Assembly (NCBI GenBank): GCA_963774445.1
Contig: CAVZFC010000035.1
Span: 133,470-197,469 of the forward strand
Source of the DNA: an uncultured delta proteobacterium
Lineage (GTDB): Bacteria > Myxococcota_A > Polyangia > Haliangiales > Haliangiaceae
DNA length: 64,000 nt
Reading direction: 5' to 3'
This document shows positions 1-64,000 of the stretch, piece by piece. Made by a program: the position numbers and the translations under genes. The notes beneath the pieces were generated by a model, which had not been told where the DNA came from, ran no database searches, and was given only the letters and a program-made list of their open reading frames with translations. Each line of letters starts with the position of its first letter. Position 1 is the first letter of the stretch.

Positions 1-3361
<3,361 letters not shown>

Positions 3362-3367
3362 ACGGGC

Positions 3368-6300
3368 ATGGCCCAGGGAATGTCCAGGATTGTCGCGCTG
3401 TGTCTGCCTCTCGCCGCCTGCTCGACCACGCAGGCGCCCCGCCCCGGGGGCGGCACCGAGCCGGTCCAGACCGCGGCGGCCGCCGCGACCCCGGCGCGCG
3501 CCGGCTTCGACGAGCTGGGATCGCCCGCCATCGCCAGGGCGGCGCTGGCCTATGGCGACACCGCGGAGGAACAGTCCCCGCCGATGCAGCTGACCGCGTC
3601 GGACGGCACCGGTCTGGCGCTGGTCGGGCTCGACGCCCGCGCCGTGGTCGACGGGCCGCTGGCGTTCACCGAGCTGCACCTCACCTTCGCCAACCCGACC
3701 GACCGCCGGATCGAGGGCCGCTTCACCATCACGCTTCCGCCGGGCGCGGCGACCAGCCGCCTGGCCATGCGCATGGGCGACAAGTGGCAAGAGGCCGAGG
3801 TGGTCGAGCGCCAGCTGGCGCACCGCGCCTACGACGACTTCCTCCATCGCCGGCAGGATCCGGCGCTGCTCGAGAAGGAAGCCGGCAACCAGCTCAGCGC
3901 GCGAGTCTTTCCCATCGCGCCGCGCGAGCGCAAGGAGATCATCGTCTCCTATTCGCAGGAGCTGGCGTCGTCGGAGGCGACCTATCGCCTGCCTCTGCGC
4001 GGCCTGCCGGCGATCGGCGCTGTGCACGTGGAGGTCTACCGCGGCAGCGGCGCGCCGGGTGCGCCGCTCACCTACGAGACCGCGACGTTCGACAAGAACC
4101 GGTGGAAGCCGGACCGCGACTACGAGCTGCCGCTGGCCAGCCGCGTGCAGGGGTTGTCGGCGGGCAACCTCGCCGTCGCTCGCATCGATCCCGGCCTCAC
4201 CGCCGACACCGCTCCGGTGAAGAGCGCGTTGATCCTGTTCGATACCAGCGCCTCGCGCGCGCCCGGGTTCCATCGTCAGGTCGACCGCCTGGGCCAGCTG
4301 ATCCAGCAGATGAGCGCCGCCAGCCCGGCGCTGCAGATCGAGGTGGCGACCTTCGACAACGCCCCGGCGCCGATCTACGCCGGTCCGGCCGCTGCGTTCG
4401 GCGAGGCTCAGCTCGACGCCGTGCGCGCTCGGCGGCCGCTGGGAGCGTCCAATCTGTCGGCGGCGCTGGCGTGGGCGGCGACACGGCCCAAGCGCGAGCG
4501 CGCCATCATCATCTCGGATGCGGTCGTCACCGCCGGTGACGACGACGGCGCTGCGCTGATCGCGGCCGCCCGCGCGCTGCCGGTCGACCGCATCGATGTG
4601 GTCCTGGTCGGCGGCATTCGCGACGACGACACCGCCGGGCAGCTGGCCCGCGGCGCCGCCGCCCACGACGGCGTGGTCCTCGACGGCGGGCTCGATCCGC
4701 ACGAGCTGGCCCGGCGCATCAATCAGACCACCGTCAGCGGCATCGACGTCAGCGTGTCGGGCGCCGACTTCGTCTGGCCGCGCCGCCTGGACGGCGTGCA
4801 GCCCGGCGACCAGTTCCTGGTTTACGCCGAGCTGCCCAAGGCGGCAACGGCCGGCATGACCGTGCACCTGGGTGGCGCGATCAGCCGCGACCTCACCGTA
4901 CCGCTGGCTCGTGCCGAACGCCCGCTGGTCGATCGCGCCATGGCGACCGCTCGCATCGCCGGCCTCACCGCCGAGCACGCCGCGGCCACCGACCCGGCGC
5001 GCAAGAAGCAGCTGCGGTCGCGCATCGTCGAGCTGTCAACGCGCCACCGCGTGCTGTCGGACTTCACCGCGCTGCTGGTGCTGGAGACCGCCGCCGACTA
5101 CCAGCGCTTCGGCATCGACCGCAAGTCGCTGGCCGACATCCTGACCGTCGGTCCTCGCGGCGTGACCCTGGAGAAGCGCGCCGACGCGATGATCATCGCC
5201 ACGCCGCCGGCCAGGAACAACAAGTTCAAGGACACGACCAAGGAGAGCGACGGCAAGCTCGATCAGACGGCGGCCGCGGAGGGCGGCGCCAAGGTCGGAC
5301 GCGTGTCGGCCGACGACGACGATGGAGAGGTCGACGAAGTCGAAAAGAAGGAGCTCGAGCCGGCCAAACCCGAAGAGACCACCGCCGCGCCGGTGGTCGA
5401 TGCGCCGCCGCCACCGCCTGCTCCCGAGCCGATGCCCCCGGCCACGCACCGGCCCGAGCCGGCCCGCCGGGCGCGCGCGCGCATGGCTCGCTCGGCCCCG
5501 TCCGGCGCCAGCTCGAGCAGGGGCGGTGAGCTGGATCGGAGCGGAACGATCGCCACCGGCGCCACATCGCAGGGCATCGCTGTCGGCGATGTGGACAACG
5601 CGCCCACTGACCCGGAGGCGCAGGAGGAGAGCGGCCCGCCGCCGCTGACCGGCCATTTCGCCGCGGTGAGCAAGATGATCGACGACGGGCAGATCGACGA
5701 AGCCGTGGTCAACGCCCTGGCCTGGCGCAGCGAAGACTCGGGCGACGTCATGGCGCTGGTCGCCCTCGGCCAGGCGCTCGAGGCGCGCGGCGACGCCGCG
5801 CTGGCCGCTCGAGCCTACGCCTCGATCATCGATCTGTTCCCGTCGCGCGCCGACCTGCGCCGCTTCGCCGCCCAGCGGCTGGAGCGGCTCAGCACCGAGC
5901 CGACGTCGCTGGCGCTGGCCATCGACTCGCTGGGCAAGGCCGAGGCGCAGCGCCCGGACCATCTCACCGTGCACCGCCAGCTGGCCTACGACCTGGTCCG
6001 CGCCGGCCGCCTGGCCGACGCCTTTGCCGCCCTCGAGCATGGCCTCGAGCGCAGCTACCCCGACGGTCGCTTCGCCGGCGGCGTGCGCATCCTGCGCGAG
6101 GACCTGGGCATCGTCGGCGCCGCCTGGATCGCCCGCGAGCCGGCCCGGCGCGCCGAGGTGCAAAAGCGCCTGGCCGCTCACCACGCGAAGCTGGCGACGG
6201 CGCCGTCAACTCGCTTCGTGCTGTCGTGGGAGACCGACGCCAACGACGTCAACTTCCACATCTACGACGCCAAGGGCCACCACGCCTTCTTCCAGCACAT

Positions 6301-6559
6301 GAAGCTGGAGACTGGCGGCGAGCTGTACGCCGACGTCACCACCGGCTACGGCCCCGAGTGCTTCACCATCGACGGCACGCCCGAGGCCGGCCCGTACCAC
6401 CTGCGCATCCACTACTATTCGCGCGGCCCGATGGGCTACGGCATGGGCGAGCTGGAGATCCTCCACCACGACGGCAAGGGCGGCCTGGGTATCGAGAGCC
6501 GGCCGTTCGTGGTGATGAACGACGGCGCCTTCGTCAACCTGGGCACCGTCGCGAAGTAG
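3368..6559 (+). CDS. Large lipoprotein with a VIT domain, a vWA domain (DTSAS MIDAS motif), a Pro-rich linker, a TPR-like region and a C-terminal DUF2135 (YfaP-like) domain.
   Basis: The signal peptide MAQGMSRIVALCLPLAAC ends in a lipobox. The VIT-like block runs TELHLTFANPTDRRIEGRFTITLPPGAA ... RVFPIAPRERKEIIVSYSQEL. The vWA domain reads ALILFDTSASRA ... IIISDAVVTAGDDDG. The C-terminus reads FVLSWETDANDVNFHIYDAKGHHAFF ... RIHYYSRGPMGYGMGELEI, typical of DUF2135. Confidence 0.8.
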   Translation: MAQGMSRIVALCLPLAACSTTQAPRPGGGTEPVQTAAAAATPARAGFDELGSPAIARAALAYGDTAEEQSPPMQLTASDGTGLALVGLDARAVVDGPLAFTELHLTFANPTDRRIEGRFTITLPPGAATSRLAMRMGDKWQEAEVVERQLAHRAYDDFLHRRQDPALLEKEAGNQLSARVFPIAPRERKEIIVSYSQELASSEATYRLPLRGLPAIGAVHVEVYRGSGAPGAPLTYETATFDKNRWKPDRDYELPLASRVQGLSAGNLAVARIDPGLTADTAPVKSALILFDTSASRAPGFHRQVDRLGQLIQQMSAASPALQIEVATFDNAPAPIYAGPAAAFGEAQLDAVRARRPLGASNLSAALAWAATRPKRERAIIISDAVVTAGDDDGAALIAAARALPVDRIDVVLVGGIRDDDTAGQLARGAAAHDGVVLDGGLDPHELARRINQTTVSGIDVSVSGADFVWPRRLDGVQPGDQFLVYAELPKAATAGMTVHLGGAISRDLTVPLARAERPLVDRAMATARIAGLTAEHAAATDPARKKQLRSRIVELSTRHRVLSDFTALLVLETAADYQRFGIDRKSLADILTVGPRGVTLEKRADAMIIATPPARNNKFKDTTKESDGKLDQTAAAEGGAKVGRVSADDDDGEVDEVEKKELEPAKPEETTAAPVVDAPPPPPAPEPMPPATHRPEPARRARARMARSAPSGASSSRGGELDRSGTIATGATSQGIAVGDVDNAPTDPEAQEESGPPPLTGHFAAVSKMIDDGQIDEAVVNALAWRSEDSGDVMALVALGQALEARGDAALAARAYASIIDLFPSRADLRRFAAQRLERLSTEPTSLALAIDSLGKAEAQRPDHLTVHRQLAYDLVRAGRLADAFAALEHGLERSYPDGRFAGGVRILREDLGIVGAAWIAREPARRAEVQKRLAAHHAKLATAPSTRFVLSWETDANDVNFHIYDAKGHHAFFQHMKLETGGELYADVTTGYGPECFTIDGTPEAGPYHLRIHYYSRGPMGYGMGELEILHHDGKGGLGIESRPFVVMNDGAFVNLGTVAK

Positions 6560-6613
6560 GACGCGCCGCCGCACCGACCGAGTCGGCGGGCGCGGCGGCG
6601 CTGTCCGGATCGT

Positions 6614-8816
6614 CTACAGGTCGTTCGCCGTCAGGTAGCTGGCCTCGAACCGCGTGTCGTGGGGCGCCCCGGCTCCGTCGAAGCAGCGGACGGTGAGCGT
6701 GGTCCTGGTCGATCCGCGACCCCAGCCGCCGGACTTGCAGTAGCTGCCGTCCGCGCCGTAGGCCGTGACCAGCACGGTGTCTCGGCTGACCGGCGCGTCG
6801 TGCGGGATGTCGAGCTGGTAGACGCCGGTGGAGCTCCGCCGGAGTCCCAGGTTGCCGCCCAGGTCGTTGTTGGCGTACGACGCGGGTGGGGTGTAGCTGG
6901 CCGAGCTGGGCTGGCTGGCCCAGGCGTAGGCACCCGCGTTGTCACCGCCGCTGCTACCCAGGCCGGGGATGCCGCGGACGGTGTAGCTCAGGTTGAACCG
7001 CGTGTCGGCCGGCTGACCGCTGGCGTTGGTGCAGCGGACCGTGACGTAGGTGCTGCCCAGGAGGGCGTACCAGCCGGCGGCCTCGCAGCGGTCGGCGTTC
7101 GAGCCGTAGGCAGTGACCAGCACGCTGGCGTTGGCGTCGGTGATGCCCGGCAGCTCGGCGGTGTAGCTGCCGGTGGCCGTCCGGCGGATCCGGTTGGCGG
7201 CGCCGCTGTCGTTGTACGAGTAGCCGGCTGTCGGGGCGTAGTCGGCCGTAGTCGGCGCGTTGGCCCACAGGTATGCGGTGGTGTCTCCGCCGCTGCTGGT
7301 GGTCTGCTCGCGGTAGAACAGGGCGTTGAACCTCGAGTCGACCAGGCTGCCGTCGGCGCGGAAGCAGCGGACGTTGGCCAAAAGATCGCTGCCGCTGCTC
7401 CCCCATCCGGCGCTCTTGCAGTACGCGGCGTCGGAGCCGTAGGCGGTGACCTGCACGTTGCCGCCGCTGCCGGCCAGACCGGTGAACCTGACGGCGTAGC
7501 TGCCCGTCAACGACCGGGTCACGCGGTTGGTCGCGCCGGTGCTGTTGTACTGGTAGCCGGTTCGACGGGGTGTACGACGCGGTGGTGGTCTGGTTGGCCC
7601 AAACCCAGCCGTGCTCGCCCGAGCGCTGCGGGCCTGCCGATTCACCCACGGCGGTCGAGCCGACGAACCCGGCGCTGTCGACCACGGTGAGGTAGATCGG
7701 GTACGTCGCGCCGATCGGATCGGCGAGCCTCGCGCTGTTGCCCAGGAGATGGCCGTCGGCGTCGTACCAGTGGTACTCGGCCACGGGGCCGCCGTCGAAC
7801 GCCCGGCTCCAGGACCCGTCGAACACCCAGCCGCACTCCGGAGCTCCGACGACGTCGCAGGAGACCCAGCGGGACGACACGGTGGCGGTCGGAGCGCCGT
7901 TGCCGAAGATGAAGACCAGGAAGACGCGGGCCTGCCCGTCGCCGAAGCTGAAGGTGCCCTCGATGGTCATGTAGCCGTGCGGCGCGGTGCCGCCGCCGGG
8001 CAGCGGTGTCGCAGAGGTGTAGAACTGACCACCGGGGATCCCGACCGGCGCGCCGACGATGGCGCCGCGGTCGCCGTCGATCGCAGCCGACAGCTTGACA
8101 GAGGCGTCAGCGGCCGAGAACTTGTAGCTGTCGTCGGCGAGCTTCTGACCACGCCACGGTCCCCAATCGACCAGCTCGAGCTCGTCAACCGTCTTGCCGT
8201 GAAGGGTGAACGGATCGCCCCACAGCTGCAACCCGTCGATCTGCATCGGACAATCGGCGCCGGGGCAGTCGCCGCCGGTCACGTAGATCTCACCGCTCAG
8301 CGCCGGTCGCGCCGTCTGTCCGTCGACCGTGAGCTCCACGTACGAGCGGCTGGTGTCGATGCTGCCGGCGTAGGTCGCCTGGGGGTTTTGCCAGCCGTGG
8401 AGCGGTTGTGCCGACGCGTCGAGCAGCGGGTGGGAGGTCGAGCTCACATCCTCGCAGGCGATACCCACCGTCGTCGGGCAGTTGTCGGTGCCGATCTGGG
8501 TCAAGCTCCCGCCGTCGATGGGACCGCACGAGACGCCCAGCCCGCCCCGCAGGGACAGGTCGGTGGCCGCTGCGTTGCACTCGAGGACCGCTTGCGTCAG
8601 CCCGGGATCGGCGGGGTTGTCGTAGCAGAAGTTCCAGGTCGCGATGGCTTCGGCGCCGGCCACGTCGCGGCAGCCGCAGGTCACCTGCCAGGTGTCGGCG
8701 TTGACGACCTCGCTGCCGCAGGTCGACGGCCAGACGCCGCCACACCCTGCGGTTGCGGCGAGGCCAGCGACCGCAGCCGCGGCCAGAGTTGCGTTTCGAA
8801 CGGTCGTCATCGTCAT
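6614..8816 (-). CDS. Secreted Cys-rich protein whose C-terminal half is three tandem copies of an unrecognised ~100-aa repeat. The reading frame is broken by an apparent 1-nt frameshift near 7590.
   Basis: ORFs 6954..8900 and 6614..7645 join into one protein if one nucleotide is added or removed around 7585-7597 (..ASYTPS / GYQYNSTGATNRV..). The three repeats each fit the pattern Y.YN..G..NR.RR..TGSY....G.......V.VTAYGS....C...GW......T.VRCF...G...D.RF...Y. There is an RBS-like AGGAAG before the ATG at 8816 and the N-terminal signal peptide is MTTVRNATLAAAAVAGLAATAGC. Confidence 0.6.
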
Positions 8817-8978
8817 TCTTCCTTCTGGTAAGAGGGGGATGAGCGACGACCGTAGGGGAGCCGGCGAACGCCAGCGATTCGCATGAACCGCCGGACGCAC
8901 ATCTCGGCGGCGAGCTTATCCGGGGGGGGCTCGCCCGCTGTCTCGACCGCGCGCGCGGCGCTGATCGAATCTCCCTGC

Positions 8979-9860
8979 TCATGCGGCCTCGGCCTCGGCG
9001 TAGTCGATCGACTTCGTCCGGGCCAGGGCGCGGAGGTTGCCCCAGAAGATCTCGGGTTCCTCGAAGTAGGTGAGGTGACCGCACCCGGGCAAGGCGATGA
9101 ATCGGTTGTTGGGATAGATGTCGGCGAGCTTCTCCTGGGCCCACAGGGGAATGCAGCGGTCGTGCTCGCCGGCGATGATCAGGGTGGGGGCGGCGACGGC
9201 GCGGTAGCAGTCGGGGTGGCGGTCGATGTGGGCGAAGAAGGGGTCCTGCGCCTCGGTGAGGCGCGCCAGACTGCGCGTGTCGCGGCGGTAGTTTTGATAG
9301 AACTTGTCGCGCAGCTTGTCGATCTTGGTGTGGATGCGCTCGAGGAACGTCTCGCTGAACATCTTCTCGTACAGGTAGCGGGTGTACAGATCGAACATCG
9401 GCTCGCCCTGGTCGTAGAACGCCAGCGACAGCTCCTGGTACATCTGAAAGCTGTGGGTTCGAGTCAGCTGGATGCCCGATAGGGTCTGGGTGTGCAGGCG
9501 GTCGGGGTACAGGCGGCCGAAGTCGGCGGTGACGAAGCCGCCGTAGGAGACACCCTGGGTGTGCACGCGGTCGATGCCCAGCTGGTCGAGGATGGCGGCC
9601 AGGTAGTCGCACAGGCGCGGGATCGATCGCGGCGCATCATCGCGGGTGGACTTGCCCTGGCCCGGGTAGTCGAACAGCAGTACGTCGAACTCCGGGTGCA
9701 CGTGGGGCACGGACGTGTACCAGGACTCGGTGAGCATGCCGAGCCCGTTCAGGAACACGAACACCTCGCGCTCACCGTGGCCGAAGTAGTCCCAGTAGAC
9801 GCGCACGCCGTCGCCGGCGAGCTCCTGGTATCCGCTACGTGTGGGTTGTGGTCGGTTCAT
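8979..9860 (-). CDS. Alpha/beta-fold hydrolase.
   Basis: Nucleophile elbow GVSYGG, HGW-type N-terminus FVFLNGLG, and a C-terminal His region. Its start overlaps the upstream acyl-CoA ligase stop as ATGA, suggesting co-transcription. Confidence 0.8.
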   Translation of the reverse strand: MNRPQPTRSGYQELAGDGVRVYWDYFGHGEREVFVFLNGLGMLTESWYTSVPHVHPEFDVLLFDYPGQGKSTRDDAPRSIPRLCDYLAAILDQLGIDRVHTQGVSYGGFVTADFGRLYPDRLHTQTLSGIQLTRTHSFQMYQELSLAFYDQGEPMFDLYTRYLYEKMFSETFLERIHTKIDKLRDKFYQNYRRDTRSLARLTEAQDPFFAHIDRHPDCYRAVAAPTLIIAGEHDRCIPLWAQEKLADIYPNNRFIALPGCGHLTYFEEPEIFWGNLRALARTKSIDYAEAEAA

Positions 9861-11356
9861 CGGGTGTACAGCTTCTGCAGCTCGGGTTTCTTGGGCTTGC
9901 CGAGGGCGGTTCGCGGGAAGTCGTCGGCGAACACCACCCGCTTGGGGATCTTGAAGCGAGCGAGGCGTTCGCCGCAGAACTCGAGCAGGCTCTCCTCGGA
10001 GACCTGTTCGCGGGCAATCACCACCATCACGCCGACCTCACCCCAGCGTTCGTCGGGCTCGCCGATGAGCGCCGACTCGGCGACGTCGGGGTGGTCGTTG
10101 AAGACGGCCTCGACCTCGGCGGCGTAGACGTTTTCGCCGCCGCTGATGATCATCTCCTTCGCGCGCCCGGCGATGTAGTAGAAGCCGTCGGCGTCGCGGC
10201 GGGCGATGTCCCCGGTGTGGAACCAGCCGTCGCGAATCGCCGCGGCGGTGGCCTCGGGATTGCGCCAGTAGCCGCTGCAGACGTGGGGGCCGCGAAGGAG
10301 CAGCTCGCCGACGTCCCCATCGCCGAGCAGCCTCGCCTGGCTGTGGAACATCGGCTTGCCCACCGAACCCGACCTGGCGACGGACTCCTCGTTGGTCATG
10401 GCAAAACAGTTGGGGCCGACCTCGGTGAGGCCGTAGCCCTGGCGAAAGACGACGTGCTTCTCGTCGCGCCAGGCCTGCATGAGCGGCGCGGGGCAGGGGG
10501 CGCCGCCGGTGATGAAATATCGGAGGTGGTCGAAGTTTGCGGTCCGGTACTCGGGGCTGTCGCGCCACAGGCGAAAGATGGTGGGCACGCCCAGCACCAC
10601 GGTGCAGCGCTCGCGCTCGATGGTCTGCAGATCCGCGCCGCCGCTGAAGGTGCGGCCGAGGATCACCCGACCGCCGAGGTAGAGCACCGGGGTCAGAAAC
10701 GCGAACAGGCCGCCGGCGTGGAACAGTGGCGTCAGCACCGGGGTGACGTCGGCCTCGCTGAGGCCGAAGCCCACGGCAGTGTTGATGCAGTTCCACAGCA
10801 GCTGGCGGTGGGGGATGACCGCGCCCTTGGGCCGACCCGTCGTGCCGCTGGTGTACATGATGCAGTGGGGCGTGTCGGCGTGGAGCTCCGGTTGCTCTGG
10901 CTCGGCGGCGCTGGCGTCGGCGGTCGCCTGGTTCCAGTCGAAACTGCCGTCGAGCTGCGCTCCCTCGACGGCGATGGCGTGGGCGATGCCGAGCTGGTCG
11001 CGCAGGGTGGCCGCGACGTCGGCGAGCTCCGGTCCGGCGACAATCGCCATCGGCCGGCAGTCATCGATGATGTGGGCGAGCTCGACCGGCGTGAGGCGCC
11101 AGTTCAGCGGCACCAGGATCGCGCCAATCTTGCCCACGGCGTAGAGCAGGTCCACGTACTCGACGCAGTTGTGGGCCAGGATCGCGACCCGGTCGCCCAC
11201 GCCGACCCCGCACCGGTCGCGAAGCACGTGGGCGATGCGGTTGGCTCGCTGGTTGAGCGCGGCGTACGAGTAGCGCCGCCCGGTCGCCCGATCCAGCAGC
11301 GCCTCCCGGTCCGGCGTCAGCTCGGCGCGCGCCGAAAGCAGATGTCCCGCGTGCAT
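9857..11356 (-). CDS. AMP-dependent acyl-CoA synthetase/ligase.
   Basis: AMP-binding motif YTSGTTGRPKG, GYGLTE, and WFHTGDIARRDADGFYYIAGRAKEMI. The start is taken at the ATG of MHAGHLLSARAELTPDREAL. Alternative upstream in-frame starts at 11440 (ATG) and 11455 (TTG) exist. Confidence 0.8.
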   Translation of the reverse strand: MHAGHLLSARAELTPDREALLDRATGRRYSYAALNQRANRIAHVLRDRCGVGVGDRVAILAHNCVEYVDLLYAVGKIGAILVPLNWRLTPVELAHIIDDCRPMAIVAGPELADVAATLRDQLGIAHAIAVEGAQLDGSFDWNQATADASAAEPEQPELHADTPHCIMYTSGTTGRPKGAVIPHRQLLWNCINTAVGFGLSEADVTPVLTPLFHAGGLFAFLTPVLYLGGRVILGRTFSGGADLQTIERERCTVVLGVPTIFRLWRDSPEYRTANFDHLRYFITGGAPCPAPLMQAWRDEKHVVFRQGYGLTEVGPNCFAMTNEESVARSGSVGKPMFHSQARLLGDGDVGELLLRGPHVCSGYWRNPEATAAAIRDGWFHTGDIARRDADGFYYIAGRAKEMIISGGENVYAAEVEAVFNDHPDVAESALIGEPDERWGEVGVMVVIAREQVSEESLLEFCGERLARFKIPKRVVFADDFPRTALGKPKKPELQKLYTR

Positions 11357-11428
11357 GAGGCCGGCTCGAAGCAAGCTGCGTGCCCGCGCGGTTTGGTGCG
11401 GGCGAGCCGCCGCAGGGCGCTCGCCGTT

Positions 11429-11473
11429 GGCAGTTGCCATCGGGTGGCGCTCCAACGCTGTTGTCGGTTGCCA
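11429..11473. promoter_or_regulatory. Palindromic TGGCA-gt-TGCCA site plus a downstream TTGCCAA half-site in the divergent region between the acyl-CoA ligase and thiolase operons.
   Basis: ttggcagttgccatcg at 11428-11443 and ggttgccaac at 11466-11475, inside the roughly 190-bp divergent intergenic region. This is a candidate operator for a local regulator. Its spacing does not fit a sigma54 promoter. Confidence 0.3.
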
Positions 11474-11545
11474 ACAGGCTCCCGCCGTGACGGGGCGTGG
11501 ACCGGGCTTTTCGGCGTGTACGACTCTTGCAAGGGGGCCGTCGCC

Positions 11546-12811
11546 ATGACGACTCGCAAACTATCCCGCGGGGTCGCGGTGGTCGGCGCCGGCATGAGCG
11601 GCTTCGGCGCCTTTCCCGGCCTGAGCACACGCGACCTGTTCGTCAACGCCTTCCTCGACCTCGGTCGTTCGATCGATCGCGGCCTGGATCCCTCGATGAT
11701 CGAAGCGTTCTACCTGGGCAACTTCAGCAGCTCCGCCTTCGAAGGTCAGGGCTTCACTGCGCCGCTCACGGCCGACGCCATCGGGCTCCTCCCCAGGCCC
11801 GCAACCCGGGTCGAGAACGCCTGTGCCAGCGGCGGCACCGCCGTGCGCGAGGCGATGATCGCCGTCGCCTCCGGCCTGTACGACGTGGTCCTCGCCGGCG
11901 GCATCGAGAAGCAGACCGATCTGCCGATCGCCCAGGTGACCGACGTCCTCGCGACCGCCAGCGACACCCGGTACGAGGGCCCGGCCGGGTTCACGTTTCC
12001 CGGCCTGTTCGGCACCCTGGCCACGGCGTACATGGACCGCTACGGCGCGACGCCGGAGGCATTCATGCGCGTGGCGATCAAGAACCACGAGAACGGCGCC
12101 GCCAACCCGCGCGCCCAGTTCGGCAAGCGCATTCGCGACATCATGGCCGACAAGCGTGCCGCCGCCGAGCGCAAGGGGCGCGCCATCCCCGACTGGAGCG
12201 ATGAGCTCGAGTTCCTCCGCGACGACCGCGCGAATCCAATGATTGCGTGGCCGCTGCGCCTGTTCGACTGTTCCCCGGTCTCCGACGGCGCCGCATGCGT
12301 GTTGGTCGTCGCCGAAGAGCTGGCGGCTCAGTTCACCGACGCGCCACTGCACCTCGCCGGCTATGGCCAGGCCACTGCCGGAGCGGTTCACGATCGCGCC
12401 GATCTGACCTCGCTGTCGGCGACCCGCGAGGCCGCCAGCCAGGCCTACAAGGTCGCCGGCGTCGGGCCCGGCGACATCGACCTGGCCGAGGTGCACGACT
12501 GCTTCACCATCGCCGAGGTCATGGCCAGCGAAGACCTGGGCTTCTTCGACGCCGGTCACGGATGGGCCGCAGCGACCGAAGGCGCCACCAGACGCGACGG
12601 ATCCATACCGATCAACACCTCCGGCGGCCTCAAGTCCAAGGGGCATCCGGTCGGTGCCACCGGGGTCGCCCAGGTGGTCGAGGTGTGGAAGCAACTGCGC
12701 GGCGAGGCCGGGGACCGTCAGGTGCCGGGCAACCCGTCGATCGGCCTGACGCACAACCTCGGCGGCTCGGGCCAGGTCTGCGTCGTGCACATCCTGGAGC
12801 GAAGGAGCTAG
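11546..12811 (+). CDS. Thiolase of the SCP-x / non-specific lipid-transfer type.
   Basis: Active-site Cys in ENACASGGTAVREA, the C-terminal motif GHPVGATGVAQVVEV, and GGSGQVCVV. Confidence 0.85.
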   Translation: MTTRKLSRGVAVVGAGMSGFGAFPGLSTRDLFVNAFLDLGRSIDRGLDPSMIEAFYLGNFSSSAFEGQGFTAPLTADAIGLLPRPATRVENACASGGTAVREAMIAVASGLYDVVLAGGIEKQTDLPIAQVTDVLATASDTRYEGPAGFTFPGLFGTLATAYMDRYGATPEAFMRVAIKNHENGAANPRAQFGKRIRDIMADKRAAAERKGRAIPDWSDELEFLRDDRANPMIAWPLRLFDCSPVSDGAACVLVVAEELAAQFTDAPLHLAGYGQATAGAVHDRADLTSLSATREAASQAYKVAGVGPGDIDLAEVHDCFTIAEVMASEDLGFFDAGHGWAAATEGATRRDGSIPINTSGGLKSKGHPVGATGVAQVVEVWKQLRGEAGDRQVPGNPSIGLTHNLGGSGQVCVVHILERRS

Positions 12812-12813
12812 CC

Positions 12814-13272
12814 ATGAAGACGCCCGATACAACCACCGACCTGCCGTTCAATGCGACCGGGTTCTACCGGCTCCTGGCGGACAAGAAGCTGATGGCGAGT
12901 CGCTCGCAGGGCAGCGGCATCAGCTACCTGCCTCCGCGGCCGTACTGCCCGGTGTCACGCGCTTCTGACATGCGCTGGGAACCGCTGTCGGGTCGAGGCA
13001 CGGTGACTGCGTTCACGGTGATCAAGGTCCCCCCGAGCCACATGGTCGCCGCCGGCTATGGGCGCGACCGCCCGTACGCCTGCGGCGTGGTCGCCCTCGA
13101 CGAGGGGCCCTCCATCAGCGCACAACTGTTCGGCTTCGACGTCGACAATCCCGATTCGATCGCCATCGGCACCGCGGTTCGCGCGGTCTTCTTCGAGCGG
13201 CAGGTCAACGGCGAGCCGCGCACGCTGCTCGGATTCGAGCTCATCAGCGACACTGCACCACCATCGAGGTGA
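12814..13272 (+). CDS. DUF35-family OB-fold / Zn-ribbon protein, the usual partner of SCP-x thiolases.
   Basis: Its start lies 3 nt after the thiolase stop. Size and the pattern ..YLPPRPYCPVS ... GTVTAFTVIK.. are typical of DUF35. Confidence 0.65.
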   Translation: MKTPDTTTDLPFNATGFYRLLADKKLMASRSQGSGISYLPPRPYCPVSRASDMRWEPLSGRGTVTAFTVIKVPPSHMVAAGYGRDRPYACGVVALDEGPSISAQLFGFDVDNPDSIAIGTAVRAVFFERQVNGEPRTLLGFELISDTAPPSR

Positions 13273-13466
13273 CCGGCGGCCGAGCCCCGGTACAGGGCGC
13301 CGGCGATCGGCTGGACCGAGGGCGTACCAGAGGGGGCTGCGCGGTGCACCAGTGGTCCAGCTCGGTCCAGCCCGTGTGGCGTGAGACCAGCAGAAAGCCG
13401 CGGCTCCCCGCGCCCGCCGGGATGGCCCGGTGGGTGCAAGCGGACGAGCCCGACCGGAGGATCATC

Positions 13467-14657
13467 ATGACAAACACTCGCTCGCTCCGCCTCGGACTCC
13501 CGCTTCTCGCTCTCGCCTCGCTCGCGTCGTGTGTCGCCGACGAAGACGAGGCCCCCATCGGCACGGCCGAGGCCGCCTCGATCAGCACCACCGAGCTCGA
13601 CGTCGGCTACGGCCTGCATCGCTATCAGGAGAAGACCTGTGGCACCCGCTGCGCCCGATGGTCCGACGAGGACACCGTCGGCGGCACGCACATCTGCCTG
13701 CGCTGGGAACCCGACTGCGGCGGCGGCTCCACGTATGTCGGGCTGTTCGCCAGGGCTGCCGACCTGGGCACGACGCGACAGTTCCCTGCGGTGCGCGACG
13801 GCGCGGGTGACGGCTGCGGCCCCTGGGCCGCCGCCAACGTGCTCAGCTTCTACGGCCTCGACCTGTCGATCGACATCGTCGGCGGAGCGATCTCGACCTA
13901 TCACTTCCCGTTCACCAATCAGATCGGCACCTTGCCCGGAAGCCTGGCCGACGGCCTGCATTCGCTGCTCGACGAGTACGGCGATGGTGATTTCGACGTC
14001 GTGATGTACCACCACATGACCGCTGAGGGGATCAAGTCGGCGCTCGCGGCCGGGGCTCCGGTGATCATCCTGGCCGAGGGCGGCACGCACTACCTGGTCG
14101 CCACCGGCTACTGGAGCCCGCCCGACTTCGGCGGCACCTTCGTCGTGCTCGACAACGGGCGCAGCAAGTGGATGGACGCCGCGGATCTCCAGCTCGACTT
14201 CTCCCCCGAAATTCCCGGCACCTCCTACCAGTCCGGGACCATCATCACCGTCCGCCACAGCAACCCCGTCTGCGAGTGCAAACCCGGCGACCGGCGTGCG
14301 TGTGGCACGTCCGGCGACGAGCAGTATTGCGACTCGTCGTCGTGTACCTGGAGCGGCTGTGAAGTGCCGAATCCGCCGACGATCACCCTCGAGCACATAG
14401 GCTGCTGGCGCGGCACCAACACCTTCTCCGCGCTCGTCGCCCCGACTGGCGCTGTCAACGTGACCCGGTTCGACGAGCAGGTGCACGTCGGCAGCAGCAG
14501 CTGGACCGCGCTCACCTCCAACACCATCCACGCCTCCGGCGGCCAGAGCGTGTCGGTGCGGGCCGCCGCATGCAACGGCTTCGGTTGCAGCAGCTACGCG
14601 TCGAAAACGGTACCGGGCCCCGCCTGCAGCACCGGCGGCGGCGTCGTTGCCAAGTAG
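13467..14657 (+). CDS. Lipoprotein with an N-terminal papain-fold (peptidase C39-like) domain and a Cys-rich C-terminal domain.
   Basis: Lipobox LALASLASC with GGAGG 7 nt before the ATG. Candidate Cys motif DGCGPWAAANVLSFYG, and candidate His in GGTHYLVATGYW. Confidence 0.45.
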   Translation: MTNTRSLRLGLPLLALASLASCVADEDEAPIGTAEAASISTTELDVGYGLHRYQEKTCGTRCARWSDEDTVGGTHICLRWEPDCGGGSTYVGLFARAADLGTTRQFPAVRDGAGDGCGPWAAANVLSFYGLDLSIDIVGGAISTYHFPFTNQIGTLPGSLADGLHSLLDEYGDGDFDVVMYHHMTAEGIKSALAAGAPVIILAEGGTHYLVATGYWSPPDFGGTFVVLDNGRSKWMDAADLQLDFSPEIPGTSYQSGTIITVRHSNPVCECKPGDRRACGTSGDEQYCDSSSCTWSGCEVPNPPTITLEHIGCWRGTNTFSALVAPTGAVNVTRFDEQVHVGSSSWTALTSNTIHASGGQSVSVRAAACNGFGCSSYASKTVPGPACSTGGGVVAK

Positions 14658-14853
14658 AGCGGACCTGGACTCTTCAGTTTCGACGCGCTGATCGATCCGG
14701 ATCGCACGCCGCACCGCATGATGGTCGGCGCGGCAGCGATGAGCGGTCGTCGTGCAGGCACAACGAGCGCCTGAGCTGCCAGACCGCGACAGGCACGACG
14801 CCTCGCGCATCGGGCCCGAGTGAGCGATACTGCGCGCGCGCCCGGAGGCCCCC

Positions 14854-17800
14854 ATGCGAAGCACGCTTCAGCTCGTCACGTTCACCATCATCGCCGTCGT
14901 CCTCGCCCAGGCCGCGCCCGCGCGTGCCGACAGCGTCGCGGACCTCGTCGCTGGCAACGCTCGCGCCCGCGGCGGCACCGCTGCGATCGCCGCGGTCAAG
15001 ACGCTCCGCCTGACCGGCAAGATCGAGTTCGGCAACGGCGACTTTCACATCCAGATCGGTTTCGGCCTCGCCCAGAAGCGCCCCGAGAAGATGCGGTTCG
15101 AGGTCTCGCTGCAGGGCATGACCCAGATCCAGGCCTACGACGGCAAGGTGGGCTGGCAGGTCGATCCGTTCCAGGGCAAGCGCACCCCCGAACGGATGTC
15201 GGCCGACGACGCCAAAAATCTCGCCCAGCAGGCCGAGATCGATCCGCCTCTGCTCGCCGCGCGCGCACACGGCTACCGGATCGAGCAGCTCGGCACCGAG
15301 GACGTCAACGGCACCGCCGCGATCAAGCTGCGCATCACGCGCAAGGACGGCGACGTCGAGTACGTCTACCTCGACCCCGACTCGATGCTGGAGATTCGCA
15401 CGACCGCGGTGCACACGGTCCGCGGCGTCCAGCGCGTCGAGGAGACCGACTACGGCAGCTACAAGAAGGTCGGCGGCATGTGGATGCCGTTCTCGATGGC
15501 CAGCGGCGAGCACGGCAAGCCGCGGCAGATGAAGATGACGCTCGATTGGGCCGAGATCAACGTGCCGCTGTCCGATGCGCTGTTCCACTTCCCGGGCGCC
15601 AACGTCAAGGTCGCGGGCGCAGTGGTCGCCGGTCCGCCGAGCAAGGCCAACACGCCGTCGGTGGAGGCGGCGCCCGCGCCGGCGACCCAGCCAGTGTTCG
15701 ACGCCGGGACAATCTCCGGCCTGGGCGCGCGCAACATCGGCTCGGCCGCGATGAGCGGCCGGGTCGCCGCGGTCGCGGGCGTGGTCGATGGCGGCAAGAC
15801 CACTCTCTATGTCGGCTCGGCGTCGGGCGGCGTGTGGCGCTCGCTGGACGGTGGCACCACCTTCAAGCCGGTGTTCGACGACCAGCCGCTGCAGTCGATC
15901 GGTGCGATCGCCATCGACCCGAGCCACCACAAGACGGTGTGGGTCGGCACGGGAGAGTCGTGGACGCGCAACACGGTCTCGGTCGGCAACGGCATCTACA
16001 AGTCGATCGACGCGGGCGAGACCTGGACGCACATGGGCCTGCCCAATTCGGAGCGCATCGTGCGCATCGTCGTCGACCCCCACCACGGCGACACCGTGTA
16101 CGCGTGCGTCCCGGGCAAGCTGTGGAGCGACAGCGCGGACCGCGGCGTCTACAAGACCACCGACGGCGGCAAACACTGGAAGCTGATCCTGCGCGGCAAG
16201 AATCTGTTGAACCGGCTGCTCGGGGCTGACGATGGATCCGCGCAACCCCAGGATGCTGATCGCCGGCATGTGGGATTTCCGGCGCACGGGCTGGACCTTC
16301 CGCTCCGGCGGCGAAGGCCCCGACGCGCGGTCGGGCAGCGGCATGTACTGCAGCGGAGACGGCGGCGTGCACTGGACCAAGATGTCGGCTCGCTCCAACA
16401 AGGGCCTGCCGGCGGAGCCCTGGGGTCGGGTCGAGGTCGAGTATGCGCCGTCGAATGGCAAGGTCGTCTACGCCCTCATCGAGAGCAAGGACTCGGCGCT
16501 GTACCGCTCCGACGATGGCGGCCGGAGCTGGTCCGAGCGCGACAAGAGCCAGATGATGGTCTGGCGCCCGTTCTACTTCGGGCGGCTGGTCGTCAACCCG
16601 TCCAATCCCGACCGCGTGTTCAAGCCGGACGGCGGCCTGATCGTCAGCGAGGACGGCGGCAAGAGCTTCTCGAACACCAGCGGCGGGTCCCACGGCGACT
16701 GGCACGACCTGTGGATCGACCCGCACAACCCCAAGCACATCGTCGGCGGCGACGACGGTGGGCTGTGGCTCAGCTACGACGGCGGCAACCGGTGGTGGAA
16801 GGGCAACAACCTGCCGATCTCGCAGTTCTATCACGTCAGCGTCAACGAGAAGGATCCGTACAACGTCTACGGCGGCCTGCAGGACAACTCGGTCTGGGTC
16901 GGGCCGTCGCAATATCCGGGCGGCATCACCAACTCGCGGTGGGAGAACCTCTACGGCGGAGACGGCTTTTGGGCCATCGTCGATCCGACCGATCACGACG
17001 CGGTCTACACCGAGTACCAGGGCGGCCACATCGGGCGTGTCAACCTGAAGACCCTGACCAGTCGCGACATCCAGCCGACGGCCGGCTACCACGAGAAGCT
17101 GCGCTTCAACTGGAACGCGCCGATCGCGGTGTCGCCGACCCGCAAGGGCACGCTCTACCTCGGGGCCCAGTTCCTGTTCCGCTCGCGCGACCGCGGGCAG
17201 ACGTGGAAGCGAATCTCGCCCGATCTGACGACCAACGATCCGGCCAAGCAGAAGCAGGAGCAGTCCGGCGGGATCACCGTTGACAACTCCGAGGCCGAGA
17301 TGCACACGACGATCTTCTCGATCAGCGAGTCGCCCAAGAACGCGAACGTGATCTGGGCCGGCACGGACGACGGCAACCTGCAGCTGACCCGCAACGGCGG
17401 GCGCACGTGGAACAACGTGGTCAGCCACGTCACCGGGCTGCCGGCGAATTCGTGGGTGAGCTGGGTCGAGGCCAGCCGCTTCCGCGCCGGCACCGCGTAC
17501 GCGGCGTTCGACCGCCACACCTTCGGCGACATGACCCCGTGGGTCTACGAGACCACCGACTACGGCAAGACGTGGAAGCGGATCGTGTCACCGGCCCAGG
17601 GCGTGCGCGGCTGGGTGCACGTCATCCGCGAGGACACGGTCGACCCGCAGCTGTTGTTCCTCGGCACCGAATTCGGCCTGTGGATCTCGATCGACGGCGG
17701 CACGTCGTGGGCGGCGTTCAAGGGCGGCGGCTTCCCCAGCGTCCCGGTGCGCGACCTCGTCGTGCAGCGTCGCGAGAACGACCTGGTGGTCGCCACTCAC

Positions 17801-18823
17801 GGCCGCGGCATCTGGATCATCGACGACATCTCGCCGCTGCGCGCGCTGACGCCCAAGTCGCTGCAGGTGCGCACGGAGCTCTTGCCGTCGCGCCCGATCC
17901 AGCAGCGCATGCCGGCCCACGGGGGCTGGGTAAACGGCGACGCCTCGTTCGTCGGCGACAACCCGCCGGGCGGGGCGGTGATCACCTACTATCTGCGCGG
18001 TCGCCACGTCTACGGCGACATCAAGCTCGAGATTCTCGACGCGCACGGCAAGGTCGTCGACACCGTGACGCCGACCAAGCGTCGAGGCATCAACCGGGTC
18101 TCCTGGTCGATGCAGGTCGAGCCGCCGCAGGTTCCGCACGCCGCGCAGCTCGCCTTCGAGGCGTCGCAGGGGCCGCGGGTCGTGCCCGGCACCTATACGG
18201 TGCGGCTGACCAATGGCGCCGACGTGATCGAGAGCAAGCTGAAGATCGTGCTCGATCGCCGCGCCAACTACACCGTCGCCGACCGCAAGGCTCAGTTCCA
18301 GGCGGTGATGAAGGCGCACGCGCTGTTCGGCGACATGAGCAAGCTGGTCCAGCGCATCGACGGGCTCCGCGCGACGACCGCGGCCCGGGCGCACGGGCTG
18401 CCCGCGTCTGACGCCCTGGGCCAGAAGCTGCGCGCGGCGATCGCCGCCCTCGACGAGGTGAAGCGCAAGATCGTGGCGACCAAGGAGGGCGGCGCCATCA
18501 CCGGCGAGGAGCGCATCCGCGAGCACCTCGCCCAGGTCTACGGCGCGCTAAACGGGTGGGAAGGCCGCCCCGCCCGCTACCAGGTCGCACGGGTCGAGGT
18601 CTTGCGTCGCGAGCTCGACGACGTCGACAAGCAGCTCGCCGGCGTGGTCGCCAAGCAGATCAAACCGCTCGCGACGCTGCTCCAGCAGCACAAGCTGGCT
18701 CCGATCCGGATCTCGGCCGTGACCCCGCCGCCACGGATCGAAGAGGTCGCCGTCCGCTGCATTGCGAGCCGGGGCGACGACTGCGACCCCGGCGAGGAAG
18801 CGGCCGCCGAAAACGACCGCTGA
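14854..18823 (+). CDS. Secreted protein with a LolA-like N-terminal domain followed by a BNR/Asp-box beta-propeller (sortilin/VPS10-like) and a C-terminal coiled-coil region. There is an apparent frameshift near 16215.
   Basis: Signal peptide MRSTLQLVTFTIIAVVLAQAAPARA. Asp-box repeats (SLDGGTTF, SIDAGETW, TTDGGKHW, then SGDGGVHW, SDDGGRSW, SEDGGKSF, SYDGGNRW ...) continue across the junction of ORFs 14854..17283 and 16232..18823. Confidence 0.7.
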
Positions 18824-18957
18824 GCGGCGCTCCGGTACCGCGGCAAGGTCGCGGTGGCTCGCGCGCGACGCCCGCGCCGTGAACTCCCGGCCACACTGGC
18901 TCGCCACTGCCCTGGTGTTTCGGCCACCTACATGCCCGGCCCCTTCCGGCACTCGGG

Positions 18958-19809
18958 TTGCAGCTCCCCGCCGGCGTGCAGGTCCGCATCCGCGTGCTCG
19001 TCTCCGCCGCCGCCGGCATGGCTCTCCTGGGCCTCACCGTGTCGGCGCGCGCCGACTACGCGCCCGGCCGCGTCCCCGAGGGCGCGAACGCCTTCACCGT
19101 CGCGCGCCACGAGCTGCGCCTCTCGGTCCTGGGCACGTCGGCGTACGGCATCACCGATCACACCGAGATCTCGACCTACCTGCTCGGCGACGCGGTGCTG
19201 TTCCCCAACCTGGCGCTCGAGCACACCTTCCACGACGACGGCACGCTCGTCGCCAGCTGGTCGCTCGGCGTCGGCGCCGGCGCGCTTCCGGTGGTCGCGG
19301 GCGTGGCCATCCCGCTGCCCGGCGGCGTCTTCGGCGGCGGCACGCTCGGCGTGGTCGGGGCCTCGGCACAGGACGCCGAGCTCGAGCTGTCGCTGCGCGC
19401 CACCGATATGCTCACACTCTCGGTCGGTGGCGGCGCGTTCGCGCTCGAGGGCGGCTTTGCCGGCCTGATCGCGGGCGCAGGGGCGGGTGGTGGCGGGGCC
19501 GGCGGGGCCGGCGGTGAAGTCGCGCTCGGCGGCTCACGCGCCGGCGCCACTGCCGGTGCCGAGGCCGACCTGACTCTCGGCCGCCACGACGTGGTCGTCG
19601 CCGGCGCCGAGGCCTGGTTCTTCCGCCCGTACTACCAGGACGGCCCCGATGGCCTGGTCTACGCGCACGTCGCGTGGACCCACGCCTGGACGCACTTCCA
19701 CCTGTCGCTCGGCGCCTACGGTTTCGTTGACGTTCCCGACGCCAAGATTCTTCACGACAGCCAGATGCCGGTCGCGCCCTACGCCAACGTCGCCTGGTCT
19801 TGGCAGTAG
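18958..19809 (+). CDS. Hypothetical secreted Gly-rich protein.
   Basis: Signal-peptide-like N-terminus ..VRIRVLVSAAAGMALLGLTVSARA. High GC3 coding signal. No recognisable domain. Confidence 0.45.
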   Translation: MQLPAGVQVRIRVLVSAAAGMALLGLTVSARADYAPGRVPEGANAFTVARHELRLSVLGTSAYGITDHTEISTYLLGDAVLFPNLALEHTFHDDGTLVASWSLGVGAGALPVVAGVAIPLPGGVFGGGTLGVVGASAQDAELELSLRATDMLTLSVGGGAFALEGGFAGLIAGAGAGGGGAGGAGGEVALGGSRAGATAGAEADLTLGRHDVVVAGAEAWFFRPYYQDGPDGLVYAHVAWTHAWTHFHLSLGAYGFVDVPDAKILHDSQMPVAPYANVAWSWQ

Positions 19810-19820
19810 AGAGCGGGGTC

Positions 19821-20540
19821 CTAGTCGCCGCGGCTGGTGCGGCACTTGTCCGACGACAGCGTGCACGGGTAGGCGAACTCGGCGTCGATGACGATCGGCG
19901 TGTCGTGCTCGGCGAGCACCGGCGCGACCGTGGCCGGCAGGTGAAAGGTGCCGGCCACGCCGCCGTCGTCGAAGCGGGTGACCTCGAGCGTCCCCTCACC
20001 CGCGAGCCCGATCCCCATCATGTGGGTCGTCTGCTTCTTGCCGGCAAACTCGACTTCGAAGTCGCCGTGGCGGGCGCCGATCACCATCACCATCTGGCCC
20101 GGTTGGGGCTTGCTGTGCACGACCACGTATTTGTGGGGACCGTAGGGAATGTCGGCCGGCTTGGCGTTGGGCGCGGCCGCCAGCGCCACGAACCACGGGT
20201 CGTCCGAGGCACCGCAGTTGAGCGTGAACAGCGTGGTCTTGAACGGCAGCTTGTCCCACGGCGCGTCCTGCCACAGGTCGGAGCCGAAGCCCATGGTGCC
20301 GCCGCCGACGTGCTCGGCGTGATCGCTGATGCCGCCGCTGATCGTCATGCGGCAGTACCCGTCGCGCTGCGGATCCGCGGCCGGCTTCGGCGCCGCCGGG
20401 GCGGCGGGCGGCGCAGCGGCAGGCGCCTCGGTCCGCGGCGACGGAGTGCTGCCCGGGGGCGGCGCCTCTCCCGCATCGTTCTTGCCGCAGGCGATCAGCG
20501 CCACACCGATCGCGATTACCAACCCGTAGATCCGTCTCAT
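19821..20540 (-). CDS. Hypothetical lipoprotein.
   Basis: MRRIYGLVIAIGVALIACG lipobox followed by a Pro/Ala-rich linker. No recognisable domain. Confidence 0.55.
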   Translation of the reverse strand: MRRIYGLVIAIGVALIACGKNDAGEAPPPGSTPSPRTEAPAAAPPAAPAAPKPAADPQRDGYCRMTISGGISDHAEHVGGGTMGFGSDLWQDAPWDKLPFKTTLFTLNCGASDDPWFVALAAAPNAKPADIPYGPHKYVVVHSKPQPGQMVMVIGARHGDFEVEFAGKKQTTHMMGIGLAGEGTLEVTRFDDGGVAGTFHLPATVAPVLAEHDTPIVIDAEFAYPCTLSSDKCRTSRGD

Positions 20541-20958
20541 GGCTGCATCCTAGCGGCCGGCGCCAGTCGGGCGCGCGGCCCGCGGGCGGAACCTGCCGGC
20601 AAAGCTGTCACTTCGAACCGATGCCGCCGCCGAAGCTGCAGGGCAAGAGGAGGGCGAAGATCGCCAGGCGAGGGAGGAGGGGGATGAATCGAGACATGCC
20701 GCGGCGCCGTTGCCCTGGCCGGGCCACCTCCGCGGCCGGCGAAAGGTTCGTTTCTGCGGCCGCTTCTCGAGCGCAGTCCCGGGGGAGGTCCGTTCGCGGG
20801 CGTCTCGCGCTGTCACCTGTCTCGTCCGCGAGACACCCGCCGCCGGCGCGTGAGACAGCAGGTGCCGCCTGGCGGTGCTTCTGGCGCGTGCCGCGCGCGG
20901 CACATGGGATGCACGGGGAGTGGCTTTCGCATTATCCCCCTCGAAAAAGGAACCTCCT

Positions 20959-22567
20959 GTGCATCTCAGAATTTCCCTGTGGATCGTCATGGCCGTGAGC
21001 GCGAGCCACATCGCCGGCTGTGTCGGAATCGATGACGACGCTTCGGACGAGGTCGGCGTCACCTCGGCGCCGCTCTACGTCGCGAGCGACAAGATCTGGA
21101 AGGACAAACAGATCCCCGTCTGCTGGGTGAATCCCAGCAGATCGAACGCGGCCGAGCGGCAATGGGTGCGCGCCGCGGTCGAGCGGACGTGGGTGGCCGC
21201 GTCGGCGGTCACCTTCACCGGGTGGGGCACCTGCGCCCTGAATGCCCCGGGCCTGCACATCGTCGCCAAGGACGAGGGCCCGCATACCAACGGTCTGGGG
21301 TCGGCGCTGTCCGGCAGCCCCGCCGGCATGGTCCTCAACTTCACGTTCGCCAACTGGAACCAGAGTTGCCAGCAGACCCGCCAGGACTGCATCGAGAAGA
21401 TCGCGGTGCACGAGTTCGGCCACGCGCTGGGTTTCGCGCACGAGCAGAATCGACCCGACACGCCGAGCTGGTGTGACGCCGAGCAGGGCAGCAACGGCGA
21501 CGTCACCATCGGTGCCTGGGACCTGGACTCGGTGATGAACTACTGCAACCCGGAGTGGAACGGCGACGGCACCCTCAGTGCGACCGACATTCGCGGCGTA
21601 CAGGAGATGTACGGCGCCAACAGCGCGTTCCTCTATCCGTTGACCGGCTCGGGGTTCTGGACCTCCTCCGCGCGGTTCCCGCTGGCCAACGTGTGGCCGA
21701 GCCAGAAGTGGCTGACCGGCGATTTTGACGGCGACGGCGACACGGATCTGGTCAACGTCTACGGCTCGCCGGACGGCAAGGCGCGGGTATGGCTGCAGCT
21801 GGCCACGGGCTGGGGCTTCGACTACCAGAGTAGCTTGCAGACGATGGCCGGCTTCTGGGACGGCCAGCGCTGGTTGGTTGGTGATTTCGACGGCGACGGC
21901 AAGGACGACCTGGTGAACGTGTACGGATCGGGCGGCAAGGCGCGGGCGTGGGTCCATCGGTTGACCGGCACCGGGTTCGAGTATCAAACGAGCTTGCAGA
22001 CGCTGGCCGGCTTCTGGGACAGCCAGCGGTGGATGACCGGTGACTTCGACGGCGACGGCAAGGACGACCTGGTGAACGTGTACGGATCGGGCGGCAAGGC
22101 GCGGGCGTGGGTCCATCGGTTGACCGGCACCGGGTTCGCCTATCAGACGAGCTTGCAGACGCTGGCCGGCTTCTGGGACGGGCAGCGGTGGATGACCGGC
22201 GACTTCGACGGTGACGGCAAGGACGATCTGGTGAACGTGTACGGATCGGGCGGCAAGGCGCGGGCGTGGGTCCATCGGTTGACCGGCGGGGGCTTCGAGT
22301 ATCAGACCAGCTTGCAGACGCTGGCCGGCTTCTGGGACGGGCAGCGGTGGATGACCGGCGACTTCGACGGTGACGGCAAGGACGATCTGGTCGACGTCTA
22401 CGAGGATTTCGAACGACCTGGCCCGAGCGTGGGTGCACCGTTCGACCGGCTCCTCCTTCGAGTACCAGACCAGCCTGCAGACCCTGCAGGGCTTCTGGCC
22501 CAGCCAGGTGTGGATCACCGGCAACTTCAACGGCGCCGGCGGCGACGATCTGCTGACGATCTACTGA
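20959..22567 (+). CDS. Astacin-like (M12A) zinc metalloprotease lipoprotein with five C-terminal FG-GAP-like 53-aa repeats. An apparent frameshift sits near 22410 in the last repeat.
   Basis: Zn-binding signature HEFGHALGFAHEQNRPD and a Met-turn SVMNY. Repeat unit GDFDGDGKDDLVNVYGSGGKARAWVHRLTGTGFEYQTSLQTLAGFWDGQRWMT. The last unit continues in another frame (ORF 22370..22567) and ends ..DDLLTIY*. GTG start at 20959 with AAGGA upstream. Confidence 0.75.
21719..22520 (+). repeat. Five tandem 159-bp in-frame repeats. Units starting at 21880, 22039 and 22198 are more than 95% identical at the DNA level.
   Basis: Direct comparison of units, e.g. ggtgatttcgacggcgacggcaaggacgacctggtgaacgtgtacggatcgggcggcaaggcgcgggcgtgggtccatcggttgaccggc, recurring with period 159. 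Confidence 0.8.
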
Positions 22568-22636
22568 CCGTCTGCTGCACCAAGACGCGGGCCCGGACAG
22601 CGAGCGTTGTCCGGGCCCGTTCGAGATCGCGGGAGG

Positions 22637-25600
22637 TCAAAGGCCGGTGCCGCGCCGCCAGGCGGCGACCCGCTTCAGCTGCGAGCGATCGGTGTTGGTC
22701 TGGCCGCGGTGGTAGGTGGCGGCGGCGGCGGTGATGATCTGCTGCGCGCGCTGGCGATCGTGGGTGGCGCTCCAGACCGCCTGAGCCAGGGCGAACTGGG
22801 TCCGGCCCAGCTCCCGCGGGGCGACGTTGCCCTCGCGCCGAATGCGCTCGGCCCGCTCGAGGTACGGCAGCGCCTCCTGCGGGCGGTCGCGCTCGAGCGC
22901 GATCTCGCCCAGCGCGGTCAACGGCCACGCCAGGTCTGGATGCTCACGCCCGGTGTCGGCGCGCTCGGCGGCGTGAACCTTCTCGTAGATTGCCAGCGCG
23001 CGTCGCTGGTACTCCACCGCCTCGTCGTAGCGCCCTTGCTTGCGCAACAAATCGCCGAGGTTGGTGTAGCTGTCGCCGGCGCTGTTGCCCTCCGAAATGG
23101 TGGCCAGCTCGCGCTCGCGTGCCGACTGCAGGTAGAGATCGATCGCTTCGTCGATCCGGTCGCTGTCTTCGGCGATCATCGCCATGTTGTTCAGCGTGTT
23201 GCCGCGCCGGCTGTGGTTCCCCGTCGGCTCGCGCGCGTAGATCTGCAGCGCGCGCTGAAAGTGGCGCAGCGCTTCGTCCGGGTGGCCCAGCTCGTTCGCC
23301 ACCAGCCCGAGATTGTTGTGGGCGCTGGCGATCAGTGGGTGGTACTCGCCCACGACCTGCTCGAGGATGTGCAGTCGCTCTAGGTTGGCCGCCTGGGCGT
23401 CGTCCAGCTCACCCTTCTGGTAGTGGAGGCTGCCGAAGACATTGTAGATGTCCGCCAGCTCGCCCGAGGCCTTGCCCAGGCGATCCGCGGCCAGCGTACG
23501 CGCCCGATCGAGGATCGCGATGCTCTCGTCGAACCGGTGCGCCCTCACCAGGATCCGCGCCAGGTTGTTCATCGCCTGCAGCCGCACCCTAACCGGTAAG
23601 ACGTGGAGGCGGTCGTCCACGCCCAGCGCCTGGCGCAGCGCCTTCTCGTCGGGACGCGAGGCCAGGGCGCGAAGCGTCTCGGGATGCTCGGCCCCGAGCG
23701 CGGAAAACAGCAGCTGGTAGGCGCGCTCGAAGGTCTCCTCGTAGCCGGGTGTTCGCCGCAGGCCGCCTTCGTGCAGGGTGCGGCCGAGATCGAGCATGCT
23801 CTCGGCGCGCTCGACCGGGTAGCCCGCCGCGTCGCTGTCGTCCACCGCACCCTGGTACAGGTCGGCCGCCCTGCTGACGTTGCCGCGCGCGACCTCCAGC
23901 GCGCCCAGCGCGCGCAGGCCGCGCGACTTCGCGCGCGGGTCGGTGGCGATGTCGATGCGCGCCAGGAGCAGCTTCTCCCAGTGATCGGCGTCGCCGAAGC
24001 TGCCGTTGCGCGCCGACACCTCGACCCGCCCGGCGCTGGCCTCGAGTAGCACCTGCGAGTTTCGCTGGTGGAGGGCGGCCAGATACGCCGACTCGAACGC
24101 CTTGCTCGCGGCGTCGTCCTCGGCGAGGAGCGAGTGCGCGGTGCCCAGCTCGAGCTGCAGCTTGGCCGTCAGATAGAGCTCGACGTTGGGCTCCCGATCG
24201 AGCAGCGCCAGAATGCGCTGCTTGGCCCCCGCGTAGTCGCCGGTCAGTCGCTCGGCGCGAGCCTGGGCCAGCGCCGCGCGAACGCGGGCGCGCTGCGCGG
24301 CAACGGCGCTCGTGGCCGGCGGGGGCGAGTCGGCGCGGAGGTTGTTCGGATCCCGGCAATAGTCGATCGGTACGAGCTGCTCGACGGCGCCGGCGGCCTC
24401 TTGCAGCGTCTCGGCGTCCGAGGGATCGCTCAGCCGCGCGGTCAGGGCAGCGAGCTCGGCCTTGCGCTCCTCGAGACACCGGGTGCGAAGGTCGAGGAGC
24501 TCGTGGGACTGGCTTCCGCGCCAGTATGTGTCCCGACACGATTCGCGGTACAGGCCGCGCCACCCGTCGACGTAGCGATCGAGCGGCCTGGCGGTGGCGG
24601 TGAAGCTCTGCGCGGCAAAGGAGGTCCCGGTGGCGCGAAACGCGGCTTGCAATGCCGTCCGCACGCGGCCGTCCCAGATGCCGGAGAACGCGCTCGTGGG
24701 CGCGACGCACGCCGGGCGAGCATCACCGCGTGCGCGATAGCCGATGACCGCGGCGATCGCGATGATCGCCAGTGTCGCGGCCAGCGCGAGCCGGGCGCGG
24801 TGCCTCGAGATCCAGCGGCGGGCCAGCTCCCACGCGCTGTAGTCGTGCGCCGAGATCATCTGCCCGCCGCGGAACCGCCGCAGCTCCTCGGCCAGCTCGC
24901 CGGCGTCGCGGTACCGATCGCCGGGGTCCGGCGACAGCGCGCGGCGGGCGATGGCGACGAGCTCCCTGGGCGCTCGCCCGCCCTCGTCGGCGAGGTCGCG
25001 CAGGGGCTGCTGGGGATCCGGCGCCGAGAGCATGCTGCCGTCGTCATCCGATGGCCGCGACCACCGCGTCGGGCTGTCGGCGATCAGGTCGCGCAGCATC
25101 ATGCCGAGGGCGTAGACGTCGGTGCGCTCGTCAACCTCGGCGCCCGCGAACTGCTCGGGCGCCATGTACGCCGGCGTGCCCATCACCGCGCCGGTCTGCG
25201 TGAGCTGGTCGTCGCCCGCTTCGGCCGGCTCGGGGTCGTCGTCGTCCGGGGCGCCCAGATCCTTGGCCAGTCCCCAGTCGATGACCACTGTCTCGCCGAA
25301 CTCGCCGACGATGACGTTGGCCGGCTTGAGGTCGCGATGGATGATCCGCTTGGAGTGTGCGTACGCGACGGCATCGGCCACTGCGATGACGTTTGGGATC
25401 AGGGCGAGCCGCTCGGCCCGGCTCGCGGCCCGCGCGAGCAGCTGCTTGAGCGGCTCGCCCTCGACCATCTTCATCGCGTAGAGGGCGCGGCCGTCGGGCC
25501 AGGTGCCGGCCTCGTACACCGAGACGATGCCCGGGTGATCGAGCCGCGCGGTGATCAGCGCCTCGCGCACGAAACGCGCCTGCGAGCGCGGCCCGTAGGA

Positions 25601-25861
25601 CTGTAGCTCCTTGAGCGCGACGCGGCGCTTCAGCGTGGAGTCGTAGGCGTCGAACACCACGCCGATGCCGCCGCGCCCGTGGACTCCGCGGATCTCGTAG
25701 CGGTCCTCGCGAATCGGCGGCAGACCCGATCCGACGGCTGGGCGGTCATGCCGCTGCCCGGTCGCCGTGGACTGGTCGCCGTCGAGCCCCATCTCCTCGG
25801 CCACCGACGTCGCGGTGACAGTCTCTCGTGCAGCCTCGTCCCTGTCGCCACCTTCACCCAC
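22637..25861 (-). CDS. Ser/Thr protein kinase with one TM helix and a long extracytoplasmic TPR domain.
   Basis: Kinase motifs GIGVVFDAYD ... VALK, HRDLKPANVIV, DWGLAKD, GTPAYMAPEQ. TM segment LALAATLAIIAIAAVIGY. The C-terminal half contains multiple TPR-like repeats. Confidence 0.85.
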   Translation of the reverse strand: MGEGGDRDEAARETVTATSVAEEMGLDGDQSTATGQRHDRPAVGSGLPPIREDRYEIRGVHGRGGIGVVFDAYDSTLKRRVALKELQSYGPRSQARFVREALITARLDHPGIVSVYEAGTWPDGRALYAMKMVEGEPLKQLLARAASRAERLALIPNVIAVADAVAYAHSKRIIHRDLKPANVIVGEFGETVVIDWGLAKDLGAPDDDDPEPAEAGDDQLTQTGAVMGTPAYMAPEQFAGAEVDERTDVYALGMMLRDLIADSPTRWSRPSDDDGSMLSAPDPQQPLRDLADEGGRAPRELVAIARRALSPDPGDRYRDAGELAEELRRFRGGQMISAHDYSAWELARRWISRHRARLALAATLAIIAIAAVIGYRARGDARPACVAPTSAFSGIWDGRVRTALQAAFRATGTSFAAQSFTATARPLDRYVDGWRGLYRESCRDTYWRGSQSHELLDLRTRCLEERKAELAALTARLSDPSDAETLQEAAGAVEQLVPIDYCRDPNNLRADSPPPATSAVAAQRARVRAALAQARAERLTGDYAGAKQRILALLDREPNVELYLTAKLQLELGTAHSLLAEDDAASKAFESAYLAALHQRNSQVLLEASAGRVEVSARNGSFGDADHWEKLLLARIDIATDPRAKSRGLRALGALEVARGNVSRAADLYQGAVDDSDAAGYPVERAESMLDLGRTLHEGGLRRTPGYEETFERAYQLLFSALGAEHPETLRALASRPDEKALRQALGVDDRLHVLPVRVRLQAMNNLARILVRAHRFDESIAILDRARTLAADRLGKASGELADIYNVFGSLHYQKGELDDAQAANLERLHILEQVVGEYHPLIASAHNNLGLVANELGHPDEALRHFQRALQIYAREPTGNHSRRGNTLNNMAMIAEDSDRIDEAIDLYLQSARERELATISEGNSAGDSYTNLGDLLRKQGRYDEAVEYQRRALAIYEKVHAAERADTGREHPDLAWPLTALGEIALERDRPQEALPYLERAERIRREGNVAPRELGRTQFALAQAVWSATHDRQRAQQIITAAAATYHRGQTNTDRSQLKRVAAWRRGTGL

Positions 25862-25964
25862 AGCGCGCCGACTCTAACCTGAGCGGCGGGCCCAGTCAGG
25901 CCTGCTCGACCCTTGCTGAAGCGGCGCAGGCAGACCCGCAGTATCGCGGCGGCGAGGCCGCGGA

Positions 25965-26513
25965 TCAGCTGTAGCCGGCCCAGAAGAACAGCAGCCCGGA
26001 CCAGCGCAGCTCGCGGCGCGCGTCGTCCAGGTTGGCCGGCACCTCGATCGTGCCCGCACCCGGCCACGGGTCGACCATGACCACGCCGTTGCGCTTTTGC
26101 GGGTCGCCCCCGGCGATCAGACCCACGGCATGATCGGCGGGCGCCTTCTCGTCGGGGTGCATCACGCGGACGTTGGTGGGAAGCAGCGCCCCGCGGAAGC
26201 CGTCGCCGGCTTTTACCCAGGCGACGATGCCGGGGGTGCGAAACGCCACGCGGCGGGCCATGAAGCGGTAGCCGAGGTACGACAGCTGCTGGTTGTAGGT
26301 GGCGAACCAGCGCTGGACGTCGGCCAGATCGATCGACAGCCGCTCGAGCTCGTCGAACATCTTCTCTTCGATGCCCGGGGCGTAGCTGCCCGCGCGGGCG
26401 GCGATGGTGCGCAGAAGGTACGCGGCCGCGGCGCCGGCGCAGTTGGCTTTGGTGGGCTCGACCTGGATGACCAGCCCGCCCTCGTCCTTCTCGTTCGCCA
26501 TGTGCGTCGCCAT
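25965..26513 (-). CDS. Hypothetical protein that may have a transglutaminase/papain-like Cys-His fold.
   Basis: High GC3. NCAGAAAAYLLRTIAARAG resembles the transglutaminase-core Cys motif, and HAVGLIAGGD...VVMVDPW resembles the His/Asp region. This is a weak inference. Confidence 0.4.
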   Translation of the reverse strand: MATHMANEKDEGGLVIQVEPTKANCAGAAAAYLLRTIAARAGSYAPGIEEKMFDELERLSIDLADVQRWFATYNQQLSYLGYRFMARRVAFRTPGIVAWVKAGDGFRGALLPTNVRVMHPDEKAPADHAVGLIAGGDPQKRNGVVMVDPWPGAGTIEVPANLDDARRELRWSGLLFFWAGYS

Positions 26514-26606
26514 GTGCTTCCCGGGGACCGGGCAGGCAGTATACGGAAACGCTAGCGTCGGGATCCCCGCCGGGGCCCACTGAAACCCGCGCTTTCGGGC
26601 CTCGGA

Positions 26607-26659
26607 AATTCATTGACACTCTGTCAGGTTATCCGTATAAGTTGACAGTCTGTCGAGTT
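26607..26659 (+). promoter_or_regulatory. Near-consensus sigma70 promoter (TTGACA-17-TATAAG) overlapped by two tandem palindromic operators (TGACA-N3-TGTCA), immediately upstream of the TetR gene.
   Basis: TTGACA at 26613-26618, TATAAG at 26636-26641. Operator 1 is tgacactctgtca at 26614-26626. Operator 2 is tgacagtctgtc at 26643-26654. Confidence 0.5.
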
Positions 26660-27274
26660 ATGGCCCGTACCGTTGATATCGAGCGCCGTCGCGAGCTGGC
26701 CCTCCGCGCCTTCGAGGTCATCCGCTCCCGCGGGGTCGCAGGGACGACGATGAGCGACATCGCCGTGGCCCTGGAGATGAAGCGCCCGACCCTGTACTGG
26801 CACTTCAAGGATTTCGGTGAGATCTTCGACGCGGTCGTCGCCGACACTGACGCGGACCTCGAGCGCTTCGTCCTCGACCGGCTGGCCGGCGTCAGCCATC
26901 CGCTCGACACGCTGGCGGCCCTGGTCGAGGCGACCATCGACTTCTACAGCGAGCGGCGCGACCGGGTGATGGTGCTGTTCCAGCTGTGGGCGGTGGCCGG
27001 CGACTCGGCCGCCGAGCGGTTCGCCCGCCGCGCCCGCGATTTCATCCAGCCGGTTCGCCACGAGCTGTGCGCGCGGCTCGAGCGCGGCATCGCCGAGGGC
27101 ACCGTCGCGCCGTGCAATCCGGAGACCGTCGTCAACCTCTGTTTTGCCGTCATCGACGGCGCCCACGTTCAGAAAATAGTTCGCGATGCCGACCCGCGTC
27201 GCACCGTCGCGGGATTGCGCCGCCACGTGCTCGAGCCGCTGCGCGTGGGCGGCTCCACCGGAGAGAACCGATGA
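26660..27274 (+). CDS. TetR-family transcriptional regulator.
   Basis: N-terminal HTH GTTMSDIAVALEMKRPTLYWHFKDFGEIF. Its stop overlaps the next start as ATGA at 27271-27274. Confidence 0.85.
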   Translation: MARTVDIERRRELALRAFEVIRSRGVAGTTMSDIAVALEMKRPTLYWHFKDFGEIFDAVVADTDADLERFVLDRLAGVSHPLDTLAALVEATIDFYSERRDRVMVLFQLWAVAGDSAAERFARRARDFIQPVRHELCARLERGIAEGTVAPCNPETVVNLCFAVIDGAHVQKIVRDADPRRTVAGLRRHVLEPLRVGGSTGENR

Positions 27275-29055
27275 GCCTACAGTTCAGCCAGATCATGACG
27301 CGAAAGCTTCGCCCCATCCATCGTCGCACTCCCCGACGCGCGTCCGCGCCTCGACCCGCGCGCGCGCCGCTTCCGCTGGCGCCGCTGGCCGTCATCCGCC
27401 TGCGCGGCAGCCAGGCCGAGATGGGAGGCCAGCACGCCGCCGCCCTGCGCGAGCTCGGCGGCTGGGAGCAGGTGGTCGACTTCTACGCCGAGCTCCCCGA
27501 GCGGCTGATCCTGCACGCCGATTCGTATACGCGGCCGCGCTGGATCGTGCGCAAGGCGGCGGCCCGCCTCAAGGATACGCTGCTGCGGCGAATCGAGCGC
27601 CAGCGGCCGCCCGCCTATCTGGCGCGCTCGCGCGCGTTCATGGAGGAGCTCGGGCTGCCGGCCGATCACAGCCGTTACGTCGCGGTGATGGACGTCCTGC
27701 AGAACGTCGTCGGCATCGCCGGTCGCCTCGGGCTGGGGCCGTTCGGCCGCGTGGCCGCCGACGCTGCGGTGCCAGCTTGCTCGACGTTGATGGTGTGGGA
27801 CGGCGCGTCCGCCGACGGCCAGCTGCGCCACGCGCGCAACTTCGACTTCCCCGGCATCGGCGTCTGGGATCGCGTGCCGGCGGTCGTCTTCTGTGAGCCG
27901 GACGAGGGCGAACGCTACGGCTTCGTCACCTCCCGCGGCGCCGACACCCCCGGCGTCACCGCGTTCAACGAAGCCGGCATCACCGTCACCATGCACACCC
28001 GCTTCCACCGCGACGTCACCTTCGACGGCGCGGCCATCGTCGACATCGGTCACGACATTGCCCGCCGGGCGACCACGATCGGCGAGGCGATCGCGATCGT
28101 GCGCGAGCGCCCGTCGGCGTCGACCTGGGGCATCGCGGTGTCGTCGGCGCGCGAGCATCGAGCGGTGGTGATCGAGGCCAATGCGCGCACGGTGGCCGTG
28201 GTCGAGCCGCGCGAGCCCGACCACCTGAGCTGCGCCAATCGCTACCGCCATCCCGAGACTCGGGCGGGGCAGGTGGCGGCGTCGTCGGCCTGGGAGGCGC
28301 ACTCGACCGGACGTCAGGGGCGGCTGGAGATGCTGGTCGCCGAGCACCGGCCGGCCGGCGGCATGACCGCAGAAGCGCTGCAGCGCGCGCTGGCCGATCG
28401 CGTCAACCCGTCGGCGCCGCAGGCGTCCCGCGGTGGTGGCGCTGTCGTGTCACAGCCAGCGACGGTCAAGAGCATCGTCGCCTGCCCGGAAGAGCGGGCG
28501 ATTCACGTCTCGGTCGGTCCGGCGCCGACCTCGCGCGGTCCGTACGTGCGCCTCGACTGGGCGTGGGACGGGCCGGTCGGCGGTCGCGAGCTGGAGCGGG
28601 TCGACGCGCCCGCGCCAGCGGACGCCGCCGAGCAGGCGTTCGTCCACTACACCGAGGCGACGCGTCTGGATCGCCAGGCCGATGACTGGCGCGGCGCGCT
28701 GGCCGAGCTCGAGCGGGCGATCGCGCTGCAGCCCGACGATCCCAGCTACCGATTCCTGGCCGGCGTGTTGCAGCTGCGCACCGGCGACTACGCGGCCGCG
28801 CACGCGCACCTCGAGGCCGGCCTCGCCAGCGAGACCATTCCGCTGCGACGCGGGCAGCTGCTGTTGTGGGCTTCGCGCGCGGCCGACGCGGCTGGTGATT
28901 TGCTGGCCGCGCAGGGCCATCGCAGGGAGCTCCTGGCCATGGATCACAACGAGCTGGTCGAGCAGCGGACCCTGGCCGATCGCGAGGAGCGCCGCCGCTG
29001 GGATCCTCGGCGGCGCCGCATCCAGCTCAACGTGCTGATCGCCGACGCCTGGTAG
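27271..29055 (+). CDS. Ntn-hydrolase of the C45 / acyl-CoA:6-APA acyltransferase-like family with a C-terminal TPR domain.
   Basis: Candidate nucleophile in AAVPACSTLMVWDG, followed by HARNFDF. C-terminal TPR-like region QAFVHYTEATRLD ... LAGVLQLRTGDYAAAHAHLE. Translationally coupled to the TetR gene. Confidence 0.5.
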   Translation: MSLQFSQIMTRKLRPIHRRTPRRASAPRPARAPLPLAPLAVIRLRGSQAEMGGQHAAALRELGGWEQVVDFYAELPERLILHADSYTRPRWIVRKAAARLKDTLLRRIERQRPPAYLARSRAFMEELGLPADHSRYVAVMDVLQNVVGIAGRLGLGPFGRVAADAAVPACSTLMVWDGASADGQLRHARNFDFPGIGVWDRVPAVVFCEPDEGERYGFVTSRGADTPGVTAFNEAGITVTMHTRFHRDVTFDGAAIVDIGHDIARRATTIGEAIAIVRERPSASTWGIAVSSAREHRAVVIEANARTVAVVEPREPDHLSCANRYRHPETRAGQVAASSAWEAHSTGRQGRLEMLVAEHRPAGGMTAEALQRALADRVNPSAPQASRGGGAVVSQPATVKSIVACPEERAIHVSVGPAPTSRGPYVRLDWAWDGPVGGRELERVDAPAPADAAEQAFVHYTEATRLDRQADDWRGALAELERAIALQPDDPSYRFLAGVLQLRTGDYAAAHAHLEAGLASETIPLRRGQLLLWASRAADAAGDLLAAQGHRRELLAMDHNELVEQRTLADREERRRWDPRRRRIQLNVLIADAW

Positions 29056-29142
29056 GTGCAACGTTTGCGCGGGGCGCAGCCGGTGTCGCACAACCTGCGC
29101 GGCCCTGGGGCCAAGTTGCGGGCAACTACGCGAAACCTGATG

Positions 29143-29159
29143 TGGCACACCGGTGGCAT
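29143..29159 (+). promoter_or_regulatory. Sigma54-like -24/-12 motif TGGCAC-N5-tGGCAT directly abutting the hpf start.
   Basis: TGGCACACCGGTGGCAT has the GG-N10-GC spacing of RpoN promoters. The predicted transcription start would be at or next to the ATG at 29171, which would make the mRNA leaderless, so confidence is low. Confidence 0.25.
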
Positions 29160-29170
29160 GCGCGGAATGT

Positions 29171-29515
29171 ATGACCTTTCCTTTGCAGATCACGTACCGG
29201 CACCTCGAGCCCAGCGCCGCCGCTGATGAGCTCATCCGCGAGAAGGCCGACAAGCTGGGTCAGCTCGAGCGCATCACCTCCTGCCGGGTGGTCATCGAGG
29301 CTCCCCACCGCAGCCAGAGCAAGGGCAACCACTACAAGGTGTCCATCGATCTGAGCATCCCCGGCACCGAGCTGGTGGTGGATCGCAGCCCCGACCAGCA
29401 CATCGAGCACGAGGATCTGTTCGTTGCCATCCGCGAGGCGTTCGATCACGCCTGGCGCGAGCTGGAGAAATACGAGCAGCGGCGCCGCGACAAACGCCAC
29501 ATCAACAGCATCTGA
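29171..29515 (+). CDS. hpf: Ribosome hibernation promoting factor (HPF/RaiA family).
   Basis: MTFPLQITYRHLEPSAA..LIREKADKLGQLERITSCRVVIE..KVSIDLSIPG..FVAIREAFDHAWRELEKY matches the HPF fold pattern. Confidence 0.85.
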   Translation: MTFPLQITYRHLEPSAAADELIREKADKLGQLERITSCRVVIEAPHRSQSKGNHYKVSIDLSIPGTELVVDRSPDQHIEHEDLFVAIREAFDHAWRELEKYEQRRRDKRHINSI

Positions 29516-29521
29516 TCCGAA

Positions 29522-29986
29522 CTAAAACTGCGGCTCGATGCCCTGACCGGTCGGCTTGATTCGCCAGACCGGACGGCGGTCCTCGACCAGCACCACCTGC
29601 CCCTTGCGGAACGGCTGGAACGACGGCTGGCCGGTCAGGAACGCGGCCAGCGCCGAGATGCTCGGCTCGTGGCCGAACAGCGCCAGGTCGACGCCCCGGC
29701 GGGCGGCGTCGGCGGCGATTACCTGCGGCTCGCACCCGGGGACGAGGCCGCCGTGGGCGCGGATCTCGCCGAGGTAGTCGACCGCGTCGGCGATCAGCTC
29801 GGCGGTCTGCACCGCGCGCACGAGCGGGCTGGTCAGCACGGCGTCGAAGGTGACCCCTTCGTCGCGTAGGATCCGGCCGACGCGGCGGGCGACCTGGCGG
29901 CCGTCGGCGGACAGGTAGCGAGACGAGTCGGGCAGCCCCGGCCCGGCCGAGACGGCGTCGGCGTGGCGGATCAGGTAGAGCTTCAC
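29522..29986 (-). CDS. sixA: Phosphohistidine phosphatase SixA (histidine phosphatase superfamily).
   Basis: RHG motif in VKLYLIRHADAVS. LTSPLVRAVQTAE. About 154 aa from the GTG at 29986. An upstream ATG at 30070 is an alternative start. Confidence 0.7.
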   Translation of the reverse strand: MKLYLIRHADAVSAGPGLPDSSRYLSADGRQVARRVGRILRDEGVTFDAVLTSPLVRAVQTAELIADAVDYLGEIRAHGGLVPGCEPQVIAADAARRGVDLALFGHEPSISALAAFLTGQPSFQPFRKGQVVLVEDRRPVWRIKPTGQGIEPQF

Positions 29987-30063
29987 CGCCCGAGGGTGAC
30001 GTGGCTCACCCAGGCTGTCAACGCGCGGTTGGCCGGTGGCGCCCGCTGTGCCATCGTCCGCCG

Positions 30064-30564
30064 GTGACACGGTTCTTCTTCGAGCACGAGTTCGTATGCG
30101 CCGACGCCGCGGCGTTCTGGCACTGCTACTTCGACAAGGAGCACGAGGCGCGGCTCGACGAGGCGCTCGGCCTGCAGTCGCGTGAGCTCCTCGAGGAGAC
30201 CGACGACGGCACCACGCACGTGCGCCGCTATCGCGTGGCGCCGAAGCGGCAGATTCCCGGTTGGCTGCGGGCCGTGACCCGCGCCGGGCTCGAGTACGAG
30301 GAGGAGAGCATCTTCTACAAGGCCGACGATCGGATCGAGATCAGCATCCGGCCGTCGCTGCTGCCCGGGCGCACGCGGGTCGAGGCGACCTATAGCGTGG
30401 CCTTGGTCGCGCCCGGGCGGGTCGTGCGCCGGTTCGAGGGCGAGGTCGAGGTGCGCATGCCGGTGATCGGTGCCCGCCTCGAGCGCGCGGTGGTGCGCGA
30501 CATGGAGGCGTCGTACGAGGTGGCGGTGCCGCTGACCCAGGCGTGCCTCGATCTGTGCGCGTGA
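30064..30564 (+). CDS. SRPBCC/DUF2505-like small protein.
   Basis: Coding statistics and size. FFFEHEFVCADAAAFWHCYFDKEHE...TTHVRRYRV resembles the DUF2505/START-like N-terminus. Start assumed at the GTG at 30064. Confidence 0.4.
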   Translation: MTRFFFEHEFVCADAAAFWHCYFDKEHEARLDEALGLQSRELLEETDDGTTHVRRYRVAPKRQIPGWLRAVTRAGLEYEEESIFYKADDRIEISIRPSLLPGRTRVEATYSVALVAPGRVVRRFEGEVEVRMPVIGARLERAVVRDMEASYEVAVPLTQACLDLCA

Positions 30565-30622
30565 TCGCGGAGGGGTAGTTGCGGTGTAAGCGGCGCGGGT
30601 GCGGGTGCGTTGCCCCCGCGTC

Positions 30623-31297
30623 ATGCGCACTCGGACTGGCTTTTTCGCACTCGCTCTTTCTCTGATCCTTCCGGCACTCGGCGCGCCCGCGCGGGCCACG
30701 CCGTCGATCGCGGTCGAGGCGCCGCCGCTCGAGCGCCGCACCGAGGTCGACGTCGGCTTCATCGTCGGCGGCGAAGACGTCGGGCCGTCGCGCCGCTTCA
30801 CCCGCGGCTTGCAGCTCGACGTCGGGCGGCGTTTCGGCGATCTGGTGCTGCTCGCCGAGTACAACTACCTGGGTGTCGGCGAGGACAGCTCGAGCAGCAC
30901 CGGCACCATGAGCCGGGTCGGGCTGGTCGCGCGCTACTCGCTCTTGCGCACCTCCGGTGGCGCGGATCACCGCGGGCGCCGCGGTCCGCTGAGCGGCGAC
31001 TTCTGGCTCGAGGCCGGCGGCGGGGTGCAGCGCGTCGCCTGGGACGCGGGCGGCGTGCTCACCCGTCCCGACGCAGTGCTCGGCGTCGGTTGGCAGCTCG
31101 ACGGGGTGATCGGCGGCGACGATCCGCGGCCGCGCTACTACGGGCCGTACGTCGCCGTTCGCGCCCACCTGGCCCGCGCTCCCGAGCCGGGCGACGACGT
31201 CATGCCCACCTGCGGCGGCCCGTGCGATCGCGCGACCCGGCCGTCGCGCAACAACGTCGGCCTGTTCTTCCACTTCGGCATCAACTGGGGCCGGTGA
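30623..31297 (+). CDS. Hypothetical secreted protein.
   Basis: Signal peptide MRTRTGFFALALSLILPALGAPARA. High GC3. Confidence 0.5.
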   Translation: MRTRTGFFALALSLILPALGAPARATPSIAVEAPPLERRTEVDVGFIVGGEDVGPSRRFTRGLQLDVGRRFGDLVLLAEYNYLGVGEDSSSSTGTMSRVGLVARYSLLRTSGGADHRGRRGPLSGDFWLEAGGGVQRVAWDAGGVLTRPDAVLGVGWQLDGVIGGDDPRPRYYGPYVAVRAHLARAPEPGDDVMPTCGGPCDRATRPSRNNVGLFFHFGINWGR

Positions 31298-31342
31298 AAG
31301 CTGCCGGCGCCGCGCGCGTTCCCCTCACGCAAGGAGATTTCA

Positions 31343-32218
31343 TGACCACGGCAGCTCGCTTCGCGTTCAACTCTCTTCCTCGGTATCAGCCTGGCCGCGC
31401 TGTCGGCCTGCGGCGGCGGCAATGCGTTCCGCGCGAGCAAGCCGGACTCGTCGTACACGCCGGCACCGCATGCAAGCGCAGGCTACGGCGCGCCAGCCTC
31501 GGGTGGCGATACCTACTCGCGACCGTCGTCGACGCCGGCGACGTCGCCCCAGCCGGCGCCGACCGAGCGCCCGGGGCTGGGCACGGTGTGGGGCGAGACT
31601 GTGAGCTCGCACGTCAGCAGCAAGCCGTTCGAGCGCTACACGAGCTCGCCGTTCGCGTCGGTCACCGTGTACTACAACGACGCCGAGGGCGTCGATGCGC
31701 AGGCTCGTTACCTGGGCGGCGTCGCGCTGGCGCCGCTGCGCGCCTACACCCCGAACGGCGGCGTGTCCGTGGCGCTGGTCGACCAGAACGGCGCGCTGCT
31801 GCCGGGTGGCGAGATGTCCGGCCGCGTGCTGGTCGTCGGCGGAGAGGGACAGCGCTACAACATCGTCATCGACAACCGCACCGGCGGTCGCTACGAGGTG
31901 GTGACGTCAGTCGACGGCCTCGACGTGATCGACGGCCACGCGGCGGACCTGGGCAAGCGCGGCTACATCCTGGAGCCGTACTCCAACCTGGTCATCGACG
32001 GCTTCCGCCAGAGCGACGACGCCGTGGCCGCCTTCCGCTTCGGCCGGGTCGCCGACTCGTACGCCTCCCGGACCTCGGGGGATCGCAATGTCGGCGTGGT
32101 CGGCGTGGCGCTGTTCGCCGAGCGGGGATCTCGCTGGACCACCGACGAGCTCGAGCGCCGCGACAGCGCCAACCCGTTCCCCGGCGATCGGGCCTACGCG
32201 CGGCCCCCCGGCTACTAA
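31343..32218 (+). CDS. Hypothetical lipoprotein with an apparent frameshift inside the signal peptide near 31373.
   Basis: A strong RBS, AAGGAGATTTC, sits before the ATG at 31343. That frame gives MTTAARFAFNS and then garbage. The +1 frame continues LFLGISLAALSACGGG (lipobox) and runs to 32218. The joint lies in a tctctt run. Confidence 0.5.
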
Positions 32219-32329
32219 TCGACGATTCCACGAACTCCGGATGGCGCACTGCGTCGCGTATGAAACCTCGGTTGCGTCTCGCCTTCGCGGTCAGCTAGTG
32301 TCGGCCGTCCGGGGGGACTTCGGCCGGGG

Positions 32330-33175
32330 ATGCAGAGCACGACGGAATCATCAGCGATCACGCGGTTCATCCATGCGCAATCGCCGCCCATCAACGCGGC
32401 GGAGCACGGCGTGGAGACCCAGGTTGTGCGCCGCCCGCTGGCGCCCGTGCGCCCGGCCCGCCGCGTGCTCCGCTGGCGAACGCCGCTGGCCGCGCTGGCG
32501 GTGGTCGCCGTCGGCACCGGGCTGCTGATCTGGGCCGCGCCGTGGGACGATCCGGATCCGGCCCCGCAGGCGGCAGCCGCACCGCCGGCCGACCGGGATC
32601 CCGGGCAGGAGCCCGAGCGGCTCGCTGCGGCGCAGGCCGCAGCGGCAGCTGCTCCATCGACCGAGACCGCCCCGTCCGAGCCGGTCGTCATCGCGATGCC
32701 GGACGATCAGGCCGTGCCGACCAGCGACGACCCGGCCGACTACGAGCTCGACCTGGGCGACGAGCTCACGCCGACCGACGAGATCGCGCTGCAGCTCCTG
32801 GCCGAGCTCAACGGCGACGACGACGGTGACGCCGACGCGCCCAAGCTTCGGCGGCGCTCGGCGCGCCGTTCGCCGCGGGCGACCCGGCACGCCACCGCCG
32901 AGATGCCGTCGGTCACCCGTCGCAAGGGCTTGCTGATGATCAACGCCAAGCCGCCCTGCCGCATCCTCATCAACGGGGTCGACACCGGATTGACCACCCC
33001 GCAGCGCGCCATCCGTCTGACCGGCGGCCGGCACAAGGTGACCCTGGTCAACCGCGAGTACGACATCGTCTCCAGCCTCACCGTGAACATCCACCCGGGC
33101 AAGCGGGTGCGTGTGGTTCGCGATCTCACCGAGCACATCGCGCACCAGCACCGCAGCCGGCGCTCTCGCCACTGA
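32330..33175 (+). CDS. Membrane-anchored protein with a C-terminal PEGA domain.
   Basis: TM segment LAALAVVAVGTGLLIWAA, an acidic linker, and a C-terminal block GLLMINAKPPCRILINGVDTGLTTP...HKVTLVNREY. Confidence 0.55.
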   Translation: MQSTTESSAITRFIHAQSPPINAAEHGVETQVVRRPLAPVRPARRVLRWRTPLAALAVVAVGTGLLIWAAPWDDPDPAPQAAAAPPADRDPGQEPERLAAAQAAAAAAPSTETAPSEPVVIAMPDDQAVPTSDDPADYELDLGDELTPTDEIALQLLAELNGDDDGDADAPKLRRRSARRSPRATRHATAEMPSVTRRKGLLMINAKPPCRILINGVDTGLTTPQRAIRLTGGRHKVTLVNREYDIVSSLTVNIHPGKRVRVVRDLTEHIAHQHRSRRSRH

Positions 33176-33177
33176 TC

Positions 33178-34194
33178 ATGGACTACGTCTCTCTGGGCAA
33201 GACCGGGCTGCGCGTGTCGCAGCTCGCGCTGGGCACCATGTCGTTCGGTGGCGAGGCCGACGAGGCCGCGTCGCGGGCGCTCTTCCAGCGCGCGCGCGAG
33301 GCCGGCATCAACTTCTTCGACTGCGCCGACGTCTACTGGGAGGGCCGCTCGGAAGAGGTGCTGGGCCGGCTGATCGCCGACTGCCGCGACGAGGTGGTGA
33401 TCACCAGCAAGGGCTACTTTCCCACCGGAGGCGACGTCAACGCGCGCGGCTCGAGTCGCTATCACCTGGTGCGCACGGTCGAGGCCAGCCTGCGGCGGCT
33501 GGGCACCGACCGCATCGACGTCTACTACGTCCACCGCTGGGACGATCACACCGATCTCGAGGACACGCTGCGGACCCTCGAGCTCCTGGTCCAGCAGGGC
33601 AAGATCCTCTACCCGGCGTGCAGCAACTTCGCCGCCTGGCAGGCCGCGCGCGCGGTCGGCATCTCCGACGCGCGGGGGTGGACGCCGATGGCCTGCGTGC
33701 AGCCGATGTACAACCTGATCAAGCGCCAGGCCGAGGTCGAGATCTTGCCGATGGCCGGCGCGCTGGGGCTGGGCGTCTGCACCTACAGCCCGCTGGGCGG
33801 TGGGCTGCTCAGCGGCAAGTACGGTCCCGATCGCCGCCCCGAGCACGGGCGCATCCTCGACAACCAGATGTACGCCACTCGCTACGGCGCCGGCTCCAAC
33901 TTCGACATCGCCGGCGCCTTCACCGCGCTGGCGCAGAAGTACGGCCATCACCCGGCGAGCCTGGCGGTCGCCTGGGTCGCGTCACATCCGCACGTGACCT
34001 GTCCGATCCTGGGCGCGCGCGACGTCGCTCAGCTCGAGCCGTCGCTGGCCGCGGTCGACATCGACATGACCGCCGAGCTGCGCGCCGAGCTGTCGGCGCT
34101 GTCGCCCGAGCCGCCTCCGGCCACCGACCGCAACGAAGAGGCCAGCGCCCACAGCTACAGCAACACGCTACGATCCCAGCAGGGGAAGAAGTAG
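33178..34194 (+). CDS. Aldo/keto reductase.
   Basis: LGTMSFGG, INFFDCADVY, IDVYYVHRWD, and the C-terminal motif ILGARDVAQLE. Confidence 0.85.
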   Translation: MDYVSLGKTGLRVSQLALGTMSFGGEADEAASRALFQRAREAGINFFDCADVYWEGRSEEVLGRLIADCRDEVVITSKGYFPTGGDVNARGSSRYHLVRTVEASLRRLGTDRIDVYYVHRWDDHTDLEDTLRTLELLVQQGKILYPACSNFAAWQAARAVGISDARGWTPMACVQPMYNLIKRQAEVEILPMAGALGLGVCTYSPLGGGLLSGKYGPDRRPEHGRILDNQMYATRYGAGSNFDIAGAFTALAQKYGHHPASLAVAWVASHPHVTCPILGARDVAQLEPSLAAVDIDMTAELRAELSALSPEPPPATDRNEEASAHSYSNTLRSQQGKK

Positions 34195-37100
34195 CGCGAA
34201 CAGCCGCGGCGGGTTGACCACCCCCTCTGCGCGAGCCCACCCGTCGTCGTCGTCACCAGCGCCCAGCGCTGCCAGGCGATGGCGACAGGCGGCGGCCATC
34301 GGTCGCGCGCCCAGCGCGTCGAAGCGGGCGGCGGCGTCGCGCAGTCCGGCGACGGCGCGCTGTCGGTCGTCGGCCAGGGCGGCGAGCTGCGCGCGCGCGA
34401 CGGCGCCGAAGTAGGGGATGCCGGTGCGCTCGAGGCGGGTTGCCGCGCGGCGCGCCCGGGCTCGGTCGCCTGACAGGATCGCCGCGCGCGCCTCCAGCCC
34501 GGCGACCTCGCCGACGATCCACGGCATGCGGTGGAACATCAGCTGGCGCAGCCGCGGCCGGGTCTCGTCCAGGCGGCGCAGGGCACCGGCGCCGTCGCCC
34601 AGGTACAGGTCGACCAGGATGCGCGAGAAGGCGTGGAGGTAGTGGCCGGTGCTGTACGGCCGCTCCGGCCAGCCGTCCAGCGCCGGGTCGAGGCCGCGGG
34701 TCGCCTCTTCCGGCGCGTCGGCGCGCAGGTGGACCGCCGTTGAACGGGATGCAGCGGAAGAAGATGCCCGCGTACAGGTCGCGGCGCCGGCCGGCGATGT
34801 CCAGCGAGCGACGCGTGGTCTCGGCCAGCCGGTGGTAGTCGCCGGCCAGCCGTTGCGCCAGGGCGAGGAAGTAGCGCGCCGTGACCCGCTCCCACTCGGC
34901 GTCTTCGGCAACGCCGGTCAGCGACGCTTCGGCCTGTTCCAGTGACGCGGTCGCCCGGGCGGGGCGTCCCGCGAACAGCTGGCCGCCGCCCTCGGCCATG
35001 AGCACCAGGCCGCGGAGGAATCGATCGTTGCGCTGGTCGGCCCGCTCGAGCAGGCCGTGCGCCAGCGCGAGACCGCGGCGCGAGCGCTTGCCACCGACGG
35101 CGATCAGGTAGGCGACCTCGATGGCCAGCGCCCGCGCGACCCGGCGCTCCTCGCCGACGTCGAGGGCGGCGAGAAGGTGGCGGGTCTGCAGGGCGGCGCC
35201 GCGCAGATGGTCGACCATGCCCAGCGCGGCCGACGCGGCGTACATGGTGTCGAGGCGGGCCAGGTCGCGCGGATCGATGTCGGCGCCCCGGCGGGGCCGA
35301 TAGTCGAGGCCGCGCAGCGCCAGCCGCGCGCGGCGGACCAGGAACGACAGCATCGCGCCCCGGCGGGTGCGGGCGACCGGCGCTCCGAGCTGCGCCAGCA
35401 CGCGCGACAGCTTGGCCCTCCCTTCGTCAACGTGACCGCTGCGCAGCAGGTTGTCGGCGGCGCTGCGCTCGAGCTCCAGCGCGAGGTCACCGCCGGCCAT
35501 CCGGGCGGCCCGCTCGTACACCTGCGCGGCGTCGTAGCAGCGCCCGGCCAGGACCATCGCCTCGCCCAGGCGGCGCAGCCCGCCCACGCGGTCGCTGCCG
35601 TCGGGGCGGTGCGCGGCTTCGAGATCGGTGGCGGCTTCCAACAGCTCGGCGGCGTGCTCGAAGGCCAGCTTCTCGCTGGCGAGCTCGGCCGCCCGGCGCA
35701 GGTAGGTGATCGCCTCGCGCAGCTCGCCGGCGGCGAGCCAGTGGCGGGCGAGGTTCTCCGGCGTCGCTTCGGGCCAGCGCTCCAGCGCCTCGGCGAGCTG
35801 CCGGTGCGCGGTCCGGCGGCAATCGAGGCGCAGCTCGCGCACGACCACGTCGCGCAGGCGGTCGTGGTTGCACATCAGCCACGGCTCGCGATCGCTGCGC
35901 GCAACCCGGGCGAGGAAGTCGACCCGCAGCTCGGCCACGGCGCGCTCGGTGTCGTCGGCGCCCAGCTCGGCGGCGTCGGCCAGGACGTTCAGGGGCAGCG
36001 GCTCGCCCGCCAGGGCCATCACCTCGAGCGCCCGGCGGGCGCCGTCGGGGAGCAGGGCGACGCGGCGCGCGAGCACGTCGTCGAGCGCCAGGTCGCCCGG
36101 CGAGCCGGTCTGGCCATCCGCCTGCTGCAGGTAGCGCAACAGCTCGACCAGGAACAGCGGGCGCTCGGCCAGCTCGGTGAACAGCTCGTCGCCCAGCGAC
36201 GCCACCGGGCCGCGGCCGCCGCCGAGGCGCTCGACCAGCTCTCGCTGCTCGGCGATCGACAGCGGCCCCAGCGCCAGCTGTCGCAGGTCGGCGTCGGCGC
36301 CCAGCTGGTCGACGACCCGGCGGAGCGACGAGTCCGACGCCAGGTTCTCCGAGCGCACCGCGGTCAGGAACAACATCCGGTGGGCGCTGGTGCTGTGCAG
36401 GAGCTCGACCAGAACCTCGAGGCTGTCGCGGTCGGCCCACTGCAGATCGTCGATGAACAACACCACCGGGCGCACACCGCCCAGCGCGTGGAGCAGGGCG
36501 GTCAGGGCGGCAACGGCGCGGGCGCGCTCCTGGTGCGGATCGGCGGGCGCGCTGTCGCCGTCGGCGCGCAGCTGCGGCACCCGCCGGAGCACGGGAAACA
36601 AGCGGGCCAGCGCGACGGCGCCGTCGGGAATCAGCTGGGCGCGCAGGGCGTCGGGCAGCGACACCAGCACCGCGGCGAGATCGTCGATGACGCCGTCGAA
36701 CGCTTTGTACGCCAGGCTCTCGCGCTCGTGGCAGCGGCCGGTGAGGATGAACGGTCGCGTCGCGCCAGCGTGGTGGTCGAGCTCGTCGAGGAACCGGCGG
36801 GCCAGCGCCGACTTGCCCATGCCCGACTCGCCCTCGATGACGTACGACAGCGCGCGCCCGCGGCTGGTGAGATCGAAGCCGCTGCGCAGCGCAGCCAGCT
36901 CCTGCTCGCGGCCGACGAAGACCGGCGCGATTGCGCTGTCGACCGTCGGCTCGGCGGGCTGCGCGCCCAGCTGCTCGAGCACTTCCTCACCGGATGGCCG
37001 GCGGTGAGGGCGCCGGCGGAGCAGCCTCGCGCACAGCTGGTCGAGGTCGTCCGGGATGCCCGCGACCAGCGCGCTGGGCGGCGGGGGCTCGGCGCGCTGC

Positions 37101-37903
37101 TTGGCGTCGAGGATCTCCTTGCGCGTGCCGCGGAACGGCAGCCGCCCGGTGAGGGCGAGGAACAGCATGGTGCCCAGGGCGTACCAGTCGGCGGCCGCGG
37201 TCGGGCTGTCGCCCAGCGCCTGCTCGGGCGCCATGTACGGCGGCGTGCCGACCGCGCCTGTGGCTCCGTGCCGCGTGGCTCGCCGGTCGGCGACGATGCC
37301 GAAGTCCATCAGCACCACGCGCCCCTCGGGGGTGACGCGCACGTTGGACGGCTTGAGATCGCGGTGGACCAGGCCGGCTTCGTGCAGCGCGTGCAGCGCC
37401 CCGGCCAGCTGGACCAGCACGTTGCGCAGCCGGCCGAGGTCGACCATGGCGTGGACCGATGGCTGCATCCCCGGCTGCGGAGCGACGGCGCCGGGCGCAG
37501 GCGGCTCCGGGGCGTCGGTCATGTCGGCGGTGTGGGTGTCGGTATTCACGGTTCCCGCGGGCCCGGGCGAGTCGCCGGGGCGCGGAGCCGGCGGCAAATC
37601 CGGCGCCCGGCCGCCGCGAACGTGCTCGATGAAGCTGTCGCCGGGGACCAGCTCCATGGTGAAGAACCAGTCGTCCCCCTCGGCAAACAGCTCGTACAGG
37701 CCGACGATGTTCGGGTGGGCCAGGTCCGAGGCGGCGCGAAACTCCTGCTTGAACCGCATCAGGCCAATCGGATCGACGTCGCGCAGCGCCTTGAGCGCCA
37801 CCCGCATCTCCCGGGCCCGGTCCTCGGCTTCGTAGACCACGCCCATCCCGCCTTCACCGAGCTTGCCCACGACTCGGAACCGATCCGACCCCTCGAACGC
37901 CAT
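34168..37903 (-). CDS. Ser/Thr protein kinase fused to an AAA/STAND-type P-loop ATPase and TPR-like repeats. There is an apparent frameshift near 34745.
   Basis: Kinase motifs GKLGEGGMGVVYEA, HRDLKPSNVRV, MDFGIVA, GTPPYMAPEQ. Walker A YVIEGESGMGKSALARRF. The C-terminal ~190 aa continue in ORF 34168..34911 after ..IPFNGG / VHLRADAPEE. The start may be at 37960 rather than 37903. Confidence 0.75.
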
Positions 37904-37971
37904 CGCCTCGCCACCTGCAGTGATAGCACCGTCTGCCGCTCGCCGGGGCTGTGCTATCATCTCTCGTTACG

Positions 37972-39156
37972 ATGAGCGCGGGAGATCGGGAGGATACCCA
38001 ACCTGTGCTCGGCGCCGACTCTGACGAGCAGCGGCCCGCCGAAGCGCCTGCCCCCGGACCCACGCCCCGCCGCCGGGCCGAGCCCCGGGTCGCCGCGGCA
38101 TTCAAGGTCGCGTTCGAGACCGTGGACGAGCTGGTCGAGGCCTACACCGTTGACGTCAGCCGTGGCGGACTGTTCGTTCGCACCGAGCGGTTCCTGCCCA
38201 TGGGTGCGGTGGTGCGCCTGCACCTGCGCATGCCGGAAGAGGATCGCGAGCTGCTCGCCGTCGCCCGTGTCGCCTACGTCCTCGACAGCGAGGCGGCCAG
38301 GGGCCACGACCGACCCGCCGGCATGGGCATGCAGTTCCTCGACGTCGGCGGCTCGCCGATCGCCGACGACATCGCCCGCTTCGTCGCCGAGGTCTCGCCC
38401 GAAGTCCAGTTGCCGCCGTCGCCGGCCGGGCAGTCGGCCCGGGTGCTGGTGGTCGACGACGACACCTGGCACCGCGAGCGCGCGGCGGCGGTCATGCGCG
38501 ACAGCGGCTACACCGTGGTCACCGCCGACAACGGCGTGCAGGCGCTGCAGGAGGCCATGCAGCAGGCGCCCGACGTGATCCTGTCCGACGTGCAGATGCC
38601 GGTGCTCGACGGCTGGCAGCTGGTGCGCATGCTGCGCGCGCGGCCGACGCTGGCGCACATCCCGGTCGTCTTCGTCACCTCGCTGTCCAGTGACGAGGAG
38701 CGCCTGCAGGGCTACCGCCTCGGCGTCAACGACTACATCGCCAAGCCGTTCGACGAGGACGAGCTGTCACTGCGGGTCCAGCGAGTGGTCACCCGCTCGC
38801 TCGCCTACCCGCGCGACACCACCACCACCAAGGCGCTGCGCGGCAGCCTGTCCCACGTCTCGCTGGCGACGCTGCTCGCCTTCGCCGAAGCCGAGCGCCG
38901 CACCGGCATCCTGCTCCTGGTCCGCACCGACGCCATCGCCACCATCTATCTCAGCGAGGGCGCCCCGGTGCGCGTCGATCTGCCGCCCGAGGCCGACGAG
39001 CTGCTCGCCGGCGAGCGCCTGCACTACCTGCTCGGCTGGACCGAGGGCCGCTTCGAGCTGGCCGACGCCGACGTCGCCGACGACGACACCCTCGGCGTCA
39101 CGACCTCGGCGGTCCTCCTCGAGCACGCCAAGCGCCAGCAAGAAAAACAGCGCTGA
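37972..39156 (+). CDS. PilZ domain, response-regulator receiver and DUF4388 (PATAN-like) protein.
   Basis: PilZ-like N-terminus AAFKVAFETVDELVEAYTVDVSRGGLFVRT. REC domain RVLVVDDD ... VILSDVQMPVLDGW ... YIAKPF. DUF4388-like C-terminus LSHVSLATLLAFAEAERRTGILLL. An alternative GTG start lies at 37951. Confidence 0.7.
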   Translation: MSAGDREDTQPVLGADSDEQRPAEAPAPGPTPRRRAEPRVAAAFKVAFETVDELVEAYTVDVSRGGLFVRTERFLPMGAVVRLHLRMPEEDRELLAVARVAYVLDSEAARGHDRPAGMGMQFLDVGGSPIADDIARFVAEVSPEVQLPPSPAGQSARVLVVDDDTWHRERAAAVMRDSGYTVVTADNGVQALQEAMQQAPDVILSDVQMPVLDGWQLVRMLRARPTLAHIPVVFVTSLSSDEERLQGYRLGVNDYIAKPFDEDELSLRVQRVVTRSLAYPRDTTTTKALRGSLSHVSLATLLAFAEAERRTGILLLVRTDAIATIYLSEGAPVRVDLPPEADELLAGERLHYLLGWTEGRFELADADVADDDTLGVTTSAVLLEHAKRQQEKQR

Positions 39157-39158
39157 CG

Positions 39159-39833
39159 TCAACTCTTCGCGATCGTCAGCAGCATCTCGATCGTCACATC
39201 GGTGCCGACCTGTTCGTCGGGATCCTGCGTGGGATCGTCTCCGATGCCGAAGTCGAGCCGGGTGAAGGTGTGCTCGCCTTTGATCCGAATGCTGTTGGCG
39301 CTGCGGTCGAGCAGGTCGAAGCTGACCGGATAGGTCTTGGTCACCCCGTGGGCCGTCACCGTTGCGTCGGCGCGGTAGGTCGCGCCCGCCTTCTTGTTGA
39401 CGTGGTCGATCACCACCGTGGCCGTTGCGAACTTGCCGACGTCGAGATAAGAGGGCGACTTCAAGTCGTCGTCCCGCTCGTCCGAGCCGCTGTGCAGACT
39501 CGACAGATCGATCTCTATCGTCGCCGTGCCGCCCTCGATCGTCTGCGGATCGAACGCGGCTTTGACGACCCGGAACCTGTCGAACTGGAGCCGCACCGGA
39601 TCGCTCGGCTTCGGATGGTCGTGATGCGCGAGCACGACGATGTGGTCCGCGTCGGTGTTGGGTTCGCTCGTCGTCGGCGGTGTGGCGTTGCTCGGGGCCG
39701 TGGCCGCAGGATCCGTGGTCGCCGGCGCCGCACGGTCCTCCACTTTCTTGCAGGCGGGCACGGGGGCGAGGGCGCAGGCCAGAGCGGCCGGGACGATGAG
39801 AAGGCGTCGGGTCATGAGAGGTCTCCGCGTCAT
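39159..39833 (-). CDS. YceI-like lipoprotein.
   Basis: Lipobox AALACALAPVPAC. YceI pattern IEIDLSSLHSGSDERDDDLKSPSYLDVGKFATA...VTAHGVTKTYPVSF. Confidence 0.75.
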   Translation of the reverse strand: MTRRPLMTRRLLIVPAALACALAPVPACKKVEDRAAPATTDPAATAPSNATPPTTSEPNTDADHIVVLAHHDHPKPSDPVRLQFDRFRVVKAAFDPQTIEGGTATIEIDLSSLHSGSDERDDDLKSPSYLDVGKFATATVVIDHVNKKAGATYRADATVTAHGVTKTYPVSFDLLDRSANSIRIKGEHTFTRLDFGIGDDPTQDPDEQVGTDVTIEMLLTIAKS

Positions 39834-40846
39834 GGTGGTGGATCGCCCGCGCGCTGCAACACGAGTGAGACGTGGACGGGAATGACCGGGCTGTCGAAGT
39901 CGCCCGCATCTGCCGCCAGCGCGGTCTCGCGAATCGGCAAGGCAAAGTCGGCCTGGACGAGTAGGACGTCGCCGGTGACTGCGAGCCGGGCGCCTGCAGC
40001 GGGATCGAGCTTCTTCACGGTTCCCGTGATTGAGACCCGGTGGGTTCTGCCCATCAGCGAAACCATTCCGGGTGCGCGAAACGCGATGGTTCCCGGTCCA
40101 TCGGCGCGCACGGCTGCCAAGCGATCGAATGTGACGCCGATGCGAGGATATTCCGCCGCGTGCAGGTAGCCGTCGCGGGCGTGTCTCGTGCGCTTGCCTA
40201 CGCCGGTGTCCACCGACGCGGCGGCGACGCTGATGTCGCCGCGCATGGACCTCTCCAGCTCGCGCGGCGATCCGCGCCAGAAGCCGGAAATGTCACTGAA
40301 CCGGGCGTCGAACGTTTCGCCGCCGGCGGACAGCCGCGCCGTCACCGCGGTTCCCGGGTGGCTCACCACGACGTAGCGCCCCGGCGGTGCGTCGAATGCG
40401 CCTTCGACACCGTCTTCGAGGAGGACGGTCGCACTGGCGGGCAGCGTGTCGCGCGCGCGCAGCGGCTCCGCGCCGCTGGCAAACGCCGCGGCGGGAACCG
40501 CGAGGGAAACCGAAGCAAAGCCCCACGCGGTGAGCCGCAAATAGCGGAGTCGCGCTGCGCGCGCATTCTCCAGCCGCCGAGTGACGACCCCGAGCCCGGC
40601 GAGTGCGATCGCCAGCGCGGCGATCACCGCGCACACGTCCAGCCCCAGCCACAGCGGATGCTGCGGGCTGACCCGCCAGCTCAGGTCGGGATCGGGAACG
40701 TAGAAGCGCTTGGAAAGCGCGGTGTAGACGTTGCCCGAGCCCTGCAGGTACCAGCGGAACAGCGACGCGCCCAGTGCGACCGCCACGACAGCGGGCGGCG
40801 CGAAGGGCGAGCATTTCCGAAGGCTTTGGCTCAGTGACTCCGACAA
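39830..40846 (-). CDS. Membrane protein with a C-terminal YceI-like domain.
   Basis: N-terminal TM helices, then ISVAAASVDTGVGKRTRHARDGYLHAAEYPRIGVTF. Overlaps the downstream YceI-like gene as ATGA. The start is uncertain: the track start is a TTG at 40846, and internal GTGs are possible. Confidence 0.6.
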   Translation of the reverse strand: MSESLSQSLRKCSPFAPPAVVAVALGASLFRWYLQGSGNVYTALSKRFYVPDPDLSWRVSPQHPLWLGLDVCAVIAALAIALAGLGVVTRRLENARAARLRYLRLTAWGFASVSLAVPAAAFASGAEPLRARDTLPASATVLLEDGVEGAFDAPPGRYVVVSHPGTAVTARLSAGGETFDARFSDISGFWRGSPRELERSMRGDISVAAASVDTGVGKRTRHARDGYLHAAEYPRIGVTFDRLAAVRADGPGTIAFRAPGMVSLMGRTHRVSITGTVKKLDPAAGARLAVTGDVLLVQADFALPIRETALAADAGDFDSPVIPVHVSLVLQRAGDPPP

Positions 40847-40854
40847 GCCTCGTA

Positions 40855-40882
40855 ATGCTACTACAAATGTAGTTTAGGTCAA
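40855..40882 (-). promoter_or_regulatory. Sigma70-like promoter (TTGACC-16-TAGCAT on the minus strand) with the palindrome CTACA-aa-TGTAG inside the spacer, upstream of the YceI-like pair.
   Basis: ggtcaa (rc TTGACC) at 40877-40882, atgcta (rc TAGCAT) at 40855-40860, palindrome at 40861-40872. Confidence 0.3.
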
Positions 40883-40913
40883 GACCGCCTGCCCCACCAG
40901 CACAGTCCTCGGC

Positions 40914-41738
40914 CTACTGTCCGAGCTGGCGCTGGTATTCGTCCCACAGGACCGACATCGAGTGGGTCGGCTGGCCGTACGGGCTGCCCGGCAGCGACGC
41001 CCACTCGCGGTTCAGGTGGTGGATGGCATCGCTGAACTCGGCGTAGGTGTCGATGCCGTCCAGATCGTAGACCCCGCGCCCGCGGATCAGCTGCAGCGCT
41101 GCCAGATCCTGACTGGCCGGCGTGAAGTCGGGCAGGTCGAGCTTGTCGCGCACGCCGTCCCAGGTGGTCAACAGAAACTGGTAGCGACCGGCCGCGTCCG
41201 AGCAGTAGCTGCCGCTGCAGACCCGTCGCCGCGGATGATCGGAAAAATCGGTGAACGTCCGGTAGCCGAAGATCAGATCGTAGCGGTCGTTGGTGCCTTC
41301 GGAGTAGGCGATGGTGCCGAGGAAGGCGCACTGCCGCGCCGAGATGTCGGCGGCGCAGTTGCCGCCCAGCGGCAGGCTCGAGTCCGCCACGTGGGCGGTG
41401 AAGACATAGCCCTGGCTGAAGTCGCAGCCGGGCAGCATCTGCCGGGTGTTGACCAGCAGGTGATCGCCCACCGCCTCGGGCTCGGCCTGCAGCTCGACAT
41501 AGCTGCCCGCGGCCAGCTGGCACTTCTCGCTGCCGGGCTCGAGATCGGCGGACTGATCCGTCGTCTTCTTCAGCCACGTGTCCTGGTCGCCGATGACGAT
41601 GAACGGATAGGGCGAGTCACCTTTGCCGCCGCTGCCGACTCCCGGCACCGGCAGATCCGACCCGGCATCCGCCGGCGCGGCCACGCAGCCGCCCGCGAGC
41701 GCCATCGAGAGAACCAGAAACAACCAACGAGTCGACAA
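40914..41738 (-). CDS. Lambda R-type lysozyme (GH104 lytic transglycosylase) encoded as a lipoprotein with an extra ~110-aa N-terminal domain.
   Basis: TIAYSEGTNDRYDLIFGYRTFTDFSDHPRRR...SDAAGRYQFLLTTWDG...DFTPASQDLAALQLIRGRG...REWASLPGSPYGQ is nearly collinear with the phage lambda R endolysin (AWSEGT...GAGRYQLLSRWWD...DFSPKSQDAVALQQIKERG...IWASLPGAGYGQ). TTG start at 41738, preceded by AAGGAAGG, gives the signal peptide MSTRWLFLVLSMALAGGC. Confidence 0.8.
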   Translation of the reverse strand: MSTRWLFLVLSMALAGGCVAAPADAGSDLPVPGVGSGGKGDSPYPFIVIGDQDTWLKKTTDQSADLEPGSEKCQLAAGSYVELQAEPEAVGDHLLVNTRQMLPGCDFSQGYVFTAHVADSSLPLGGNCAADISARQCAFLGTIAYSEGTNDRYDLIFGYRTFTDFSDHPRRRVCSGSYCSDAAGRYQFLLTTWDGVRDKLDLPDFTPASQDLAALQLIRGRGVYDLDGIDTYAEFSDAIHHLNREWASLPGSPYGQPTHSMSVLWDEYQRQLGQ

Positions 41739-41924
41739 CGAAGCCTTCCTTTCGCCCGGCAGCGGGCGAACATCGCAAGCTCCGTTCCACGATCCGCGGA
41801 CCAGATTCCGCGCACTTCCGTGCGCCAAACCCCCGGCAACTCGAATGGCCAGGTGAGGAGACTCCCCTCAGGGCATGCGCCCCCAACGCCACGTGAGCTC
41901 GCGCTGCGCAGGGTGACGGTGGGC

Positions 41925-41969
41925 GCCCTTCGACTGCGGCCGCGCTGGGCGCGGCCGCAGTCGAAGGGC
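41925..41969. terminator. Perfect 21-bp-stem hairpin (gcccttcgactgcggccgcgc-tgg-gcgcggccgcagtcgaagggc) 40 nt downstream of the ABC-exporter operon. Likely a bidirectional terminator and a copy of the cccttcgac repeat family.
   Basis: Exact inverted repeat read from the sequence. It shares the cagggtgacgg / cccttcgactg / ggccgcgc motifs with the repeat cluster at 55379-55740. Confidence 0.55.
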
Positions 41970-42009
41970 GAACGGGTGGGGAGGGTAGGAGCGGGGGAGG
42001 GGGCCGCTG

Positions 42010-43089
42010 CTAGTGCTTGGGCTTCTTGATCTTGGCGTTCTTGTCGATGCCGGACAGGACCTCGATCTTGATGCCGTCGGACAGGCCGGTCTTGATGTCG
42101 CGGCGCTCGAATTTTTGCGGCGCGGTCTCGACCTCGACGTACGGCTTGCCCTTGTCGAACTGCAGCAGGCTCTCGTCGATAGCCAGAACCTTCTCGCGGT
42201 GGTCCAGGACGATGTCGGCGTTGGCGCTGTAGTTGGCGCGGATGAAGACATTTTCCGGGACCTTGATGTTGGCCTTGATCTCGAACTGGATGGCCCCGTC
42301 CTGGAGCACGCCCTTGGGCGAGATGTACTCGAGCTTGCCCTTGAACGTCTGCTTCTCCAGCGCGCCGATGTGGATCACCAGATCCATCCCTTCCTTGATC
42401 TTGCCGACCTCGGATTCGTCAACGTTGCCCTGGAAGATCATGTCGTTCATGTTGGCGATCGAGGCGACGGTGGTGCCGGCGTTGAAGGTGTTGGACTCGA
42501 TGACCGACTCGCCCTGCTCGACCGGGACCGCCAGGACCATGCCCTTGACGGTGGAGCGGACCTGGGTGTTGGCCCGGCCGTTGCCGCGGGCGGCGCCTTC
42601 CTTGACCAGCTGGAGGTTGGACCGGGCCGCGTCGTATTCTTGCTTCCTGAGCTGGTAGTCGAACCGGAACTTGGTCAGCTCGACGTCGGAAATGACCTTC
42701 TGCTTGAACAGACCCTCGTGACGGTCGAGCTCCTGCTTGGCGTTGTCCAGGCTGATCCTGGCCTGCTTGAGGCTGGCTTCGGCGCGGTTCAGGGTGACCG
42801 AGTCGGGGATGATCTCGATCTCGGCGATCAGGTCGCCCTTTTCGATCGGGGTGCCCGGCTCGACGTCGAGCTTCTTGATGACGCCCGAGACGCGCGGCTT
42901 GATCTCGACCTCTTCGCGGGGAACGATGGCGCCGGTCGCGACCGTCTTGTTGACGATGTCGGTGATGGCCGGGCTGTCGGTCTCGTAGACCACCGGTTTG
43001 CTCTGCGACTTCTTGTACAGGAACAGGAGGGTCCAGGCGAAGGCGGCGACGATCGCCAGCCCGAGGACGATGGGGATTGCGCGTTTCAT
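42010..43089 (-). CDS. Efflux membrane fusion protein (HlyD/MacA family).
   Basis: N-terminal TM segment IVLGLAIVAAFAWTLLFL, a coiled-coil region, and beta-barrel motifs. It overlaps the upstream permease stop by 1 nt. Confidence 0.85.
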   Translation of the reverse strand: MKRAIPIVLGLAIVAAFAWTLLFLYKKSQSKPVVYETDSPAITDIVNKTVATGAIVPREEVEIKPRVSGVIKKLDVEPGTPIEKGDLIAEIEIIPDSVTLNRAEASLKQARISLDNAKQELDRHEGLFKQKVISDVELTKFRFDYQLRKQEYDAARSNLQLVKEGAARGNGRANTQVRSTVKGMVLAVPVEQGESVIESNTFNAGTTVASIANMNDMIFQGNVDESEVGKIKEGMDLVIHIGALEKQTFKGKLEYISPKGVLQDGAIQFEIKANIKVPENVFIRANYSANADIVLDHREKVLAIDESLLQFDKGKPYVEVETAPQKFERRDIKTGLSDGIKIEVLSGIDKNAKIKKPKH

Positions 43090-44339
43090 TATTCGGCCCT
43101 GAGTGCTTCCACGGGGTTGATGCGGGCGGCCTGGCGGGCGGGGAAGATTCCCGCGAGGCCACCGCTCACGATGAGGATCACGGCGCACAGGAGCGCCACG
43201 CTGATGTCGATCTGCGGGGCTGCGAAGACCGGGTTGTCCGGGATCAGCCAGCCGACCAGCGCCAGCAGCCCGACGCCGGCGATGATGCCCAGGTAGCCGG
43301 CCAGCGACGTCAGGACGATCGACTCCTGCACCACCAGCGTGATCACCGACCACGGGGTGGCACCCATCGCCTTGCGGATGCCGATCTCCTTGGTCCGTTC
43401 CTTGACCGTGATCAGCATGATGTTGCTGACGCCGATCACGCCAGCCATCAGCGTCATGATGCCGACGATCCACATGAAGATCTTGATGCCGCGGAACAGC
43501 ATGACCATCTTCATGAACTCCTTGTGCGCGTTGAACGAGCCGATGGCGTGCTCGTCCTTGGGCGAGATCTTGTGCCGCTCGGCCAGGAGCGCCCGCACTC
43601 GCTTCTCGATGACCTCGCCCGAGACTCCCGGCTTGCCGGTCATGGCGAACCAGCCGACCTTGTTGCCGAAGTTGAAGGCCTGCTGAAAGGTGGTGAAGGG
43701 AATGTTGATGGTGGTCTCTTGCCGGTCGCCCATGTCGCCCTTGGCGCGCGCGCGGTAGACGCCGACGACCTGAAAGTAGACCCCCTGGACGCGGATGTAC
43801 TGGCCGACCGGGTCCTCTCCGCGCTCGAACAGCAGGTCGGCGACCTGCTTGCCGATGACCGCCACCTTGCGCCGCTGGGCGATGTCCAGGTCGTTGATGA
43901 AGCGGCCCTTCTCGAAGCGCACCGACTGGATGTTGATGATGTCGGGGTAGTCGCCCATCACCTGGAAGTTGCCGGTCTTGCTGCCGTGGGTGACGTTGTC
44001 GCCGTCGCGAAAGCCACCCAGCTGGTTGCGCGGCGCCAGGTACTGCAGACCGTCAACCTTGGCGCGCAGCGCGTTGACGTCGTCGTTGTCGTACTCGACG
44101 TGGCGCCCGGGCGGCAGGCCGGCGAACGGCAGCGACGTGCGCTGGCCCCAGACGAAGACCGAGTTGGTGGCGAAGCCGCGCATGTTGCTGGAGACGCCGC
44201 GCTGCAGCCCGTCGCCGAAGCCGAGCATCGCCAAGAGCATCAGCATGCCCCAGAAGACGCCGAAAACGGTCAGCGCGGTGCGCAGCCGGTTCTTGCGCGC
44301 GACCGCGATGATCTCCTGCCATTTGTCCCAGTCGAGCAC
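43089..44339 (-). CDS. ABC transporter permease (FtsX/MacB-like).
   Basis: N-terminal TM segment, a large periplasmic domain, and the FtsX C-terminal 3-TM region ..KERTKEIGIRKAMGATP.. Confidence 0.85.
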   Translation of the reverse strand: MLDWDKWQEIIAVARKNRLRTALTVFGVFWGMLMLLAMLGFGDGLQRGVSSNMRGFATNSVFVWGQRTSLPFAGLPPGRHVEYDNDDVNALRAKVDGLQYLAPRNQLGGFRDGDNVTHGSKTGNFQVMGDYPDIINIQSVRFEKGRFINDLDIAQRRKVAVIGKQVADLLFERGEDPVGQYIRVQGVYFQVVGVYRARAKGDMGDRQETTINIPFTTFQQAFNFGNKVGWFAMTGKPGVSGEVIEKRVRALLAERHKISPKDEHAIGSFNAHKEFMKMVMLFRGIKIFMWIVGIMTLMAGVIGVSNIMLITVKERTKEIGIRKAMGATPWSVITLVVQESIVLTSLAGYLGIIAGVGLLALVGWLIPDNPVFAAPQIDISVALLCAVILIVSGGLAGIFPARQAARINPVEALRAE

Positions 44340-44341
44340 GG

Positions 44342-45577
44342 CTACTCCTCGCGCAGCGCTACGATCGGGTTGACCCGCGCCGCCCGGCGGGCCGGCACGA
44401 AGCCGGCCAGCGCGCCGAACAGGACCAGGAGCACGGTCGCGCCCAGCACCACGCCGAGATCGACCTGCGGGTTCATGAAATATTCGTTCTTGGGCAGGAT
44501 GCGGTCCATCACCTCGAGCACCAGCACGCCGACGACCACCCCGCAGTAGCCGGCCAGGGAGGTGAGGAAAACCGATTCCTGCATCACCAGCGCGATCAGC
44601 GAGCCGGGTGTCGCCCCGACCGCCTTGCGCAGGCCGATCTCTCGCGTCCGTTCCTTGACCGAGATCAGCATGATGTTGCTCACCCCGACGATGCCCGCGA
44701 CGATGGTGCCGATGCCGACGACCCAGATGAAGACGCGGATCATGGAGAAGATCTGCTCGACCTCGGCCGGGCCCTCGAACTGATTGCGCAGGCGGATGGC
44801 GCGTTTGTCGGTGGGGTCGTACTTGTGCCGCTGGGCCAGCAGCGCGCGCACCTGCTCCTCGATCCGCTTGGAGCCGGCCAGGTCGGTGTTGGCCAGCGTG
44901 AACATGATCGTGTGCACGGTGTCGCCGCCGCCGTAGGCCTGCTGGGCGGTGGAGATCGGGATGTACATCTTGCGCATCTCGTTCTCGCCGCCCTCGTCCT
45001 CGAACACGCCGATCACCAGGTACGAGATCCCGCCGATCGTCAGGTACTTGCCGACCGGGTCGTCACCGCGGAACAGGAAGTCGCTGACTTTCTGGCCGAT
45101 CACCGTCACCTTGCGCCGCTCGGCCTGGTCGTTGTCGTCCAGGAAGCGGCCCTTCACGACGATGGTGTTCTCGAGGTAGCGGTGGTCCGGGTGCGTGGCG
45201 CGGATGTCGAAGCTCGAGGTGCGGTCGCCGTAGCGGACCACGTAGGCGTCGCCGCGCAGGTAGTAGCGCGACGTGATGTGCTCGATCTCGGGGATCGAGC
45301 GCTTGATCGCCTCGTAGTCGGCGTTGGTGAAGCGGATGTTGCGGCCGATCGGCAGCCCGGCGTACGGCTTGGTGGTCTTGCCCGACCAGATCCAGATCGA
45401 GTTGACCGCGTCGTCGCGGAACTTGTACTTGACCGCATTCTCCAGCCCGGTGCCCGCGCCCAAGAGGATCACCAGCATGAAGATGCCCCAGGAGACGCTG
45501 AGGCTGGTGAGGAAGGTGCGCAGCTTGTTCCGGCGCAGGACGCCGAAAATCTCCTGCCATCGGTCGATGCCGATCAC
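44342..45577 (-). CDS. ABC transporter permease (FtsX/MacB-like), second copy.
   Basis: Same architecture as the adjacent permease (..KERTREIGLRKAVGATPG..). The two permeases are paralogous. Confidence 0.85.
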   Translation of the reverse strand: MIGIDRWQEIFGVLRRNKLRTFLTSLSVSWGIFMLVILLGAGTGLENAVKYKFRDDAVNSIWIWSGKTTKPYAGLPIGRNIRFTNADYEAIKRSIPEIEHITSRYYLRGDAYVVRYGDRTSSFDIRATHPDHRYLENTIVVKGRFLDDNDQAERRKVTVIGQKVSDFLFRGDDPVGKYLTIGGISYLVIGVFEDEGGENEMRKMYIPISTAQQAYGGGDTVHTIMFTLANTDLAGSKRIEEQVRALLAQRHKYDPTDKRAIRLRNQFEGPAEVEQIFSMIRVFIWVVGIGTIVAGIVGVSNIMLISVKERTREIGLRKAVGATPGSLIALVMQESVFLTSLAGYCGVVVGVLVLEVMDRILPKNEYFMNPQVDLGVVLGATVLLVLFGALAGFVPARRAARVNPIVALREE

Positions 45578-46254
45578 GCAGCCTCGCGTTCCTCGCCCTC
45601 GACACGTCCGTCACGCAGGCGGATCACGCGGTCGGTCATCTCGGCGATGTCGTGCTCGTGGGTCACGACCACCACGGTGATCCCGCGCGAGTGGATGTCC
45701 TTGAGGATCTCCATGATCGCGCAGGAGGTCTCCGAGTCGAGGGCGCCGGTGGGTTCGTCGGCCAGCACGATCTTGGGCTGCGCGATCAGCGCGCGCGCGA
45801 TGGCCACCCGCTGCTTCTGGCCGCCGGACATCTCGGCCGGCACGTGCTCGGCCCACTCCAAGAGGCCCACCCGTTCGAGGTATTCGGCGGCGATCTTGTT
45901 GCGCTTGCGCCGCGGCACCTTCTGGTAATAGAGCGGCAGCGCCACGTTCTCGAGCGCGCTCTTGAACGGCAGCAGGTTGAACGACTGGAAGACGAAGCCG
46001 ATCATCCGGTTGCGGTAGTAGGCCGCCCGGCGCTCGGACAGCGACTTCACCAGCACGCCGTCCAGGTGGTAGCTGCCGCGGTCGTAGTCGTCGAGGATGC
46101 CCAGGATGTTGAGCAGCGTCGACTTGCCCGATCCGGACGAGCCCATGATCGACACCAGCTCGCCCTCGTTGATCTCCAGGTTGAGATCCTTGAGCACGTG
46201 CAGCGGGTGCGCACCCACCTTGTAGAACTTGTTTACTTTTTCCAGGCGAATCAT
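45574..46254 (-). CDS. ABC transporter ATP-binding protein (MacB/LolD-like).
   Basis: Walker A GSSGSGKST, signature LSGGQKQRVAIARAL, Walker B IVLADEPTGALD. Confidence 0.9.
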   Translation of the reverse strand: MIRLEKVNKFYKVGAHPLHVLKDLNLEINEGELVSIMGSSGSGKSTLLNILGILDDYDRGSYHLDGVLVKSLSERRAAYYRNRMIGFVFQSFNLLPFKSALENVALPLYYQKVPRRKRNKIAAEYLERVGLLEWAEHVPAEMSGGQKQRVAIARALIAQPKIVLADEPTGALDSETSCAIMEILKDIHSRGITVVVVTHEHDIAEMTDRVIRLRDGRVEGEEREAA

Positions 46255-46276
46255 GGGGGGGAGCCTGCGGCGGTCA

Positions 46277-46296
46277 CGTAGCGCGGGTCAGCTACG
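46277..46296. promoter_or_regulatory. Palindrome CGTAGC-N8-GCTACG in the 66-bp divergent region between the ABC operon and eda.
   Basis: cgtagcgcgggtcagctacg. Candidate operator. Confidence 0.25.
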
Positions 46297-46320
46297 GGTT
46301 TAGCAGGTACCATAACTCAC

Positions 46321-46980
46321 GTGACACCAGAGGAATTCCTGGGTTTCTTGTGGGAGGAGCGGGTGGTCGCGATCATCCGCGCATCGACCGAAGAACAGGC
46401 GCGGTCGGCCGCGGATGCGGCGATTCGCGGTGGTTTTCGCGCCGTCGAGTTCACGATGACAACTCCTGGCGTGCTCGATCTGGTCGCGGAAACCGCCGAT
46501 CGTCCCGGAATCGTGGTGGGCGCGGGCACCGTGTTGACCCCGGGCGATGCCCGCGAGGCCGTCGGCGCCGGGGCGAGGTTCCTGGTTTCTCCGGTCATGG
46601 ACGAGCAGGTGATCACCCTCGCCGACGAGCTCGGCGTGGCCGCCGTGCCGGGTTGTCACACGCCAACCGAGATGTGGCGGGCGCACCGCGCCGGCGCGCC
46701 GCTGGTGAAACTGTTTCCTGCTGCAGCGAACGGGCCCGACGCGGTGCGTTCCATCCTCGGTCCCATGCCATTTCTGCGGATCGTGCCGACCAATGGGGTG
46801 GGCGAGCACAACGTCGTCAACTATCTGGCCGCGGGCGCCTTCGCGGCCGGGTTCGTGCGCGCGCTGTTCGACCCGTCCGATCTCGCGCACGGCCGCTGGG
46901 ATGCCATCGCCACGCGCGCGCGCCGCGTGCGCGAGCTGGCGCACGGCGTGGTCCGCGGCCAGGCGCCGCTCCTGGCGTAG
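46321..46980 (+). CDS. eda: KDPG / 4-hydroxy-2-oxoglutarate aldolase.
   Basis: VVAIIRAS...AVEFTMTTPG...VGAGTVLTPGDAREAVGAGARFLVSP...KLFPA matches the Eda family. GTG start. Confidence 0.85.
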   Translation: MTPEEFLGFLWEERVVAIIRASTEEQARSAADAAIRGGFRAVEFTMTTPGVLDLVAETADRPGIVVGAGTVLTPGDAREAVGAGARFLVSPVMDEQVITLADELGVAAVPGCHTPTEMWRAHRAGAPLVKLFPAAANGPDAVRSILGPMPFLRIVPTNGVGEHNVVNYLAAGAFAAGFVRALFDPSDLAHGRWDAIATRARRVRELAHGVVRGQAPLLA

Positions 46981-47058
46981 CTACCCGGAATCGCGGAAAA
47001 TCTTTGCCCAGACCGCGGGCTTACACCGCCGCGGTCGGTGTGGTTCAATAGCGCCGCG

Positions 47059-47301
47059 ATGGGGTTCAAGAGACGAGCGCGTCCGCGGTTCACCGGGACG
47101 CTGCAGATCGCGATCATGGAGGTCCTGGACGGCTCGGACGGCTCGAGCAAGGTCCAGCTCCTCTCGGCGCTGCGCGGCCGGCCCGGCGTGCCGGTCAGCG
47201 ACCGCACACTGAGCGACGGGCTCGCACGACTGATCGCCGACGGCTGGGTGCAGCAGGTGGGCCAGCGGGCATCGGCGCGGTTTCGCGCCGCCCCCCGGTG
47301 A
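47059..47301 (+). CDS. Small winged-helix (PadR/HxlR-like) DNA-binding protein.
   Basis: MGFKRRARPRFTGTLQIAIMEVLDG...VSDRTLSDGLARLIADGWVQ. Weak call. Confidence 0.35.
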   Translation: MGFKRRARPRFTGTLQIAIMEVLDGSDGSSKVQLLSALRGRPGVPVSDRTLSDGLARLIADGWVQQVGQRASARFRAAPR

Positions 47302-47313
47302 GCGAGGGCCTCG

Positions 47314-48912
<1,599 letters not shown>

Positions 48913-48916
48913 GTCG

Positions 48917-51670
48917 ATGGTGAGGGGCGCGGCAAGCGACGGGCGGCCACGGCGCGACCAGCTGGTGGGCCGTGAGCGCGAGCTCTCGCGACTGGGCGAG
49001 CTGATGCTGGAGAAGCCCGTGCTGACCCTGGCCGGCGCCCCCGGCATCGGCAAGACCACGCTGGCGCGCGCGGCGATGCGCGAGCTGGGCGAGTGGTTTC
49101 CCGGCGGCGTGTGGTTCGCCGACCTGTCCGAAGCCGCCAGTGAGGGCGACGTCGGGCGCGCGCTGGCGCGGGCGCTCGAGGTACGGACCAGCGGCGGCGA
49201 TGTCACCGCCTGGCTGGGCGGTGTGCTGGCCGGCATGGGCCCGGCTCTGGTGGTGCTCGACAACTTCGAGCAAGTGGTCCAGCACGCGAGCGCGACGCTC
49301 GGCCGCTGGCTGGCGGCGGCGCCCGAGGCCGGCTTCCTGGTCACCTCGCGCCAGCGGTTGGGGCTGGCCGACGAGCAGGTGTTCGAGGTTCCGCCGCTGT
49401 CGGTACCTGGCCGCGACGTCGCCTTTGCCGAGGCCGAGGCGGTGCGGCTGTTCGCCCTGCGTGCGCGCATCGCCCGCGACGACTACCAGATCGGCGAGGC
49501 AGAGATCCCGGCGGTGACCGATCTGGTGCGCCAGCTCGACGGCAACCCGCTGGCGATCGAGCTGGCGGCGGCGCGCATGGGCGTGCTCACCTCGCAGCAG
49601 CTGATCGGTTACCTGCCCGAGCGCTTCAAGTTGCTCTCGCGCGGCGGCGACGACCGGCACGCCACCATTCGCGGCGCCATCGACTGGTCGTGGCAGATGT
49701 TGGGTGCGCGCGAGCAGCGGGCGCTGGCGCAGCTGGCGGTCTTCCGCGGCGGCTTCTCGGCCGCCGCAGCCGAGGCGGTGCTGGAGCTCGGCGACGATGC
49801 GCCGTGGTTGATCGACGTCTTGCAGGGGCTGCGCGACAAGTCGCTGCTGCGCACCTCCGAGCTGCACGGGGTGCCGGACGAGCTGCGCTTCAATATGTAC
49901 ATCAGTGTGCGCGAGTACGCCTGGGCGCGGGCCGAGGATCTCGACCTGGCCGAGGGCGCCGCCGAGCGCCACGCCGGCTACTTCGCCACCGAGTCGGCCG
50001 GCTGGTCGCGCCACTTCGAGGAGACCAGCGAGATCCGATCTGGACAGCGGTTGGCGCTGGAGCTGGAGAACCTGCTCGCGGCGCACGCCTGGTCGGTCGC
50101 TCATGCCGCCGATCCCCGGCACGCCGAGCGCGCCATGGTGCTGGCCCTGGCCGCCGACCCGCTGCTCGCCCGCGACGGGCCCTTCGGCCTGCGCTTCGAG
50201 CTGATCGATGCCGCGCTGACGGCCGCCGATCGGCTGCCCGAGGAGCGGAGGTCGGTCGACGCGCGCCTGCTGATTCGCGCCCTCGAGTCGCGCGGCGAGG
50301 GGTTTCGCTCGACCGGCCGCATGGACGAGGCCTGCCGCGATCTCGAGCGCGCGCGCAGTCTGGCCGAGTCGGTCGGCGATGACAGCGGCGCCGCGCGCAG
50401 TCGCTACCGGCTGGGGCTGGTGCGGATGGTCCAGGGCGAATCCGACGCCGCCCGCGGGCTGTTCGAGGAGGCCCTGGCGCGGGCGCGCACCTGCGGCGAC
50501 CGGCTTACCGAGGGCCGGGTGCTGGGCTGGTTGGGGCACCTGGAGATGATGCTCAACCGCTTCGACGAGGCCGGGGCGCTGCTCGACGAGGCGGTGGTGG
50601 CGCTGCGCGAGGTCGGCGACCGCCGGTTCGAAGCGATCAACAGCGTCACCCGCGCCGTCATCCTCCACGACTCCGGGCAGCTGGACGAGGCGGCGGCGCT
50701 GTACGACGCCGCCCGCGCGATCCACATGGAGATCAAGGACACCCGCTACGCCTCCACCTCGCTGGCCAACCTGGGCTTGATCGCCCAGGAGCAGGGCAAC
50801 TACCGCCGCGCCATCGACTGCTTCCAGGAGGGGATCGGGCTGGCCAGCGCCACCGGCGACGGGCGCGTGCACGGGGTCATTCTCGGCTACTACGCGCGGA
50901 TGCAGCAGTGGCAGGGCGGCAGCGCCGCGCTGCGGGCCGGGATGCGCCGGGCGATCGAGATGCTCGAGCGCGGCGGCGAGGAGCTGACCGTCGCGCTGTT
51001 CCGCGGCTACCTGGGCAGTATCGAGGCCGATGTGGGCGAGGTCACGGCCAGCGAGGAGAACCTGCGCGCCGCCGCCGCCGCCCTCGACGGCGTGCATCCG
51101 CGCTACCTGGCTGCGGTCGAGCTGTGCGCCCTGCATCTGGAGCTCCACCGGGCCGAGCAGGCGGCGCGGCGCGGCGACGCTGCGCAGGCGCGCGCCATCG
51201 CCGAGGAGATTCGCCGGCGGATGGCCGCGATCGTCGCGGTTCCGGGTACAGCAGATCGGTCCGCTGACGCCCGCCTGAGCGCCGCGCTGGTCGAGCGCAG
51301 GCTGCGCGAGCTGGACAAGATCGGCGCCGGGCGGCCCGATCAGCCCCAGACCGAGGTGCCGCTGGAAGTTTGCGCACAGGGGCGCTGGTTTCGCGTGCCC
51401 GGCAACGACTACGTCAGCTTGCAGCGGCGACGGGCGCTCAGACTGATGCTCCAGCGCCTCAGTCGCGCTTACGTCGAACAACAAGATGCGCCGCTTTCGG
51501 TGGAGGAGCTGCAAGCCGCAGGCTGGCCAGGCGAACGAATGCGGCCGGAAGCGGGCGCTCGGCGGGTCTACACGGCGCTGTGGGAGCTGCGCAAGATGGG
51601 ACTTCGCGACTTCCTCGTTCGCACCGACGAGGGCTACTATCTGAAGGGTCGTGTGGAAATCAGCTCCTAG
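48917..51670 (+). CDS. STAND-type P-loop NTPase with TPR repeats and a C-terminal winged-helix-like domain. This resembles an inverted SARP/MalT-like architecture.
   Basis: Walker A LTLAGAPGIGKTTLA, hhhhD VLDNFE, many TPR-like repeats, and a C-terminal SVEELQAAGWPGERMRPEAGARRVYTALWELRKMGLRDFLVRTDEGYYL that looks like an OmpR-type winged helix. Confidence 0.65.
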   Translation: MVRGAASDGRPRRDQLVGRERELSRLGELMLEKPVLTLAGAPGIGKTTLARAAMRELGEWFPGGVWFADLSEAASEGDVGRALARALEVRTSGGDVTAWLGGVLAGMGPALVVLDNFEQVVQHASATLGRWLAAAPEAGFLVTSRQRLGLADEQVFEVPPLSVPGRDVAFAEAEAVRLFALRARIARDDYQIGEAEIPAVTDLVRQLDGNPLAIELAAARMGVLTSQQLIGYLPERFKLLSRGGDDRHATIRGAIDWSWQMLGAREQRALAQLAVFRGGFSAAAAEAVLELGDDAPWLIDVLQGLRDKSLLRTSELHGVPDELRFNMYISVREYAWARAEDLDLAEGAAERHAGYFATESAGWSRHFEETSEIRSGQRLALELENLLAAHAWSVAHAADPRHAERAMVLALAADPLLARDGPFGLRFELIDAALTAADRLPEERRSVDARLLIRALESRGEGFRSTGRMDEACRDLERARSLAESVGDDSGAARSRYRLGLVRMVQGESDAARGLFEEALARARTCGDRLTEGRVLGWLGHLEMMLNRFDEAGALLDEAVVALREVGDRRFEAINSVTRAVILHDSGQLDEAAALYDAARAIHMEIKDTRYASTSLANLGLIAQEQGNYRRAIDCFQEGIGLASATGDGRVHGVILGYYARMQQWQGGSAALRAGMRRAIEMLERGGEELTVALFRGYLGSIEADVGEVTASEENLRAAAAALDGVHPRYLAAVELCALHLELHRAEQAARRGDAAQARAIAEEIRRRMAAIVAVPGTADRSADARLSAALVERRLRELDKIGAGRPDQPQTEVPLEVCAQGRWFRVPGNDYVSLQRRRALRLMLQRLSRAYVEQQDAPLSVEELQAAGWPGERMRPEAGARRVYTALWELRKMGLRDFLVRTDEGYYLKGRVEISS

Positions 51671-52988
51671 TCGTTTCCTTTTCCTCGCTGTCGCCCTGGC
51701 CCTGCCGCGGGTGGCTGGCGCCAACGGTCGCTTTCCCCAGAGCATCTCGGTCGAGATTCAACCAGGAGACGACTCGGTCGTCATGCTGGGGATGACGTTC
51801 GGCCTGGGCATCTCCACCGACGGTGGCCAGCACTTCTCGTGGGTCTGCGAGGACTCGCTCGGTTACACCGGCACGTTCGATCCGGCGTACGCCGTCGGCA
51901 CGGACGGCACCTTCTACGCCAGCTCGTTCGACGGTCTGCGCACCTCGAAGGACGGCGGTTGCACCTTCCCGATCCACCCGGACCTCACCGGGCCGGTGGT
52001 CGCCGACGTCGACGTCGGCCCCGACGGTCGCGTCTTCGCCGCCGGCTCGTGGGACCAGGACGATGGCGTCTGGCGCAGCGCCGACAACGGCGTGTCGTTC
52101 ACCAAGACGTCGCTGACCTCCGGGCAGTACTCGTGGTGGACGACGGTGGCCATCGCGCCGTCCGACGCCGATCGCGTCTACGCCGCCGGCTACGTGATCG
52201 GCCTGGGCAACCCCGACGCAGGGGCCGAGTCCCGCGCGCTGCTCTACCGCTCGGACGACGGCGGCGACTCGTGGTCGCCAGTCAACCTGGACACCGTGAC
52301 CTTCGCGTCGGACCCGAGCGTCGAGGTCCGCGCGGTCTGGCCCGACGATCCCAACACCTTCTTCATCACCGTCATCCGCACCGGCGGCGTCGGCGAGGCG
52401 CTCTACCGGACCGACAATGGCGGCACCAGCTTCAGCAAGGTGCTCGACGTCGACAACCGCATCGGCACGGTGCTGATCACCAAGGACGGCTCGAAGGTGA
52501 TCGTCGGTGGGCAATCCGGCGTCTACATCTCCACTGACGCCGGTCTGACCTTCCCCACCCACCAGGCCACGCCGTATCTGGCCTGCGCGGTCGAGCGTTC
52601 CGACGGAACGCTGCTCGGTGGCGGCGCCAACTGGGATCCCGACTTCATGGCGCTGGGCACCTCGACCGACGCCACCAACTGGACCTCCATCTTCCGCTTC
52701 GACGGCATCACCGGGCCGCTGTCGTGCCCCGCGGGGACCGTCCAGCACGACACCTGCGAAGACAAGTTCTTCACCACCGTCTGCCCGATCGCGCCGACCA
52801 TCGCGCTCTGCCCGCAGGTGGACGCCGGCGTTCCCGACGCCGGTCCCGGCCCCGACGGCGGTGGCGGCGGCGGCGGCGGCAAAGGCTGCTGCCAGAGCGA
52901 CGCGGGCGCCGGCGGCAGCTCGCTGGCGCTGGCGCTGCTGGTCCTGGCCGTGCTCAGGCGGCGCCGGTCAGCGCCGGAATCGCGGTGA
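51651..52988 (+). CDS. Secreted BNR/Asp-box repeat protein with a MYXO-CTERM sorting signal.
   Basis: Signal peptide (GTG)WKSAPSRFLFLAVALALPRVAGA. Asp boxes STDGGQHF, SKDGGCTF, SADNGVSF, SDDGGDSW, TDNGGTSF, STDAGLTF. C-terminus GGGGGGKGCCQSD...LALALLVLAVLRRRR. It overlaps the upstream gene by 20 nt. Confidence 0.75.
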   Translation: MWKSAPSRFLFLAVALALPRVAGANGRFPQSISVEIQPGDDSVVMLGMTFGLGISTDGGQHFSWVCEDSLGYTGTFDPAYAVGTDGTFYASSFDGLRTSKDGGCTFPIHPDLTGPVVADVDVGPDGRVFAAGSWDQDDGVWRSADNGVSFTKTSLTSGQYSWWTTVAIAPSDADRVYAAGYVIGLGNPDAGAESRALLYRSDDGGDSWSPVNLDTVTFASDPSVEVRAVWPDDPNTFFITVIRTGGVGEALYRTDNGGTSFSKVLDVDNRIGTVLITKDGSKVIVGGQSGVYISTDAGLTFPTHQATPYLACAVERSDGTLLGGGANWDPDFMALGTSTDATNWTSIFRFDGITGPLSCPAGTVQHDTCEDKFFTTVCPIAPTIALCPQVDAGVPDAGPGPDGGGGGGGGKGCCQSDAGAGGSSLALALLVLAVLRRRRSAPESR

Positions 52989-53790
52989 GGTCGGTCACCA
53001 GGTGGCCGCGCGGGTGCTGGTCGACGAAGTCGACCTCGTAGCTCGGGGTGAACTCGCCGACCACCAGCCCGACGTTGGCACCCATCGCCAGCGGCATGGC
53101 CAGGTCGAGCTCGAAGATGTCGCCCAGCACCCAGAGGTCGTCCCAGCCCTGGCCGGCCTCGGCGAGCAACGCCTCGATCACTTCGTAGTAGTGGCGCCGG
53201 CGAAGCAGCACGGGCCGTGACAGCCCGGGCAGGGTGAGCTCCTTCGGGATGGCGTCGAAGGCGTCGTTGACGATGTACTTGCGCGCGCGGCCGCGCACCC
53301 GCGGCAGCCACCAGTCGAGCATGCCGCGCTCGGACTCGAGGGTGCGAATCTTGGCCTGCACCGGCTCGGTGTGCGAGTTGGTGACCACCCAGCTGGGGGT
53401 GCCGACCAGGTCCGAGAGCAGCTGAAAGGCGCCGTCGCGGAAGGCCACCAGGGTCTTTTGATAGTTGTACTTGTAGAGGATGCCGTCGAGCAGTCGCGAG
53501 CGGTCGGCGTCGTCGGCAAAGACGCCGAACCGATCGAAGATGGCCCGCGCGACCGGCATCATCCGCAAGTACGGGTTGACCGTGGCCGGCGCGACGATGT
53601 GTCCGCCGTAGACCCACCCGTGGTTGTCGGGGTCGTCGTGGATGGCGCGCTCGGCCGTGGCGGCCAGCTCGAGGACCGTCTCCAGGGGCTGGCCGCAGAG
53701 GGTCGCCAGATCCTCGAGATAGCCCTCGCGGAACGGCGCGCCTTCGCGCTCGGCATCGGTCACGGTGCCGTCGAAGTCGAGGATCAGCAT
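52954..53790 (-). CDS. HAD-superfamily hydrolase.
   Basis: Motif I MLILDFDGTVTD. VVTNS. C-terminal Asp motif. Confidence 0.75.
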   Translation of the reverse strand: MLILDFDGTVTDAEREGAPFREGYLEDLATLCGQPLETVLELAATAERAIHDDPDNHGWVYGGHIVAPATVNPYLRMMPVARAIFDRFGVFADDADRSRLLDGILYKYNYQKTLVAFRDGAFQLLSDLVGTPSWVVTNSHTEPVQAKIRTLESERGMLDWWLPRVRGRARKYIVNDAFDAIPKELTLPGLSRPVLLRRRHYYEVIEALLAEAGQGWDDLWVLGDIFELDLAMPLAMGANVGLVVGEFTPSYEVDFVDQHPRGHLVTDLTAIPALTGAA

Positions 53791-53840
53791 GGGATCTACC
53801 CATTGTAACGGGTTCGGGCCGATCTTGATATCCTGCGGGC

Positions 53841-55376
53841 ATGCGTGGCGTCTCTGCGGGGCCCCTGATCCTGGTGCTGTTGGGCGCCTGCGGTGGTAGC
53901 AACGGCGGGGGCGGCGCGGATGCGGCGGTCCCTCCGCCGCCGAGCCTGGTCTGCGACGACCCGGCGCCGCCGGTCGATGTTTCCAGCCCGGACGCGGTCG
54001 TCGGCGACGGCACGCCGCAGAGCTGCACCGAGGAGGCGTTGACCGCGGCCGTCGCCGGTGGCGGGGTGATCGTCTTCGACTGCGGCGGCGCGCAGACCAT
54101 CACCGTGACCAGCGAGCTGCAGGTCGGCAGCGACACGGTGATCGACGGCGGCGGCTCGATCACCCTGGACGGCGGCGGCAAGAGCCGCATCCTGTCGGTG
54201 CCGTCGAGCTTCGAAAAAGACACGCCGCGGCTGACGGTGCAGCGGCTCACCTTCACCGGCGGCAAGTCGCCGGCCACCGGCGACGACACCGATCAGGGCG
54301 GCGGCGCGATCCACCTGCGCGGCGGATCGCTCACGGTGATCGACTCGGTCTTCCTCGACAACCAGGCGCCGGCGAGCGGGCAAGACGTCGCCGGTGGCGC
54401 CATCTACACCGTCGGCGGCGGCACCACGACCATCTCCGGCAGCCGTTTCTCCGGCAACCACGCCTCAAACGGCGGCGCTGTCGGCATCCTGCACACGCAG
54501 CTCACGGTGGTCAACACGGTGCTGACCGGCAACCAGGCCACCGGCAGCGGCGGCAACCCGGGCAACGGCGGCAACGGGGGCGCCATCTACATCGACGGCG
54601 TCGATCAGGATATTGCGCTGTGCGGGGTGGAGATCACCGACAACCAGGGCAACGCCTTCGGCGGTGGACTGTTCCGCGTGTCGAATAACGGCGTCGGCAC
54701 CCATCTCATCGACCGCTCGCTGATCCGCGGCAACAAGATTCCCGATCAGAGTCCGAGCAAGGCCGGCGGCCTCTACCTGCAGGGCGCGGCGATCGAGATT
54801 CGCGACTCGACCATCGCCGACAACCAGGCGCGCAGCGACGGCGGCCTGTTTGCCGGACCGAATTCGACCCTGGCGATGACCAACACCACGGTCGCCGGCA
54901 ACACCGCGCTGTCGAGCCTGGCCGGTGGCATGTCGATCGCCGACGGTGTCACCGGGACGATCCTCAACTGCACCTTCGCCGGCAACCGCGCCCCCGGCGA
55001 CGTCGCCTTTGCCGCCGCCACGGTGGGCGGGCAGGCGGTGACTCTGAAGAACACCGTCTTCGCCGGCCAGGAGGTCGGCAACGGCTACAACCCGATCACC
55101 TGCCGCGACCCGATGATCGACGGCGGCGGCAACCTGCAGTTCCCGGTCGCGCGATCCGGTGGCGGCTCCGACGATCCGGACGCGCTGTGCGCGTCGGGCG
55201 CGATGGTCGCCGACGCCCAGCTCGGCGCCCTCGCCGACAACGGCGGCCCGACCCCGACCGCGATGCCCGCCGCCGGCAGCCCCGCCATCGGCCTGGGCAG
55301 CGGCTGCCCGGCCGCCGATCAGCGCGGCGAGCCCCGCGCCGACCCGTGCACCAGCGGCGCCGTCGAAGCGCCGTAG
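53841..55376 (+). CDS. Lipoprotein with a right-handed parallel beta-helix (pectate-lyase fold) and a C-terminal choice-of-anchor/Pmp-like domain.
   Basis: Lipobox LILVLLGACGG. Repeated ..GGAI...S..T..V.F.N...GG.. beta-helix turns. C-terminal block ADAQLGALADNGGPTPTAMPAAGSPAIGLG..CPAADQRGEPR. Confidence 0.65.
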   Translation: MRGVSAGPLILVLLGACGGSNGGGGADAAVPPPPSLVCDDPAPPVDVSSPDAVVGDGTPQSCTEEALTAAVAGGGVIVFDCGGAQTITVTSELQVGSDTVIDGGGSITLDGGGKSRILSVPSSFEKDTPRLTVQRLTFTGGKSPATGDDTDQGGGAIHLRGGSLTVIDSVFLDNQAPASGQDVAGGAIYTVGGGTTTISGSRFSGNHASNGGAVGILHTQLTVVNTVLTGNQATGSGGNPGNGGNGGAIYIDGVDQDIALCGVEITDNQGNAFGGGLFRVSNNGVGTHLIDRSLIRGNKIPDQSPSKAGGLYLQGAAIEIRDSTIADNQARSDGGLFAGPNSTLAMTNTTVAGNTALSSLAGGMSIADGVTGTILNCTFAGNRAPGDVAFAAATVGGQAVTLKNTVFAGQEVGNGYNPITCRDPMIDGGGNLQFPVARSGGGSDDPDALCASGAMVADAQLGALADNGGPTPTAMPAAGSPAIGLGSGCPAADQRGEPRADPCTSGAVEAP

Positions 55377-55378
55377 GT

Positions 55379-55740
55379 CGCACCCTTCGACTGAGGGGGC
55401 CGCGCGTTGCGCGCCCCCCTCGCTCAGGGTGACCGGCTTGGATGGGCGGCGCGGAAGCGCTGTAGTGCACCCTTCGACTGAGGGGGCCGCGCGTTGCGCG
55501 ACCCCCTCGCTCAGGGTGACCGGCTTGGATGGGCGGCGCGGTCAGCCTGAGAACGGTTGTTTGGGGATGGATAGGGGGCCGGTCACCCTGAGCAGAGCGC
55601 GCGGAGCGCGCGGCGTCGAAGGGTGCAGCCGGTCAGCCTGAGAACGGTTGTTTGGGGATGGATAGGGGGCCGGTCACCCTGAGCAGAGCGCGCGGAGCGC
55701 GCGGCGTCGAAGGGTGCAGCCGGTCAGCCGGCCAGGTCTC
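55379..55740. repeat. Cluster of GC-rich palindromic elements: two direct copies of element A (period 88, starting near 55379 and 55467) followed by two copies (period 92, starting near 55541 and 55633) of an inverted, diverged version. It fills the convergent intergenic region.
   Basis: A reads gcacccttcgactgagggggccgcgcgttgcgcg.cccc.tcgctcagggtgaccggcttggatgggcggcgcgg. B reads gtcagcctgagaacggttgtttggggatggatagggggccggtcaccctgagcagagcgcgcggagcgcgcggcgtcgaagggtgcagccg, and its reverse complement contains gcacccttcgac..ctcagggtgaccggc. Each unit is itself hairpin-forming (GAGGGGGCCGCGCG/CGCGCCCCCCTC). Confidence 0.8.
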
Positions 55741-57022
55741 CCTGGCGGAAGCGGGTCACCTGCGAGATCGACGGGTTGATGTCGATCGAGCCGCCGCGGG
55801 CGTTGATGACCATGAGATCGCGCTGGCGGATCCAGGCCAGGAGGCCGATGACCTCGCCGACCAGCGGGATGCCGCAGGCGCTGGCGATGGCCGCCCCGGG
55901 TGAGCCGGGCGGCACTGGCGCCTCGCTGGCGATCGCCTTGATGCCGCGGGCCGCCGCCGCCAGGGCGGTGAAGGCGCCCACGCGCGGGCAGGCCAGCACG
56001 TTGCCCCGGGCCAGGAAGCGGTGGTCCCGCGCGCGCGCCATGATCAGCACGCACAGATCCTCCAGCTCGCGCGCGCGCTCGTCGAGCACCTCCTGCAGGT
56101 CGCCGCTGCCGGACACGACGTAGGGCACCCGCGCGTAGTCGCGCGCCACCCGCTCGAGCCCGGCCGCCAGCCCCAGCCGCTCGACCTCGTCCAGGGTGCG
56201 GTCGCGGAAGCGATGGTCGGCCAGCACCAGCTGCAGGTTGGCCAGCGCGCGCTCGACCGACGGGTCGCGGTGCTTGCGCAGCTGCTTGCGCACGCGATCC
56301 AGATCGCGCTGCAGGCTCTCCAGCCCGCCGGCCGCGGCCAGGCGCGGGCTCGGGTGCACGGTCGAGGCGTCGTCGGTCGCGGTCAGCGAGGGCAGGGTGA
56401 CCGCGCGTCCCATCGCCGCCCCCTGCACCACCGGCAGGCCGCGCAGCCTGACCGAGCGGCCGTTGGGCTCGCCGCGCTCGCGCCGCCGCTCGAGATCGAT
56501 CGCCGAGGCAAACGGCGCCGCCAGCGCGGTCGCCAGCGTGACCTCGGCGGACTCGAAGCCCTCGGCGTCGCCGCGCTGGAACACCAGCACGCCCACCGAC
56601 GCGCCGCCGTGGACCAGCGGCACCCCGAGGAAGGCGGGGAAGCGCTCTTCGCCCAGGCCCGGGATGTGTTTGTAGCGGGCGTCGCTGCGGGCGACCGCCG
56701 CCGTCACCGGGCGCAGGCACTCGGCGACGAAGCCGGTGATCCCCTCGCCGATGCGCAGCCGCGCGATGCCGATCGATCCGGCGGGAAAGCCGATGTTGCC
56801 GCGCATCACCAGCAGGTCGCCGTCGGCGCCGCGCTCGCGCACGTAGACGCTGACCACGTCGACCCCGGCGATGCGTCCGGCGTCGGCGCACATCGCCGAC
56901 AGCTTGTCCTCCAGTGGCGCGTTCTGCGCCGACTTCTCGATGAGCCGGAGGATGCCATCGATCCCTCGATCGCCGGCCGCGTGCACGTGGATGCGGAGGC
57001 CCGCCAGCGCTGGTTCGTTCAT
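55724..57022 (-). CDS. GAF domain protein with a PEP-utilizing-enzyme mobile domain. It looks like the N-terminal part of PtsP (EI-Ntr) but lacks the PEP-binding barrel.
   Basis: GAF-like N-terminus (..DVVSVYVRERGADGDLLVMRGNIGF..GEGITGFVAE..). C-terminal AFTALAAAARGIKAIASEAPVPPGSPGAAIASACGIPLVGEV resembles the PEP-utilizers swivel domain. Confidence 0.55.
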   Translation of the reverse strand: MNEPALAGLRIHVHAAGDRGIDGILRLIEKSAQNAPLEDKLSAMCADAGRIAGVDVVSVYVRERGADGDLLVMRGNIGFPAGSIGIARLRIGEGITGFVAECLRPVTAAVARSDARYKHIPGLGEERFPAFLGVPLVHGGASVGVLVFQRGDAEGFESAEVTLATALAAPFASAIDLERRRERGEPNGRSVRLRGLPVVQGAAMGRAVTLPSLTATDDASTVHPSPRLAAAGGLESLQRDLDRVRKQLRKHRDPSVERALANLQLVLADHRFRDRTLDEVERLGLAAGLERVARDYARVPYVVSGSGDLQEVLDERARELEDLCVLIMARARDHRFLARGNVLACPRVGAFTALAAAARGIKAIASEAPVPPGSPGAAIASACGIPLVGEVIGLLAWIRQRDLMVINARGGSIDINPSISQVTRFRQGDLAG

Positions 57023-57102
57023 GGAAAGCCACGGTAGCAGTGGCGTGTTTCCACCCGGTTTCAGGGATGGAAACAGCCGGCAACAGCCTCTACCATCCGT
57101 CC

Positions 57103-58456
57103 ATGCCCGAGCGCGACGACGGCGACGACGCCCCTGATGGGATCAAGCACGGCTGGGGGAGCCGCGCCGCGTCCACCGCGCGCGTGGCCGGCTCGGCCGC
57201 GCGTCTGGCCGGGCGCCGGCTGCTGCGCCGCCGGGAGGGCGAGGCGGAGCAGAAGATCGGCGAGCGCATGGCCCGCGAGTTGGACGGGATGAAGGGCCTG
57301 GCCATGAAGCTCGGCCAGGTGTTGTCGTACATGGACGGCGCCCTGCCCGAGGGCACCCAGGCCGCGCTGCGATCCCTGCAGCAGGGGGCCTCGCCGGTGG
57401 CGTTCGCGACCATGGCGGCGGTGATCGAGGCGGCGTTCGACGCGCCGCTGGCCGCGCTGTTCGACGACTTCGACGCGAATCCGGTGGCGGCCGCGTCGAT
57501 AGGTCAGGTCTACCGCGCCCGTGTCGGCGGCCGCCCGGTTGCGGTCAAGGTGCAGTACCCGAGGGTGCGCCAGACCATGGAGGCCGACTTCGCCCGGGTC
57601 CGCCGGCTCTCGCGCATGGCCTCGGTTTTCACCGCCGTCGACGGCCCGGCCATCGCCGACGAGCTGCGCGCGCGGGTCACCGAAGAGTGCGACTACCCGC
57701 GCGAGGGCGCCCACCAGGCAGCGTTCGCCCGCGCCTTTGCCGACGACCCGGCGGTGATCGTGCCCGAGGTGATCGCCGAGCGCACGCGCGGGCCGGTGCT
57801 GACCACGGCGTGGCACGACGGTGTCGGCTTCTACGACGTCGCCGATCGCGCCTCGGCCGACGAGCGCAACGCCCTGGGCCAGGTGCTGGCGCGCTTCCCC
57901 TACCGATCGATGTACGCCCACGGCATCATCAACGCCGACCCGCACCCGGGCAACTACCTCTTTCCCGGTCGCGGCCGGGTCGTGTTTCTCGACTTCGGCT
58001 GCGTGCGCCGCTTCGAGCCCGACTTCCTCGCGGCCGAGCGGCGGCTCACTCGCGTCGTCATCGACGACCGCCGCGATCAGTTTCGCGACGCGGTGATGGC
58101 CACCGGCATGGTGCCCAAGCCCAAGCGCTTCGACTTCGACATCCACTGGGCGATGCTGTGCCACCAGCTGGCGCCGTACCGCAGCCCGCAGTTTCGTTTC
58201 ACCGCCGAGCACCTGCGCGAAGGCGCCCGCTTCACCGGCCCGTCCAACCCCAACCTCCGGCGTCTGGCGATTCCCCCGGCCTGGATTCTGGTTGCAGCGG
58301 CTGCAGTGGGGGCTGCACGCCGTGCTCACCCGGCTCGAGGCCGAGGGGCCGTTCGCCGACATCCTGCGCGCCGCGCTCGACGCGCCGCTCGAGCCGCTCG
58401 CGGCTCCGGCGCTGGACGGCCGGCTCAGCGAGCCTGCGCAGCCGGTTGGGTCGTGA
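57103..58456 (+). CDS. ubiB: UbiB/ABC1-family atypical kinase, with an apparent frameshift near 58290.
   Basis: AASIGQVYRARVGGRPVAVKVQYP, HGIINADPHPGNYLF, VFLDFGCV. The C-terminus continues in the +1 frame as LQRLQWGLHAVLTRLEAEGPFADILRAALDAPLEPL..., ending at the TGA at 58454-58456. Confidence 0.75.
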
Positions 58457-58835
58457 GCTGCGAGTCGATCCAGCGGGCGTAGCTCTGCCGCGCGTCCGCG
58501 TCGGCGACCTGGAGCAGGAAGCGCCCGCCAAAGTCGGAGCTTTCGCCGTCGTTGTGCCGGCACCAGAGCAGGGCAACCGGCAGCGACAGCCTCTGCCCGT
58601 CCAGCGTGAACGTCATCGTCAGGTGCGCCGACGCGCCGAGCGGGAGCTCGTACCGCTCGTCGGTCGCCAGCCGAAGCCCATTGCGCGACAGCGAGGCCAC
58701 GCGGGCGCGGACGCGCTGTGCCGGCATGCGTCCGCCATCCGACGTGGCGCGGCTGGGCAGCTCCAGCAGTGCGGGAAGTTCGACAGGGACCCGGGAGAAT
58801 TGGCGGCGTCCATCCGGCATCTGCTGGCAAAACAT
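58425..58835 (-). CDS. PilZ domain protein.
   Basis: MFCQQMPDGRRQFSRVPVELPALLEL... fits the RxxxR / D.S.GG-type PilZ layout. High GC3. Its 3' end overlaps ubiB convergently by about 30 nt. Confidence 0.55.
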   Translation of the reverse strand: MFCQQMPDGRRQFSRVPVELPALLELPSRATSDGGRMPAQRVRARVASLSRNGLRLATDERYELPLGASAHLTMTFTLDGQRLSLPVALLWCRHNDGESSDFGGRFLLQVADADARQSYARWIDSQLTTQPAAQAR

Positions 58836-58893
58836 TAGCACGCCCTGGTTCGGTGACAAGCCTTACCGGTTCGGGGGTGGTCGGACCTTCGTC

Positions 58894-59646
58894 TCATCGC
58901 GTCACGGCCTTCGCCCGGGTCCACATTCTGATCCGGCTCAGCCACTCCACGACCGGGTTAGGAAGTCGCCGAACCAGCTCCCTGCGCGCGCGAAACCACC
59001 TGGGCGCGAGGTCCGGCACCGGAGAGGCCTCCGGGATCCGGGTCCGGAGCAGGGCTGGAGGGAGCTCCGAGCGGGCCGCGCCGCTCACATAGAGCAGCGT
59101 GTTGAAGCGGTACCACGGCTCGATCTCGGTCCGGGCGCAGACCTGCGGCCGCACCCAGTCGAAGCAGGCGTAGCCGCGCGCGGCAAATTGGCGCCGCCAG
59201 TAGTCGTACGGCTGCTCGTTGACGTGTCCGGTGCCTCCCTGGCCCGGCGGCGCCGCGGAGAAGAGGATCAGATCTCCGTGTGCGCACAGGCTGTCGACGA
59301 AAGTGCCGGCCGCGCTCGCGGGCAGGTGCTCGGCGACCTCCAGCGACTGCACCAGGTCGAAGCGGCGCCCCAGCGCGAGCGGCGCCGCGAGGTCGGCGGC
59401 GCGATGCTCGCCCTGGGCGATCTGCAGCGCGTTGCGATCGACGTAGTCGCCGTCGACGCCGACCACGTCGGTGGCGCCGAGCTCCTTCCAGACCGCGAGC
59501 CAGCCGCCGCGGCCGCAGCCGACGTCCAGGACCGAGCGCGGGGCGAGCGCCTGGGCGACCACCGGCAACAGCGCCCGCGCCGAACGCAGGGCCTGCTCGT
59601 CGGTGTAGGCGAAGAACGTTTCGTCGTATCGCCGGCCGCGGCTCAC
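58894..59646 (-). CDS. Class I SAM-dependent methyltransferase.
   Basis: Motif I VLDVGCGRGGW. An acidic post-I motif. GTG start at 59646. The track ORF extends further upstream with an implausible N-terminus. Confidence 0.7.
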   Translation of the reverse strand: MSRGRRYDETFFAYTDEQALRSARALLPVVAQALAPRSVLDVGCGRGGWLAVWKELGATDVVGVDGDYVDRNALQIAQGEHRAADLAAPLALGRRFDLVQSLEVAEHLPASAAGTFVDSLCAHGDLILFSAAPPGQGGTGHVNEQPYDYWRRQFAARGYACFDWVRPQVCARTEIEPWYRFNTLLYVSGAARSELPPALLRTRIPEASPVPDLAPRWFRARRELVRRLPNPVVEWLSRIRMWTRAKAVTR

Positions 59647-59662
59647 CGCGACCAGCCTATCA

Positions 59663-60694
59663 TCACAGGACCAGGGGGCCGCCGCAGCCGTAGTCGACCT
59701 TGACCGCGCCGACCGCGCCCGACTGCAGTTGATCGCAGCTGTTGCCGTAGAGGAGCACGCTGTTGGTCGCGGCATCGTAGTCCCAGCCGTCGGCGTGGCT
59801 GGGGCTGCGCGGGACCGCGGTGCCGTCGAAGAAGACGCCCAGCTTGGCCGGATCGTCCGGCGTGGTCACCAGCCCGATGGTGCACGGGGGCACGCTGATC
59901 TGGCCGGCGATGGCGTCGAGGGCGGCGTCGAGCTGGGCCGGCGAGGTGGCCGCGTAGTACATGCCGGTCTGGCCTGCCTGGGCCATGGCCTGCAGGGTGG
60001 TGGGGTCGCTGACCACGGCGTCGCCGAAGCCGAGCACGAACGTCTTGACGCCGGCCGACGCCAGCGCGCCGATCGCGGCGACCGACTGGTTGATGGTCGG
60101 CACCGACGAGTCGTTGGGGTCGCCGCAGTTGGGCTGGCCGTCGGTCGCCAGCAGCACGAAGCGACCATTGGGGTTGGTCGGAATCGACTGGAAGTACGAC
60201 TGCGCCGCCTGCACGGTGATGTCGGTCGGGGTGCCGCCTTCCGGCGCGGTCGCCAGCAGCGCGGCGGTGATGGCGATGCCGCTGTTGGCGCCGATGGGCG
60301 CGCGCAGCGACCCGGCCGCGCACGAGTTGTCGGCGGGGAAGGTCATCAGACCGAAGTTGACGCCGCCGCCGCCGTACTGGTTGACGATGCCGATCAGCGC
60401 CTGCTGCATCACCGTCCACTTGGGCTGACCGTTGCCCAGCTTCTCGCCCATCGATCCCGACTTGTCAACCACGAGGAGAAGATCGGGAGGCTGAGGCGGG
60501 ACGATCTGAATCGGCTGGACCTGATCGCACACCGCGGCGTCGGCGCCGCCGCCGCCGGGACCCGCGTCGGGACCGCCGCCACCACCGCCACCACCGCCGC
60601 CACCCCCGCCCGCGCCCCCGCCGATATCGGCCGTGCAGCCGGCCAGCATCATCGCCGCACCAAAGGTCAGTCCAAGGCCAATCTTCGCGTTCAT
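59663..60694 (-). CDS. vWA-domain lipoprotein with a poly-Gly linker.
   Basis: Signal/lipobox MNAKIGLGLTFGAAMMLAGC. GGGAGGGGGGGGGGGGG linker. MIDAS motif LVVDKSGSMG, then LLATDGQPN. Confidence 0.75.
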   Translation of the reverse strand: MNAKIGLGLTFGAAMMLAGCTADIGGGAGGGGGGGGGGGGGPDAGPGGGGADAAVCDQVQPIQIVPPQPPDLLLVVDKSGSMGEKLGNGQPKWTVMQQALIGIVNQYGGGGVNFGLMTFPADNSCAAGSLRAPIGANSGIAITAALLATAPEGGTPTDITVQAAQSYFQSIPTNPNGRFVLLATDGQPNCGDPNDSSVPTINQSVAAIGALASAGVKTFVLGFGDAVVSDPTTLQAMAQAGQTGMYYAATSPAQLDAALDAIAGQISVPPCTIGLVTTPDDPAKLGVFFDGTAVPRSPSHADGWDYDAATNSVLLYGNSCDQLQSGAVGAVKVDYGCGGPLVL

Positions 60695-60867
60695 CACGGC
60701 GCGGTATTGCAAGGGCGGGGCCACCGCAGACGCCCTGTTTTGCCCCATTTGTGCGTCGATTCCCGCTCTCTGCGGGTGGGGGGCGACTCCCACGGCCGCT
60801 AGGGTCATCCCACCTCACGAAACCGAAGTTGCACGCTGAGCCGACCTCGTCAGATCAGGATCGACCC

Positions 60868-61368
60868 GTGACTACGACCGTTCGCCTCGTCGCCTCTCTC
60901 ATCGTTCTTTCGTTCGTCGCCAGCGCCCTCGGCTGCAGCGACCCGGCCGACGTCGCCGGTGACTACTCGGTCGCGCTGACCAACCGCGAGAACGGGTGCG
61001 ACTTCGCCAACTGGACGGTCGGTGACATGTCGAGCAACATCCCGGTCACGATCACCCAGGATGGGTCGTCGGTGTCGGCGACCGTCGGCGGCGGTGGCGC
61101 GGTGGTTCTGGACCTCGCCCTGGGCTCGCACGTCTACCAGGGCAACGTCAACGGCTCGCACATCAAGGCGACCATCTTCGGCAACCGCTCGGCGACCGAC
61201 GGCAACTGCACGTACACCTACAACAGCACCTTCGACGCCGACGCCGACGGCGATTTCCTCACGGGAGAGATCCGATACACGCCGGCGACCAACGGCAACC
61301 CCGACTGCGCCGCCATCGAAGGTTGTGTGAATCGCCAGGAGTTCAACGGCAACCGCCCACCGCAGTGA
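60868..61368 (+). CDS. Hypothetical lipoprotein.
   Basis: GTG start. VTTTVRLVASLIVLSFVASALGC lipobox. Cys-containing beta-rich mature part. Confidence 0.5.
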   Translation: MTTTVRLVASLIVLSFVASALGCSDPADVAGDYSVALTNRENGCDFANWTVGDMSSNIPVTITQDGSSVSATVGGGGAVVLDLALGSHVYQGNVNGSHIKATIFGNRSATDGNCTYTYNSTFDADADGDFLTGEIRYTPATNGNPDCAAIEGCVNRQEFNGNRPPQ

Positions 61369-61411
61369 CGTGTTCTTCGTCGCAATGTGACGTTCGTGTT
61401 ACGCTAGGTGG

Positions 61412-62383
61412 GTGGTTTGGGTTGATCGCGCGAGCTGGCTGACGTCGATCGTCGCCGCTTGTGCCGCCATCGCCACAGGCTGCGTGGCCGACGAGTCGTC
61501 GTGCCTCCCCGGCGAGTGCGCCGTCTCTCCGCAGACCCCCGGCTTCGACGCCACCCTGGTGGTCAGCGACCGGGCCGCCGACGCGGTGCTCCTGTTCGAC
61601 ACCGCCGGGCGCGCCGTGCGCCGGGTAGTGCCGGACGAACGCGGCGACGGGGGCCCGATCGACCGGCCGTCGAGCGTCCGCTTCGACGCGCTCGGGCACA
61701 TGTATCTGGCCAACTTCGGCCACGGCGAAATCCTCGAGTACGTCGAGCCGGCTGGCCGCTTCGACCGGGTCTTCTATGCCGATTCGTGGTGGCTGCAGGA
61801 GCCGGTCAACCTGATCTTCCACGGCACCGAGCTGTTCGTCCTGGGCAACGACACGCAGAACGTCGTCGTCCTCGACCGCAGCGGCGCCCTGGTGCGAGAG
61901 TTCGGCCGCGAAGAGGTGCGCCGCCCGCACGGCTTCGTCTTCGGCAGCGAGGGCGAGCTGTTCATCGCCACCTCGTGGGACGGCAACGCGCCCGGCATGA
62001 TCCAGGTCTGGGACCCGGAGCAGGGGACCCTGATCGGCCGGTTCGGCGACGCAGCCGACCTCGACGACGCGACCGGCCTGGCAATCGGCCCCGACCGGAT
62101 GCTCTACGTCGTCGACTACTACCGCGCGCGCATCCTCCGCTACGATCCGCTCGACCGCGTGCTGGTCAACGTCTTCTTCGACCAACCCGGCGTGCTCGAC
62201 GGCCCCGTCGCGCTTACGTTCGGACCGGGCGGCGACCTGTACGTCGCCGCGGCCAACGGCATCCACCGGATCCACGCCGACGGCAGCTACGGCGGCCTGT
62301 TCGTCGCCCCCGGCACCGGCGGCCTCAGCGGCCCGCGCGGCCTGCTGTGGCGCTACGGCGAAGCCGCCACCCGCCTCCGGTGA
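61412..62383 (+). CDS. Lipoprotein with an NHL / six-bladed beta-propeller (SMP-30-like) domain.
   Basis: Lipobox AACAAIATGC. Repeated ..P.G..F...G.LYVA.. blades (HMYLANFGHGEILEY, ELFIATSWDGNAPGMIQVWD, MLYVVDYYRARILRYD, DLYVAAANGIHRI). Confidence 0.55.
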   Translation: MVWVDRASWLTSIVAACAAIATGCVADESSCLPGECAVSPQTPGFDATLVVSDRAADAVLLFDTAGRAVRRVVPDERGDGGPIDRPSSVRFDALGHMYLANFGHGEILEYVEPAGRFDRVFYADSWWLQEPVNLIFHGTELFVLGNDTQNVVVLDRSGALVREFGREEVRRPHGFVFGSEGELFIATSWDGNAPGMIQVWDPEQGTLIGRFGDAADLDDATGLAIGPDRMLYVVDYYRARILRYDPLDRVLVNVFFDQPGVLDGPVALTFGPGGDLYVAAANGIHRIHADGSYGGLFVAPGTGGLSGPRGLLWRYGEAATRLR

Positions 62384-62589
62384 GCGCCTCGTGCGCGCGC
62401 GACGCCTGAGCCGATGACCCCGCCGCCCGGCCCGGCGCGACCGCCGGCTGCTCCCGGCGGCCCACTCCCGGATGGTGCGACGGCGCCGGCACACATGTGG
62501 GCGACAATGGCCGGTGACTCCTCAGAGAGTCACTCCAGCTCGGAGGACGGCGACACTCTTCCGTAGCCCAGCTCCTTTTACTCGACACC

Positions 62590-62628
62590 GAGGCCCGTGG
62601 GTGAAGTCGCCGGCGGGCCTCCTTTTGT
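62590..62628 (+). terminator. Rho-independent-like terminator: 8-bp GC stem (GAGGCCCG / CGGGCCTC), 16-nt loop, then CTTTTGT.
   Basis: gaggcccgtgggtgaagtcgccggcgggcctccttttgt, about 200 nt downstream of the NHL lipoprotein gene. Confidence 0.5.
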
Positions 62629-62908
62629 CCGGAGCCGGGGATCGCGATGTGAGGGCGCGTGGGGATTCTGCGCTCAAGCTTTGCCGGGGTTGTCCGAGTA
62701 GACGGAAGCCACCGCGAGGAGCCCTCCGCATCCTAGCCGGCCCCGCGGGCCACAACTACATGGAACTACAGTGGAATACGTTGAGGGGCTGGCCCCGGAG
62801 GGCTATTCTCTCTACAGCGGGGCTTTCCCTCCAAGCTGCGCCGAAACTGATCGGTGATCGATTCTGGCGCTGTCGGTTCCCCCGAACAGCAGCCGTGGAG
62901 AACTCCTG

Positions 62909-64000
62909 ATGTCTAGCGACCGTCCCTCCGTGGCTGTGATCGTCGAGGGTGACCACACCGAGATCGCAGAGTCCCTGTCGCGTGTGGCCGATCCGATCCG
63001 CTTCAGCAGTGAGGCGGACCTCCTGCAGGCGGCAGACGGTCACGCCTTCCATCAGGTCGTAGCGTCGCCGTCGCACTGCACCAACGCCTTCCTGGCCGCG
63101 ATCGAGCAGGCGTTTGGCCCAGGAGCAGCCGCGTTCTGGTACGACAAGGCGCAGGAGTCGAAGCTCACCGCGGCGGCCGGACACAAGCACGTGTTCCACG
63201 TGCTGCCTTCGGCCGATGATCCCGCGTTCCTCGAGGCTGCCACGCAGTGGCTTCGGCCGCGCGGGTCGGTGCGCGTGGTGGTCTCCGGCGTGACCTGTGA
63301 GCTGACCCTGGCCGGGGGGCGCCGATTCACCGGCGAGCTTCTGGACGCCTCGCCCTTTGGGCTCCAGCTCGTCGTGCCCCACGCCAGCCTGGGAGGCACG
63401 CTGTTCCCGGGCGCGCGGGTTGGCGACCTCACGCTGCGCCGCGGCGGCGACGTCATCCTCGACCGCGTCAACGGAATCGTACGTCACTGCGCCGTCCGGC
63501 GCAGCGCGACAGATTCGAAGATCGACGCCTATCAGCTCGGCATCGAGTTGGTGCCGGGCGCTCCGCGGACCCAGCACGGGCCTAGCCATCGGACGATCCG
63601 CGATCGCATGCAGCTCATCGGCTATCTGCGCAACGCCGTCGGCTACTCGGAGATCACCGTTCGCGGAATGAACGAGCCCGAGCTCTTCACCACCTGCAAC
63701 GAAGGGCGCCTCGATGTCGATGAAGGCGTCATCCACTTGCGCGGCGACTTGCCTCAGACTCTTCGTGACTTTGATACCCTCGAGCTGTCGTTCGACCTGT
63801 GGGGCAAGAACTACAGCTTCGCGGCCACGCTGCTCTCGCATGGCGAGTTGCCCGACTTCTCGGTCCGCATGCCGCGCGTGTTGATCGAACGCGCGAGTCG
63901 AGAGGTTGCGCGGTTCAAACCGGCCGGTGGCGTGCGAATCGCCGCGCTCCTGTCTTCTCCTTTTCCCGGCGTCGCCCCCATCGAGGCCGGCATCCTGGAT
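62909..64000 (+). CDS. Multi-PilZ-domain protein. This is the 5' portion; the ORF is open to the window end.
   Basis: ATG at 62909 with GGAGAA 9 nt upstream. An uninterrupted frame of more than 360 codons runs to the window end. It is absent from the ORF track because it runs off the window edge. There are two PilZ-like blocks (..RVVVSGVTCELTLAGGRRFTGELLDASPFGLQLVV.. and ..EITVRGMNEPELFTTCNEGRLDVDEGVIHLRGDL..). Confidence 0.55.
   Translation, partial: MSSDRPSVAVIVEGDHTEIAESLSRVADPIRFSSEADLLQAADGHAFHQVVASPSHCTNAFLAAIEQAFGPGAAAFWYDKAQESKLTAAAGHKHVFHVLPSADDPAFLEAATQWLRPRGSVRVVVSGVTCELTLAGGRRFTGELLDASPFGLQLVVPHASLGGTLFPGARVGDLTLRRGGDVILDRVNGIVRHCAVRRSATDSKIDAYQLGIELVPGAPRTQHGPSHRTIRDRMQLIGYLRNAVGYSEITVRGMNEPELFTTCNEGRLDVDEGVIHLRGDLPQTLRDFDTLELSFDLWGKNYSFAATLLSHGELPDFSVRMPRVLIERASREVARFKPAGGVRIAALLSSPFPGVAPIEAGILD

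Follow-up and report, generated by a model that had tools for sequence, protein, structure and literature searches.

A probable orphan cluster of Ssn-like hairpin repeats between two convergent genes of an uncultured Haliangiaceae bacterium

The two genes discussed here converge on a short intergenic region that is filled with GC-rich repeats, and the question is what kind of element these repeats represent. The locus lies on contig CAVZFC010000035.1 of an uncultured delta proteobacterium (assembly GCA_963774445.1). The stretch of 64,000 nucleotides that we analysed is called the window, and all positions refer to it unless stated otherwise. The initial annotation of this region, which was made from the sequence alone, had seen a family of REP/MITE-like elements that probably acts as a bidirectional terminator.

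The repeat block occupies positions 55365-55729, is non-coding and is made up of two A units in tandem and, behind them, two tandem B units in inverted orientation. Its location between convergent genes was recognized correctly at the outset: the block lies exactly between the stop codon of a beta-helix gene (plus strand, TAG at 55374-55376) and the stop codon of a GAF gene (minus strand, 55724-55726). The A units start 4 nt and the B units 7 nt past the respective stop codon, and seen from the gene upstream of it each set is oriented in the same way. The features are as follows.

53841..55376, plus strand: beta-helix gene, 511 aa, signal/lipoprotein-like N-terminus, right-handed beta-helix (Pfam Beta_helix, E 3e-12)
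55381..55433, plus strand: core of unit A1, CACCCTTCGAC, 31-nt insert (T, 29-nt GC hairpin at 55393-55421, G), CTCAGGGTGAC; full unit 55380-55454
55445..55466, plus strand: decayed copy of the 3' end of the beta-helix gene including the TAG, GCGGCG-CG--GAAGCGCTGTA-GT (local alignment, Tandem Repeats Finder)
55468..55520, plus strand: core of unit A2, one substitution relative to A1; full unit 55467-55541
55541..55551, minus strand: extra 3' half-site CTCAGGCTGAC in B1, 41-nt sub-period (Tandem Repeats Finder)
55582..55625, minus strand: core of unit B1, CACCCTTCGAC, 22-nt insert (GCGCGC-tcc-GCGCGC hairpin), CTCAGGGTGAC; full unit 55539-55629
55632-55642, minus strand: second copy of the extra 3' half-site CTCAGGCTGAC, in B2
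55673..55716, minus strand: core of unit B2, identical to B1; full unit 55630-55720
55721..55729, plus strand: third copy of CGGTCAGCC (the other two at 55539 and 55630), overlapping the GAF stop codon
55724..57022, minus strand: GAF gene, 432 aa, GAF domain and a weak PEP-utiliser N-terminal match, 'PtsP-like'

The two direct copies of unit A (55380-55454 and 55467-55541) are identical at 74 of 75 positions. Tandem Repeats Finder extends the A array from 55365 to 55541 with a period of 87, 2.0 copies and 95% matches, and the last ~24 nt and the stop codon of the beta-helix gene form the start of this tandem repeat. The ~75-nt direct copies of the initial annotation are thus confirmed, but its period of 88 holds only if a 1-nt indel at the left edge is spanned. 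The two copies of unit B (55539-55629 and 55630-55720) are identical in 91 of 91 positions; here the program reports a period of 91, 2.1 copies and 100% matches, and the array runs out at 55721-55729 in the 9-nt start of a third copy, CGGTCAGCC. Two diverged inverted copies had indeed been described, but with a period of 92, and B is an inverted relative of A in two boxes only, GCACCCTTCGAC (12 nt) and GCTCAGGGTGACCGGC (16 nt), which are complementary at 100%. The inner hairpins are different: unit A carries a 29-nt GC hairpin, GAGGGGGCCGCGCG-ttg-CGCGCCCCCCTC, and unit B the 15-nt hairpin GCGCGC-tcc-GCGCGC. The 16-nt box is found 13 times in the window with up to 3 mismatches (2.4 expected) and the 12-nt box 6 times with up to 1 mismatch (0.6 expected). 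Close matches are confined to the block, which has four exact matches per box and one 16-mer with 2 mismatches.

The whole block folds into nested inverted repeats, with z-scores of -8.0 (plus strand) and -10.0 (minus strand) against shuffled sequences, as had been proposed for it. The further proposal that each unit is a strong hairpin by itself is valid for single A units as single-stranded DNA (z = -2.7 on the plus and -4.2 on the minus strand) but not for single B units, which are weak compared with GC-matched shuffles (z = -0.7 and -1.7). We agree that the block does not code for a protein, because the open reading frame 55159..55641 uses another frame than the Pfam-supported beta-helix gene and simply continues through the repeats. 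We also agree that it is not a CRISPR array, as the units directly adjoin each other without spacers. An integron attC site was rejected since RYYYAAC/GTTRRRY is not present, and the core of a hammerhead or another ribozyme since the invariant bases do not fit. A CsrA site was rejected as well: GGA is not conserved, since the three bases in question covary.

The two boxes define a motif that is not restricted to this genome. A search with the pattern CACCCTTCGAC-N(10-40)-CTCAGGGTGAC finds exact copies of all 22 specified core bases in at least 117 loci. More than a dozen phyla are represented, and several copies in one genome are common; by our own estimate about 2 matches are expected by chance under uniform base composition. 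Among the matches listed are Eremiobacterota, Bacteroidota, Ignavibacteria, Syntrophaceae, Nitrospinota, Gemmatimonadota, Zixibacteria, Acidobacteriota, Dojkabacteria and others. As the core is common to so many phyla, the motif family is not specific for a genome or a lineage. Most copies have a short form with a loop of 3-4 nt (AAG, AGG, TCCG, TTCG), and a minority carries a GC hairpin in the loop and has the architecture of the window units. The orientation of the motif is set by the asymmetry of the internal boxes CTGAGC / GTCGAA. The head GTCA, which is present in the window units (GGTCACCCTGAGC), usually pairs with TGAC, and its first base is preceded by G.

The hairpin is conserved as a structure. 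Using a pattern without a pairing requirement, we find that the three variable stem positions are fully compensated (CCC/GGG 160, TGC/GCA 14, GTC/GAC 12, TCC/GGA 10, TGG/CCA 7 and others). A further inner pair, C15-G19, is changed to G-C in 5 of 77 sequences. A covariance model, R1, was built from 77 motif instances. In the window R1 matches the two B units only (B1 at 55584-55625 with 20.8 bits and E 0.0011, B2 at 55675-55716 with E 0.0011). The A units were not reported, and their 31-nt insert probably exceeds the model window; because of this, their assignment to the motif class is based on the exact boxes.

According to crude calls of open reading frames the motif sites are mostly intergenic without a clear strand bias, and convergent intergenic regions are over-represented (41 of 118 motif sites). 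In many phyla half-sites are reiterated in tandem (L002, L005, L046, L087, L172 and other loci), whereby the 3' half and 7-10 nt recur with a period of ~16-21. Whole motif units also occur in tandem about 100 nt apart, with five copies in L172. This reiteration of half-sites and units suggests that the hairpins are prone to slippage. In 2.9 million viral contigs we found only 7 motif matches, none of them with a GIY-YIG gene, and carriage by phages is therefore not a major route. A literature search with DNA strings and with the peptide strings of spurious open reading frames returned nothing or only primers; the motif is presumably the source of many spurious 'hypothetical protein' calls in metagenomes.

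Is there a gene that travels with the motif? We clustered 781 open reading frames from the at least 117 motif loci listed in an all-against-all comparison. Among these loci the only recurrent small family directly beside the motifs is a GIY-YIG protein (PF01541) of ~100 aa, which is found in six Bacteroidota loci, in each case with motif copies on both sides. As an independent test we analyzed 80 metagenome loci which were picked solely by a GIY-YIG protein of ~95 aa. Within 200 nt of the gene, a total of 30 kb, the strict motif has 17 matches, compared with 1 match in the other 304 kb. With R1, 112 of 146 matches at E values below 0.009 are within 200 nt of the gene, which corresponds to 3.7 per kb versus 0.11 per kb. 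The density of the motif near the GIY-YIG gene is hence 33-170 times higher. R1 matches 57 of the 80 loci, and in 32 of them it does so on both sides of the gene. The upstream copies are mostly on one strand (45:12) and the downstream copies mostly on the other (38:17), so the gene is bracketed by an inverted pair; the median gap between motif and gene is 62 nt upstream and 44 nt downstream. Versions with a hairpin insert flank GIY-YIG genes as well (L158 and the Methylobacterium loci L201/L212). Thus, the motif class is associated with a gene for a small GIY-YIG nuclease. The window itself has no GIY-YIG open reading frame, and the block has no GIY-YIG similarity; a cognate nuclease of the window element is therefore assumed. 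A search for high-GC GIY-YIG genes aimed at Myxococcota returned Alphaproteobacteria only.

This arrangement has a known counterpart. SsnA is a single-domain GIY-YIG protein of 94 aa which binds the hairpin repeat NTS of Neisseria and cuts the adjacent single-stranded DNA; it is reported to act on neither double-stranded DNA nor RNA (Chenal et al., Nat Commun 2025, PMC11893778). In experiments of the same authors, homologues of SsnA cut single-stranded DNA beside their own flanking hairpin repeats. These repeats are termed Ssn-related motifs (SRM) and include the Neisseria Transformation Sequence (NTS, NTS/dRS3), and the layout NTS-ssnA-NTS is likened by the authors to the REP/RAYT system (PMC11893778).

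The partner proteins of our motif are homologous to SsnA. Their profile aligns with SsnA of N. gonorrhoeae over 85 of 94 residues (hhalign 99.2%, E 1e-19), and by tblastn the relationship is distant (39.5% identity, E 2e-4). They may belong to the Ssn clade (CDD cd10448), but they match the UPF0213 structures 1zg2 and 1ywl (E 2e-20) at least as well as SsnA, whereas SsnA alone does not match these structures. Both systems have short, GTCA-headed, multi-copy hairpin repeats which are mostly intergenic, both sets of repeats enclose a single-domain GIY-YIG gene of ~95 aa as inverted copies, their partner proteins are homologues, and both systems are widespread across phyla. The core lengths of 53 nt (A) and 44 nt (B) are in keeping with the ~20-50-nt imperfect inverted-repeat hairpins of SRM/NTS.

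The two systems also differ. The published SRM pattern HGTCWYN(0-2)YYVSBRHN(0-5)WNVSBRGN(0-2)RNCYNB, used as a regular expression, does match NTS-type repeats, which flank the GIY-YIG genes of Neisseria, Azospirillum and Rhizobium. It fails on both unit A and unit B, and on every motif beside the 80 GIY-YIG genes. The box-type consensus with its CTGAGC / GTCGAA boxes lies outside this pattern, its loop accepts GC hairpin inserts of 20-30 nt, and its partner proteins seem to form a distinct UPF0213-like subgroup. SRM/NTS repeats owe their orientation to a conserved, non-palindromic 5' head (CGTCA...), whereas the GTCA of the box type usually pairs with TGAC and follows a G. The strand layout around the gene appears reversed compared with Neisseria, although with a near-palindromic motif the equivalence of the strands is uncertain. 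The flanking gene that goes with SRM is found with the motif class but not at the window locus, where the element has no cognate gene nearby. As the published pattern fails, we treat the window element as an SRM-like variant and not as a proven member.

How did the block arise? The closest relative, from a Logan assembly (L118), has a GAF protein of 91% identity and the same two gene ends, and the element is absent. The initial annotation had proposed to compare the locus in related genomes for presence and absence, and such a difference is what we see. The relative shares the GGCTGAC at the end of the GAF gene, so this end is native. There the gap between the two gene ends is filled by an open reading frame of 160 aa with a signal-peptide-like N-terminus (L118:1631-2113), of which the window contains no trace or homologue. 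For the source genome this means an indel-prone site which can be filled either by a small gene for a secreted protein or by a block of repeats. More distant Myxococcota (Kofleriaceae and Polyangia, judging by source names) are not syntenic, have other neighbours and gave no R1 match in 80 kb. Since the close box matches in the window are confined to the block and R1 finds nothing in these 80 kb, the family may be rare here.

Between A1 and A2 lies a degenerate copy of the last codons of the beta-helix gene with its TAG, and A2 is therefore a local tandem duplication. On the other side CGGTCAGCC delimits the B repeat; its 9 nt are the microhomology where the copies of a 91-nt tandem duplication meet. 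As both gene ends are native, each unit pair originated by local tandem duplication and not by repeated insertion. Since the duplication of A the gene tail has acquired 6 differences in ~27 nt and the hairpin core 1 in 75. The slower decay of the core could, in our own reading, reflect selection or gene conversion.

These observations also bear on the REP/MITE label. Like a MITE the element is small, non-coding, repeated and able to fold. A MITE would, however, have terminal inverted repeats bounded by a target-site duplication, and these are absent from the block: the two ends of a unit are not inverted copies of each other, and the 9-nt direct repeat CGGTCAGCC marks where the copies of a 2.1-copy tandem array join. 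What holds of the earlier label is a family of hairpin repeats; what does not is its placement, as the core is shared by many phyla and the neighbouring gene codes for a GIY-YIG nuclease and not for a transposase.

Several other explanations have to be weighed. The block could be a classical REP/REPIN doublet which is mobilised by a REP-associated tyrosine transposase (Y1, IS200-like). REP/REPIN/BIME elements with their RAYT partner are likewise intergenic imperfect palindromes that form inverted doublets, here between convergent genes, and are prone to local reiteration; they too come with a single small nuclease-type gene flanked by repeats, and the resemblance of NTS-ssnA-NTS to REP/RAYT is noted in the Ssn report (PMC11893778). 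Even a GTAG precedes both A units. This GTAG, however, comes from the native stop codon of the beta-helix gene and, before A2, from the duplicate of it; the B units have none, and it is not a REP head. The REP partner is an HUH/Y1 transposase, but no transposase recurred among the 781 open reading frames of the motif loci listed; GIY-YIG did recur, and the motif density peaks around its gene. REPs are moreover species-specific, whereas the core of our motif is conserved across phyla. We therefore consider this explanation quite improbable. Somewhat better, though still unlikely, is a bidirectional terminator or 3'-end stabiliser of the convergent genes that evolved locally and has no link to a nuclease. 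The GC-rich hairpins directly past the stop codons (4 nt for A, 7 nt for B) with like orientation to the upstream gene, the very stable folds on both strands and the excess of convergent regions among the motif sites (41/118, a crude count) would suit such a function. But a search for intrinsic terminators (GC hairpin followed by a T/U run) found 0 sites on both strands of 54800-56300, and in the block no hairpin is followed by a T-run on either strand. Furthermore, the core with its flanking boxes and not merely a hairpin is conserved in sequence across phyla and covaries, the motif clusters around GIY-YIG genes, four copies exceed what termination needs, and in the relative both genes end in the same way although the element is absent. 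As it was stated initially, the bidirectional terminator is not supported, and it would be an atypical one.

About as unlikely as a terminator is a remnant of a decayed nuclease cassette, from which the GIY-YIG gene was deleted and the flanking repeats were left behind. Cassettes have motif copies on both sides, often reiterated, and the locus is clearly indel-prone. On the other hand, A2 and B1 abut (55541 and 55539) with no trace of a coding sequence or of GIY-YIG similarity in the block, and the orientation -> -> <- <- corresponds to a junction between cassettes and not to the two sides of one gene. The least probable explanation is that the block functions as RNA, in the form of a structured non-coding transcript. 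Covariation does support a conserved hairpin, and in our own reading of the sequence the internal loop of the GTCA strand can form tandem G.A pairs. Rfam, however, gave no match in 55300-55800 at E values up to 10, nothing relevant in the whole window at the gathering score and tRNAs only in 19 motif loci at the gathering score. The orientation of the motif relative to neighbouring genes is inconsistent, the half-sites are reiterated like products of DNA slippage, and SsnA is reported not to bind RNA (PMC11893778).

We suggest, with a probability of about 0.65, that the block represents a group of four orphan Ssn-like hairpin repeats of the box type, two and two inverted. The motif class may be written as (GT)CA-NNN-TTCGAC-[3-4 nt or inserted GC hairpin]-CTCA-N'N'N'-TGAC. 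By analogy with Ssn/NTS, the recognition element would be one of the two hairpin strands when it is exposed in single-stranded form. The cognate nuclease, presumably encoded elsewhere in the genome, would bind this hairpin and cut beside it, and repeats and gene together could form a selfish or domesticated module in the style of REP/RAYT. At the present locus the element was probably gained, or it may have replaced a small gene, and afterwards each unit was doubled through local tandem duplication. As the units start 4 and 7 nt past the stop codons with the same orientation per gene, an effect on the 3' ends of both convergent transcripts is possible, but it would be secondary, a putative by-product.

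A broader view, for which we see slightly less than even odds, is that the box-type hairpin (GTCA-NNN-CTGAGC...GTCGAA-N'N'N'-TGAC) and the UPF0213-like GIY-YIG protein form a separate cross-phylum branch of Ssn-like systems, which is missed by the SRM definition and by searches that start from SsnA. If so, the recognition core of 22 nt would hardly vary between more than a dozen phyla, the modular loop would tolerate whole inserted hairpins, and the Myxococcota block would be an orphan outpost. Already on the main reading, the vague label of a REP, MITE or terminator is replaced by a testable partner and mechanism, that is, a small GIY-YIG nuclease which by analogy may read hairpins in single-stranded DNA. 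Should the box-type motif be a distinct specificity class, the Ssn/SRM family would extend well beyond the published pattern, and another pair of enzyme and site for single-stranded DNA tools would follow.

We note some further observations on the GIY-YIG loci. In some loci the C-terminus of the protein is encoded by the motif itself (L033:4013-4037, L038:147-171, L071:5968-5993; ..HPSTGSG, ..QPSTGSG and ..SPFDSAQGD), and the stop codon lies inside or just past the repeat. On the Azospirillum lipoferum plasmid AZO_p3 (L209, 255506-255799) an NTS-type Ssn cassette with a GIY-YIG gene and four flanking SRM copies is located between sufB and sufC of the Fe-S cluster operon. The Planktothrix agardhii plasmid p1 (L207) has a GIY-YIG gene of the present family flanked by GTCATTCTGAG-type repeats between a MmeI-type restriction-modification gene and the DISARM gene drmA, hence in a defence island. 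In a Sphingomonas parapaucimobilis plasmid (L200) a GIY-YIG gene is located between nrdR and a gene for an RNA methyltransferase, and it is flanked by a further variant of the motif, GTTCAGGCTGAGCGAAGTCGAAGCCC / GCCCTTCGACTTCGCTCAGGGCGAAC, with the head GTTC in place of GTCA.

Two other regions of the window deserve mention. At 21700-22556 there is a tandem repeat of 159 nt with 5.3 copies (84% matches); the period is a multiple of 3, and the repeat is probably a 53-aa protein repeat inside a gene. The region 42001-44000 has a GC content of 0.63, compared with 0.67-0.76 elsewhere, and a strong negative AT skew (-0.17), and may be foreign or non-coding DNA.
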